From: Squalus acanthias
Taxonomy: Eukaryota
Length of the DNA stretch: 64,000 bases
Assembly: GCA_030390025.1 (NCBI GenBank)
Contig: JASTWF010000034.1
Span: 186,001 to 250,000, forward strand
Reading direction: 5' to 3'
Part shown: piece after piece, positions 1 through 64,000 of the stretch
Position numbering within the stretch: the first letter of the stretch is position 1
Layout of the letters: every line of letters starts with the position of its first letter
Notes under the pieces: generated by a model
Told to the model about the DNA's origin: nothing
Databases searched by the model: none
What the model saw: the letters and a program-made list of their open reading frames with translations, nothing else
Position numbers and translations under genes: made by a program

Positions 1-402
1 CTGGTGCCTCACAGCGCCAGGGACCCGGGTTCGAATCTGACCTCGGGTGACTGTCTGTGTGGAGTTTGCACATTCTCCCCGTGTCTGCGTGGGTTTCCTC
101 CGGGTGCTCCGGTTTCCTCCCACAGTCCAAAAATGTGCGGGTTAGGTTGATTTGGCTATGATAAATTGACCCTTAGTGTTAGGGGGGGATTAAATATGTG
201 GGGTTATGGGGATAGGATGGGATATGTTAGGGGGAATTAAATACGTGGGGTTACGGGGGTAGGGTGGGATATGTGTACTGTGGGGATTAAAGCAGGGACA
301 GGGTACTGGATTTGGATGATCAGCCATGATCGTATTGAAAGGTGGAGCAGGCTCGACGGGCCGAATGGCCGACTCCTGCTCCTAGATTCTATGTTTCTAT
401 GT
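1..402 (+). mobile_element. HE1-like V-SINE (5' end cut by window edge) followed by a CR1/HER1-type 3' tail
   Basis: B-box GGTTCGAATC near 28; V-domain GTGTGGAGTTTGCAC..CGTGGGTTTCCTCCGGGTGCTCCGGTTTCCTCCCACAGTCCAAA; ends GGCTCGA..GGCCGAATGGCC..CTCCTGCTCCT..TTCTATGTTTCTATGT. Confidence 0.85.
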
Positions 403-557
403 GATGTAAACCCATCAGCTTCTTAATGGAGTATTAAAGTTGGTGACACTGGACACTTGAACCTGCAAATTAATAGGACAAGGGGTTCGCTAGAATCTTA
501 CACCCCAAGTCTCTCTTCTCTACTCCTTTCAAAGTTCTAACATTTCATGTTTAGATT

Positions 558-925
558 TTAGGAGGAAGAAAAATGTATCACCTCCCATTTCTCTGCGTTA
601 ATCTTCATCGGCCATCTGCCTGCCCCATTTATAACCTGTGTATTCACTGAAGTCACTGACAGGCCTTTCACAGTTGGCCAAGGTCCCTTTTTTGGTGTCA
701 TCGAGAGACTTTGGTCTTGTGCCCCACAAACCCAAGCCCAGAACATTTCTCTATATTGAGAAGAGCAATGGTGCCAACACTGACCCTGGGGGACACCACT
801 GTTTACATCCCTCCAGTCTGAAGAACATCATTAACCAGAACTCTCTGTTCTCTGCCCTTTACCCAACTTCCTATCCGCGCTGCCCCACTCCCTTTAATAC
901 CCTGAGCCTTAATTTGATCAACAAG
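558..925 (-). mobile_element. Old degenerate CR1 RT fragment
   Basis: Minus strand reads fragments of QRV..SGVPQGSVL..DDTK..KWEVIHF across frameshifts. Confidence 0.7.
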
Positions 926-939
926 CCTCCGGCCCTCAC

Positions 940-1288
940 CCGTGTTGTTGATGAGGAGCAGCCGCTCCGGAGGTCCGTCCTGGTCCTGGCCACCGGTGAC
1001 CGAGCTCAGCACCCGCTGCACCGCCTCTGCCTCACTGAGCTTGGCTTCCACACGGCTCACCCTCAACCCGCCGCCCAGCAGAGCCGCTGCTTCCAGCACC
1101 TGGCGCTCCACCTCCCGCAGGTTGTCCCCAGACCTGGCCATCAGCACCAGGTGGGAGCCAGCCCGCAGCCTGGGAGCCAGCACCAGGGACAGCCTCTTCC
1201 CCAGACCCCTGGAGGCGCCCATGATGATGCACAGGCTCTTGCCGAGGTCCCTCAGTCCTCCATCCATCCTCGCCACTTCCTCTCGCAT
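940..1288 (-). CDS. SPR: Sepiapterin reductase-like first coding exon (likely start MDGG at 1267); possibly a degenerate copy
   Basis: MDGGLRDLGKSLCIIMGASRGLG..LVLMARS..LRVSRVEAKL..RLLLINNTG aligns with the vertebrate SPR N-terminus ([29 protein letters not shown]); G|GTGAG donor after 940 in the same phase-1 position as SPR intron 1. Confidence 0.8.
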
Positions 1289-1383
1289 CAGATCCGACTC
1301 CTGCTGATCTGTATCTTGTCAGCACCAGCCATCTGCACTTTGATCAGACTGGGCAACTGGCCAGTATTGTTGCAGTCTAGAAT

Positions 1384-1460
1384 TTTTTTAATTCATTCTC
1401 GGGATGTGAGCATCACTGGTAAAGCCAGTATTTATTGCCCATCCCTAGTTGCCCTCGAGA
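1384..1460 (-). mobile_element. 3' tip of the LINE family seen at 4780-5890
   Basis: Same terminal GGGCAA.TAGGGATGGGCAATAAAT.CTGGC..CACATCCC..GAAT sequence. Confidence 0.7.
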
Positions 1461-1461
1461 A

Positions 1462-2310
1462 AAGAATAAGAATTAGGAGCAGGAGTGGGTCATACGGCCC
1501 CTCGAGCCTGCTCCACCATTCAATAAGATCATGGCTGATCTTCGACCTCAACTCCACTTTCCAGCCCGATCCCCGTATCCCTTGATTCCAAAAATCTATC
1601 GATCTCAGCCTTGAATATACTCAACGACTGAGCATCCACAGCACTTTGGGGCAGAGAATTCCAAAGATTCACAACCCTCTGAGTGAAGAAATTCCTCCTC
1701 ATCTCAGTCTTAAATGGCCGACCCCTTATCCTGAGACTATGCCCCCTAGTTCTAGACACTCCAGCCAGGGGAAACAACCTCTCAGCATCTACCCTGTCAA
1801 TCCCCTTCAGAATCTTATGTTTCAATGAGATCACCTCTCATTCTTCTAAACTCCAGAGAGTATAGGCCCATTCTACTCAATCTCTCATCATAGGACAGCC
1901 CTCTCATCCCAGGAATCAATCTAGTGAACCTTCGTTGCACCGCCTCCAAGGCAAGTATGTCCTTCCTTAGATAAGGAGACTGAAACTGTGCACAGTACTC
2001 CAGGTGTGGTCTCACCAAGGCCCTGTACAATTGTAGTAAGACTTCCTTACTCTTATACTCCAACCCCCTTGCAATAAAGGCCAACATCCCATTTGCCTTC
2101 CTAATTGCTTGCTGTACCTGCATGCTAGCTTTCTGTGTTTCTTGCGCGAGGACACCTAAATCTCTGAACACCAACATTTAATAGTTTCTCACCATTTAAA
2201 AAATGTTCTGTTTTTCTATTCTTCTTACCCAAGTGAATACCCTCACATTTCCCCACATTATACTCCATCTGCCACCTTACTGCCCACTCAGTTAACCTGT
2301 CTATATCCCT
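1462..2310 (-). mobile_element. CR1 (HER1-like) LINE, 5'-truncated
   Basis: LVRPHLEYC..RGDLIET..FFTQRVVNLWNSLP C-terminal ORF2 plus 3' tail; closely similar to 18040-18728. Confidence 0.9.
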
Positions 2311-2548
2311 GAGAAGGTGGTGGTGAGCCACCTTCTTGAACCGCTGCAGTCCGTGTGGTGAATCGTAGCAGTTTGTTACAACTGAGTGACTCGCTCGGCC
2401 ATTTCAGAGGGCAGTTAAGAGTCAACCACATTGTCTAGAGTCACATATCGGCCAGACCGGGTAAGGACGGCAGATTGCCTTCCCTAAAGGACATTAGTGA
2501 ACCAGATGGGTTTTAACGACAATCCGGTAGTTTCATGGTCACCATGAC
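2311..2548 (-). mobile_element. SINE-like fragment carrying the 3' tail of the 4780-5890 LINE family
   Basis: Shares GACTGCAGCGGTTCAAGAAGG..CACCACCACCTTCTC with that LINE; body repeated at about 8440-8610. Confidence 0.6.
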
Positions 2549-2549
2549 T

Positions 2550-4779
2550 GATACAAATCCCCTTGAAACCTCCTGCCCCTTACCCTGAAACTATGCCCCC
2601 TGGTTATTGACCCCTCCACTAAGGGGAAAAGTTTCTTTCTATCGACCCTATCTATGCCCCTCATAATTTTGTACACCTCAATCAGGTCCCCCCTCAGCCT
2701 TCTCTGCTCTAAGGGAAACAACCCCAGCCTGTCCAGTCTCTCTTCATAGCTGAAGCGCTCCAGCCCAGGTAACATCCTGGTGAATCTCCTCTGCACCCTC
2801 TCCAATGCAATCACATCCTTCCTGTAGTGTGGCGACCAGAACTGCACACAGTATTCCAGCTGTGGCCTAACTAACGTTTTGTACAGCTCCATCATAACCT
2901 CCCTGCTCTTATATTCTATGCCTCGGCTAATGAAGGCAAGTATCCCATATGCCTTTTTAACCACCTTATCTACCTGTCCTGCTGCCTTCAGGGATCTATG
3001 TACATGCACACCAAGGTCCCTCTGATCCTCTGTCCTTCCTAGGGTCCTACCATTCATTGTGTATTCCCTTGCCTTGTTAGTCCTCCCAAAATGTATGACC
3101 TCACTTTTCAGGGTTAAATTCCATTTGCCACTGTTCTGCCCATCTAACCAACCCGTCTATATCGTCCTGTAGCCTAAGGATTCCCTCCTCGCTATTTACC
3201 ACTCCACCAATTTTCGTGTCATCTGCGAACTTACTGATCATACGTCCTACATTCATATCTAAATCATTAATGTACACTACAAACAGCAAAGGACCCAGCA
3301 CCGATCCCTGCGGTACACCACTGGACACAGGCTTCCAGTCACAAAAACAACCTTCGACCATCACCCTCTGCCTCCTGCCACTAAGCCAATTTTGGATCCA
3401 ATGTGCCAAATTGCCCTGGATCCCATGGGCTCTTACCTTCTTGACCAGTCTCCCATGCGGGACTTTGTCAAAAGCCTTACTGAAGTCCATGTACACTACA
3501 TCAACTGCACTACCCTCATCCACACACCTAGTCACCCCCTCGAAAAATTCAATCAAATTGGTCAGACATGATCTCCCCCTGACAAAGCCATGCTGACTAT
3601 CCTTGATTAACCCTTGCCTCTCCAAGTGGAGACTAATTCTGTCCCTCAGAATTTTTTCCAATAATTTCCCTACCACTGATGTTAGGCTCACTGGCCTGTA
3701 ATCCCTGGTTTATCCCTACTACCCTTCTTGAATAATGGTACTACGTTAGCTGTTCTCCAGTCCTCTGGCACCTCCCCTGTGGCCAGAGAGGTTCTGAAAA
3801 TTTGTGTCAGAGCCCCTGCAATCTCCTCCCTTGCCTCACACAGCAGCCTGGGATACATCTCGTCAGGGCCTGGGGATTTATCCACTTTTAAGCCCACTAA
3901 AACCGCTAGTACCTCCTCCCTCTCAATGCTAATTTGTTCAAGTATATCACAATCCCCCTGCCTGATTTCTATACCTACATCGTCTTCTCCATAGTGAACA
4001 CAGATGCAAAATGTTCATTTAAAACCTCACCTACATCTTCCGGCTCTACACACAGATTGCCACTTTGGTCCCTAATGGGCCCTACTCTTTCCCTGGTTAT
4101 CCTCTTGCCCTTAATATACTTATAAAACACCTTGGGATTTTCCTTTATTTTGCCCGCCAGTGTTTTTTCATGCCCCCTCTTCGCTCTCCTAATTCATTTT
4201 TTAAGTACCCCCCTGCACTTTCTATACTCCTCTAGGGCTTCCACTGTTTTTAGTCCTTTGTATCTGCCAAAAGCCTCCCTTTTTTTCCTAATCCATTCTT
4301 GTATATATCTTGACATCCAGGGTTCTCTGGGCTTGTTGGTCCCACCCTTGACCTTTACGGGAACATGTTGGCGTTGTACTCTCTCTATTTCCTTTCTGAA
4401 AGACTCCCACTGCTCTGATGTGGATTTTCCTACAAGTAGCTGATCCCAGTCCACTTTGGCCAGATCCTGCCTTATCATATTAAAATCGGCCTTCCCCCAA
4501 TTTAGAACCTTTATTTCCAGTCCATCTTTGTCCTTTTCCATGACTACCTTAAATCTCACCAAATTATGGTCACTGTCACCAAAATGCTCTCCTACTGACA
4601 CCTCTACCACTTGCCCGGCTACATTCCCTAGAATTAGGTCCAGTACCCACCCCCTCTCTTGTAGGACTTTCTACATGCTGGCTCAAAAAGCTCTCCTGGA
4701 TGCACTTTAAGAATTCCGCACCCTCTAAGCCTTTCACACTCTGACTATCCCAGTTAATATTGGGGAAGTTGAAATTGCT
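2550..4779 (-). mobile_element. CR1 LINE ORF2 (end of endonuclease, RT), frameshifted
   Basis: GDSDHN, KSPGPD, DFSKAFDKV, GVPQGSVLGP and FADDTK motifs. Confidence 0.92.
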
Positions 4780-5890
4780 CACTTTTTTATTCGTATATGG
4801 GATGTGGGCGTCGCTGGCAAGGCCAGCATTTATTGCCCATCCCTAATTGCCCTTGGGAAGGTGGTGGTGAGCCGCCTTCTTGAACCGCTGCAGTCGGTGT
4901 GGTGAAGGTACTCCCACAGTGCTGTTAGGGAGGGAGTTCCAGGATTTTGACCCAGCGACGATGAAGGATCGGCGATATACTTCTAAGTCAGGATGGTGTG
5001 TGACTTGGAGGTGGTGGTGTTCACATGCGCCTGCTGCCCTTGTCCTTCTAGGTGGAAGAGGCCGCAGGTTTGGGAGGTGCTGCCGAAGAAGCCTTGGCGA
5101 GTTGCTGCAGTGCATCTTGTAGATGGTACACACTGCAGCCACGGTACGCCTGTGATGGAGGGAGTGAATGCTTAAGGTGGTGGATGGGGTGCCAATCAAG
5201 CGGGCTGCTTTGTCCTGGATGGAGTCAAGCTTCTTGAGTGTTGTTAGAGCTGCACTCATCCAGGCAAGTGGAGAGTATTCCATCACACTCCTGACTTGTG
5301 CCTTGTAGATGATGGAAAGACTTTGGGGAGTCAGGAGGTGAGACACTCGCCGCAGAATACCCAGCCTCTGACCTGCTCTTGTTGCCACAGTATTTATGTG
5401 GCTGGTCCAGTTAAGTTTCTGGTCAATGATGACCCCCAGGATGTTGATGCGGGGGGGATTCGGCGATGATAATACCATTGAATCTCAAGGGGAGGTGGTT
5501 AGACTCTCACTTGTTGGAGATAGTCATTGCCTGGCACTTGTGTGGCGCGAATGTTACCTGCCACTTATCAGCCCAAGCCTGAACGTCGTCCAGGTCCTGT
5601 TGCATGCGAGCATGGACTGCTTCATTATCTGAGGAGTTGTGAATGGCACTGAACACTGTGCAGTTATCAGCGAACATCCCCATTTCTGACCTGAAGTTGG
5701 AGGGAAGGTCATTGATGAAGCAGCTGAAGATGGTTGGGCCTAGGGCACTGCCCTGAGGAACTCCTGCAGCGATGTCCTGGGACTGTGATGATTGACCTTC
5801 AACCACCACAACTATCTTCCTTTGTGCTAGGTATGACTCCAGCCAGTGAGAGTTTTCCCCCCGATTCCCATTGACTTCAGTTTTACTGGG
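4780..5890 (-). mobile_element. CR1/L2-superfamily LINE of a second family, 3' part, nested in CR1
   Basis: GVPQGSALGP, FADN, LGVIIDQKLNWTSHI, YKAQVRSVMEY, WNSLP; distinct 3' tail. Confidence 0.85.
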
Positions 5891-6011
5891 TTTTTCTCTC
5901 TATCTACCCTATCAACTCCTTTAATCATCTTAAACACCTCAATTAGATCACCCCTTAATCTTCAATATTCATGGAAATACAAGCCTAGTCTATGCAACCT
6001 GTCCTCATAAT

Positions 6012-6200
6012 TTACAAATGTCATCTCTGGAAGTACAGGATAGAAATTCTGAACAGACAGTTCTAGTTTCTCGGGAACATTCTTTCCTCTCTTGCCCCTC
6101 CTAAGCTGTAAATCCCCCGTCCCACACACCCTCTCATCGCCTCATCCTCGCCCTTTGAAATCCAGATTCATCGCAGGCTCTGAATTTTCTCCCTTTCTCT
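6012..6200 (-). pseudogene. Relic of a zinc-finger gene intron (pre-acceptor region); coding exon absent
   Basis: Reverse complement aligns with 32615-32740, the sequence just before the splice acceptor of the fourth ZNF gene. Confidence 0.7.
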
Positions 6201-6474
6201 CCTGAAGGTGCTGCGTGATGGTGGGGTTTGGCCCCAGTCACTGTCTGCCCTCCAGTACCTCGCCAAGTGGTAATTCTGAGCTGTGAGCCTATACTGAAGG
6301 TGTTGTGTGATGGTGGGGTTCGGCCCCAGTTACTGTTTGCCCTCCAGTACATTGCTAATTCTGAGCTTGTGAGCCGATACAGTGAGCTGCCAGCATTTCG
6401 ACCATGGGGAGCAGCACAGCCGCCGGCCCTGGCTGATTCTGTCTGGAAAAGCTGAGGCCAATGGTAGCACAGCA

Positions 6475-6745
6475 TCAACAACTTGCATTTACATAGCGCC
6501 TTTAACACAGTAAAACGTTCCAAGGTGCTTCACAAGAGCGGAATCAGTCAAACATGGACACCGAGACAAAGGAGGAGACTTTAGCACTGGTGCCTAAAAG
6601 CTTGGTCAAAGATTTTCGGGCCTCGGCAACTGTAGGAATGGCCACCAATGGTGGAGCAAAGGAAGTGGGGGTTGCACAAGAGGCCAGAGTTGGAGGAGCG
6701 CAGGGGTCTCTTGTAAGGTTGGAGGATGAGAATTTTAAAGGCTGA
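6475..6745 (-). mobile_element. L2 LINE 3' fragment
   Basis: L2 tail AAAGGCGCTATGTAAATGCAAGTTGTTG on minus; similar to 39860 and 62585. Confidence 0.75.
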
Positions 6746-6857
6746 AGCCACCAAATAGAAAGCAGTCTCCCCCAGTACAGAATGTGACTCACTACTAACA
6801 GGAAGGATGTTACTTTAACTACTGTAGGTGCAGAGAGGTGAGCCATTATCCTTGTGT

Positions 6858-7330
6858 CAGGCCGTGGGCTCAGTTGGTAGCACCCTCGCCTCTGAGTCAG
6901 TAAGGGCTTGTGGGGTCAAGTTCCCACTCCAGAGACTTGAGCACAAAAATGTAGGCTGACACTCCAGTGCAGTACTGAGGGAGTGCTGCACCGTCGGAGC
7001 TGCTGCCTTTCGGATGAGATGTTGAACCGAGGTCCCGTCTGCTCTTTCAAGTGGACGTAAGAGATCCCAGGGCTGTATTTCGAAGAAGAGCAGGGGAGTT
7101 ATCCCCGGTGTCCTGGCCAATATTTATCCCTCAATCAACATCACTAAAACAGATTACCTGGTCATTATCACAGTGCTGTTTGTGGGAGCTTGCTGTGCAC
7201 AAACTGGGTGCCGTGTTTCCTACATCATAACAGTGACTACACTTCAAAAAGTACTTCATTGGCTATAAAGCGCTTTGGCAGGTCCGGTGGTCGTGAAAGG
7301 CGCTATATAAATGCAAGTCTTTCTTTCTCT
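6858..7330 (+). mobile_element. Full-length tRNA-derived Deu-domain SINE (SacSINE1-like)
   Basis: A-box GGCTCAGTTGG and B-box-like GGTCAAGTTCC; Deu core CTTTCGGATGAGA..AACCGAGG..AGATCCC..CCCCGGTGTCCTGGCCAA; L2-type tail GGCGCTATATAAATGCAAGT. Confidence 0.85.
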
Positions 7331-7479
7331 AAATATCACAACCAGATGCACAATGAGGGGAAATCAATCTCTGTACCTTTAACTAACAGCGACATGGAGC
7401 GAGGGAAATGAATGAGCTTTAAACACCTGGTCCACTTGGCACTGAAGTGTCTGAAACTCAGAACCGGAACTCCAGGGAA

Positions 7480-7940
7480 ACACAATACTGAACATGGCGG
7501 ATGCCCTTACCCAGAGTGCCCCTCGCGGGTGAATACGGCCTAACTCCATCAGCAGGGGCGCAGTGCGCAGGCGCGGGAAGGTCTGGTCCCCGGAGACCGC
7601 CTTCCTGCGCGGAGCATGCGCGGTGCGGCTCCAGGAAACTGAGCGGGGGCGAGCGCGGCCTCAGCAACACCGAGTGCGCGTCTCAGGCCCCGAATCAGAG
7701 CGGCCGGGCCCGGCGGACGTGCGGCCAGGGCCCCGGCACCAGGAAACCCAGGGTGCAGCGCCTCCCCCAGACAGGAGAAACCACAACTGGCATCGACACA
7801 GCAGACCCGCCAATCCAGAGCCGGCTTGTATCAGGGCGGGCGCTGGATGCGGAAGTCGGTCCCTGGCCGCCTGTCGAGGTCTTTTTGTTGCTTCAGTTTG
7901 AGCTGGAGTGGAGATGGAGGAGAAGCTGCTGGGTTTAACC
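7480..7940. promoter_or_regulatory. CpG island, probable bidirectional promoter
   Basis: CpG-rich; NRF1-like GCATGCGC and GCGCAGGCGC, ETS GCGGAAGT, YY1-like AACATGGCGG; minus-strand donor G|GTAAGG at 7510. Confidence 0.65.
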
Positions 7941-8117
7941 CCCAGTACTTCTGAGCCCAGGAGGACCCAACAATTTCCAATGTGAGACTGTCAAGGGAGG
8001 TGGATTCTGGGGGAGATTAGGTTGTTAAACAGACACAGTCCCTACAATGTAAAATATTATTGTTTTAGGAACAAGTATTTCTCTAGAGGCTTTTAATCTA
8101 TTTTACACATACAGATT

Positions 8118-8610
8118 TTTTTCATTCATTCTTGGGATTTGGGCGTCACGGGCAAGGCCAGCATATGTTGCCAATCGCCAGTTTCCCGTTGAGAAGGTGG
8201 TGGTGAGCCTTCGTCATGAACCACTGCAGTCCGTGTGGTGAAGGTACTGACTTAGAGGGGAACTGGGAGGTGATGTTGTTCCCAAACACCTGCTGCCCTC
8301 GTCCTTCTAGGTGGTGGAGTTCGCGGGTTTTGGAGGTTTTGTCAAAGTTCAGGTCGAGTTGCAGATGTATAAAGACCCTTTCTTTTGACCCTTCCACGCG
8401 TCCCGCCCCCCCAACGACAACCTCTCTCTCTTCTCCCATAGAGGCTAGAGTCGTGTGTAGGCCCAGACTGGGTGGCGGGTTCCCTTCCCTGAAGGACATC
8501 AGTGAACCAGTTGGGTTTTTATGACAATCCAGCAGCTTTCATGGTCAGTTTTTTCTAGTGCCGGCCCCACAAATGACCAGATTCATTGAGCTCAATTTCA
8601 CAACCTGCCT
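8118..8610 (-). mobile_element. Composite LINE-tail/SINE fragment in the ZNF intron
   Basis: Matches 4780-5080 and 2311-2548. Confidence 0.65.
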
Positions 8611-8670
8611 TTGTTTTTTTGTGGGTTCTCTCTCATGCTCCCTTTTTCCTGTTTTAAATTCATTTTACAG

Positions 8671-9967
8671 GCTATTAGAAGAGGAGGATTAGCAGACGGG
8701 AAGCTCAAGCCAAACACCGCATCAAGACCTGACGAAGTCACTCGATTCATCGGACCTGAATATCATCGGCCTTTGAACGCGGAAGCAAAAAGCACCGTTC
8801 ACAGCGGGGAGAAAGCGTACACGTGTTGTGTGTGTGGACGAGGATTCAGCCGATCCTGTGGCCTGTCGAGACAGAAGCACAGTCACACCGGGGAGAAACC
8901 GTGTAAATGTGGGGATTGTGGGAAAGGATTCAAATATCCGTCTGAGCTGGAAACTCAACGGTGCAATCACACCGGAAAGAGGCCGTTCACCTGCTCTGTC
9001 TGTGGCAAGAGATGCACTTATTTCTCTGCCCTGCTGATACATCAGTGGGTTCACACTAACGAGAAAGAGTTTAAATGCATCGAGTGGGTGAAGAGCTTTA
9101 AACGCCCTGAGACACTGACAGAGCACCAGCACATTCACAGCGGTTACACATTGTTCAACTGCTCTCACTGTGGGAAGAGGTTCAGGGCATCATCGCACGA
9201 GTTCACACCAGTGAGATGCCATTCACCTGCTCTGAGTGTGGGAAGGGATTCACTCGTTCATCCACCCTGCTGACACACCAGCGAGTTCACACTGGGAAGA
9301 GGCCGTTCACCTGCTCAGTGTGTGGGAAGAGATTTACTCAGTCATCCCACCTGCTGACACACCAACTTGTTCACACTGATAAGAGACCTTTTAAATGTTC
9401 TGATTGTGAGAAGAGATTTAAAAGCAGAAGTGATCTGCTGAGACACCAGCGCAGCCACTCTGGGGCGAGACCCTTCACCTGCTCCGAGTGTGGGAAAGGA
9501 TTTATTAATTCATCCACTCTGCTGAAGCACTGGCGAGTTCACACTGACGAGAGACCTTTTAAATGCCCGGACTGTGGGAAGTGCTATAAAAGTTCCGGGG
9601 ACCTGACATGCCATCAAACTGTTCACACTGACGAGAGACCGTTCAGGTGCTCTCACTGCGGGACTGGGTTCAGGCGGTCATCTGAACTCACTGTACACCA
9701 GCGCACTCACACTGGGGAGAGACCGTTCACCTGCTCCGTGTGTGGGAAGGGATTCACTTGTTCATCCACCTCACTACTCACCAACTTGTTCACACCAATA
9801 ACAGACCTTTTCAATGTTCTGACTGTGAGAAGAGCTTTAAAAGCAGAAATGATCTGCTGGGACACCAACGTATTCACACTGGGGAGAGGCCATTCACCTG
9901 CTCTGAGTGTGGGAAGGGATTCACTCGTTCATCCAACCTGCTGACACACCAGCGAGTTCACAAGTAA
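8671..9967 (+). pseudogene. KRAB-less C2H2 zinc-finger gene 1, frameshifted twice
   Basis: Acceptor CATTTTACAG| at 8670; TGERPF-linked fingers split over three frames (8611-9273, 9216-9944, 9740-9967); several first-frame fingers lack Cys/His; ends HQRVHK*. Confidence 0.85.
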
Positions 9968-10125
9968 CTGCAGGGGTTGGATTCTGCTGTTATTGCTGCT
10001 GTTAATCACATCCAGGACTGAACCATGTTCATTCTGACAGTTGGGGTTTGTTTCTGCTGAGGTTAATAACTCCTGCAACTGGGCTGGAGTTTAATATTCT
10101 GGATAGATGTCAAATAAATCAGCTT
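9968..10125 (+). other. Conserved ZNF-family 3' UTR with polyA signal
   Basis: AATAAA near 10113; homologous to the 3' UTR of ZNF gene 2 (15071-14980 and 14296-14240, minus strand). Confidence 0.7.
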
Positions 10126-11284
10126 TTTTTAAACACGTTGTAGATTTTTGTCTTTCCCACCTGAGTGTTTAGCATCACCTGGCTGGAGCTCAGAAAGGAC
10201 AATCTGGGGGAGGATCGTACGGCGGGAACAGAACTTCAGCCTGGACACAGTCCTTCAGGGCCACACTGAGAGGGGCAAACGGCACTTTGGTCTTTCTCGT
10301 CTCTCTTCACTGACAGCAAAGTCCCCGTGCGGGTTAATCTCGAGGCCTGTAAGAAATGTGTCCCAGCCGCTCTCTCCATGGTTCAGAGCTCCTAGGCACG
10401 GAACAGAAGGCTCCTTTACAACTGTGTTTAGAGTCAGGAAGAACAACGGTGAATGCTGGAAACGTGCTGTCAAATCAGAGATTGGTGTCAAACTGCGATC
10501 TGTTCCTGACTGAAAGTGAAACGGCAGGTTTAAGTTTCCAGTCTGAAGATGACTGGTAATTATTCCATGAAGATTTAACGTGTTTATGTGACAGTCCTGA
10601 GTCTACCATTTTAAGGCAGGGGTTTACTCATTTAAAATAAACCCGTTTAAAATAAATTCGTTGAAGTCCACATTAAAATAGCAGAGGGAGGAGTTCACAG
10701 GAGCCTGTTAACTGCTGGTACAATTATACAACAGACATTTGATCTCCAGATAAAGAAGGACCTGCAGCGTGTTTCCAGGAATTCCCTGTTTTATTGATGT
10801 GTGTGTGTTAGACACCAGGATTACTAAAAATACACGACCCGGAACATCCACGGGGTGCGATCCCGACAGTTACTCTGGGATCACTCCCGCTGCGGAACTC
10901 CACCACTGACCCTGCTGAAGGTTGTAGGCTCAGGGAGTGGGGCCTCCAGGAGTGGACTGTAAGAAAGCTGGGTTTCGTTATCCTGACAAATATACACCGA
11001 GGAACCAGAGGAATCCTTACTGAGGAACCGTCTGGGGTTTTACCGGCCAGCGTAGGTCTCGGGGTGAATGATTCCTGACTCCCCGAACTGTCCCTACATT
11101 GAATCCAGTTTGTAACAAGATGAATTCAGTTTACAGGAGAATAGAGAGAAATATCACCCACAATTGAGGGAGTCAAAAGCAGCCATTAGAGAAGCTCAGA
11201 GATCTTTGGAAAAGAAGATGGTGCACAATTGTGGTAATATTAGTAAAAGCTTTTCCAGCTGTGTCAGGAGTCAGAAGACATAGT

Positions 11285-12400
11285 TACACAGAGTTACATC
11301 GAATTACAGAGTCTACAGCACAGGAACAGGCCATTCGGCCCAACTGGTCAATGCCGGTGTTTCTGCTCCACACGAGTCTCCTCCCACCACTCTTCATCGA
11401 ACCCTATTAGCATATCCTTCTATTCCTTTCTCCCTCATGTGCTTATCTACCTTCCCCATGAATGCAGCTGTGCTATTCGCCTCAACTACTCCTTGTGGTA
11501 GCACGTTCCACATTCTTACCTCTCTTTGGGTAAAGAAGTTTCTCCTGAATTCCCCATTGGATTTATTAGAGACTGTGTTATATTTATGACCTGTAGTTTT
11601 GGACTCCCCCACAAGTGGAAACATTTTCTCCATGTCCACCCTCTGTAACCTTTTCATAATCTTAAAGACCTCGATCAGGTCACCCATCGGCCTTCTCTTT
11701 ATTCTAGAGAAAAGAGCCCCAGCCTGTTCAGCCTTTCCTGATAAATATATCCTCTCAGTTCTAGGATCATCCTTGCAAAGCCTTTTTCCATCTTCTCCAG
11801 TGCCTCTATATCCTTTTTATAATATGGTGACCAGAACTGTGCACAGTACGCCAAGTGTGGTCTAACCAAGGTTCGATACAAGTTTAACATAACTTCTCTG
11901 CTTTTCAATTCTTTGGCTCTAGAAATGAGCCCCAGTCCATTGTTTGCTCCTGTTATGGCCTCATTAACCTCCGTCGATACTTTTAGTGATTTGTGAATCT
12001 GGACCCCGAGATCCCTTCGCTCCTCTACCCCATTTAGATTCTTATTTTCCCAGTGGTGTGTGGCCTCCTTATTCTTCCTACCAAAACACACCACCTCACA
12101 CTGATCTATACTGAAATTCATTTGCCAATTACACTCCCATTCTGCAAGTTTGATAATATCTTCTTGCATGTTGTCACAGTTTTCCTCAGTATTAACTTTA
12201 CCTGGTGTTATTTGTTGTCATCGACAAAGTTTAAAATTGTACTTCTGATTCACGAGTCCAAACAGTTTCTGTAAATTGTGAACAACAGTGATCCCAGCAC
12301 CGATCCCTGTGCAACACCACTTCCCACCTTTTGCCAGTCTGAGTAGCTACTCCCAACCCCTACTCTCTGTTTTCTGTTTTGTCACCAGCTTGCTATCCAT
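11285..12400 (-). mobile_element. CR1 LINE 3' part
   Basis: LVRPHLAYC, GDLIEVFK, FFTQR..WNVLP plus tail. Confidence 0.88.
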
Positions 12401-12419
12401 AACAGTTTGTACGGTCTAC

Positions 12420-12522
12420 AAGATGACCAAGGTCAGGCCGTGTGGAGTGAAGGGCCAGGCAGCAGAATGGATGGAAAGATGGCTACAAAACAGAAATCAG
12501 AGGGTTGGAGTTAAGGGAAGTT
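12420..12522 (+). mobile_element. Old CR1 RT fragment, perhaps the same element as the ORF2-like piece at about 11130-11280
   Basis: KVRPCGVKG..WMERWLQNRNQRVGV. Confidence 0.6.
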
Positions 12523-13679
12523 TGTAGCGACCTTGGCGCTGATGAAGTGGATTTCTCTGTCCGTGAGTTTTGAGGCATCGCTCGTGGTGTTTTTCACCAC
12601 TTTCCACCTTTAAAAAAAACCTTGCTGCCAGTTTATTAAAGCCATTAACAGCCGCTCGGGTGGGACACACCAATAAATGAGGCCTTGTAAGTTTCCCTCA
12701 GAATGACAGGCCTGAATTCGAGTTAGAAAACATTTAGTAATTAAACCAGACTGGGCGGGGCCTGAGGTGTGAGTTAGTGACCGAAAAGTGGCAGCCAGCG
12801 TACTTCACACCAGGGCTGAGGACCCGGGGACTCGGGTTTCTGTATCATTTATTGATTAATTTAGTTTATTACCCAATCTCAATCAGACTGGTGGGTCATC
12901 TTGCTGTCTGACGGAGGCGAGGTTCCCCAATGGAGTGCTCTCTACGCGGGGGTCCTTCCTTGCACCATTGGGGATCTGGGGTGGAGACTGTTGCAAGGAG
13001 CTGTCGTGTGCAACAGTTTTTAAACTCCTCTAAGTGTGTGTGTCACAAATAGATTTTTTCTATTTTGAATAGAAATACAAAAGCTCTACTAGACATGTTA
13101 AACTACTAGTTATTTAATCAGGGCTGCAGCTGCTGAAAGGTTGACTGTACTGAGGTTTGTGGCCAGAGCTGGCAGACGTGTTGTTCTGAAGTCTGAAGTC
13201 TCACACCTGAAGAGTCTGTTTATGTCGTGTTGTAATGACCTTTTTCCGTTGCCTGGTGTCAGAAATAGAAATCAAAGGGAGATGATGCCCCACTCTGTTA
13301 ATCAACTCTTTGACACATTCCCATGCATTTCCTTTCTTAATTTACAAAGTTCACAACTCCATTAGTGAACAATGGATTGCCAGTCTGCCACTTTTTAGTG
13401 AGGCTTGAAAGGATTCGCTGTGAAGCTACACCTGCCCATCTGTCTGTGTGTCACTGTGTTTGGATTGTGTTAGACAACAGGCCTAATATCTCGCCTACAT
13501 CCATTACAATTTTTGAAATGTTAGATTGTACTTGGAAGAAGTTGAGTTTGAATCTGACAATTCTGAAATTGGGAGCTTTTAATGATTTCTGTTTTCACAT
13601 AACTATATAGTGATGTGATCAGTCAAAGCAAATTAAAAGATGCTGCTATTTACTGAACACAACTGAATAATTCTACAAG

Positions 13680-13865
13680 GATGCTATCACAGTGTTCCTC
13701 AGTATTAACTACACCCCTCAATTTTGTGTCATCAGCAAATTTTGAAATTGTACCTCTGATTCCCAAGTCCAAATCATTGATGTAAATGGTGAACAACAGT
13801 GGTCCCAGCACCGATCCCCGTGGAACACCACTTCCCACCTTCCGCCCGTCTGAGTAAATACCTTT
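13680..13865 (-). mobile_element. CR1 RT fragment
   Basis: GVPRGSVLGPLLFTIYINDL..FADDTK. Confidence 0.85.
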
Positions 13866-14295
13866 CACTCATCCCGTTACTAGAACTGGACTTGTCTCCA
13901 TTCCCGTGCCGAGGGGATTGCTGTACCAGACGGAAGGGGCAACATTTGGGGACTCTCGATTCTCCACCAATTCCCATTCCCCTTCTTTCTGGTGGATAAT
14001 GGAGGTGCCACTGTGTGTAATGTGCAAGTCAGTAAGAATTGTCAGCGAGGATTAATCAGCACTTTCTAATTGGAGATGTTAATCAGTGGAACCTTTCAGA
14101 CACTGAATTGTAGATTTTGTACCAAAGATCAATTTAGGATTGAAGTAAAAGTTCATAATTTTATTGTGAAATAATTTCTGATGAAAGATCACAGACAGCA
14201 GTTCTTAAAGGGACACTGCAGCCCCGAGAATACAATCAGCTATATATCCAGAATATTAAACTCCAGCCCAGTTATTGGGGTTATTAATATCAGCA

Positions 14296-14980
14296 GAATC
14301 ATAGAAATTTACAGCACAGAAGGAGGCCATTTCAGCCCATTGTGTCCACGCTGGCTGACAAAGAGCTCTCCAGCCTAATCCCACTTTCCAGCTCTTGGTC
14401 CGTAGCCCTGTAGGTTACGGCACTTCAAGTGCACATCCAAGCACTTTTTAAATGTGGTGAGGGTCTCTGCCTCTACCACCCTTACAGGCAGTGAGTTCCA
14501 GACCCCCACAACCCTCTGGGTGAAGAAATTTCCTCTCAAATCCCCTCTAAACCTCCTACCAATTACTTTAAATCTATGCCCCCTTGTTGTTGACCCCTCT
14601 GCTAAGGGAAATAGGTCCTTTCTGTCCACTCTCTCGAGGGGCCAAATGACCTACTCCTGCTCCTACATCTTATGTCTTATGTTCTTATCTAGGCCTCTAA
14701 TATTTTTATACACCTCAATAAGGTATCCCCTCAGCCGCCACTGTTCCAAAGAAAACAACCCCAGCCTATCCAGTCTTTGCTCGCAGCTAAAATTCTCCAG
14801 TCCAGGCAACATCCTCGTAAATCTCCTCTGTACCCTCTCTATCGCAACCACATCTTTCCTGTAATGTGGTGACCAGAACTGCACACAGTACTCTAGAGCG
14901 GTGACCTAACTAGTGTTTTATACAGTTCAAGCATAACCTCCCTGCTCTTGTATTCTATGCCTCGGCTAATAAAGGCAAGA
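14296..14980 (-). mobile_element. CR1 3' fragment inserted in the 3' UTR of ZNF gene 2, itself carrying a short plus-strand CR1 tail at about 14633-14685
   Basis: ORF2 C-terminus plus tail; UTR homology to gene 1 resumes on both sides. Confidence 0.85.
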
Positions 14981-15033
14981 ATCAGAAACAAACCCCAACT
15001 GTCAGAATGAACATGGTTCAGTCCTGGATGTGA

Positions 15034-15906
15034 TTAACAGCAGCAATAACAGCAGAATTCAACCCCTGCAGTCACTTGTGAACTCGCTGGTGTCTCAGCA
15101 GGGTGGGATGAACGAGTGAAACCCTTCCCACACACGGAGCAGGAGAATGGCCTCTCCCCGGTGTGAACTCGCTGGTGTGTCAGCAGGTGGGATAAGTGAA
15201 TGAATCCCTTCCCACACACTAAGCAAGTGAAGGGCCTCTCCCCAGTGTGAATTCGCTGGTGTAGTAGGAGGTTGGCTGACTGCTTGAACCTCTTCCCACA
15301 GTGAGTGCAGCTGAATGGTCTCTCGTCAGTGTGAACTCGCTGATGTGTCTGCAGAATGGACGAGTGAGTGAATCCCTTCCCACACACGGAGCAGGTGAAT
15401 GGCCTCTCTCCCGTGTGACTGCGTTCATGATTTTTCAGCTCAGATGGGTAATTGAATCCCTTTCCACACACAGAACAGGTGAACGGCCTCTCCCCTGTGT
15501 GACTGCGTCGATGAATTTCCAGCTTGGATGGGTAATTGAACCCCTTCCCACAGTCTCCACATTTCCACAGTTTCTCCATGGTGCGGGTGTCCTTGTGTCT
15601 CTCCAGGTTGGACAATCCGTTGAAGCCTCGTCCACACACAGAACACGAGTCCGGTTTCTCCCCGCTGTGAACGGTGCGATGGTTTTTCAGGCTGTGTAAC
15701 TGGTTAAAGCTCTTTCCACAGTCAGTGCACTGGAACACTCTCACTCGGGTGTGTGTGTCTCGGTGCTTTTCCCACAGACAAACATTTCTCCTTCCACATT
15801 CAGAGGCCGATGATATTCGGGTCCTGATGAATGGAGTGACTCTGTCAGATCTTGATGTGATGTTTGGTTTGAGTTTGCGGTGTGTAAATGCTGCCCTTCT
15901 CACAGC
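15034..15906 (-). CDS. KRAB-less C2H2 zinc-finger gene 2 main exon (first in-frame ATG at 15579, MEKLWKC); five intact fingers and a frameshifted last finger
   Basis: Acceptor CCTTTTACAG| before 15906; donor CAG|GTGAGA at 16261/16260; a +1 shift in the last finger bypasses the family stop (HK*, TGA at 15074-15072). Confidence 0.75.
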   Translation of the reverse strand, partial: AVRRAAFTHRKLKPNITSRSDRVTPFIRTRISSASECGRRNVCLWEKHRDTHTRVRVFQCTDCGKSFNQLHSLKNHRTVHSGEKPDSCSVCGRGFNGLSNLERHKDTRTMEKLWKCGDCGKGFNYPSKLEIHRRSHTGERPFTCSVCGKGFNYPSELKNHERSHTGERPFTCSVCGKGFTHSSILQTHQRVHTDERPFSCTHCGKRFKQSANLLLHQRIHTGERPFTCLVCGKGFIHLSHLLTHQRVHTGERPFSCSVCGKGFTRSSHPAETPASSQVTAGVEFCCYCCC

Positions 15907-15979
15907 CTGTAAAAGGAGTTTCCAAAAGCCATGACTGTGAGTCCAGGATAGAAATTGACAAGATTCTCTCCTCCTGGTT

Positions 15980-16560
15980 CCTGGCCAAGGGGGCCGCGCA
16001 TGCGCCCTGCTGCCCCCTGAGCCTCTCAAGATGGCGGCCGTTAACCCGGGCCTGTCACCGGGAGAAAGACCCGCAGCTGCCGCCCTGCTCGGGGCAAACG
16101 CCCGGCCCGGAGGCTCTTGTTCGGGGCCTGAGGCCCACCCCGGGTGTATGTGAAGCGGATAATGTTGAGTGTTTGAATAATGGGGCCTGGGGCCGCACTC
16201 GGGGTGTGTGCAGCCCGCGTCCCCCCGGGGTTTATTAACCCGCTCCCTGAGCTCTCTCACCTGATGTGTCAGCGGCTGCTAACAAGGTCCGCGCATGCTC
16301 AGCTCACACTGCCCGGGTGATTGACGGGAGCTCGGACCAATAGGAAGAGCGGGACGGGGCTGGAGGACCGAGCGGGCGGCGGGTCCTCCAACCAATGGCG
16401 GTGCAGCAAGGGGGCGGGGCCTGGTGAGCAGCTCAGGTGCGCTGGGGCCGATTGTGACGCGCTGTCCCCAGGTGAGCAGCTCAGTCAGCACAGAGCTGGG
16501 GCTGGAATCTGGGAGAGGGGCCACAGTCAGCGGGCCTGGCAAAGGGCCAGAGCGACAGCA
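15980..16560 (-). promoter_or_regulatory. CpG-island promoter and non-coding exon 1 of ZNF gene 2
   Basis: YY1 CAAGATGGCGGC, NRF1 GCGCATGCGC, two CCAAT boxes, GC box GGGGCGGGGC. Confidence 0.7.
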
Positions 16561-16689
16561 GCTTCACTAAAGAAGATTATTTAAAGACAAATTCCTGCAG
16601 TTTCAGAGACAGCGCTGGTCACTGCAATAATTTCTTAAATGTTTAATAATTAAATCAAAAGCATCAAAAAGGAAGAAAGTAGCAAAAGT

Positions 16690-17160
16690 AAAGAAAGAAG
16701 AAAGACTTGCATTTATATAGCGCCATTCACGACCACCGGACGTCTCAAAGCTCTTTACAGCCAATGAAGTACTTTTTGAAGTGGAGTCACTGTTGTAATG
16801 TGGGAAACGCGGCAGCCAATTTGTGCTCAGCAAGCTCCCACAAACAGCAATGTGATAATGACCAGATAATCTGTTTTTGTTATGTTGGTTGAGGGATAAA
16901 TATTGGCCAGGACACTGGGGAGAACTCACCTACTCTTCTTCGAAATAGTGCCATGGGATCTTTTACATCCACCTGAGAGGGCAGACGGGGCCTCGGTTTA
17001 ACGTCTCATCCGAAAGACGGCACCTCTGACAGTGCAGCACTCCCTCAGCACAGCACTGGAGTGTCAACCTAGCTTTATGTGCTCAAGTCCCATGGAGCGT
17101 GACTTGAACCCACAACCCTTTGACCCAGAGGCGAGTGTGCTACCAACTGAGCCATAGCTG
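16690..17160 (-). mobile_element. Deu-domain SINE (SacSINE1-like), full length
   Basis: Reverse complement of the 6858-7330 family. Confidence 0.85.
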
Positions 17161-17161
17161 A

Positions 17162-18728
17162 CGTTGGTCCCTTAGAGGCTGAGACAGGAGAAATTATTAT
17201 GGGGAATAAGGAAATGGCAGAAACGTAGAAGACACAAAAGCATACCAAAGATGGTGGGGAACCGAGGGTCTAATGAGGGTGAGGAACTTAATGTAATTAA
17301 TATAAGTACGAGAGTACTAGAGAAACTAATGGTACTAAAAGCCGACAAATCCCCTGGACCTGACGGCCTACATCCTATGGTTCTAAAAGAGGTGGCTGAA
17401 GAGATAGTGGATGCATTGGTTTTGATCTTCCAAAATTCCCTAGATTTTGGAACGGTCCCAGCGAATTGGATGGTCGCAAATGTAACACCGCTATTCAAGA
17501 AAGGAGGGAGTGAAAAAACAGGGAACGACAGGCCAGTTAGCCTGACATCAGTCATTGGGAAAATGCTGGAATCCATTGTTACGGAAGTGGTATCAGGGCA
17601 CTTAGAAAATCATAACATGATTAGACAGAGTCAACATGGTTTTATGAAAGGGAAATCATGTTTGAGTTTTTTGAGGATGTAACTAGCAGGGTAGATAAAG
17701 GGGAACCAGTGGATGTAGTATATTTGGATTTCCAAAAGGCATTCGATAAGGTGCCACATAAAAGGTTATTACAGAAGATTAGGGCTCATGGGGTTGGGGG
17801 TAATATAGTAGCATGGATAGAGGATTGGTTAACGGACAGAAAACAGAGAGTAGGGATAAACGGATCTTTTTCAGATTGGCAGGCTGTAACTAGTGGGGTG
17901 CCGCAAGGATCAGTGTTGGGGCCTCAGCTATTTACAATCTATATTAATGACCTAGATGAAGGGACCGAGTGTAATGTATCCAAGTTTGCTGATGATACAA
18001 AGCTAGGTGGGACAGTAAGCTGTGAGGAGAACACAAAGAGTCTGCAAAGGGATATAGATAGACTAAGTGAGTGGGCAGTAAGGTGGCAGATGGAGTATAA
18101 TGTAGGGAAATGTGAGGTTATTCACTTTGGTAGGAAGAATAGAAAACAGAATATTTTTTAAATGGTGAGAAACTTTCAAATGTTGGTGTTCAGAGAGATT
18201 TGGGTGTCCTCGTGCAAGAAACACAGAAAGCTAGCATGCAGGTACAGCAAGCAATAAGGAAGGCAAATGGCATGTTGGCCTTTATTGCAAGGGGGTTGGA
18301 GTATAAGAGTAAGGAAGTCTTGCTACAATTGTACAGGGCCTTGGTGAGACCACACCTGGAGTACTGTACACGGTTTTGGTCTCCTTATCTAAGGAAGGAT
18401 ATACTTGCCTTGGAGGCGGTGCAACGAAGGTTCACTAGATTGATTCCTGGGATGAGAGGGCTGTCCTATGATGAGAGATTGTGTAGAATGGGCCTATACT
18501 CTCTGGAGTTTAGAAGAATGAGAGGTGATCTCATTGAAACATACAAGATTCTGAAGGGGATTGACAGGGTAGATGCTGAGAGGTTGTTTCCCCTGGCTGG
18601 AGTGTCTAGAACTAGGGGGCATAGTCTCAGGATAAGGGCTCGGCCATTTAAGACCGAGATGAGGAGGAATTTCTTCACTCAGAGGGTTGTGAATCTTTGG
18701 AATTCTCTGCCTCAGAGGGCTGTGAATG
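17162..18728 (+). mobile_element. CR1 LINE ORF2 RT region
   Basis: KSPGPD, DFQKAFDKV, GVPQGSVLGP, FADDTK, WNSLP. Confidence 0.92.
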
Positions 18729-19241
18729 CTGATCTGCGACCTAACTCCATACACCCGCCTTTGGCCCATATCCCTTAATACCTTTGGGTAACAAAAACCT
18801 ATCAATCTCAGATTTAAAATTAACAATTGATCTCGCATCAATTGCCGTTTGCGGAAGAGAGTTCCAAACTTCTACCACCCTTTGTGTGTAGAAGTGTTTC
18901 CTAATTTCACTCCTGAAAGGTCTGGCTCTAATTTTTAGACTATGCCCCCGAGTCCTAGAATCCCCAACCAGCGGAAATAGTTTCTCTCTATCTACCCTAT
19001 CTGTTCCCCTTAATATCCTGAAAACTTCGATCAGATCACACCTTAACCTTCTAAATTCTAGGGAATACAACCCTAATTTGTGTAATCTCTCCCCGTAACT
19101 TAACCCTTGAAGTCCGGGTATCATTCTGGTAAACCTGCGCTGCACTCCCTCCAAGGCCAATATATCCTTCCTAAGGTGTGGTGCCCAGAACTGCTCACAG
19201 TACTCCAGGTGTGGTCTAACCAGGGTTTTGTACAGCTGCAG
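18729..19241 (-). mobile_element. CR1 3' fragment
   Basis: LVRPHLEYC..WNSLP; same subfamily as 42395-43440. Confidence 0.88.
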
Positions 19242-19800
19242 GGTTTTGGCCTCAGCTGGAGTCTTGTGTACAGTTCTGGGCACCACACTTTAGGAAGGAT
19301 GTCAAGGCCTTGGAGAGGGTACAGAGGAGGTTGACCAGGATGGTACCAGGGATGAGGGACTTCAGTTATGTGGAGAGATTGGAGAAGCTGGGATTGTTCC
19401 CCTTAGAGCAGAGAAGGTTAAGAGGAGACCTAATAGAGGTGTTCAAAATGATGAGGGGTTTTGATCGAGCAAGTAGGGAGAAACTGTTCACTCTGGCAAG
19501 TGGGTCGGTAACCAAAGGTCACAGATTTAAAATAGTTGCTAAAAGAACTAGAGGTGAATGAGGAGAATTGTTTTCACACAGAGGGTTGTTAAGATCTGGA
19601 ACGCACCATCTGAAAGGATGCTGGAATCAGGTTCCACAGGAACTTTCAAACGGTGATTGGACGTGTACTTGAAGAGGACTAGTTTGCAGAGTTCTGGGGA
19701 TAAAGCTGGGGTTTGGGACTAAATTGGACAGTTCTTTCAAAGAGCCGGCACAGACACGATGGGCCGAATCACCTCCTTCTGTGCTGTTAGATTCTATGAT
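19242..19800 (+). mobile_element. CR1 3' fragment with tail, abutting the truncated end of ZNF gene 3
   Basis: ERVQRRLTRM..RGDLIEVFK; ends TTCTATGAT at 19800. Confidence 0.88.
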
Positions 19801-21028
19801 CAGTGTGAAGACGCTGGTGTCTCTTAAGGCTCTTCGAGCTTTTAAAGCTCTTCCCACAGTCAGAACATTTAAAGGGTCTCTCGTCAGTGTGAACTCGCTG
19901 GTGTCTCAGCAGGGTGGAGGACCGAGCGAATCCTTTCCCACACTCGAAGCAGGTGAACGGCCTCTCCCCAGTGTGAAGGAGCCAATGTCTCTTCAGCTCC
20001 CCGGAGTTTTTAAATCTCTTCCCACAGTCAGAACATTTAAAGGGTCTCTCGTCAGTGTGAACTCGCTGGTGTCTCAGCAGGTTGGAGGACCGAGCGAATC
20101 TTTACCACACTCGAAGCAGGTGAACGGCCTCTCTCCAGTGTGAACTTGCTGGTGTCTCTTCAGCTCCCTGGAGCTTTTAAATCTCTTCCCACAGTCAGAA
20201 CATTTAAAGGGTCTCTCGTCAGTGTGAACAAGCTGGTGTGACAGGAGGGTGGATGACTCAATGAATCCCTTCCCACACACGGAGCAGGTGAACGTCCACT
20301 CTCCAGTGTGAACTCGCTGATGTGCCAGCAGGTTGGAGGACGAAGCGAATCCCTTCCCACACACAGAGCAGGTGAACGGCCACTCCCCAGTGTGTAGGTG
20401 TTGGTGTCTCTTCAGCTCCCCGGAGCTTTTAAAGATCTTTCCACAGTCAGAACATTTAAAGGGTCTCTCATCAGTGTGAACAAGCTGGTGTCTCAGCAGG
20501 TTGGAGGACAAAGCGAATCCTTTCCCACACTCGAAGCAGGTGAACGGCCACTCCCCAGTGTGTAGGTGTTGGTGTCTCTTCAGCTCCCCGGGGCTTTTAA
20601 AGCTCTTCCCACAGTCAGAACACTGAAATGGTCTCTCGTCAGTGTGAACTCGCTGGTGTGTTTCCAGGTGGGATGGATAAACAAATCCCTTTCCACACAC
20701 GGAGCAGGTGAACGGACTGTCCCTGGTGTGACTGCGCCGTTGAACTTCTATTGCAGACGGGGAACTGAATCCCTTCCCACTGTCCCCACCTTTACCCGGT
20801 TTCTCCCCGGTGTGACGGTGCACGTGTCTCACCAGGTCAGGCGATCGGCTGAATCCGCGTCCACACACCGAACACGTGTGCGGTTTGTCATCGCTGCGAT
20901 CGCTGCTTTCTCCTTCCATGTGCAAAGGCCGATGATATTCAGGTCCTGATGAATCGAGCGACTCTGTCAGATCTTGACGTGATGTTTGGTCTGAGCTTCC
21001 CGTCTGTAACTGCTCCACTTCTATAACC
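19801..21028 (-). pseudogene. KRAB-less C2H2 zinc-finger gene 3 (ATG at 20919), about 13 fingers, 1-nt deletion near 20100, 3' end cut off by CR1
   Basis: Acceptor CATTTACAG| before 21028; finger array continues in another frame to 19801; no family stop or UTR remains. Confidence 0.85.
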
Positions 21029-21159
21029 CTGTAAATGAGTTCAGAAAAGGATCAGAGGCAAACTGTTGTTTAATTTTCCCCTTTCCCAGCCTAGGGGCAG
21101 TGAAGCTGATTTTCAGGCTCCAGCTGCTGCACAGGTTGGTTGAAAGGATCAGCAGTAAT

Positions 21160-21440
21160 GGCGGCTGCAATACCCACAAGCCCGGCGCTCCAGAAAGCGC
21201 TCTGTTGACTCTGAGTCCCGCCCATGTGCTCATGGCCCCCGCGCTCTCCCTCCTGCTCCACAATCGCCCGTCCCGATCGGTCCACAACGCGCATGCTCAG
21301 CGCACAAAACCCCGCGGTTGGAACATCAGGCGCGCATGCGGAGCCGCAACATCTGGTACGTGTGCGCGGCTCAGGTGGGGGCGAGTCGGTGTTTCGCCTC
21401 AGCCGCCAGGGAGGTGCGCATGCGCAGGACGACCCAACAT
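21160..21440 (-). promoter_or_regulatory. CpG-island promoter of ZNF gene 3
   Basis: Three NRF1-type motifs (GCGCATGCTC, GCGCATGCGG, TGCGCATGCGCA). Confidence 0.6.
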
Positions 21441-21475
21441 TCTTCCTGTCAGCAATCACTCCCTCGTTTCTTTAA

Positions 21476-21575
21476 TAAAAACAGAAAATGCTGGAAATAC
21501 TCAGCAGGTCAGGCAGCATCTGTGGAGAGAGAAACAGAGTTAACGTTTCAGGTCGATGACCCTTCGTCAGAACTG
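21476..21575 (-). ncRNA. Solo Penelope terminal fragment with minimal hammerhead ribozyme (core 21538-21574)
   Basis: Minus strand: AGTT-CTGACGA-A-GGGTC atc GACCT-GAAA-CG-TT-AACT. Confidence 0.75.
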
Positions 21576-21589
21576 CTTGTCCTTTAGTG

Positions 21590-22158
21590 TCAGCCAGTGG
21601 CTCAGTTGGTAGCACTCTTGCCTCTGAGTCAGAAAGTTGTGGGTTCAAGTCCCACTCCAGAGACTTGAGCACAGGAATCCAGGCTGACACTCCAATGCAG
21701 TGCTGAGGGAGTGCGGCACTGTCGGAGGTGCCGTTTTTTGGATGAGACATTAAACCCTGTCTGCTCTCTCAGGTGGATATAAAAGATCCCATGACACTAT
21801 TTCGAGAAAGAAAGACTTGCATTTATACAGTGCTTTCATGACCACCAGACGTCCCAAAGTGCTTTACAGCCAATGAAGTACTTTTGAGGTGTAGTCACTG
21901 CTGTAATGTGGGAAAGAGCAGGGGAATTCTCCCGGTGTCCTGGCCAATGTTCATCCCTCAATTAACATAACAAAATGATAGATTATCTGCTCATTATCAC
22001 ATTGCTGTTTGTGGGAGCTTGCTGTGCGTTAATCGACTGCTGCGTTTCCCACATTACAACAATGACTACACTTCAAAAAGTACTTCATTGGCTGTAAAGT
22101 GCTTTGGGACGTCCGGTGGTGGTGAAAGGCGCTCTATAAATGCAAGTCTTTCTTTCTT
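21590..22158 (+). mobile_element. Deu-domain SINE with an inverted copy of its family tail inserted at about 21806-21915
   Basis: Same family as 6858-7330; the internal segment is the reverse complement of 22046-22157. Confidence 0.85.
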
Positions 22159-22189
22159 CACTGGTCTCACCAGCGACCTCTTCTGGCTG

Positions 22190-22790
22190 ATGGTTGAGAG
22201 TCCGCACATGCGCACGCGGGACGGCGGTTTGTGCCGATTCCGGCACAGCGACCCCTCCCGGTCATCAAGGGTAACAACCGCGCATGCCCAGAGGAGACCA
22301 AGCCCCCTCCCCCACTCGGAGCTGCGACTGCGCGGTAGGATCCTGGCAGACGGAGTCGGCGCGGGGCATTCCGGGGAAAGGCCTTGGTGTCGGTTACAGA
22401 GTCGCGATCGGTGACGCAAAGTGAGTTTTCTCCGCTCCGATTGGGTGATGAATCGCGCGGGGTGGGGGGGAGGGGTGGATCGGGAGAGAATAAAGAGAAA
22501 TAGAAAAACCTGAGAGTCCGCGAGGCCCCGGACCGAGCGGCGTCAGTTGGACGGAGCACGTGATCTCCTCGGGGACCCGTGACCCGGGCCCGCGGCCTGA
22601 TTGACGGGAGCTTCCGACCAATAGGGAGCGAGCGGGGCGGGGCTGGAGGAGCGAGCCGGCGGCGGGTCCTCCAACCAATCGGGGAGCCCGAGGGGCGGGA
22701 CTAGCGCCGGCTGATTGTCTGATCCGCGGGGCAGCGAGTTTCTCCAGTCCCTTGTTCAGGGCCCGGGGCCAGGGGAGGCTGTGGGCCTTT
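22190..22790. promoter_or_regulatory. CpG island with a CCAAT/GC-box module paralogous to 16315-16420
   Basis: GATTGACGGGAGCT..GACCAATAGG..GGGGCTGGAGGA..GGCGGCGGGTCCTCCAACCAAT shared. Confidence 0.65.
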
Positions 22791-22922
22791 ATTCCCCTTA
22801 TTGGACACAAGGCTCTTTGTCTCACAACACACTGGCTCAGGTTTTAATACAGACTTTTTAAATTCATGAATAAAAGCAGATAAACCCCGTGCTTCTGTGG
22901 CACAAACTTTCTAATATTTTCC

Positions 22923-25150
22923 AGAATCATAGAATGGTTACAGCACAGAAGGAGGCCATTCAGCCCGTCGAGCCCGTGCCGGCTCTCTGCAAGTGCACTT
23001 CAGCTAGTCCCACTCCCCGCCCTTTCCCCACAGCCCTGCAAATTCTGTAGTTCATCCATGCAGTCTTTGAATGTTTGCCATTGCCTATCCACCGTCAACC
23101 CTTTGAGTGACATTCCCCAATCAATCCTACCCAATTCGCGCCTCATACCATCGTAGTTTCCTTTATTTAAATTCAGGACCCTAGTCTCTGATTCAACTAC
23201 TTCACTCTCCATCCTAATGAAGAATTCTATCATATTATGATCACTCTGACCCAAGGGGCCTCGTACAACAAGATCGCTAATTAATCCTTATCGTTACATA
23301 ATACCCAGTCTAAGATGGCCTGATCTCTGGTTGGTTCCTCGACATATTGTTCCAGAAAACCATCCCGTAAACATTCTAGGAATTCCTCCTCCACAGTATT
23401 TTTACTCATTTGGTTAGCCCAATCTATATGTAAATTAAAGTCATCGATGATGACTGCTGTGCCCTTACTGCATGCTTCTCTAATTTCCCTTTTAATGCCG
23501 TCCCCAACCTTCGTATTACTGTTTGGAGGTCTATATACCACTCCCAACGTTTTCTGCCCCTTGTTATTTCTCAGTTCTAGCCATACAGATTCCGCATCAT
23601 CAGAGCGAATATCCTTCCTTTCAATTGTGTTAATCCCCTCTTTAACCAGCAATGCTACCCCACCTCCCTTTCTTTTTTGCCTATCTTTATTAAATATTGA
23701 ATAACCCTGGATTTTGAGTTCCCAGCCTTGGCCACCCTCGAGCCATGTTTCTGTAATCACAATCAAATCGTATTCATTTACCTCTATTTGTGCAGCTAAT
23801 TCATCCACCTTGTTCCGAATGCTCCTTGCATTAAGACACAAAGCCTGCAGGCTTGTTTTTTTAACACTCTCAGACCTATATGAATTATTATTTACTGTGA
23901 CCATGTTTGATTTAAACCGTTGAGTTCTTTGCCTTCTACTTTTGTTTTTCTCCTTCCTGTCTTTTGCTTTTATCCTTGTTTCCCTTTCCTCTGTCTCCCT
24001 GCTCAGGTTCCCAACCCCCTGCCACTTTAGTTTAAACCCTCCCCAACAGCACTAGCAAACACTCCCCCTAGGACATCGGTCCTGGCCCTGCCCAGGTGCA
24101 GACCGTCCCGTTTGTACTGGTCCCACCTCCCCCAGAACCGGTTCCAATGTCCAAGGAATTTGAATCCCTCCCCCTTGCACCATTCCTCTAGCCACGTATT
24201 CATTTGAAATATCCTCCTATTTCTACTCTTACTAGCACGTGGCACTGGTAGCAATCCTGAGATTACTACCTTTGAGGTCCTCTTTTTTAATTTACCTCCT
24301 AACTCCCTATATTCTGCTTTTAGGACCTCATCCCGTTTTTTACCTATATCGTTGATGCCTGTGTGCACCACGACAACTGGCTGTTCGCCCTCCCCCTCCA
24401 AAGTGTTCTGTAGCCGCTCCGAGACGTCCTTGACCCTTGCACCAGGGAGGCAACACACCATCCTGGAGTCTCGATTGCGGCTGCAGAAACGCCTATCTAT
24501 TCCCCTTACAATTGAATCCCCTATCACTATAGCTCTTCCACACTTTTTCCTCCCAGCCTGTGCAGCAGAGCCACCCATGGTGCCAGGAAGTTGGCTGCTG
24601 CCGCCTTCCCCTGATAAGTCATCCCCCCCAACAGCATCCAAAGTGGTATATCTGTTTGAGAGGGGGATGGCCACAGGGGACCCCTGCACTACCTGCCTGC
24701 ACCTCTTACTCTGCCTGGTGGTCACCCATTCACTTCCTGCCTGTACACCCTTTACCTGCGGTGTGACCAACTCACTAAACGTGTTATTCACGACGTTCTC
24801 AGCGTCGCGAATGCTCCAATATGCATCCATCCGCAGCTCCAGCGCCGTAATGCGGTCCGTCAGTAGCTGCAGCTGGATACATTTCCCACACACATGGTCG
24901 TCAGGGACACAGGAAGTGTCCCTGATTTCCCATATATTGCAGGAGGAGCATATCACGGCGCCGAGCTCTGCTGCCATGACTTACCCTTTAATTAATTAAT
25001 TAAAATTAAACTAATTGAATCCCACCAATTTCACTTCAATTAAATGATATACTCAAGGGCCCTTGCTTAACAGCAGTCCCCGCTACACCACAGAGACTCT
25101 AGAAACTATAAACCACAGAATTTAAGTATGGAAAAAAGGAGAAAAAGAGA
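22923..25150 (-). mobile_element. CR1 element with ORF1 and endonuclease; RT missing, joined directly to a 3' tail
   Basis: EN motifs LNARSI, ITETWL, YRPP, DFN, SDHN at 23904-23050; tail at 23045-22923. Confidence 0.85.
24027..24977 (-). CDS. CR1 ORF1 protein (Cys-rich finger, coiled coil, SGNH esterase), open 316 aa
   Basis: CSSC..CGKC, GDS(IVRG), H.G.ND and DGLH motifs. Confidence 0.85.
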   Translation of the reverse strand: MAAELGAVICSSCNIWEIRDTSCVPDDHVCGKCIQLQLLTDRITALELRMDAYWSIRDAENVVNNTFSELVTPQVKGVQAGSEWVTTRQSKRCRQVVQGSPVAIPLSNRYTTLDAVGGDDLSGEGGSSQLPGTMGGSAAQAGRKKCGRAIVIGDSIVRGIDRRFCSRNRDSRMVCCLPGARVKDVSERLQNTLEGEGEQPVVVVHTGINDIGKKRDEVLKAEYRELGGKLKKRTSKVVISGLLPVPRASKSRNRRIFQMNTWLEEWCKGEGFKFLGHWNRFWGRWDQYKRDGLHLGRARTDVLGGVFASAVGEGLN

Positions 25151-25159
25151 AATACTCAC

Positions 25160-25860
25160 CAACCATGCTAATCTCTTATGCGGGACCTTATCAAAAGCCT
25201 TTTGGAAGTCCAAATACACCACATCCACTGGTTCTCCCTTATCTATTTTACCAGTTACATCCTCAAAAAATTCCAGTAGATTAGTCAAGCATGATTTACC
25301 TTTTGTAAATCCATGTTGACTTTGTCCGATCCTGTCACTGTTTTCCAAGTGCTCTGCTATTACATCTTTTATAATGGACTCTAGCATTACTCAGCTCATC
25401 ATCCAATGTCATGTCCATCTGTTCTATCTCCCTGGTAAATACCGAAGCAAAATAATGATTTAATATTTCTGACATCTCCCTATCGTTACCTGTGGTATTG
25501 TCCTGTCTATCCATTAATGGCCCTATTCCCATCCCAACCTGCCTGTAAAACATTGCACTATTTTGCTTTATGTTCCTTGATAATTTAATTTCATAGTTCC
25601 TCTTTGCCTTTCTAATGATTTTTTTGACTTCTCTCCTAATCCCTTCATGTTCTCTCTTATCATGCAGTCCTCTGCTGTCTATGTACTTATTGTATGCCTC
25701 TTTCCTTACCCTCAATTGTTCCCTTATGGCTTTATTCATCCATCGAGACTCATTGTTGTTTAGTTTGTTCTTTCCTTTTAGCGGATATATTTTTCCTGCA
25801 CTCTGTTGAACACCGTTTGAAATATTTCCCATTGCTGTTCTACAGTCATTGTTTGCCAAT
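25160..25860 (-). mobile_element. Two CR1 ORF2 fragments
   Basis: QHGF..SCLTNL..DFQKAFDKV; IRKAKRNYE..YFASVFT. Confidence 0.75.
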
Positions 25861-25919
25861 ATTGTTGCCCACTTTATCTTCCCAAGTTCTATTCTCAGCC
25901 CCTCAAAATCAGCTTTTCT

Positions 25920-26140
25920 CCAAACTGTTAACTTTTAAATTCTCATCCTTGTTTTCAAATCCCTCCATGGCCTCAGCACTCCCTATCTCTGTAAGCACTT
26001 CCAGCTCTAGAATTCCCCGAGATATCTCTGTTCCCACAATTCTGGCCTCTTGCACATCCCCGATTCTAATCGCTCCACCATTGGCGGCCGTGCCTTCAGC
26101 TGCCGAGGCCCGAAGCCCTGGAATTCCCTCCCTAAACCTC
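25920..26140 (+). mobile_element. L2 3' fragment
   Basis: FKILILVFKSLHG..GGRAFS..WNSLP. Confidence 0.7.
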
Positions 26141-26269
26141 TGTCTCTTTATTCTTCGCCCTTCCCCCCATTTATTTACGCCTTCCTCTTTCCCGAGTTCC
26201 TCCTCTCTAACCCTCTGACTTTCCGCAGTCCGATTCCCGCTTTAATGATCATCAGTGAAATATAGTTGC

Positions 26270-26510
26270 ATAACTGTAATTGGGAGCGCGGCTCCGCTTT
26301 AAGAGCGCTGTCCCGCCTCCGCTCTCTCATTGGTTCCGGCGCCCAGCAGCGGCCCGACTCGACGGTCCGTCACAGCGGAATGATGCAATGACGCCGGGCG
26401 GGAGATTAACCGCACGGCTGTGCTCCGATTGGTTGGGGTGCGGCGGCGGTGGCGCTCAGCGATTGGTTGACCCGGCTGTCCGTCAGCTGGTCCGTCAGTT
26501 TCCAGTTTCC
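26270..26510. promoter_or_regulatory. Small CpG island with three ATTGG (CCAAT) boxes; no linked gene identified
   Basis: CpG-rich; CATTGGTT and GATTGGTT twice. Confidence 0.45.
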
Positions 26511-26519
26511 TGGCCCCAA

Positions 26520-28290
26520 CCGTCTCCTCTTCACTACGGATGTCCAATCCCTCTGCACCTCCATCCCCACCAGGATGGTCTGAGGGCGCTCAGCTTCTTC
26601 CTTGAACAGAGGCCCAACCAGTCCCCTTCCACCGCCACCCTCCTCCGCCTGGCTGAACTTGTTCTCACATTGAACAACTTCTCCTTTGACTCCACTCACT
26701 TCCTCCAAATCAAAGGTGTTGCTATGGGAACCCGCATGGGTCCTAGCTATGCCTGCCTTTTCGTGGGATATGTGGAACATTCTTTGTCCCAGTCCTACTC
26801 AGGTCCCCTCCCTCACCTCTTTTTCCGGTACATTGATGGCTGTATCGGTGCTGTTTCCTGCTCTCGCCCTGAACTAGAAAATTTCATTCACTTTGCTTCC
26901 AATTTCCACCCTTCCCTCACCTTCACATGGTTCATCTCCGACTCTTCCCTTCCCTTCCTCGACTTCTCCGTCTCCATCTCTGGGGATAGGTTATTGACAA
27001 ACGTTGACTACAAGCCCACTGACTCCCACAGCTACCTAAACTAGACTTCCTCCCACTCCGCTTCCTGTAAGGACTCTATTCCATTCTCCCAGTTTCTCAG
27101 TCTCCACCGCATCTGCTCTGTCGACGCCACCTTTCCATACTAGTGCTTCCGACATGTCTTCTTTTTCCTCAACCGAGGATTCCCCTCTACTGTGGTTGAC
27201 ACGGCATTTGACTGTGTCCATTCTATTTCCTGCACTTCTGCTCTCACCCCTTCCCCTCCCTCCCGGAACCACGATAGGGTTCCCCTTGTCCTCAGCTTTC
27301 ACCCCACCAGCCTCCACATTCAATGGATCATCCTCGCCATTTCCTCCACCTCCAGCATGATCCCACCATCAAACACATCTTCCACTCACCTTCCCTTTCA
27401 GAATTCCGAAGGGACCGCTCCCTCCGCGACACCTTGGTCCACTCCTCTATCACCCCCAACATCCCTTCCCCTTTGCCCAGCTCCTTCCCGTGCAAGCGCA
27501 GGAGATGCAACACCTGCCCTTTTACCTCCTCCCTTCCCACTGTCCAGGGCACCAAACACTCCTTCCAGGTGAAACAGCGATTTACTTGTACTTCTTGCAA
27601 TTTAGTATAATGTATTCACTGCTCACGATGCGGTCTCCTCTACATTGGGGAACACAAACGCAGATTGGGTGACTGCTTTGCGGAACACCTCCATTCAGGC
27701 CATGATCCCGAGCTTCCGGGCGCCTGTCACTTTAATTCTCCGCTCCACTCCCACTCTGACCTCTCTGTCCTCGGCCTCTTACACTGTTCCAATGAAGCTC
27801 AACGTAAGCTCGAGGAACAGCTCCTCATCTTTCGATTAGGCACTTTACAGCCTTCTGGACTCAACATCGAGTTCAACAATTTCAGACCATAACCTCTGCC
27901 CTCATCATTTTTTCTCTCGCTCACATGGCAGCTGTCGATCATTCTGCCATTGCCATTTACACTTCTTCTAGAGTCCTCTTTTGTTTCTTAATTTCTCCCA
28001 TTACCATCTCCTTTTGCCTTGCACCATCATCCCTTTTGTCTCTTAATCTCTCCTGCCTTCCATCCTATCACAGACCTTCCCTTTTGTTCTTTCCCCCCTC
28101 CCCCCTTTCACTGCCCCTACACTTGCTTAAAAACCTGTTCCATCTCCAACATTTTCCAGTTCTGACGAAGGGTCATTGACCTGAAACGTTAACTCTGTTT
28201 CTCTCTCCACAAATGCTGCCTGACCTGCTGAGTACTTCCAGCATTTTCTGTTTTTATTTCAGATTTACAGCATCCGCCGTATTTTGCTTT
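26520..28290 (+). mobile_element. Penelope-like element (RT + GIY-YIG), degenerate and 5'-truncated
   Basis: GVAMGTRMGPSYA, FRYIDG (from YIDD), YKPTD, YIGET..LGDCFAEHL, GLNIEFNNF*; terminal hammerhead. Confidence 0.9.
28158..28194 (+). ncRNA. Minimal hammerhead ribozyme in the Penelope 3' terminal repeat
   Basis: AGTT-CTGACGA-A-GGGTC att GACCT-GAAA-CG-TT-AACT. Confidence 0.75.
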
Positions 28291-28299
28291 TGTACTAAT

Positions 28300-30700
28300 A
28301 ATTGAAATTGGGTCGCCCGCCTCTGCCGGTCAGGTCGGATCCACGCTGATAGACGCACCTGGGGGAAAGGTGCGAGGGAGCGGGATGACAGTGGGTTCCC
28401 GACCCGCTCCAAGAAATAACAACTTTCCCACCCGACCCACCTCCGATCGCGCCCGCGACCACCCCAGAAAATGAGTATTTCCAGCATTTTCTGTTTAAAT
28501 TATTAGTAGCTTGTTGTCAGACCTTTAAGAGTGGGATTAACCTTACGTTTTAAATTGAAATGGATGGCCACGGGATACACGCTGCTCGGGAACCACGTCT
28601 GACAACCTGAGGCAGGAGTTCAGTGGTCATTGCTCCAGCTGATTACTTGCCAGCATCAAATGTAGCATAAAAACTCCCACCTGACAGATGATCACTTTCC
28701 GCAGCAGAAGCTGTTTCTCACTGCGTTCCCAGCACAGGTTCTGCAGGCTGCAGTCTTTCTGCAAAGTCTCCACCCAGTGTCACCTCACTGGAAGAACCTC
28801 TCCCACCATTGACAGATTGCTTCTGTCATCTCTACTTCACCTGCCATCTATTCCATCAGCATGGGTGCCGTTTATACTGTCTCACCTCGGTCCTCAGAAT
28901 CTGACCACGGTGAGCCCCAACACCAGCAGCACCAGGCACACCAGCAGCACCAACGACAACACCACCAACCTTCTCCTCAATCACTTGATGCTGCAGAGGA
29001 CAGAGCGCATCAACACCCGAGCACATTGCTGTCCGGCAGGCCAGGGATGGGCCTCACCATGGCCAGATTTACTTCACTTGACGCTGTACACCCTTCCAGC
29101 TGCCACATGATGCTCCAGGTTGGCACCACCTCACAGCAACACCGTAAACCATCCCTGCAATGACCAAGCCATTCCTTTCACACTCACCACCATTGCTGGA
29201 GGTACCGTTATGTCTCACCATTCACTGCAACTCATGAATCCACTTGCAAAGGTGTACACAGATCTGTCCAAGACCGGAAAGTGTTGAAAATATGAATTTT
29301 GATGTTTGACAGCACATTAACGGAAACTTTACATAAACATTCGATAAAACACCCAAGTGGCTACCCTTGTGAATTACACTTGTGCACGAAAGACTGATAC
29401 TTGGATGTTTTTAGTAATAACATGTATAAGTGTGAGTGTAGAATAGTGAACTTCACATTAACCCAATATCTATATTCAGTGTGACCTGTAATGACTTGTG
29501 CATAAATTGCTAAGGCTTGCTCAAAATGTAACTGCAAAGACAGCCAGGACTAGTCAAGACTGACTCTGATAACAGGCAGTATTGCAGCTTACGCAGCTTA
29601 TGAGGCCTTGTACTGCCTGTATCAGGGAAGCTAGAAATGAGAGAGATAAGGTAAATTCCAATGGGGTGAAGAACTATAAACAAGATGACGATGAACAGGG
29701 TAAAGTTGTAGGAAAAATACTGGAAAGGCGGGGCCAAGATGCTAAACTTAGTCTGAGTGACGATGGTATTGTGACCATTAGAAACAATTAAAATAGGTGA
29801 TTTTGTTAAAGACCATATATGGCCAATGCCCAAACGAACTTTTGATAAGAAATGGCTTAAAACCTGAAAACTCGAAAAACAACTTTACACAGACCGACAG
29901 CAAGAACAAAGGAACAGACTGGAGATGACGTCACCTATGTCCAAGAGGTTCCAGAGATCTTGTGTGTTGTTATTTGGTATGATTGTACTAGGATGCGGGT
30001 GAGTGTGAGGGGTGACTAGTGAGATGGGAATGTGATGTTGTAAATAGAAAGAGAGGGGTGGGTGGATGTGCAAGGTTTGTTGGTGTGAGTAAGAATGTGC
30101 AGGGGTAGGGTTGGGAAGGCAGAGTGATGGGGGTGTGATGAGAGGCACAGCAAGATGAAGGTGAGTGTGGCTTTGTACTCACGTTTCCTGATCTAATGAG
30201 ATCATTGAAATGTTTGCGGCACTGCACCCAGGTCTTCCTGACAACATCCCTGCTGGTGACCCCCTCTGCAATCTCCAACCAGGCTGTTTTGGTGTCCTGG
30301 GGAGGTCTCTTCCATCCATTGGAAGAGGAGAGGACCACCCTGCATGCTTTGACGCCCTTCATAATCATATATGGAGGGAGCCATCGTACAACCTGGGAGC
30401 AGCCCTCTGCCTCTGTGCAGTCATTGTCAGTGTTTGCAGAACTCCAATGCTGCAGTGCACCGGCAGCACTATGTTACATTGACATTCAAATCCTACGTGG
30501 CCATGGCACCTTTTAAGCTCCCGCTGAAAACGCGTCATCGATTACGTCAACAGACCAGACCCGCATCATTTAATTAGACCGGGTAACGCGCTGGGCGGGC
30601 TTAATAGGCCCTATTAACATAAAGTCATTTTCAGCAGCGGGGTCGTGACCCGTCATTGCCATCGCCCGCACCAGACCTGCCCAGGTAGGCACAATTCCGG
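28300..30700. mobile_element. Putative PIF/Harbinger DNA transposon relic with a Myb/SANT-like exon (about 30180-30370, minus)
   Basis: AWLEIAEGVTS..KTWVQCRKHFNDL followed by a GTGAGT donor; GC-rich ends; termini not convincingly matched. Confidence 0.5.
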
Positions 30701-31150
30701 CCGTGGTTTATACGGCCTTGAGGAGTCCATGGGCCATATGTATTTTCAATGTGAGAGGTTGCAGCCTCTGTATCGTTACCTGAAGTGGCAGCTCCTCAAC
30801 TTTTGATTACATTTTAGCCCCAGGCTCCTAATCTTTGGCCGCCTGGTGCAGAGTGGGGTGAGTGAGGCGGCAGATCTTCTCCTGGACCTGCTCTTGGGCT
30901 TGGCTGAATCAGCAATTTGTGGGTTCAGGGTAGGTGGGGCCCATGGGGTGCGAGGGTGTCTTTGGCTTCCAGCTCCTCTTCCGCGGTCTTGTCCGTGCCC
31001 AGGTGGCCCTGGAGAGGGAGCATACGGTGTCCACCGTTACGTACGATACCTTCCGTGACCGGAGGGCACCGCAGGTCAGTGAGGTGATAATCGATCCTCA
31101 CAATCACATTGTGATTTAATTATTGTTTGTGTGTGTGGCTGTATTGTACA
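30700..31150 (+). mobile_element. Tx1/L1-clade LINE ORF2 C-terminal fragment
   Basis: GLEESMGHMYFQC zinc-knuckle remnant, LHFSP.LLIFG, LLLGLA, VRAQVALEREH. Confidence 0.65.
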
Positions 31151-31159
31151 TACTTATTA

Positions 31160-31265
31160 GTGGAAAAACAACAGAAAATGCTGGAAACACTCAGCAGGTC
31201 AGGCAGGATAGGGGAGAAAGAAACACAGTCAACATTTCGGGTCGAGGGCCCTTTGTCAGAACTGT
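31160..31265 (-). mobile_element. Solo Penelope terminal fragment with mutated hammerhead
   Basis: Homologous to 21476-21575; core reads CTGACAA..GAAATG. Confidence 0.7.
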
Positions 31266-31469
31266 TACTGGAGATTTGTGGTGTGCTGGGACACTTGCCT
31301 TAATGGTTTATGTCCCCGTCTGCTGACACTGGGGCAACTTAATGTCACCCCGCTATAGGAAGTGAACAACAGCCCAATCTGAATATGTGAATGATCTCTT
31401 CACCAATTGGAGCTTTCAATGGCGGTGTATTTACCCAGGACCCCCCGCGCGACAGAAAGTGCCCTATCA

Positions 31470-32000
31470 ATGACTATAGGAGACCAGTGCGCAGCCGCGG
31501 GTCCGGGGAGTTGTCCGAGCATGCGCAGTGCGGGTGATGACGCCTGGGAGCAATGGCGGGTCAACAACAACAATCTGCAGAGAGAAGCAGAAACCGAACG
31601 GTTCAGGTCGATGACCTTCCTCAGAGCATTTCCTGTTGTACTAATGGCCGAACAAGCGATTCAAGAGAGGAGAGGAGATTGTTGGGGCCGGGGAGGAATA
31701 GGCGCCGCTGCTGGACTGGGAAGCTTATTAAACACCCGGCGTAGGCCTCAGGCCTGGAATAAAACCCGGCGGGCCCAGTGTTTGCGCCGCGGCGCCTGGC
31801 CCAGCCGCCGGGGTGAGCGGGGCGACTGTCCGCCACCTTGCTGAAGGCTTTCACCGCGGCTACAGGCCCGGGTTACCCCGGCAACCGGCCGCCATCTTGG
31901 TGAAGGTCGGCGGGACTAGTCCCCGCGCCGCCATCTTGGACAGTGCGGGGGTCAGGGCGCATGCGCGGCCCTCTCCCAGAGCAGCTGCAGCAGAAGCACT
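31470..32000 (+). promoter_or_regulatory. CpG-island promoter and exon 1 of ZNF gene 4
   Basis: NRF1 GCATGCGCA and GCGCATGCGC, two YY1 GCCGCCATCTTG, donor GG|GTGAGC near 31812. Confidence 0.65.
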
Positions 32001-32004
32001 TAAA

Positions 32005-32515
32005 CATTCGTTTATGTGATGTGGGCATCCCTGGCAAAAACCAGCATTTATTGCCCATCCCTAACTGCCCTTGAGAAGGTGGTGGTGAGCCACCTTCTTG
32101 AACCGCTGCAGTCCGTGTGGTGAAGGTACTCCCACAGTGCTGTTCGGGAGGGAGTTCCAGGATTTTGACCCAGCGATGATGAAGGATCGGCCGATATACT
32201 TCCAAATCAGGATGGTGCATGACTTGGAGGGGAACTTGGAGGTGGTGGTGTTCCCATGTGCCTGCTGCCCTTGTCCTTCTAGGTGGAAGAGGTCGCGGGT
32301 TTGGGAGGTGCTGCCGATGAAGCCTTGGCAAGTTGCTGCAGTGCATCTTGTCGATGGTACAAGCCACAGTACGCCGGTGGTGGAGGGAGTGAATGTTTTA
32401 GGTGGTGGATGGGGTGTCAATCATGCGGGCTGCTTTGTCCTGGATAGTGTCGAGCTTCTTGAGTGTTGTTGGAGCTGTACTCATCCAGGCAAGTGGAGAT
32501 TATTCCATCACACTC
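32005..32515 (-). mobile_element. 3' fragment of the 4780-5890 LINE family
   Basis: High similarity to 4790-5290. Confidence 0.85.
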
Positions 32516-32750
32516 ATCGCACACAGGGGCTGTAGAAATGGAGCCAAGCAGAGCAGAGGGTGGGAGAGGGGCAAAGATATGATGCAATGGGTAAGGATTT
32601 CACCACAGGGAGAGGGAGAGTGTGTGGGACAGGAATTTACAGCTTTTGGGGGAAACAAGTGAGGAAAGATTGTTCCATAGAAACTAGAATTGTCTTTTCT
32701 GAATTTCTGTCCTGTACTTAGTGATGACTTTTGTAATCTCCTTTTTTCAG

Positions 32751-33460
32751 GGTATTGGAAGGGGAGGATTTGCAGACCAGAAACTCAACCAAACATCACG
32801 CCAAGATCTGACAGAGTCACTCGATTCATCAGGACCTGAATATCATCGGCCTTTGAATGTGGAAGGAGAAATCTTTCTCTGTTCTTGTGTGTGGGAAAGG
32901 ATTTCAAACATCATGTGACTGAGAAAGCACCGAGACCCATTCACACTTGAGCGAGAGTGTTCCAGTGCACTGACTGGAGAGAGCTGTAACCATGTTACAC
33001 AGCCTGAAAAAACTTGGCACCATTCACAGTGGGGAGAAACCGTACACGTGTTCTGTGTGTGGACGAGGCTTCAACCGATCGTCCAAACAGGAGAGACAGA
33101 TGGACCTTGGAGAAACCGTGGGAATGTGGGGACTGTGAGAAGGGATTCAATTATCCGTCTGAGATGCAAATTCATCGGTGCAGTCATACTGGGGAGAGAC
33201 TGTTCTCCCGCTCCGTATGTGGGAAGGGATTCAGTCGGTCATCCATCCTGCTGAAACACCAGCGAGTTCACGCTGACGAGAGACTGTTCAGTCGCTTTCA
33301 CTGTGGGAAGAGATTCAGTCATCCCACCTCATTGAACACCAGCATGTTCACACTGGAGAGAATCCGTTCACCTGCTCCGTGTGTGCGAAGGGATTCACAA
33401 GGTCATCCAGTCTGCTGAAACACCAGCGAATTTACTCTGAAAGCAGCCCTTTTAAAAGTT
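32751..33460 (+). pseudogene. KRAB-less C2H2 zinc-finger gene 4, heavily disrupted
   Basis: Acceptor TTTTTTCAG| at 32750; same leader ([22 protein letters not shown]) as gene 3; frameshifts, lost Cys residues, MEKPW start mutated to TTG. Confidence 0.85.
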
Positions 33461-33652
33461 CTTGTAAGTATTGCTATGTATAGATTATTAAATAGAATAC
33501 ACTGGTTGACATATACAATTATTTCAATATTAAGCGAGAATAACTGGGGATTAAGTTAGTTTAAAACACACTCCAGATAGACACACATCTGCTGCCAAGC
33601 AGGGCTGAGTGTGAAGATTGAATTTAATGCCAGCAGCGAGTCTGGAGGACTG

Positions 33653-36600
33653 TCATAGAGTCATAGAGTTATACAGCACGGATAGAGGCCCTTCGGCCCA
33701 TCGTGTCCACGCCGGCCATCAAGCCCTGTCTAATCTAATCCCATATTCCAGCATTTGGTCCGTAGCCTTGTATGCTATGGCATTTCAAGTGCTCATCCAA
33801 ATGCTTCTTGAATGTTGTGAGGGTTCCTGCCTCCACAACCCTTTCAGGCAGTGAGTTCCAGACTCCAACCACCCTCTGGGTGAAAAAGTTCGTTCTCAAA
33901 TTCCTTCTAAACCTCCCGCCCTTTACCTTGAATCTATGCCCCCTTGTTATAGACCCCTCTACTAAGGGAAAAAGCTGCTTAGTATCCATCCTATCTATGC
34001 CCCTCATAATTTTGTACACCTCAATCATGTCCCCCCTCAGCCTCCTCTGCTCCAAGGAAAACAAACCCAATCTGCCCAGTCTCTCTTCATAGCTGAAGCA
34101 CTCCAGCCCGGGTAACATTCTGGTGAATCTCCTCTGCACCCTCTCCAAAGCGATCACATCCTTCCTGTAGTGTGGCGACCAGAACTGCACACAGTATTCC
34201 AGATGTGGCCTAACCAGTGTTTTATACAGCAACATCATAACCTCCTTGCTCTTATATTCTATGCCTCGGCTAATGAATGCAAGTATCCCATATGCCTTTT
34301 TTACCACCTTATCCAGCTGTTCCGCCGCCTTCAGGGATCTGTTTACTTGCACACCAAGATCCCTCTGACCCTCTGTCTTGCCTAGGGTCTTACCATTCAT
34401 TGTGTATTCCCTTGCCTTGTTAGTCCCTCCAAAGTGCATCACCTCGCACTTTTCCGGATAAATTCCATTTGCCACTTTTCCGCCCATCTGACCAACCCAT
34501 CTATATCGTCCTGCAGACTGAGGCTACCCTCCTCGCTATTTACCACCCTACCAATTTTTGTATCATCCGCGAACTTACTGATCATACCTTTTACATTCAT
34601 ATCCAAGTCGTTAATGTAGAGCACAAACAGCAAGGGACCCAGCACCGATCCCTGTGGTACCCCACTGGCCACAGGCTTCCAGTCACAAAAACAACCTTCG
34701 ACCATCACCCTCTGCCTTCTGCCACTGAGCCAGTTTTGTATCCAATGTGCCAAGGCACCCTGGATTCCATGGGCTCTTACCTTCTTGACCAGTCTCCTGT
34801 GCGGGACTTTATCGAAGGCCTTACTGAAATCCATGTATACCACATCCACTGCGTTACCCTCATCCACACACCTAGTCACCCCCTCAAAAAATTCAATCAA
34901 ATTAGTCAGACATGATCTTCCCTTGACAAAGCCATGTTGGCTAACCCTGATTAATCCTTGCCTCTCCAAGTGGAGACTCATTTTGTCCCTCAGAATTTTT
35001 TCCAATAATTTTCCTACCACTGATGTTAGGCTCACTGGCCTGTAGTTCCCTGGTTTTTCCCTACTCCCTTTCTTGAATAATGGTACTACATTAGAGGTTC
35101 TCCAGTCCTCTGGCACATCCCCTGTGGCCAGAGAGGTTCTGAATATATGTGTTAGAGCCCCCGCAATCTCCTCCTTTGCCTCACACAGCAGCCTGGGATA
35201 CATTTCGTCCGGACCTGGGGATTTATCCATTTTTAGACCTGCTAAAACCGCCAATACCTCCTCCCTCTCGATGTTAAAATGTTCGAGTATATCACAGTCC
35301 CCCTGCCCTAAATTTATGTCCAGCATCGTCCTTCTCCATAGTGAAAACAGATGCAAAAAATTCATTTAGAACTCCACCTACATCTTCCGGCTCCACACAC
35401 AGACTGCCACTTTTGTCCCTAATGGGCCCTATTTTTTCCCTAGTTATCCTCTTACCCTTAATATACTTATAAAACATCTTAGGATTTTCCTTTATTTTGC
35501 TCGCCAGTGTTATTTCATGGCCCCTCGTTGATCTCCTAATTTCTTTTTTAAGTATCCCCCTGCACTTTTTGTACTCCTCTAGTGCTTCCTCTGTCTTTAG
35601 CATTTTGTATCTGCCAAAAGCCCTCCTTTTTTTCCTGATCCATTCTCGTATATCCCCTGACATCCAAGGTTCCCTGGGGTTTTTGGAACCACCCTTGACC
35701 TTTACGGGAACATGCTGCCATTGTATGATCTCAATCTCCCTTCTGAAAGAATCCCATTGCTCCGATGCGGATTTTCCTACAAGCAGCTGATCCCAGTCCC
35801 TTTTGGCCAGATCCTGCCTTATCCTATTAAAATCGGCCTTCCCCCAATTTAGAACCTTTATTTCCGGCCCATCCCTGTCCTTTTCCATGACCACCTTAAA
35901 TCTCACCGTATTATGGTCACTGTCACCAAAGTGCTCACCTACTAGCACTTCTTCCACTTGGCCGGCCACATTCCTTAGAATTAGGTCCAGTACCGCCCCC
36001 TCCCTTGTAGGACTTTCTACATGCTGGCTCAAAAAGCTCTCCTGGATGCACTTTAAGGGGTAAAAATTGAGTCGCGCCCCATTTGGGGCGCTAACCTCGC
36101 CGGGGCGCTACTTTTAGCGCCCCGAAAAAATTAGCGGCCCCGCGCCGGAACTTCAGTGGTTGCGCCCCAAGAGGGAAGCGGGGCGCCTAAGGAAGCACCC
36201 CGCATCCCTCTTGGGGCGCTGCGAGGGACGTCGCGCCGCGGTATTGCAGGCCTTCCTCCCCTTCTTAAAGGGGAGGGACCCTGCGCAGCGCGAACCGGGG
36301 CCCAGCTGGGCCTCCAGGGATCGGGAGTGCCGGCAAAAGAGCCCGGCACTCAAGAGAAGTGCCGGGCTCTTGGAGCGCAGCCGGCACTTCACGGTGGGGG
36401 GGCTTCACGGGGGCCGGGGACAGCAACAGGGGCAGGTGCTGGCAGGCGGCCAGCAACAAAAATGGCCGCCTGCCACCTCCCCTTTAAATATCGCCGCCCC
36501 GGCCGCACGTACGCCTCCCTGAGCCCGTCGGACATAGCGTCTGGCGGTAAATCAGGGGGCGCGACTGAACATCGCGGCTGGAGCGCGAGCGGGGTGCTGC

Positions 36601-37470
36601 GCACGGCGATGACGTCATCGCCAGCGGCGCAGCGCCACAGGGCGCTACCGGCTGGCGCCGCCGCTAACCTCCCGCTGAATTTTGCGGGAGGCGTGGGCGG
36701 CGCTGCGCCCGGGCGTTAGCTGCTTTACGCCCCATTAGCGCCCTCTTAAGGCGCTAACGGGAGGCGCAAGCAGCTGAATTTTTCCCCCATAGAATTTTGA
36801 ACCCTCTTAGCCTTTCACACTCTGACTATCCCAGTTAATATTGGGGAAGTTGAAATCCCCCATTATTATTACCCTATTATTTGCACATTTCTCTGAGATT
36901 TGCCTACACATCTGTTCCTCTATCTCCCCCTGACTGTTTGGGGGCCTATAGTACGCTCCCAGCAAAGTGCTTGCCCCCTTTTTGTTTTTAAGCTCCACCC
37001 ATATAGCCTCATTGGAGGAACCTGCTAATATATCATCCCTCCTTGTGGCAGTAATTGATTCCTTAATTAATATTGCAACACCCCCTCCTCTTCTACCTCC
37101 CCCTCTGTCTCGCCTGAAGATTCTGTACCCCGTAATATTGAGCTGCCAGTCTTGCCCCTCTCTCAACCATGTCTGCGTGATAGCAACAATATCATACTCC
37201 CATGTGTTTATCAACACCTTCAGTTCATCCACCTTATTCGCTAGACTCCTTGCATTAAAATAGATGCCCTCCAGCCTTGCTCTTACATGTTTGCCCTGTC
37301 TTCCAAGCTGACTTTTTTTCTCTATATTTGACTGTACATCACCCCTTATTGTAGCTCCACTCTGTATCCCATCCCCCTGCCAAGTTAGTTTAAACCCCCA
37401 CCCCCAACAGTGCTAGCAAACCTCCCCGCAAGGATATTTGTCCTGCTCTGGTTCAGGTGCAAACCGTCCG
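33653..37470 (-). mobile_element. Near-complete CR1 ORF2 plus ORF1 end, frameshifted and interrupted by a MITE
   Basis: EN (36807-37260, 35292-36050), RT (34439-35365), C-terminus and tail; same subfamily as 2550-4779. Confidence 0.92.
36057..36788. mobile_element. GC-rich non-autonomous DNA transposon (MITE, Harbinger-like termini)
   Basis: Imperfect TIRs GGGGTAAAAATTGAG / CTGAATTTTTCCCCC; splits CR1 sequence CACTTTAA|GAATT with 3 extra nt; subterminal GGCGCTA repeats. Confidence 0.75.
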
Positions 37471-37648
37471 ACTGCTGGGGAGTGTGGACAGAGAATCAGT
37501 CCCTTTTGTAAAGGACATTGGAAGCTGTGAGGGTTTGAAGGTTACAGAAGCAGGTCATGAACACTCCTGTGTTGGAGGGTAAAGAACAACCTGATAGAGA
37601 TTAATGGGCAAGCACAACGAATGATAACAGCTCACATCCCCACTAAAC

Positions 37649-38016
37649 CAGCAGCTCCCCGGCCCACGGACCCAGCAGCTCCCCGGCCCACGGACCCAGC
37701 AGCTCCCCGGCCCACGGACCCAGCAGCTCCCCGGCCCACGGACCCAGCAGCTCCCCGGCCCACGGACCCAGCAGCTCCCCGGCCCACGGACCCAGCAGCT
37801 CCCCGGCCCACGGACCCAGCAGCTCCCCGGCCCACGGACCCAGCAGCTCCCCGGCCCACGGACCCAGCAGCTCCCCGGCCCACGGACCCAGCAGCTCCCC
37901 GGCCCACGGACCCAGCAGCTCCCCGGCCCACGGACCCAGCAGCTCCCCGGCCCACGGACCCAGCAGCTCCCCGGCCCACGGACCCAGCAGCTCCCCGGCC
38001 CACGGACCCAGCAGCT
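37649..38016. repeat. 24-bp minisatellite, about 15 essentially identical copies
   Basis: Unit CCCAGCAGCTCCCCGGCCCACGGA. Confidence 0.97.
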
Positions 38017-38063
38017 CGCCTCCCAGTGAATCACAGCTTTACTAAGAGGGCTGTGGGCTATTT

Positions 38064-39725
38064 CTGTGTGTTACAGTGAGGGGTATATCAGTGTTACAGT
38101 GAGGGGTATATCAGTGTTACAGTGAGGGGTGTGGGGTATATCTGTGTTACAGTGAGGGGTATATCAGTGTTACAGTGAGGGGTGTGGGGTATATCAGTGT
38201 TACAGTGAGGGGTGAGGGGTATATCAGTGTTACAGTGAGGGGTGTGGGGTATATCAGTGTAACAGTGAGGGGTATATCAGTGTTACAGTGAGGGGTGTGG
38301 GGTATATCAGTGTTACGGTGAGGGGTATATCAGTTACAGTGAGGGGTGTGGGGTATATCAGTGTTTCAGTGAGGGGTATATCTGTGTTACAGTGAGGGGT
38401 GTGGGGTATATCAGAGTATTACAGTGAGCGGTGTGAGGTATTTCATTGTTACAGTGTGGGGTATATCAGTGTTACAGTGTGGGCTGTATCAGTGTTACAG
38501 TGTGGGGTATATCAGTGTTACAGTTAGGGGTGTGGGGTATATCAGTGTGGGGTATATCAGTGTAACAGTGTGGGGTGTGGGGTATATCAGTGTTACAGTG
38601 AGGGGTGTGGGGTATATCAGTGTTACAGTGAGAGTTGTGGGGTATATCAGTGTTACAGTGAGGGGTGTGGGGTATATCAGTGTTACAGTGAGGGGTGTGG
38701 GATATATCAATGTTACAGTGAGGGGTGTGGGCTATATCCGTGTTACAGTGTGGAGTGTGGGGTATATCCGTGTTACAGTGAGGGGTGTGGGGTATATCAG
38801 TGTTACAGTGTGGGGTGTGGGGTATTTCTGTGTTACAGTGAGGGGTGTGGGGTATATCACTGAGAGGTGTGGGGTATATCAGTGTTACAGTGTGGGGTGT
38901 GGGGTATATCAGTGTTACAGTGAGGGGTGTGGGGTATATCAGTGTTATAGTGAGTGGTGTGGGGTATATCAGTGTTACAGTGAGGGGTGTGGGGTATATC
39001 AGTGTTACAGTGAGGGGTGTGGGGTATATCAGTGTTACAGTGAGGGGTGTGGGGTATGTCAGTGTTACAGTGAGGGGTGTGCGGTATATCAGTGTTACAC
39101 TGAGGGGTGTGGGGTATATCAGTGTTACAGTGAGGGGTGTGGGGTATATCAGTGTTACAGTGAGGGCTGTGGGGTATATCAGTGTTACAGTGAGGGGTGT
39201 GGGGTATATCTGTGTTACAGTGAGGGGTGTGGGGTATATCAGTGTTACAGTGAGGGGTGTGGGGTGTATCAGTGTTACAGTGTGGGGTGTGGGGTATATC
39301 AGTGTTACAGTGAGGGGTGTGGGGTATATCAGTGTTACAGTGAGGGGTGTGGGGTATGTCAGTGTTACAGTGAGAGGTGTGGGGTATATCAGTGTGTTAC
39401 AGTGAGGGGTGTGGGGTATATCAGTGTTACAGTGAGGGGTGTGGGGTATATCAGTGTTACAGTGAGGGGTGTGGGGTATATCAGTGTTACAGTGAGGGGT
39501 GTGGGGTATATCAGTGTTACAGTGAGGGGTGTGGGGTATATCAGTGTTACAGTGAGGGGTGTGGGGTATGTCAGTGTTACAGTGAGGGGTGTGGGGTATA
39601 TCAGTGTTACAGTGAGGGGTGTGGGGTATATCAGTGTTACAGTGAGGGGTGTGGGGTATATCAGTGTTACAGTGAGGGGTGTGGGGTATATCAGTGTTAC
39701 AGTGAGGGGTGTGGGGTATATTTGC
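38064..39725. repeat. 30-bp G-rich minisatellite, about 55 copies, with 23-bp variants at the left end
   Basis: Unit GTGTTACAGTGAGGGGTGTGGGGTATATCA. Confidence 0.97.
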
Positions 39726-39842
39726 AGTGCTACGGGGACAGGCTGGGGGAGAAGGGACTTGCTGATTTGCTCTTGCAGAGAGCCAGCACAGGCTCGATGG
39801 GCCGTAAGGCCTCATTCTGTGCTGTAACCATTCTATGATTCA
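39726..39842 (+). mobile_element. CR1 3' tail
   Basis: GGCTCGATGGGCCG..TGTGCTGTAACCATTCTATGATTC. Confidence 0.7.
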
Positions 39843-39859
39843 ATAGAGCCAGAGATGTA

Positions 39860-40950
39860 CAACAACAACTTGTATTTAAATAGCGCCTTTAACGTAGTAA
39901 AACGTCCCAAGGCGCTTCACAGGAGTATTTTAAGACAAACAATTTTGACATTGAGCCACATCAGGATAAATTCGGACAGGTGACTAAAAGATTGGTCAAA
40001 GTGGGAGGTTTTAATGAGCGTCTTCATGGAGGAAAGAGAGGTAGCGAGGCGGAGAGGTTTAGGGAGGCAATTCCAGAGCTTGGGTTTAGGCAACAGAAGG
40101 CACGGCCACCAAATGTTGAGCGATTATAATCAGGGATGCTCAAGAGGGCAGAATTAGAGGAGCGCAGATATGTCGGCGGTGGGAGGGGTGGCAGAGTTGT
40201 GGGCTGAAGGAGATTAGAGATAGGAAGGGGCGAGGCCATGGAGGGATTTGAAAACGCGGATGAGAATTTTGAAATCGAGGTGCTGCTTAACCGGGAGCCA
40301 GTGTAGGTCAGCGAGCACAGGGTTGATGGACGAACTGGACTTGGTACGAGTTAGGACATGGGCAGCCGAGTTTTGGATGACCTCAAGTTTACATAGGGTG
40401 GAATGTGGGAGGCCAGCCAGGAGTGCGTTGGAATAGTCATGTCTAGAAATTACAAAGGCATGGATGAGGGTTTCAGCAGCGGATGAGAGGAGGCAAGGGC
40501 GGAGACGGGCGATGTTACGGAGGTGGAAGTAGGCGGCCTTTGTTATGCTGCGGATATGTGGTCGGAGGCTCACTTCAGGGTCAAATATGACACCAATGTT
40601 GCGAACAGTGTGGTTCAGCCTCAGACAGATGTTAGGGAGAGGGATTGAGTCTGTGGCTAGGGAACGGTGTTGGTGGCAGGGACCGAAAACAATGGCTTCG
40701 GTCTTCCCAATATTTACTTGGAGAAACTTTTGCTCATGTCGGTCAAGCAGTCTGACAATTTAGACACCGTGGAGGGGTCGAGAGGAGAGGTAGTGAGGTA
40801 GAGCTGGGTGTCGTCAGTGTCCATGTGGAAACTGACTGTGTTTCTGGATGATGTCACCAAGGGGCAACATGTCGATGAGAAATAGGAGGGGGGCCAAGGA
40901 GAGATCCTTGGGGGACACCAGAGGTAACGATGTGGGAGCGGGAAGAGAGG
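39860..40950 (-). mobile_element. L2 LINE 3' part
   Basis: GVPQGS, AYFHLRNIARLRP, DYSNALL, LHWLPV; L2 tail. Confidence 0.88.
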
Positions 40951-41289
40951 CTAACTGGTATTCTGATCCTTTCTGCACAGTATAATCCCAGCCCCAGACA
41001 TATGTCTAACTGCAGAGAGAGAGAGAGAGAGGCAGAGTCAGTGAGGGAGCAGATACATAGAGAGAGAAAGAAACACTGGGGAAGAGTTTGACTTATATTT
41101 GGTGCTATAGTACAAACCGGGTGATTGTGAATCAGCCACCCATTTTACACCGATGGAAATAAAACTCGGAGAGATGTCGGGCAGGATCCTGGTTCATTCC
41201 CGGAGACGGGGCTGATTGTACACCCTGTGTTCATGCCCAGTGAGACTGCACACCAGGAGCAGAGCCTGGTCAATGTGACCCTGTGACAC

Positions 41290-41900
41290 CTCGAGTGGGA
41301 GGGGCTTCGGCCGCTTTGTGACATTGTTCCTGGCTGCTGTGTGATTGGCTCCTGGCTCCTGTGATGTCACCTCTAGTCAGGGCCCCGCCCCTGGTTATGG
41401 CCCATCAGTGGGATGTCAGTGTGGGAGGAGCTGGAGTGACAGCTGACACTGGGGGTGAGTTTCGTCCCAAAACACAGGGCAAACGACAGAATAGAGCAAT
41501 TTAATACAATCATTCATTTCAAAAATAATCAAATTGATTATACTGTAATTATGGTCACAAAAATGCTCCCCCTGTACCCTGGGATTAATATGAAACATTT
41601 TTCTATTGACAGTCTCTGGGAGTGAGCAATATCTCAGGAAGGTGGAGAGAGAGAAATCGAATCATCGCCACACTCACTGGAACTGGAGAAATGTCGCTGG
41701 TTTCACAGAGCAGATCTGGTGGGACCGAGACCCCCAGTGTGGGAGATGGAATAAAACGGAGAGCTTCAACAATGATTGGAAAGGTGAGGAACTTTACTGA
41801 TAATCCCATCAGTCCAGGATTTTGCTGAGGTGAGAGTCTAACCAGACACTGGGAGCTGTTCAACATCTGCCATCAGGCTCGGCCTTTGATGTGGCAAGTT
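41290..41900 (+). other. Promoter-like segment plus two putative 5' exons of an unidentified gene family (copy 1)
   Basis: ATTGG, TGATGTCA, GC box; donor GG|GTGAGT near 41455; acceptor TTTCTATTGACAG near 41612; ATG near 41690 (MSLVSQSRSGGTETP..MIGK) then AAG|GTGAGG. Confidence 0.45.
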
Positions 41901-42300
41901 GAGCGAAGCTTAACTCGTAGATAAATCTTGCCCGTACCTCACCCTGGAGTGTTTGACACTGACATGTAGAGGGATCTTTATTCTGTATTCACCCCATGCT
42001 GTACCCAAGCTGGTTGTGCTTCACTGGGTAGTGTCAAGGGAGCTGTACGCTGCACGTGATGTATTGGAGGGAGCTTTGCATGTCCCCTGCGCTGGTAGTG
42101 TTTGAGTGAACAATGTAGAGGAAGTTTTACTCTGTATCTCTCTATCTAACCCGTGCTGTACCTTCCCTTGGACTGTTTGATTGGGCAGTGTAAAGTGAGC
42201 TTTACTCTGTATCTCTCTATCTAACCTGTGCTGTACCTGCCCTTGGACTGTTTGATTGGGCAGTGTAAAGGGGGTTTTACTCTGTGTATAACTCATGCTA
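41900..42300 (-). repeat. Degenerate copies of the 67-bp satellite in opposite orientation
   Basis: TTTACTCTGTATCT..AACCCGTGCTGTACCT is the reverse complement of the 43710-46410 unit. Confidence 0.75.
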
Positions 42301-42394
42301 CATGCAGGAAGATTGTGGCAAATGGAATTCAGTCCGGAGAACTGTGAGGTAATGCATTTGGGGAGGGCTAACAAGTCAACGGATCCCACACACT

Positions 42395-43440
42395 CAGGAA
42401 CATAGGAAGAGGAGTCGGCCATTCAACCCCTCGAGCCTGTTCCGCCATTCAATGCAATCATGACTGATCTGTGATCTAACTCCATATACCTGCCTTTGGC
42501 CCATATCCCTTAATAGCTTTGGTTAACAAAAAGCAATAAATCTCCAATTTAAAATTAACAATTGATCGAGCATCAATTGCCGTTTGTGGAAGAGAGTTCC
42601 AAACTTCTACCACCCTTTGTGTGTCGAAGTGTTTCCCAATTTCACTCCTGAAAGGACTGTCTCTAATTTTTAGACTATGCCCCGAGTCCTAGAATCCCCA
42701 ACCAGTGGAAATAGTTTCTCTCTCTCTCTCTACCCTATCTGTTCCCCTTAATATCCTGAAAACTTCGCTCAGATCACCCCTTAACCTTCTAAATTCTAGG
42801 GAATACAACACTAGTTTGTGTAAACTCTCCTCGTCACAACCCTTGAAGTCCGGGTATCATTCTGGTAAACCGAAGCTGAGCTCCCTCCAAGGCCAATATA
42901 TCCTTCCTAAGGTGTGGTGCCCAGAACTGCTCCCAGTACTCCCGGTGTGGTCTAACCAGGGCTTTGTAAAGCTGCAGAATAACCTCTACACCTCTGTACT
43001 CTAGTCCTCTCGATATAAAAGCCAACATTCCATTAGCTTTTTTGTTTATTTTCTGTACCTGTTCATGACAGTTTAATGATCTGTACCTGGACCCCCCAAG
43101 TCTCTTTGGAAATCCACTGTTTTTAGCTTTTCACATTTAGAAAGTAACCTGTTCTATCCTTTTGGGGTCCAAAGTGGATGACCTCACATTTGCTTGCATT
43201 GAAATCCATCTGCCATAGTTTTACCCATTCAATTAATCTGTCGATATCCCTTTGTAATTTTATGCTTTCATCTACACTGCTGCCTATCTTTGTGTCATCG
43301 GCAAATTTGGAGATATGACTTTCTATAACATCATCTGTCATTAATAAGTATTGTGAATAGTTGAGACCCCAAAACAGACCCCTGCGGGACACCAAGTCAC
43401 GTCCTGCCAATTTGAGTACCTACCCATTAACCTACGCTGT
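42395..43440 (-). mobile_element. CR1 3' part
   Basis: FADDTK, LVRPH, tail. Confidence 0.88.
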
Positions 43441-43709
43441 ATCCTGACGCTTTATAAAGGATTAAGCTGGGTTAGAAATTATTACAAAAGAATATAAAGT
43501 ATTATAATATATAAAGGTTTACAATAGAATATAAAGTGTTATGAATTGTAAAGGAATATAAAGGGTTATAATGATTGACGAAGGATGATAAAGGGTTATA
43601 CAAAATTATAAAGGGATTTAAATGGGGTTCAAAGTGATACAAATTATGATAAATGGACATAATCATTTACAAAAGGGTTATTGAGGATTACAATGATTTA
43701 TAAAGGGTT

Positions 43710-46410
43710 ATAAGGCTCCCTCTACTCTGTCTCATCAAACACTCCCAGGGCAGGTACAGCATGGGTTAGATACAGAGTAAAGCTCCCTCTATACTATCCC
43801 ATCAAACACACCCAGGTCAGGAACAGCACAGGTAAGATGCAGAGTAAAGCTGCCTATATACTGTCCCATAAAACACTCCAAGGGCAGGTACAGCACGGGA
43901 TAGATATTGAACAAAGCTCCCTCTACACTGTCCCATCAATCACTCCCCGGGCAGGTACAGCACAAGTTAGATACGGAGTAAAGATCCCTCTACCCTGTCC
44001 CATCAAACACTCCCAAGGCGTATATAGCACGGGTTAGATACAGACTAAAGCACCATTTACGCCATCCTATCGAATACTGCCAAGGCAGGTAGTGCGCAGG
44101 TTAGGTACAGAGCAATGCTCCCTCTACACTGTCCCATCAAAAACAGCCAGGGTTAAGGGCACAGGTAAGATGAAGAGTAAATCTGCCTCTACGTTGTCCC
44201 ATAAAAGTCTCCCAGGGCAGGTACAGCAAAGGTTAGGTACCAAGTTAAACACCCTCTACACTGCCCCATCTAAAACTGCCAGGGCTTGTATATCACAGTT
44301 TGCTACAGGGTAAAGCCCCCTCTACAAAGAGACAACAAACACTCCCAGGGCAGGTACAACACAGGTTAGATACAGAGTTAAGCTCCCTCTACCCAGTCCC
44401 ATCAAACACTCCCTAGGCAGGTACAGCATGGGATAGATACCGAGTAAACCTCCCTATACACTGTCCCATAAAACTATCCCAGGGCAGGTACAGCACAGGT
44501 TAGATACAGAGTAATTCGGACTCTACACTATCCCATGAAACACTCCCAGGATAGGTATAGAACAGGTCAGATACAGAGTAAGGCTCCCTCTACACTGTCC
44601 CATCAAACACTGCCAGGGCATGTATATCACAGTTTGGCAACAAAGTAAAACTCCCTCTACAAAGACCCATCCTACACTACCAGGGCAGGTACAGCGCAGG
44701 TTAGATACAGTGTAAAGTTCCCTCGACACTGTCCCATCAACTACACCCAGGGCAGGTACAGCATGGGATAGATATCGAGTAAAGCTCCCTCTACACTGTC
44801 CCATCAAACTATCCGAGAGCAGGTACAGCACGGGTGAAATACAGAATAAAGCTCTTTCTACAAAGATCCATCAAACACTCCCAGGGCAGGTACAACACAG
44901 GTTTGGATACAGAGTAAAACTCGCTCGACACTTTCCCATCAAACACTCCGAGGGCAGGTACAGCACGGGTTAGATATTGAATAAAGCTCCCGCTACATTG
45001 TCCCATCAAGCACTCCCCGGGCAGGTACAGCACAGTTTAGATACAGCGTAAAGATCACTCTACACCATCCCATCAAACACTTCCAGGGCAGTAACAGCAA
45101 GTATTAGATGCCTTATAAAGCACCCTCTACACTGTCCCATCAAAAACAGCCAGGGCAGGAACAGCACAGGTAAGATGAGAGTAAATCTTCCTCTACACTG
45201 TCCCATAAAACACTCCCAGGGCAGGTACAGCATGGGTTAGGTACCAAGTAAAACTTCCTTTACACTGTCCCATTTAAAAATGCCAGGCATGTATATCACA
45301 GTTTGGTGACAAGTAAAGCCCCCTCTACAAAGACGCATCAAACACTCCCAGGGCAGGTACAGCACAGGGAAGATACAGAGTAAAGCTCCCTCTACACTGT
45401 CCCATCAAACACCCCCTAGGCAGGTACAGCATGGGATAGATATCGAGAAAGCTCCCTCTACACTGTCCCATCAAACACTCCCAGGGCAGGTAGAGCACGG
45501 TTTAGGTACAGAGTAAAGCTCCCTCTACACTCTCCCATCAAACACTTACAGGGCATGTATATCACAGATTGGCAACAGAGTAAAGGTCCTCTACACTGTC
45601 CCATCAAACACTCCCAGGGCAGGTACAGCAAGATTTAGATACAGAGTAAAGCTCCCTCTACACTGTCCCACCAAACTATTCCAAGGCAGGTACAGCAGGG
45701 GTGAGATACAGAGTAAAGCTCCCTCTACACTGCCCCATCAAACACTCCCAGGTCAGGTACAGCACAAATTAGGTACAAAGTAAAACTCACTCTACACTCT
45801 CCCATCCAAAACTGCAAGGGCATGTATATCACAGTTTGGCGGCAGAGTAAAGATAACTCGTCAAAGACCAGATCAAACACTCCCAGGGCAGGTACAGCAC
45901 AGGTTAGATACAGAGCAAGGCTCCCTCTACAATGTCCTATCAAACACACCCAGGGCAGGTACAGCACGAGTTAGATATCGAGTAAAGCTCGCTCTACACT
46001 TTCCCATCAAACACTTCCAGGGCAGTTACAGCACGGGTTAGATACAGAGTAAAGCTTCCTCTACACTGTCCCATCAAACACTCCCAAGGCAGGTACAGCA
46101 CGGGTTAGATACAGAGTAAAGCTCCCTCTACACTGTCCCGTCAAACATTCCCAGGGCAGGTACAGCACAGGTTAGATACAGAGTAAAGCTCCCTCTACAC
46201 TGTCCCATCAAACACTCCCAGGGCAGGCACAGCACCGGTTAGATACAGAGTAAAGATCCCTCTGCACTGTCCCATCAAACACTCCCAGGGCAGGTACAGC
46301 ACGGGTTAGATACAGAGTAAAGCTCCCTCTACACTGGCCCATCAAACACTCCCAGGGCAGGTACAGCACCGGTTAGATACAGAGTAAAGATCCCTCCACC
46401 CTATTCCATC
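43710..46410 (+). repeat. 67-bp satellite, about 40 copies
   Basis: Unit CAGGGCAGGTACAGCACGGGTTAGATACAGAGTAAAGCTCCCTCTACACTGTCCCATCAAACACTCC. Confidence 0.95.
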
Positions 46411-46411
46411 A

Positions 46412-49400
46412 AATTAGAGAGATGAATGCGTGGCTCAAAGATGGGCATGGGAAAAATGGGTTTCGATTCCTGGGGCACTGGCACCAGTACTGGGGAAAGT
46501 GGGATCTGGACCGTTGGGACGGTCTTCACCTGAATCATGCTGGGACCTGTATTCTGGCGAGTTGTATAACTAGGGCGGTAAAGAGGGCTTTAAACTAAAT
46601 AGTGGGGTAAGGGATCGAATTTGGGAAGATGTGGTAAATCAAAGAGTAGAGACAAGGCAAGAGAGAAAGGTATTAATGTGGGAAATGATAAACAGACCGT
46701 GACAGGAAGGGATAGTGAGTACAAATCTAAGAGTAAATCAACAGATAAGGCTAGAGGTTACATAAATAAAGTACCAAACTAAAGGCTCTGTATCTGAAGG
46801 CTCGTAGCATTCGAAACAAAACAGATGAACTGATAGCGCAAATAGAAATAAATAAGTATGATCTGATAGCCATCACAGAGACATGGCAACAGGTTGACAC
46901 AGATTGCGACCTGAATATTGAAGGGTACATGACATTTAGGATGGAGAGGAATCTAGAAAAAGGTGGCGGGGTGGCTCTGTTAATTAATGATGGTATGTGC
47001 GCTATAGATTGGGATGACTTAAATTCAGGAAACTAGGATGCAGAAGCGGTTTGGGTGGAGATGAGAAATGGTATAGGCAAGAAGTCACTTGTGGAAGTGG
47101 TGTACAGGCGCCCTAACAGTAGCCACACGGTAGGATGGAGTATAAAGGAAGAAATAGTGGGAGCTTGTCAGTAAGGTACGGCAATAATCATGGAGGTTTT
47201 TAATCGAGATATAGACTTGAAAAATCAGATGGGCAGAGGTAGCCTAGATGAGGAGTTCATAGAATGTTTTCGGGATAGTTTCTTCGAACAGCACGTTCTG
47301 GAGCAAACCAGAGAACAGGCTATACTAGACCTGGTATTGTACAACAAGATAAGATTAATTAATGACCACATAGTGAAGGCACCCCTAGGTAGCAGCGATC
47401 ATAATATGATTGAATTTTACATTCAGTTTGAGGGAGAGAAGAGTGGGTCCAGACTAGGTTTTTAAACTTAAATAAGGGCAATTATGAGGGCATGAAAGCA
47501 GAGTGAACCGGCAAATTAGGTTAAGGGATAGGTCAATAGAGTTGCTGTGGCAGGCATTTAATGGGATTTTTCAGAATACACAGAATAGATACATTCCAAC
47601 GAGAAAGAAAAATTGCAAGGGGAGGAACCACTATCCGTGATTAAGTAAAAAAGTTAAAGATAGTATCAAACTTAAAGAAGAAGCAGATAATTGCGCAAAG
47701 GGGGGTGGCAGGTCAGAAGATTCGAGAGAATATAAAAAGCAGCAAAGAATGACTAAAAAATTAATAAGGAGAGAAAGAGTACGAGAGAAAGCTAGCTAGA
47801 AATATAAAAACAGATATTAAGAGTTTCTATAGATATTTAAAAAAGGAAAGAGTTAACAAAGTGGGTGTTGGTCCTACAGAAAGTGAGTCTGGGGAATTAA
47901 TAATGAAAAAAGGAGATGGCAGTAGAATTGAACAGGTATTTTGCATCGATCTTCACTATAGAGGATACAAGTAACATCCCAGAACTAGCTGTAAATCAGG
48001 AAATGGAAGGAAGGGAGGAACTCAAGAAAATTACAATCACCAGGGAAGTAGTGCTGAGGAAATTGTTGTAGCTGCGGGCTGACAAGTCCCCGGGTCCTGA
48101 TGGACTTCATCCTAGGGTCTTAAAAGAAGTGGCTAGTCAGTTAGTTGATGCGTTGGTTTTAATTTTCCAAAATTCCCTAGATTCGGGGAAGGTTCCATTA
48201 GATTGGAAAATAGCGATTGTAACTCCTTTATTCAAAAAGGGCGGGAGACAGAAAGCAGGAAACTACAGGCCTGTTAGATTAACACCTGTCTTAGGGAAGA
48301 TGTTAGAAACTATTATTAAAGACGTTATAGCAGGGCACTTGGAAAAGTTCAAGTTAATCAGGCAGAGTCAACATGGTTGTGTCAAAGGGAAATCATGTTT
48401 AACCAATTTATTGGAGTTCTTTGAGGAAGTAACATGTGCTGTGGATAAAGGGGAACCGGTGGATGTACTGTACTTAGATTTCCAGAAGGCATTTGATATG
48501 GTGCCACATCAAAGGTTATTGCGGAAAATAAAGGCCCATGGTGATGGGTTAACATTAGCATGGATAGAAGATTGGTCAGCTAACAGGAAACAGAAAGTAG
48601 GCATAAATGGGTCATTTTCTGGTTGGTAAGATGTAGCGGGTAGTGTGCCACAGGGATAATGCTGGGGCCTCAACTTTTTACAATTTATATAAATGACTTG
48701 GATGAAGGGAACGAAGGTATGGTTGCTAAATTTGCTGATGACACAAAGATAGTTAGGAAAGTAAATTGTGAAGAGGACATAAGGAGGTTACAAAGAGATA
48801 CAGAGAGGTTAAGTGAGTGGGCAAAGATCTGGCAAATGGAGTATAATGTGGGAAAATGTGAAATTGTGCATTTTGGCAGGAAGAATAAAAAAGAAGCATA
48901 TTATCTAAATGGAGAAAGATTGCGGAGCATTGAGATGCAGAGGGGTCTGTGTGTCCTAGTGCATGAATAGCAAAAGGTTAGTATGCAGGTACAGCAAATA
49001 ATTAGGACAGCTAATAGCATGTTATCTTTTATTGCGAGGAGAATTGAATACAACAGTAGGGAGTTTATGCTTCAGTTGTACAGGGCATTGGTGAGACCAC
49101 ATCTGGAGTACTGTGTACAGTATTGGTCTCCTTATTTAAGGAAGGATGTAAATTCGTTGGAAGCAGTTCAGAGACGGTTTACTAGACCAATTACTGGAAT
49201 GGGCGGGTTGTCTTATGAGGAAAGGTTGGACAGGCTAGGCTTGTATCCGCTGGAGTTTAGAAGAGTAAGAGGTGACTTGATTGAAACATATAAGATCCTG
49301 AGGGGTCTGGACAGGTTGGATGTGGAGAGGATGTTTCCTCTTGTGCGAGAATCTACAACTAGGGCTCACTGTTTAAGAGTAAGGGGACGCCCATTTTAGA

Positions 49401-49646
49401 CAGAAATGAGGGATATTTTTTTTCTCACAGAGGGTTGTGAGTCTTTGGAAGTCTCTTTCTCAGAGGACGGTGGAAGCAGAGTCTTTGAATATTTTAAGGC
49501 GGATGTAGATAGATTCTTGATAAACAAGGGTGTGAAAGGTTATCGGGGGTAGGTGGGAATGTGCAGTAATCAGATCTTTTTGAATGGCGGAGCAGGCTCG
49601 AGGGGCCGAGGGGGCGACTCCTGCTCCTATTTCCTATGTTCGTATG
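46412..49646 (+). mobile_element. CR1: ORF1 end, degenerate full ORF2 and tail
   Basis: DGLHL, ITETW, SDHN, KSPGPD, FADDTK; many stops. Confidence 0.9.
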
Positions 49647-49654
49647 TACCTGCC

Positions 49655-50500
49655 CCGGGAGTGGGAGGGGCTTGGCCGCTTTGTGACATTGTTCCAGGCT
49701 GCTGTTTGATTGGCTTCTGGCTCCTTTGTGATGTCACCCTGGAGACAGGTTTCCGCCCCTGGTTATGTCAGTGTGGGAGGAGCTGGAGTGACAGCTGACA
49801 CTGGGAGGAGTTCAGTCGCAATAAACAGGGCAAAGGGCCGAAAGGAACAATTTAATATTAAAGTAAATAATTCAAACACACTCATTAATTACAAATATAA
49901 TGAAACTAGATACAATACCAGTCGCAAAAACCGTCCCACTGTATTCCAAGTACAGATGCTGGAATTAATATGAATCATTTTTCTATTGACAGTCTCTGGG
50001 AGTGAGCAATATCTCAGGAAGGTGGAGAGAGAGAATCGAATCATCGCCGCACTCACTGGGACTGGAGAAATGTCGCTGGCTTCACAGAGCAGTTCTGGTG
50101 GGAACCAGATCCCCATGTCAGAGACGGGATAAAACGGGAAGCTTGAGCAATGATTGGAAAGGTGAGGAACTTTACTGAGAATTCCACCAGTCCAGGATTT
50201 TGCCGAGGTGAGAATCTAACCAGACATTGGGAGCTGTTCAACATCTGCCGTCAGGCTCGGCCTTTGATGCGGCAAGTTGAGCGGATCTTAACTCGGAGAT
50301 AAATCTTTCCCGTACCTCACCTGCGAGAGTTTGACACTTACATGCAGTGGGATCGTTAGTCTATATTCACACCATGCTGTACCTGAGCTGGTTGTGCATC
50401 TTTGCATAGTGTCAAGGGAGCTGTATTGAACACATGCTGCATCTGAGTTGGTTGTGTTGATGAACCAAATTTAAGAGAGATTTACTCTGTACCTATCGCG
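49655..50500 (+). other. Second, more degenerate copy of the 41290-42060 unit
   Basis: Colinear similarity including trailing satellite remnants; first donor mutated to GGAGGAGT. Confidence 0.7.
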
Positions 50501-50738
50501 TGCAGCATTCTGAGGGGGGAGGGTGAACAGCCAGAGGTCGTGGTCCATATCGGTACAAACGACAAAGTTAGGAAGAGGGATGAGGTCCTGCAGACAGAGT
50601 TTAGGGAACTAGGGAAGAGGTTAAAAAGCAGGAACTCAGGTAGTCATTTCCAGATTACTACCAGTGTCACTTGCTAGTGAGTACAGAAATAGGAAGACAG
50701 AGCAGATGAATGCGTGGCTGGAGATTTGGTGTAGGAGG

Positions 50739-53700
50739 TGTGGTAACAAAATACAGCTTCCTGTGACTCGAACTTTATTACATCACTTCCTGTGATTAGT
50801 CCAGGATAAATACTGGGCTGATCAGTGGGATCCTGGAGAGGCATAGAGTAAGACCTCTTTTGTATGTAGCACCTTTTTAGTTGATTAAAGCTTACTTTAA
50901 GTTCACCACGCGTAAGGCTCATTCTTACGACAATTTAATCAACTTTGAAAAACTTCGCACTCAAACTTTTTGGACGAACTCGGAACTAAGGATCCAGGGA
51001 ATCACCCATCATGGAAAACATCCTTAAACCATCGCGTCTTGACTTGGACCCAAACACCCGAGCAGCCGGTAAGGTGTGGAAACACTGGTATCGCACGTTT
51101 GACAATTTTCTCGAATATTGCAAGGCTGATGATGACTCAAAATTGCGGATACTCATCAACTGCGTCACCCCGAATGTATTTCAGTATGTCGAGGAATGGG
51201 GCAGTTACGAGGAGGCAATTCGGACGCTTAAAAGACTATATACTAAGACACCGAATGAGGTCTATGCCAGATATCTACTAGCTACAGCCCAACAAGGGCC
51301 GGAGGAATCCATTGATAAATTCCTCCAAGAGCTTCGCAGACTTAGTATGGACTGTAACTTTCAGGCGGCCTCAGCTGAGCTGTACCGTGAAGAAATGATC
51401 CGTGATGCTTTCATCTGCGGGCTTGCCTCCCCATTTATACGCCAGCGTCTACTGGAAAGTAAGACACTTGAGCTTCAGAGAGCTTATGACATGGCTTGCT
51501 CTCTAGATCTGGCAAAAAGAAATGCAGACCTTTATACAGTGCCCAGACCTCGGTCTGCTGCCTTAACTACAGTCAGGCAATTTAAGAGGCCACAGGTGAA
51601 CTCTATTAGGGAGGACTTTATCCCTGACGATCAATCTGATGACTTCACTGATGAAGAGGATGATGACCCCACTGTGGCAGCCTCTTGGCAATCTAAGAAA
51701 TGCTTCTTTTGTGGTGATGAGTTTCACCCTCGGAAATTCTGCCCTGCTCGCAATGCGTTTTGCAGTCATTGCAACAAAAAGGGTCATTTTGCAAAGGTTT
51801 GCCTATCAAGAGCCTCTACGAGGGCTTATCAAGCTAAGTCCTACCGAACTGCCCCGGTAAGGGCCTATCAAGATGTTCCGGCTAAAATCTATCGTGCTTC
51901 CTCTCGGGTTTTCTCTCGAAGAAACACACCTAGAGTTTCAGCCACTCTTTGTGCAACGACACCAATTACAGCTGCTTGTCCTCAGAACCTATTCCATGCA
52001 GCTACAAAAGCATCAATTAATGGACATACTTTAGATGCCTTAATTGACTCAGGTAGCACTGATAGTTTCATTAGGGAACAGATTGTTGCAGAGTTAAAGC
52101 TACATGTTTTCCCATCGGACCAGGCAATTGCGATGGCTCAGTCATCACTTAATACCAGAATTTCTGGCTTTTGTATGGTTGAAATAACACTTAATGGTCA
52201 CAGGTATCCCTCCACCCGGCTTTCGGTGCTCAAGGACTTATGTAGTGATCTTATCTTAGGGCTAGATTTTCAAAAGCAGCATAAGAAGCTCACCATTGAG
52301 TTCGGCGGATCCAAACCTGAACTCACTATTTCTAATATACGACCTCGATTACCATTCTGTGCATTGTCAGCAGCTTCACTGGATGAACCCTCACTGTTTA
52401 CCAGTATCCCTCCTCGATGCAAACCGATTATAACAAAGTCACGACGTTTCAGTCAGGAAGACCAGTCTTTTATTGCGGCTGAGATTTCTCGGCTTTTAGG
52501 AGAGGATATCATCGAGCCTTGTTCGTCGCCATGGCGCGCCCAGGTCGTTATTGTTAAGAACCCTCTACAACCTCACAAGAAACGGCTGTGCATTGACTAT
52601 TCACAGACCATCAATCAATATACGGACTTGGACGCATACCCATTGCCGCGCATCGATGATATGGTTAATAAACTGGCTGAGTACACGGTGTTCTCAACAT
52701 ATGATCTGAAAAGTGCCTATCATCAGGTACCCTTGAAGGTCTCAGACAAGCAGTATACGGCCTTTGAAGCCAATGGACGGCTGTATCAATTTCGTCGCCT
52801 CCCCTTTGGGGTCACTAATGGAGTGGCTGTCTTCCAGCGAGCAATGGATGACCTGGTCAAACAGGAAGACTTAAAGGATACGTTTCCTTATCTGGACAAT
52901 ATTACTGTCGCAGGTCGCAATCAGCGGGAACATGACGCCAATCTCCAACGATTTTGGGATGCACTCCAGCACCGTAATTTGACATTAAATGCGGCTAAAT
53001 CCATTGAGTCACAACCAACCATCAACATCCTTGGCTATTGTGTGGGCAATGGCATCATTAAACCTGACCCTGAAAGGCTTCGCCCACTCCAAGAACTCCC
53101 GCCACCTAAGAATCCGGCCTCCTTGCGCCGGGCCCTCGGCCTGTTTGCATACTATGCTAAATGGATTCCTAACTTCTCGGACCGAATCCAACCTCTACTG
53201 AAGGCCAGCACATTCCCACTAGACACAGCGGCTGTTGCAGCCTTTAACCTCCTGAAAAAACAGTTGGAGAAAGCGGCTCTTCACTCCATCGATGAGAGTC
53301 TTCCTTTTGTTGTGGAGTGTGATGCCTCGGAGGTGGCGATCTCGGCCACTCTGAATCAGGAAGGTCGTCCGGTGGCATTTTTGTCCAGGACTTTTCAAGG
53401 GGCTGAGCTACATTATCCTCCAGTCGAGAAAGAAGCTACAGCCATCATAGAGGCAGTACGGAAGTGGACTCATCTCCTAGCTCGCCAGCACTTTACCTTA
53501 ATCACGGACCAGCGATCGGTCGCCTTCATGCTCGATAATCGAAAACGGACCAAAATTAAAAATAATAAAATCCAGCTTTGGCGGCTGGAATTGGCCTCTT
53601 TTGGTTACACCATCCACTATCGACCTGGCAAGGAGAATGTGGCTCCGGATACCCTCACACGAGCATTCTGCTCCGCCATGGCACCCTCTACGCTCGTAGA

Positions 53701-55218
53701 CATCCATGATGGGTTGTGTCATCCGGGCGTTACTCGCATGCTACACTTCGTGCGGTCCCGAAATCTCCCATTCTCTACCGGGGATGTAAAGAAGATGTGC
53801 TCGGACTGCAGAGTCTGTGCGGAATTGAAACCTCAGTTTTTCCGCCCCTCGGGTGGTATACTCATACATGCGACCCAGCCAATGCAACGGCTTAGCATCG
53901 ATTTTAAGGGGCCGTTGCCCTCTTCAACTCGCAACACTTATCTATTGACCATGGTCGATGAGTATTCCCGTTTTCCATTTGCCTTTCCCTGCCCCAATAT
54001 GCTGACGACCACGGTTATCAGCTGCCTTGAGCAGGTATTTGCTTTCTGTGGCATGGCATCCTATGTTCATTCGGATCGGGGCCCTTCTTTTATGTCAGGA
54101 GAACTCAAGGCCTATCTCTCGGAACGGGGTATTGCTGCCAGCAGAACGACGCCTTATCATCCGGTCGGGAATGGGCAAGTCGAGCGTTTTAACGCTATCA
54201 TCTGGAATGCGGTACGTCTGGCTTTGAGATCTCGGGGCCTACCCAACCAGCAATGGGAAGCAGTACTTCCAGACGCATTACACTCCACATGGTCCCTCCT
54301 TTCGACCGCCACAAATACGACGCCTCATGAACGGTTCTTCCGATTTCAGCGTCGCTCATCCTATGGGATATCTCTCCCGTCGTGGCTGACTGCACCGGGA
54401 CCAGTGCTACTCCGAAGATATGTTCGGGCGTCTAAGAATGACCCCCTGGTAGATGAGGTTGAGCTCACTGACGTCAACCCTACCTACGCCTATATTCGGT
54501 ATCCTGACGGTCGGGAATCTACCGTGTCATTGCGGGATCTGGCTCCCTGCCCGCCGAAACATAGAGGGACACCAGGGGATGATATTGTACCAGGCACATC
54601 TCTGGGCTCGCCAGGTGCCTCTCATCACGATCTGGATCTGACGCCGGCTGGTACCTCACTCCAGCGTGCCGACCTGGGGCAGACTGACTATGAGCCCGTC
54701 GGGGCTCGCACGCGCAGCCACGATCCACCCCGTACCATACGCTCGGAAACGGATCTGCCACAGCCCTGCCCGACACCCGTTCGGGCATCAGTACACAGTC
54801 AGGATCGTCCTGACCCCTCACAGAGCGGGCTGGATCACTCGGACTCTGGTCCACGGCCCGCGGCGGGTAAACGGGCTAGGGGCCCTCTCCCGCTACGAGA
54901 ACCCAAACGGGTGCGGCTCTCCCTCGTCCAGCGGCTACGAAATGGAGGGAGAATGTGGTAACACAATACAGCTTCCTGTGACTCGAACTTCATCCCGGCC
55001 TCCTAATCTTTTGGGGGGGGAGAATGTGGTAACACAATACAGCTTCCTGTGACTCGAACTTTATTACATCACTTCCTGTGATTAGTCCAGGATAAATACT
55101 GGGCTGATCAGTGGGATCCTGGAGAGGCATAGAGTAAGACCTCTTTTGTATGTAGCACCTTTTTAGTTGATTAAAGCTTACTTTAAGTTCACCACGCGTA
55201 AGGCTCATTCTTACGACA
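50739..55218 (+). mobile_element. Full-length Gypsy (Metaviridae) LTR retrotransposon
   Basis: 194-bp TG..CA LTRs at 50739-50932 and 55025-55218 (one mismatch seen); 5-bp TSD GGAGG at 50734-50738 and 55219-55223; PPT GGGGGGGGAGAA at 55013-55024. Confidence 0.98.
51011..54961 (+). CDS. Single-ORF Gag-Pol polyprotein (Gag with two CCHC knuckles, PR, RT, RNase H, IN), 1316 aa
   Basis: CFFCGDEFHPRKFC and CSHCNKKGHFAKVC; LIDSGS; DLKSAYHQ, LPFG, YLDN; CDAS..EKE..TD; H..H..C..C, IDFKG, SDRG, GQVERFN. Confidence 0.96.
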   Translation: MENILKPSRLDLDPNTRAAGKVWKHWYRTFDNFLEYCKADDDSKLRILINCVTPNVFQYVEEWGSYEEAIRTLKRLYTKTPNEVYARYLLATAQQGPEESIDKFLQELRRLSMDCNFQAASAELYREEMIRDAFICGLASPFIRQRLLESKTLELQRAYDMACSLDLAKRNADLYTVPRPRSAALTTVRQFKRPQVNSIREDFIPDDQSDDFTDEEDDDPTVAASWQSKKCFFCGDEFHPRKFCPARNAFCSHCNKKGHFAKVCLSRASTRAYQAKSYRTAPVRAYQDVPAKIYRASSRVFSRRNTPRVSATLCATTPITAACPQNLFHAATKASINGHTLDALIDSGSTDSFIREQIVAELKLHVFPSDQAIAMAQSSLNTRISGFCMVEITLNGHRYPSTRLSVLKDLCSDLILGLDFQKQHKKLTIEFGGSKPELTISNIRPRLPFCALSAASLDEPSLFTSIPPRCKPIITKSRRFSQEDQSFIAAEISRLLGEDIIEPCSSPWRAQVVIVKNPLQPHKKRLCIDYSQTINQYTDLDAYPLPRIDDMVNKLAEYTVFSTYDLKSAYHQVPLKVSDKQYTAFEANGRLYQFRRLPFGVTNGVAVFQRAMDDLVKQEDLKDTFPYLDNITVAGRNQREHDANLQRFWDALQHRNLTLNAAKSIESQPTINILGYCVGNGIIKPDPERLRPLQELPPPKNPASLRRALGLFAYYAKWIPNFSDRIQPLLKASTFPLDTAAVAAFNLLKKQLEKAALHSIDESLPFVVECDASEVAISATLNQEGRPVAFLSRTFQGAELHYPPVEKEATAIIEAVRKWTHLLARQHFTLITDQRSVAFMLDNRKRTKIKNNKIQLWRLELASFGYTIHYRPGKENVAPDTLTRAFCSAMAPSTLVDIHDGLCHPGVTRMLHFVRSRNLPFSTGDVKKMCSDCRVCAELKPQFFRPSGGILIHATQPMQRLSIDFKGPLPSSTRNTYLLTMVDEYSRFPFAFPCPNMLTTTVISCLEQVFAFCGMASYVHSDRGPSFMSGELKAYLSERGIAASRTTPYHPVGNGQVERFNAIIWNAVRLALRSRGLPNQQWEAVLPDALHSTWSLLSTATNTTPHERFFRFQRRSSYGISLPSWLTAPGPVLLRRYVRASKNDPLVDEVELTDVNPTYAYIRYPDGRESTVSLRDLAPCPPKHRGTPGDDIVPGTSLGSPGASHHDLDLTPAGTSLQRADLGQTDYEPVGARTRSHDPPRTIRSETDLPQPCPTPVRASVHSQDRPDPSQSGLDHSDSGPRPAAGKRARGPLPLREPKRVRLSLVQRLRNGGRMW

Positions 55219-57791
55219 GGAGGTACCACTTTAGATTCCTGAGGAATTGGAACCGTTTCTGGGGGTGGTGGCACCTCTACAATCCAGACGGGTTGCACCT
55301 CAATGGGAACGGGACCAATATCCTCACAGGAGGGTTTGCTAGTGCTGTTGGGGAGGGTTTAAACCAGCTTAGCAGGGGGATGGGAACCTAGCAATAGATT
55401 CAGTAGGGAGGGAAGTAAAACTGGAATTGGAAAACAAAAACGTAGAATGTAAATTGGAAGGACAGAGGAATCAAGGCCAAGATAGCAGTGAACAAGGAAG
55501 TTTGCCTGTACTAAATGGTGTATACTTCAATGCAAGGAGTACAGCGAACAAGGCAGAGGAGCTAAGGGCACAGGTAGATACTTAGGACTATGAAATTATA
55601 ACTATTACAGAGACATGGCTAAAGAGAGGCAGGTATGGCAGCTCAACATTCCTGGTTACAAGATTTTCAGACGGGATAGAGATGGAAGTAAAAAAGGACG
55701 GGGGTTCACGGTATTGATTAAAGAATCTATTACAACTATGAGGAGAGGTGATATGTTGGAGGGATCATCAAACGAGGCCACATGGGTCGAATTGAAAAAC
55801 AAAAAAGGGGCGATCACACTGCTGGGAGTGTACTACAGACCCCCAAACAGTGAGAGGGAGATTGAAGAACAAATATGTAAACGCATTTCTGAGAAGTGCA
55901 AAAACTATAGGGCAGTAATAGGAGGGGATTTCAACTACCCCATTATTAACTGGGATAAACTTAGTGTGAAGGGTACAGAGGGTGCGGAATTTGTAAAATG
56001 CATCAAGGAGAACTCTTTTAGCCAGTATGTAGCAAGCCCCACAAGGGAGGGGACGGTTCTGGACTCAGTTTTAGGCAATGAAGCTGGACAGGTGGAAGGC
56101 GTATCAGTGGGGGAGCATTTTGGTGCTAGTGACCATAATTCTGTTAGATTTAAGGTAGTTATGGAAAAGGACAAGGGTAGACCAGAAATAACAATTCTAA
56201 ATTGGGGAAAAGCAAATTTTGCAAAGCTCAGACCGAATTTAGCCATAGTGGACTGGAAACAGCTACTTGAAGGTAAATCAGTTTCAGAGCTGTGGGAGGC
56301 ATTCAAGGAGGAGTTCCGGAGGATTCCGACCAAATATGTGCCCTAAAAGAAAAAAGGTGGGCCTAACAAATCTAGAGCCCCCTGGATGTCTCGGGACATG
56401 CAGGTTTGTATAAAGAAAAAAAGGGAGGCGTATGACAGATACCGAGGGCTAAATCCTCCAGAATCTTAAGAGGAGTACAGAAAGTGCAGGGGAGCAATTA
56501 AAAAGGGTATTAGGAAAGCAAAGAGAGCATGAAAAATTCTGGGCAAGTAAAATCAAGGAAAACCCAAAGATGTTTTATAAATATATTAAGAGTAAGAGGA
56601 TAACAAAAGAAAGGGTATGTCCTACTTGATATCATGAGGGTAATCTGTGTGCGGAGGCGGGAGACGTCGGTAGGGTTCTTAATGAATACTTTGCGTCTAA
56701 TTTCACAAGGGAGAGGGGCAACGCAGACATTGCCATCAGGGAGGACGAGTGTGAAATATTAGATGAAATAAACATAGCGAGAGAGGAAGCATTAAGGGGT
56801 TTAGCAGCTTTAAAAGTGGATAAATCCTCAGGCCCGGATGAAATGTATCCCAGGCTGTTAAGCGAAACAACAGCGGAAATAGCAGAGGCCCTGACCATCA
56901 TTTTTCAATCCTCTCTGATTTCAAGTGTGGTGCCGGAGGACTAGAGGACTGCTAATGTGATATCCTTGTTTAAAAAGGGGGAAAAGGATAGACCGAGAAA
57001 TTACAGGCCAGTCAGCCTAACCTAGGTGGTGGGAAAATTATTGGAAAGAATTCTGAAGGATAGAATAAATCTTCATTTAGAAAGACACTGATTAATCAAG
57101 GATTGTCAGCTCGGATTTGATAGGGGAAGGTCGTGTCTGACAAACTTCATTGACATTTTTGAGGAGGTACTAAGGAGGGTGGATGAGGGTAGTGCGTTTG
57201 ATGTAGTGTATAACGACTTTAGCAAGGCTTTTGATAAGGTTACACATAGCAGACTGTTCACGAAGTTAAAAGCCCATGGGATCCAGGGCAAAGTGACAAG
57301 TAAGATTCAAAACTGGCACGGAGGCAGGAAGCAGAGGGTAATGGTTGATGGGTGCTTTTGTGACTGGAAGGCTGTTTCCAGTGGGGTTCCGCAGTGCTCA
57401 GTACTGGGTCCCTTGCTTTTTGTGGTATATATCAATGATCTAGACTTGATTATAGGGGGTATGATTAAGAAGTTTGCAGATGATACAAAAATCGGCTGTG
57501 TGGTTGATGCTGAAGAAGGAAGCTGTAGACTGCAGGAAGATATCAATAAATTGGTCAGGTGGGCAGAACAGTGGCAAATGGAATTCAATCCGGAGAAGTG
57601 TGAGGTAATGCATTTGTGGAGGGCTAACAAGGAAAGGGAATACACATTGAATGGTAGGACACTGAGTAGTGTAGAGGAACAAAGGGACCTTGGAGTACAT
57701 GTCCACAGTTACCTGAAGGTAGCAGGCCAGGTAGATAAGGTGGTTAAGAAGGCATATGGAATGCTTGCCTTTATTAGCCATGGCACAGAAT

Positions 57792-58405
57792 CATCTACTT
57801 CCTCTTCTTAGGCTGTCCCTCGGAACCGAGGATGACTTGCTTCCACATTAAAAATGAGTTCGCAGGTGACTGATGAGTCCAATGCGGGACCTACAGTCTC
57901 TGTTACAGGTGGGGCAGACGGTGGTTGAAGGGGCGGGTGGCTGGGGTGCTTGGGTTGACGTGCAATCCTTGCACTGCCTGCAGTTGGCTTCTGCTGGCTC
58001 CCGTCAAAGAGACGTGAGGTGTTCGGCGCCTTCCCGGATGCTTCTCCTCCACTTTGTGCTGTCTTGGGGCAGGGATTCCCAGATGTCAGTGGGGCTGTTA
58101 CACTTTTTCAAGGAGGCTTTGAAGGTGTCCTTGAAGAATTTCCTCTGCCCACCTGGGGCTCTCTTGCCGTGTCGGAGCTCCGAGTAGAGCGCTTGTTTTG
58201 GGAGTCTTGTATCGGGCATGCGGACGATGTGACCCGTCCATCGGAGCTGATGGAGTGTGGTCAGAGCTTCGATTCTGGGGATGTTGGCCTGAGCGAGAAC
58301 ACTAACGTTGGTGCGCCTATCCTGCCAATGGATTTGCAGGATCTTGCGGAGTCAGCGTTGGTGGTACCTCTCCAGTGCATTGAGCTGCCTGCTGTACATG
58401 TACGT
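57792..58405 (-). mobile_element. RTE-clade LINE 3' fragment
   Basis: RMPDTRLPKQALYSELRHGKRAPGGQRK..KDT.KASLK; microsatellite-like tail. Confidence 0.85.
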
Positions 58406-58456
58406 AAATGAGAAGTCGCACAACACCAGGTTATAGTCCAACAGATTTATTTAATT

Positions 58457-58495
58457 TTACAAGCTTTCGGAGCAGTTTGCTCCTTCGTCAGGTAA
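58457..58495 (-). ncRNA. Minimal hammerhead ribozyme of a second family, in a probable Penelope terminal fragment (about 58408-58678)
   Basis: Minus strand: TTAC-CTGACGA-A-GGAGCA aac TGCTCC-GAAA-GC-TT-GTAA, followed by AATAAA. Confidence 0.75.
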
Positions 58496-58679
58496 GTTAG
58501 CAGTGAGAGAATCTCCCAGAATTCACAATTTAAACACAGACAAAATATATTCAAATCTTTCCCTACATCAAAGAGCACAGCCAAGACAATGAGATGTGTC
58601 CCAGGGGGTCCAACGTGTCAAACCACCTGCTGGCTGCATATCCTGTCAATCTGTGTAGGTTCTTGTGTTAGTCTTTTAC

Positions 58680-59295
58680 GTGGCATAGAATACAAGAGCA
58701 GGGGATTTATGCTTCAACTGTATAAAACACTAGTTAGGCCTCAGCTAGAGTACTGCGTGCAATTCCGGTCACCACATTACAGGGAAGATGTGATTGCTCT
58801 CGAGAGGGTACAGAGCAGATTTACATGGATGTTGCCGGGAGTAGAGAATCGCAGCTATGAGGAAAGAGTGGATAGGCTGGGTTTGTTATCCTTGGTGCAG
58901 AGGAGGCTGAGGAGCGATCTTATTGAGGTATATAAAGTTATGAGGTGCCTAAATAAAGTGGATAGAATTGAACAATTTCCCTTAGCAGAGGGGTCAAGAA
59001 ACATTTGGCACAGATTTAAAGTAATTGGTGGAAGGTTTAGAGGGGATTTGAGGGAACATTTCTTCACCCAGAGGGTTGTGGGGGGTCTGGAACTCACTGC
59101 CTGAAACGGTGGTAGAGGCAGAAACCCTAACCACATTTAAAACGTACTTGGATGTGCACTTGGGATGCTGTAATCTGCAGAGCTAGGGACCAAGAGCTGG
59201 GAAGTGGGATTAGGCTGGATAGCTCTCTGTTGGCCGGTGCGGACACGGTGGGCCGAAATGGCCGCTTTCCGTGCTGTAACTTTCAATGGTTCTAT
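58680..59295 (+). mobile_element. CR1 3' part (continuation of the element interrupted at 57790)
   Basis: GIEYKSR..LVRPQLEYC..FFTQRVV plus tail. Confidence 0.88.
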
Positions 59296-59349
59296 GAAAT
59301 TGGACATGATAACCAATACACAGGGTAAAACTATTAGTTAATTGTTAAA

Positions 59350-60392
59350 CAAAAACAGAAAATGCTGGAAATACTCAGCAGGTCAGGCAGCATCTGTGGG
59401 GAGAGAAACAGAGTTAACATTTCAGGTCGATGACCCTTCGTCAGAACTGGAAAAAGCTGGAGATGGAACAAGTTTTTAAGCAAGTGCAGGGGCAGGGAAA
59501 GGGGGGATGGGAGGAAAGAACAAAAGTGAAGGTCGGTGAAAGGATGGAAGGCAGGAGAGATAAAGAGACATTAAAGGAGATTAAGTGATGGTACAAGGAA
59601 AAATAGATGGTATTGGGACACGTTAAGAAACAAAAGATGGCTCTAGATAAAGTGTAAATGGCACTGGCAGAATGAAAGAAAGCTGCCATGTGGGAGAGAG
59701 AAAAAAAATAAATGGGAAAAAAGGATAGGGGCAGAGGTTATGGTCTGAAATTGTTGAACTCTATTTTGAGTCCAGGAAGCTGTAAAGAGCCTAATCGAAA
59801 GATGAGGTGCTGTTCCTCGAGCTTACGTTGAACTTCATTGGAACAGTGTAAGAGGCCGAGGACGGTGAGATCTGAGTGGGAGTGGAGCGGAGAATTAAAG
59901 TGACAGGCGACCGGAAGCTCGGGGTCAAACTTACGGACTGAACGGCGGTGTTCCGCAAAGCAATCACCCAATCTGCGTTTGCTCTCCCAAGTGTAAAGGA
60001 GACCGCATCGTGAGCAACGAATACAGTATACTCAATTGCAAGAAGTACAAGTAAATCGCTGTTTCACCTGGAAGGAGTATTTGGGGCCCTGGACAGTGGG
60101 AAGTGGAGGTCAAAGGGCAGGTGTTGTATCTCCTGCGCTTGCACGGGTGCTGGGCAAAGGGAAAGGGGTGTTGGGGGTGATAGAGGAGTGGGCCAGGGTG
60201 ACGCGGATGCAGCGATCCCTTCGGAATGCTGAAAGTGGAGGTGAGGGAAAGATTTGTTTGCTGGTGGGATTACAATGGATGTGGCGGAAATTGCGGTGGA
60301 TGATCCGTTGAATCTGAAGGCTGGTGGCGTGAAAGCTGAGGACAAGGGGAACTCTATCGTGGTTCCTGGAGGGAGGGGTGGGGTGAGAGCAG
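59350..60392 (-). mobile_element. Penelope-like element 3' part (GIY-YIG) with hammerhead at 59412-59448
   Basis: Homologous to 27240-28260; GDCFAEH..EFNNFRP*; core CTGACGA..GAAA retained, stem III C>T. Confidence 0.9.
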
Positions 60393-62560
60393 AAGTTAAT
60401 TGTTAAATTGGGTATGATAACCAATACACAGGGTAAAACAGCTTAAGTAATTGTTAAATTGGGTATAATACACAAGGTAAAAGTGTTATACAGTTAATTG
60501 TTAAATTGGGTACGATAACCAATACAAAGGATAAAACTGTGACATTTAATTGTTAAATTGGGACTGATAACCAACACAGTTAAAACTGACAGGTAATTGT
60601 TAAATTGGGTATGATAACCAAACCACAGGGTAAAACTGTTGCAGGTATTTGTTAAATTGGGTATGATAACCAATACACAGGATAAAACTGTCACAGTTAA
60701 TTGTTAAATTGGGTATTATAACAATACACAGGGTAAAACTGTCACAGTTAATTGTTAAATTGGGTATGATAACAATACACAGGATAAAACTGTCACATTT
60801 AATTGTTAAATTGGGTATGATAACAATACACAGGATAAAACTGTCACAGTTAATTGTTAAATTGGGTATGATAACAATACACAGGATAAAACTGTCACAG
60901 TTAATTGTTAAGTTGGGTACGATAAACAATGCACAGGATAAAACTGTCAGTGAATTGTTAAATTGGGTATGATAACCAATGCACAGGATAAAACTGTCAA
61001 AAGTAATTTTTAAATTGGGTATGATAAGTAATACATAGGCTAAAACGGTTTCCTTTAATTGTTAAATTGGGTATGATAACAAATACACAGGGTAAATCTT
61101 TTTAAACAACCATAACACAAGGTGAAACTGTTACATTTAATTGTTAAATTGGGTATGATAGACAATACTGTAAGATTAGGATCACAGGTCACACACAGGT
61201 TACACAAAGGGTCTTCGGAGTTGTGAGGCTTTTTATTAAAGAGCTACAGTTTTAAAGCATAATCAGATATTACATGTGCTTTAAGCTAAGTATAATAGAC
61301 ATACAAGCACTGACTGTAGAGAGCGATCTACGACTCCGAAGCGGAATGCCACGACCGGACGAACGGTGAGGCAGTACGGTGGTCTCGGATTGGGTGGAAT
61401 CCTGCAGTCTGCGGCAGCGGTCTATTCCATTGGGTCATCATTCGAGCTGTTGGAGGTGTTAGGCTGTAAGCCACCTCAGAAGTTAAACTTGACCAATGTT
61501 TTCGGCCGTAGCCACCTCCGCGAAGCCTTCGCCCCTAACTGCCTGATTTCCTCTTTCGCTCGTCTATATTCATCGTTATTTCGGTGGGCTGGTGATTAAC
61601 TGGTGCCAATCATTTTTTGCCCATCCTATTGTCCAATTTCAAAGGAGAGACTTCCTATGACACCCCCCTCCCAGCCTCATGAGGTCAATTTCCACCTTAT
61701 CTCTGTTCTAAAGATCTTGTTGCCTTCTTGTAGACAGCTTGTTTACCCAACAGCTTCTTGCGGTATCCCGTATCATGCCTTGTTATGGCCACTCGAAGGC
61801 CTGATTCTGTTCTGACCTTGTAATTCAACTCTCTGTACAGCTGTTTTTCTGACGTGAATGGAATGTTTCTGTGTCATTAACTTAGGCAAACTGCTGATCT
61901 AGGGAACCCGTAACAGAATATTATTTCTTTCAATCCACGATTTGTAAAAATAGACAGGGTAAAACTGTTGCAGTTAATTGTTAAATTGCGTATGATAACC
62001 AATACACAGGGTTAAACTGTTACAGTTAATTGCTTAATTGGATATGGTAACCAACACGCAGGGTAAATCTATAACAGTTAATTGTTAACTTAGGTATGAT
62101 AATCAATACACAGGGTAAAACTGTTAGTTAATTGCTTAATTGGGCGCGATAAGGGGAATAAAGTTAAGTAATTGTTGAATTGAATATAAACAGCACACAT
62201 GCTAATTTAATTAGTTTATTGTTTAATTAGTATTTTAACGAGTGCGCAGTGTATAAAGCTACAGTTGTTAAATTGGAAAATTGGAAAAAAAACTAAAGTT
62301 AGTTCATTTATAAATTGACTATAATTATTAAACTGTCTTATAAAATTAGTTAATTTTTAAATTGGTGGCGATAACCTGTGCATGGAGTACAAAACTACAG
62401 TTAATTGTTTAATTGTAAATGATAATGAATTCACAAGGGAATAAATTTACAAATAATTGTCAAATCGGGCTTGATAATGCACAGGATAAAACTGTTGAAT
62501 TTAATCGTTATATTGGGCTTGATAACCAATACACCGGTGTGTAAAGTTTACTGTTAATTC
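60393..62560. repeat. 51-52-bp AT-rich satellite (begins near 59296), interrupted by Penelope and a solo LTR
   Basis: Unit GTTAATTGTTAAATTGGGTATGATAAC(C)AATACACAGGATAAAACTGTCACA. Confidence 0.92.
61169..61932 (-). mobile_element. Putative solo LTR (ERV-like)
   Basis: Interrupts the satellite; minus strand runs TGAAAG..CTTACA; AATAAA about 65 nt from the end; flanks ATAC/ATCC. Confidence 0.6.
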
Positions 62561-62584
62561 ATAAATTGGACATAAGCGATAAGC

Positions 62585-62850
62585 AACAACAACAACCTGA
62601 ATTTATATAGCACCTTTACCGCATTAAAACGTCTCAAGGCGCTCCACACGAGTGTATCAAACAACATTTGACACCGAGCCACGTAAGGATTTATTAGGGC
62701 AAATAATCAAAAGCTTGGTCAAAGAGGTAGGTTTTCAGGAGCGTCTTGATGGAGGAGAGAGAGGCAGAGAGGATTACGGATGGAATTCCAGTGCTGGGGC
62801 CCAGGCAGCTGAAAGCACGGCCACCAATAGTGGAGGAATTAAAATCAGGG
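62585..62850 (-). mobile_element. L2 3' fragment
   Basis: L2 tail; similar to 39860-40140. Confidence 0.7.
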
Positions 62851-63170
62851 ATACATTGAGAGGAACATTGAGAGAGATATTGACTGAAACGTAGAGAGTG
62901 ACATTGAGCGTGACATTGAGCGAGTCATTGGGAGGGACATTGGGAGGGACATTGGGAGGGACATTGGGAGGGACACTGGAGGGACATTGGGAGGACACTG
63001 AGATAGAGAGAGTCAGTCAGAGACAAAGAGAGAAAAAGAGAAACAAAGAGAGTGAGCATACAGAGAAATATAAACAGAGAGCCAGACAGACATCAGGGGG
63101 AGATCTATAGACAGCCAGAGAGAGAGAGAAAGAGACAGGCAGAGAGATACAGAGGAAAAAGAAAGACCGG
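62850..63170. repeat. 12-bp GGGACATTGGGA repeats and AG-rich low-complexity sequence
   Basis: Direct inspection. Confidence 0.75.
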
Positions 63171-63189
63171 GATAATTAGTGAGAGTTAG

Positions 63190-64000
63190 AATATAGGAAC
63201 ATAAGAAATATGAGCAGCAGTAGGCCTTTCGGCACATCGAGCCTGCTCCGCAATTCAATAAGATCATGGCCGATCTTGTACCTCAACTGTACTTTCCTGA
63301 ATTATTCCTATCTCCCTTGATTCCCTGAATACCCAAACATCTATCGATCTCTGTCTTGAATATACTCAGCGTCTGAGCCTCCACAGCCTGCTGGGGTAGA
63401 GAATTCCAAACATTCACCACCCTCTGAGTGAAGAAATTTCTCCTCATCTCAGTCCAAAGTGGCTGACCCCTTATTCTGAGACTGTGACCCCTGGTTCTAG
63501 ATACCCCAGCCAGGGGAAACATCCTCCCTGCATCTACCCTGTCAAGCCCTGTAAGAATTTTGTGTGTTTCAATGAGATCACCTCTCATTCTTCTAAACTC
63601 GAGAGAATATAGGCCAATCCCCCCATCCCAGGAACAAGTCTGGTGAACCTTCGTCGCACTCCCTCTTTGGCAACTATATCCTTCCTTAGGTAAGGAGAAC
63701 AAAACTGTACACAATCCTCTAGGTGTGGTCTCACCAGGGCCCTATATAATTGCAGTAAGACGTATTTACTCTTATACTAAAATCCACTTGGCCAATTCTA
63801 TAACGGTAAAATACCATTTGTTTTCCGAATTGCTTGCTCTACCTACATTTTAACTTTCAGTGATTCATGTACAAAGACACCCAGGTCCCTCTGAACACCA
63901 ACATTTCTCAACCTCTCGCCATTTAAAAATACTCTGCTTTTCTATTTTAGCTAACTTCACATTTCTCCACTTTATATTCCATTTGCAATGTTCTTGCCCA
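63190..64000 (-). mobile_element. CR1 3' part running off the window
   Basis: RGDLIETHK..FFTQRVVNVWNSLP plus tail. Confidence 0.9.

Follow-up and report, generated by a model that had tools for sequence, protein, structure and literature searches.

A chromodomain-less clade of animal Ty3/Gypsy retrotransposons with a predicted self-primer in its own LTR

The window (the whole stretch of 64 kb from Squalus acanthias that was analysed) contains an LTR retrotransposon in which the place of the primer-binding site is taken by an exact complement of an upstream segment of its own LTR. Related elements carry the same arrangement at the same fixed position behind the LTR end, with different sequences that have changed on both sides together, and a site of the tRNA type is found in none of their junctions. 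The best reading of this complementarity, and in our opinion a highly probable one, is that the RNA of the element itself serves as the primer of minus-strand DNA synthesis. The core proposal of the preliminary description of this DNA was that a Gypsy element without chromodomain has a tRNA-independent site complementary to its own LTR. This proposal is strengthened by covariation in about 15 lineages, by short leaders and by the absence of chromodomains from all 24 family members. The mechanism itself would be of a known type. What we judge to be new, within the literature covered, is its probable occurrence as a clade-wide, covariation-supported trait of compact animal Gypsy elements.

Positions 50739–55218 form a complete LTR retrotransposon of 4480 bp (Table 1). 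Paired LTRs, target-site duplication, polypurine tract and domain order identify it as a Ty3/Gypsy (Metaviridae) element. Pfam matches in the gag-pol frame follow the Gypsy order gag(CCHC)-PR-RT-RNase H-IN. The same order is found in Ty3 from Saccharomyces cerevisiae, which is also the nearest solved structure (best match in the RT/RNase H region, E = 5e-59). Ty3 is primed by a tRNA, in contrast to the mode predicted for the element described here. The lack of a chromodomain, the twin CCHC knuckles and the YLDN motif, by which the element had initially been characterized, recur throughout its family: none of 24 members has a match to the chromodomain profile PF00385 (E ≤ 0.01), both knuckles are invariant in all 24 sequences, and the RT motif is YLDN in 21 of them. 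Consequently, the element is not a chromovirus by domain content and is without a defining feature of the Tf1/sushi group. Fragments of non-LTR retrotransposons lie in its neighbourhood, and no tRNA gene was found within the 64-kb window.

Table 1. Coordinates of the retrotransposon and of its predicted priming elements in the window.
Feature	Position	Strand	Basis
Target-site duplication GGAGG, left copy	50734–50738	+	Same 5 bases after the 3' LTR
5' LTR, 194 nt, TG...CA ends	50739–50932	+	Direct repeat, 99% identical to 55025–55218
Predicted self-primer AGTTGATTAAA within the LTR, last six bases ATTAAA	50879–50889	+	Exact complement of 50934–50944; equivalents covary with the site in relatives
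Small hairpin directly 3' of the primer, GCTTA/CTT/TAAGT	50890–50902	+	Minimum-energy fold
U5 hairpin CGTAAG(G)...(U)CTTACG, ending 4 nt short of the primer site	50911–50929	+	Sequence and minimum-energy fold
Single spacer A between the terminal CA of the LTR and the primer site	50933	+	'CAA' before the site in 18/18 representatives
Predicted primer-binding site TTTAATCAACT, complement of the own LTR	50934–50944	+	Sequence, relatives, shuffles
Gag-pol in one frame of 1316 codons, with two CCHC knuckles, protease, RT (YLDN), RNase H and integrase	51011–54961	+	
Polypurine tract GGGGGGGGAGAA, adjoining the 3' LTR	55013–55024	+	Read from sequence
3' LTR, 194 nt; 11-mer again at 55165–55175, without a complementary site behind it	55025–55218	+	
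Target-site duplication GGAGG, right copy	55219–55223	+	Read from sequence

Direct reading of the 5' junction gives an LTR that ends in ...CTTACGACA at 50932, followed by A at 50933, and no TGG-type site behind the LTR. The next 11 bases, TTTAATCAACT (50934–50944), are the exact reverse complement of AGTTGATTAAA (50879–50889). The duplex is exactly 11 bp long, since the flanking T50878/T50945 and G50890/A50933 are unable to pair. These readings agree with the preliminary description, and so do the smaller motifs that it had placed in this region: ATTAAA (50884–50889), a putative polyadenylation signal, TTAGT (50877–50881), a putative initiator, and between the paired segments the two arms of a stem, CGTAAG at 50911–50916 and CTTACG at 50924–50929. 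In the minimum-energy structure predicted for the RNA 50879–50960 (-15.4 kcal/mol), nucleotides 1–11 lie on the site and both hairpins are formed; the z-score is -2.7, and 2 of 200 shuffles fold equally well. The duplex of the window is nevertheless short and AT-rich, and a complement of at least 11 nt anchored 0–3 nt from the LTR end arises in 3 of 5000 dinucleotide shuffles of the window LTR. From the window alone it could thus be argued that a functionless inverted repeat has arisen by chance in AT-rich sequence. This explanation is to be judged by the relatives of the element.

A search with the polyprotein yielded 7993 candidates, 1508 of them with E ≤ 0.001. The best 120 relatives share 57–89% identity over RT to IN, and the named ones come from shrimp, copepod, tunicate, cnidarians, mussel (mollusc), catshark and nematode. 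DNA of relatives was obtained from metagenome contigs (70 loci; of 644 pattern matches 568 were confirmed, and the best 80 retained) and from contigs binned into bacterial MAGs (another 11 loci), giving 81 loci in total; the viral contig collection contained no relative of the element. To find LTR pairs, the sequences on either side of each gag-pol match were compared, and the bases behind the LTR were then tested against the LTR. In 22 partial loci the LTR search gave no usable pair. The first-pass 'LTRs' of five loci (L031, L041, L056, L101, L102) proved to be overlaps of contig ends within coding sequence and were rejected, as was the microsatellite taken for an LTR in L108; L031, L041, L101 and L108 were recovered afterwards by motif scan or upstream search. 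The junction set comprises 27 elements, namely the window element and 26 relatives with 38–57% protein identity.

In 23 of these 27 junctions at least 11 (11–19) contiguous bases are complementary to an LTR segment located 23–66 nt upstream, which ends in (A/T)TAAA or TAAAA. Ten complementary bases are present in L058 and L103, and seven in L066 and L106, which are the oldest copies (LTR identity 94% and 74%). The position of the complement is fixed: it begins after 'CA' plus one A at the LTR end, and with TTT[A/T], in 18 of 18 representatives. TGG stands at the site in no lineage (27 junctions, 18 representatives). The arrangement was also retrieved by a blind scan of the 81 loci for sites in which 'CAA' precedes TTT[A/T]N7 and an exact complement of 11 nt lies 20–130 nt upstream. 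Here 25 loci were positive, six of them outside the set examined earlier, and one additional match was a spurious poly-T; the negative loci appear for the most part to be contigs without the 5' end of the element. Loss of complementarity in intact relatives, which the preliminary description had named as evidence against its proposal, was not seen among the eight elements with open frames of at least 1150 codons. All of them keep the pairing (the window element, L032, L033, L034, L035, L038, L040 and L101); L033 has a 19-bp duplex with one mismatch, at position 2.

The two arms of the duplex have changed together. In the 16 representatives compared, every one of the 176 cells at positions 1–11 (numbered from the LTR end) holds a Watson-Crick pair. 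The pairs at positions 1–3 are invariably A-T, and positions 4–11 have 2–4 pair types each, which requires at least 13 two-sided changes. The pairs were counted by a script at anchored positions. The representatives were chosen via their longest inverted repeat, so that pairing of the cells within a detected arm follows from the selection; independent evidence is provided by the fixed anchor, by the matrix across lineages, and by the controls with slid partners and shuffled sequences. Sliding the partner by 1–3 bases left only 35–91 of the 176 cells paired. The lineages have 15 distinct 11-mers, each with its own exact complement, and cognate complements measure 11–19 nt compared with 4–8 nt for the LTRs of other lineages. 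The exception in this matrix is a group of four lineages with the common core GTTGATTAAA. Across lineages, the observed complement length was reached in 0–3 of 5000 shuffles. The compensatory change between LTR and site to which the preliminary description had attached importance is hence present in about 15 lineages with different duplex sequences. An arrangement that recurs at a fixed position in so many lineages, and that neither shuffles nor non-cognate LTRs reproduce, makes a chance origin extremely improbable.

Beyond the core, pairing is still enriched: positions 12–16 are paired in 64 of 80 cells, as against 46 of 96 at positions 17–22. Consequently, the RNA of most lineages probably starts a few bases upstream of the 11-mer, in departure from the usual picture of Tf1. 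Pairing of exactly 11 nt from the cap, as had been suggested for the window element, does not hold as a general rule, because most relatives pair over 12–19 nt; what stands is an invariant core of 11 bp. The duplex of Tf1 has the same length of 11 bp. An A-G at positions 11–10 is retained in 14 of the 16 representatives. This conservation, together with the exact 11-bp duplex of the window, would fit a transcript start at 50879.

The predicted folds of all 16 representatives close on the primer-site duplex, and their minimum-energy structures consist of this central duplex and local hairpins. A stem directly after the AAA of the LTR arm is present in 10 of 16 folds (the window and 9 of the 15 others), and its first pair is G-C or A-U. 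Seven of these stems are local hairpins; in L040, L034 and L086 the stem is a longer-range GCC...GGC pairing. A stem beside the site is clear only in the family of the window, and weak short stems by the LTR end appear in the folds of L032, L039, L038 and L035. The CGTAAG/CTTACG hairpin, which had been noted between the two segments, does exist in the window family but is specific to it; recurrence across lineages is seen for the hairpin directly after AAA. A 'pretzel' of three duplexes, which Tf1 is reported to need, is not evident in the minimum-energy folds of the 16 representatives.

In the retroviral mechanism the right edge of the 5' LTR marks the start of minus-strand synthesis. The complement begins at this edge and is therefore, by position, the primer site. 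In a number of lineages it also leaves little other sequence in which a primer could bind. In 14 of 27 junctions -1 to 5 nt separate the site from the gag ATG, and where the post-LTR leader of such short-leader lineages was measured it is 15–19 nt long, nearly all of which is the site. Leaders of this length have no room for another primer site.

As tRNA priming is the rule for LTR elements, one could assume that the site binds a host RNA, be it a tRNA, a fragment of one or some other small RNA, and that its likeness to the LTR is secondary. The 3' ends of tRNAs are conserved, and a tRNA primer would impose a conserved TGG... on the site; however, no site begins with TGG. Instead, the site tracks the LTR of each lineage through all 15 distinct 11-mers. 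The longest complement between the site zone and host tRNAs was 5 nt, in a set of 31 tRNA calls (7 distinct sequences, tRNA-Lys and tRNA-Cys only) that is too narrow to count. Further support for a host primer comes from the Mag lineage, including the C-clade elements SURL and Steamer. In the published descriptions these are, like the element described here, compact animal elements of 4–5 kb with a single gag-pol frame; the C-clade has LTRs of about 150–220 nt with TGT...ACA ends, a likeness by description only. Like the clade described here, the Mag lineage is widespread across phyla and suspected of horizontal transfer. In the same accounts, however, Mag-lineage elements are tRNA-primed, with tRNA-Leu or tRNA-Ser sites in mosquitoes, and Steamer has the tRNA-Leu site TGGTGTCAGAAG, whereas the present clade has no such sites. 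The Steamer motif TGGTGTCAGAAG is absent from the loci of all 81 relatives, and it is not enriched in the host genome (40 matches compared with 68 for the reversed control). We therefore consider a host RNA as the primer very improbable. Cigr-1 or other animal clades are possible homes of the clade described here.

The pairing might alternatively be nothing but a regulatory RNA switch, which hides the polyadenylation hexamer of the 5' LTR and often the gag ATG, leaves the 3' copy free as the pairing partner is located beyond the LTR, and coexists with some other primer. Occlusion of a 5' polyadenylation signal by RNA structure is known in retroviruses. In keeping with this, the LTR arm ends in a canonical AATAAA or ATTAAA in 12 of 18 representatives, and the site adjoins or overlaps the ATG in many lineages. 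Yet the pairing is equally perfect in the 6 of 18 representatives with a non-canonical hexamer (GTTAAA, TTTAAA, TTAAAA, GTAAAA). Occlusion also needs no exact anchor one base after CA, which all 18 nevertheless have, and the leaders of 15–19 nt provide no space for the other primer site that a mere switch would demand. A switch without priming is consequently rather unlikely, and masking of the polyadenylation signal or of the start codon could well coexist with self-priming as a second role.

For self-priming, we propose the following course. The LTR-derived 5' part of the transcript would fold back onto the sequence whose first base is the second one behind the 5' LTR. The primer segment of the window would be 50879–50889, ending in UAAA, and one or two small hairpins would close the duplex with its invariant 11-bp core. 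Cleavage behind AAA, presumably by the RNase H of the element as in Tf1, would create a 3'-OH, which the reverse transcriptase could extend through the spacer A and U5. The end of the LTR would in this way be set at ...CA with one additional base that the integrase could trim. The retroviral primer itself is the template from which the plus-strand copy of the primer site is made. If plus-strand strong-stop DNA of the present element copies its primer, the site would be rewritten from the LTR in each cycle, and such rewriting would explain perfect matches in young copies and decay in old ones. The same pairing would cover the ATTAAA/AATAAA of the 5' LTR and, in many relatives, adjoin the gag ATG, so that the duplex may in addition mask 5' polyadenylation and translation.

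Self-priming is an established mechanism of Tf1, and it has been inferred for the relatives of Tf1 (Tf2, like Tf1 from Schizosaccharomyces pombe, Tj1 and the Tf1/sushi group). As in the element described here, members of the Tf1 group have no tRNA site, and the sequence behind the LTR complements an upstream LTR segment of their own RNA. In contrast to Tf1/sushi, the present clade has no chromodomain, a YLDN motif, a hexamer resembling a polyadenylation signal at the end of the primer arm, a site that often adjoins the ATG, and animal hosts of many phyla. For plants, lineage-wide self-priming has been predicted from sequence for Tcn1 (a chromovirus) and TAR (Ty1/copia) (Neumann et al. 2019); these differ from the present clade in being chromoviral or of a different superfamily and in having plant hosts. 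Besides these, the literature covered contains a list of fungal elements and, with Skipper from Dictyostelium, an unexplained case. Self-priming has been treated there as a hallmark of the Tf1/sushi chromoviruses, supplemented by predictions for the two plant lineages. Within this literature, which does not include key older papers, self-priming did not turn up for any animal Gypsy clade that has no chromodomain. The literature search for 'YLDN' found no paper, and Llorens 2009 makes no mention of primer sites.

The clade with the predicted self-priming sites has crustaceans, tunicates, cnidarians, molluscs, a nematode and a shark as hosts. According to two reports, hosts target tRNA-type primer sites by 3' tRNA fragments and by KRAB zinc-finger proteins (PMC7472051, PMC8931336). 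An element with its own, fast-changing site would escape both, and a self-primed element would, after horizontal transfer, not depend on a matching tRNA of its host. Pipelines for annotation in which a tRNA primer site is mandatory will give wrong scores to this abundant clade. Tentatively, these aspects may be joined. A YLDN animal clade without chromodomain could have gained or kept self-priming apart from Tf1/sushi, and a single duplex of 11–19 bp could be the primer and at once cover the 5' polyadenylation signal and the gag start, so that the RNA would switch between the roles of mRNA and template. Independence of tRNAs, with escape from silencing by tRNA fragments or directed at the primer-binding site, could then aid the crossing of phyla and high copy numbers in new genomes. 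We regard this combination as conceivable, though on balance somewhat doubtful.

In the host genome itself, the identical 11-mer and site were found in 29 of 30 other copies; the thirtieth is without an exact U5 anchor. For the LTR-leader region of this family, the genome of 3.7 Gb yields no fewer than 900 first-look candidates, and all 40 scored copies of the region are 99–100% identical. The family is therefore both young and abundant.

The gag start codon of many relatives of the element lies close to the predicted self-priming site, overlapping it or following 0–5 nt downstream (for example at the loci L040, L034, L086, L100, L096 and L045). In these relatives the predicted pairing of the primer site with the element's own LTR would bury the start codon. 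Such burial could toggle the RNA between being translated and being reverse-transcribed.

In the active-site box of the reverse transcriptase the last residue is Asn in 21 of the 24 family members compared and Asp in the other 3. An Asn in place of the second catalytic Asp is unusual for a clade that is evidently active, and a literature search for YLDN found no paper.

Coordinates of features in the window.
Feature	Window position	Polyprotein residues	Remarks
RT active-site box	52889–52900	627–630	YLDN in place of YxDD
Pro/Ser/Arg-rich tail of polyprotein	54550–54958	about 1180–1316	
Direct repeat, 41 nt	54950–54990 and 55021–55061		copies 71 nt apart
Endonuclease-like frame	55594–56346		among non-LTR remnants
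Satellite array, 67-bp period	44000–46508		20–27 copies
Second satellite, 51–52-bp period	60392–62533		two blocks

The Pro/Ser/Arg-rich tail, in which no Pfam domain was found, makes the polyprotein of the window family 80–130 residues longer than those of intact relatives (1187–1238 aa). The 41-nt repeat joins the final bases of the polypurine tract to the first 37 nt of U3. This unit is duplicated inside the gag-pol frame, at its 3' end, and the TAA stop codon of this frame (54959–54961) falls inside the duplicated U3 start.

Among the matches listed, polyproteins from crustaceans, tunicates, cnidarians, molluscs, a shark and a nematode are 57–77% identical from RT to IN. This identity is too high for vertical descent and suggests horizontal transfer; published work describes horizontal transfer for Steamer-like elements. 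Contigs carrying this animal retrotransposon (loci L101–L110) are filed under public bacterial MAGs, labeled Hyphomicrobiales, Ekhidna, Leptonemataceae, Metamycoplasmataceae and Rubritalea, among others. These contigs are evidently mis-binned host DNA.

On both sides of the element (48072–50738 and 55219–59104) lies the patchwork into which it has inserted. It is made up of non-LTR retrotransposon remnants, which include RT motifs such as FADDTKI. One frame of these remnants, containing HIGTND, stops about 60 nt short of the insertion point. Copies of the 67-bp satellite are 60–86% identical to the reference copy, and some adjacent copies of the 51–52-bp satellite share 96–97% identity.
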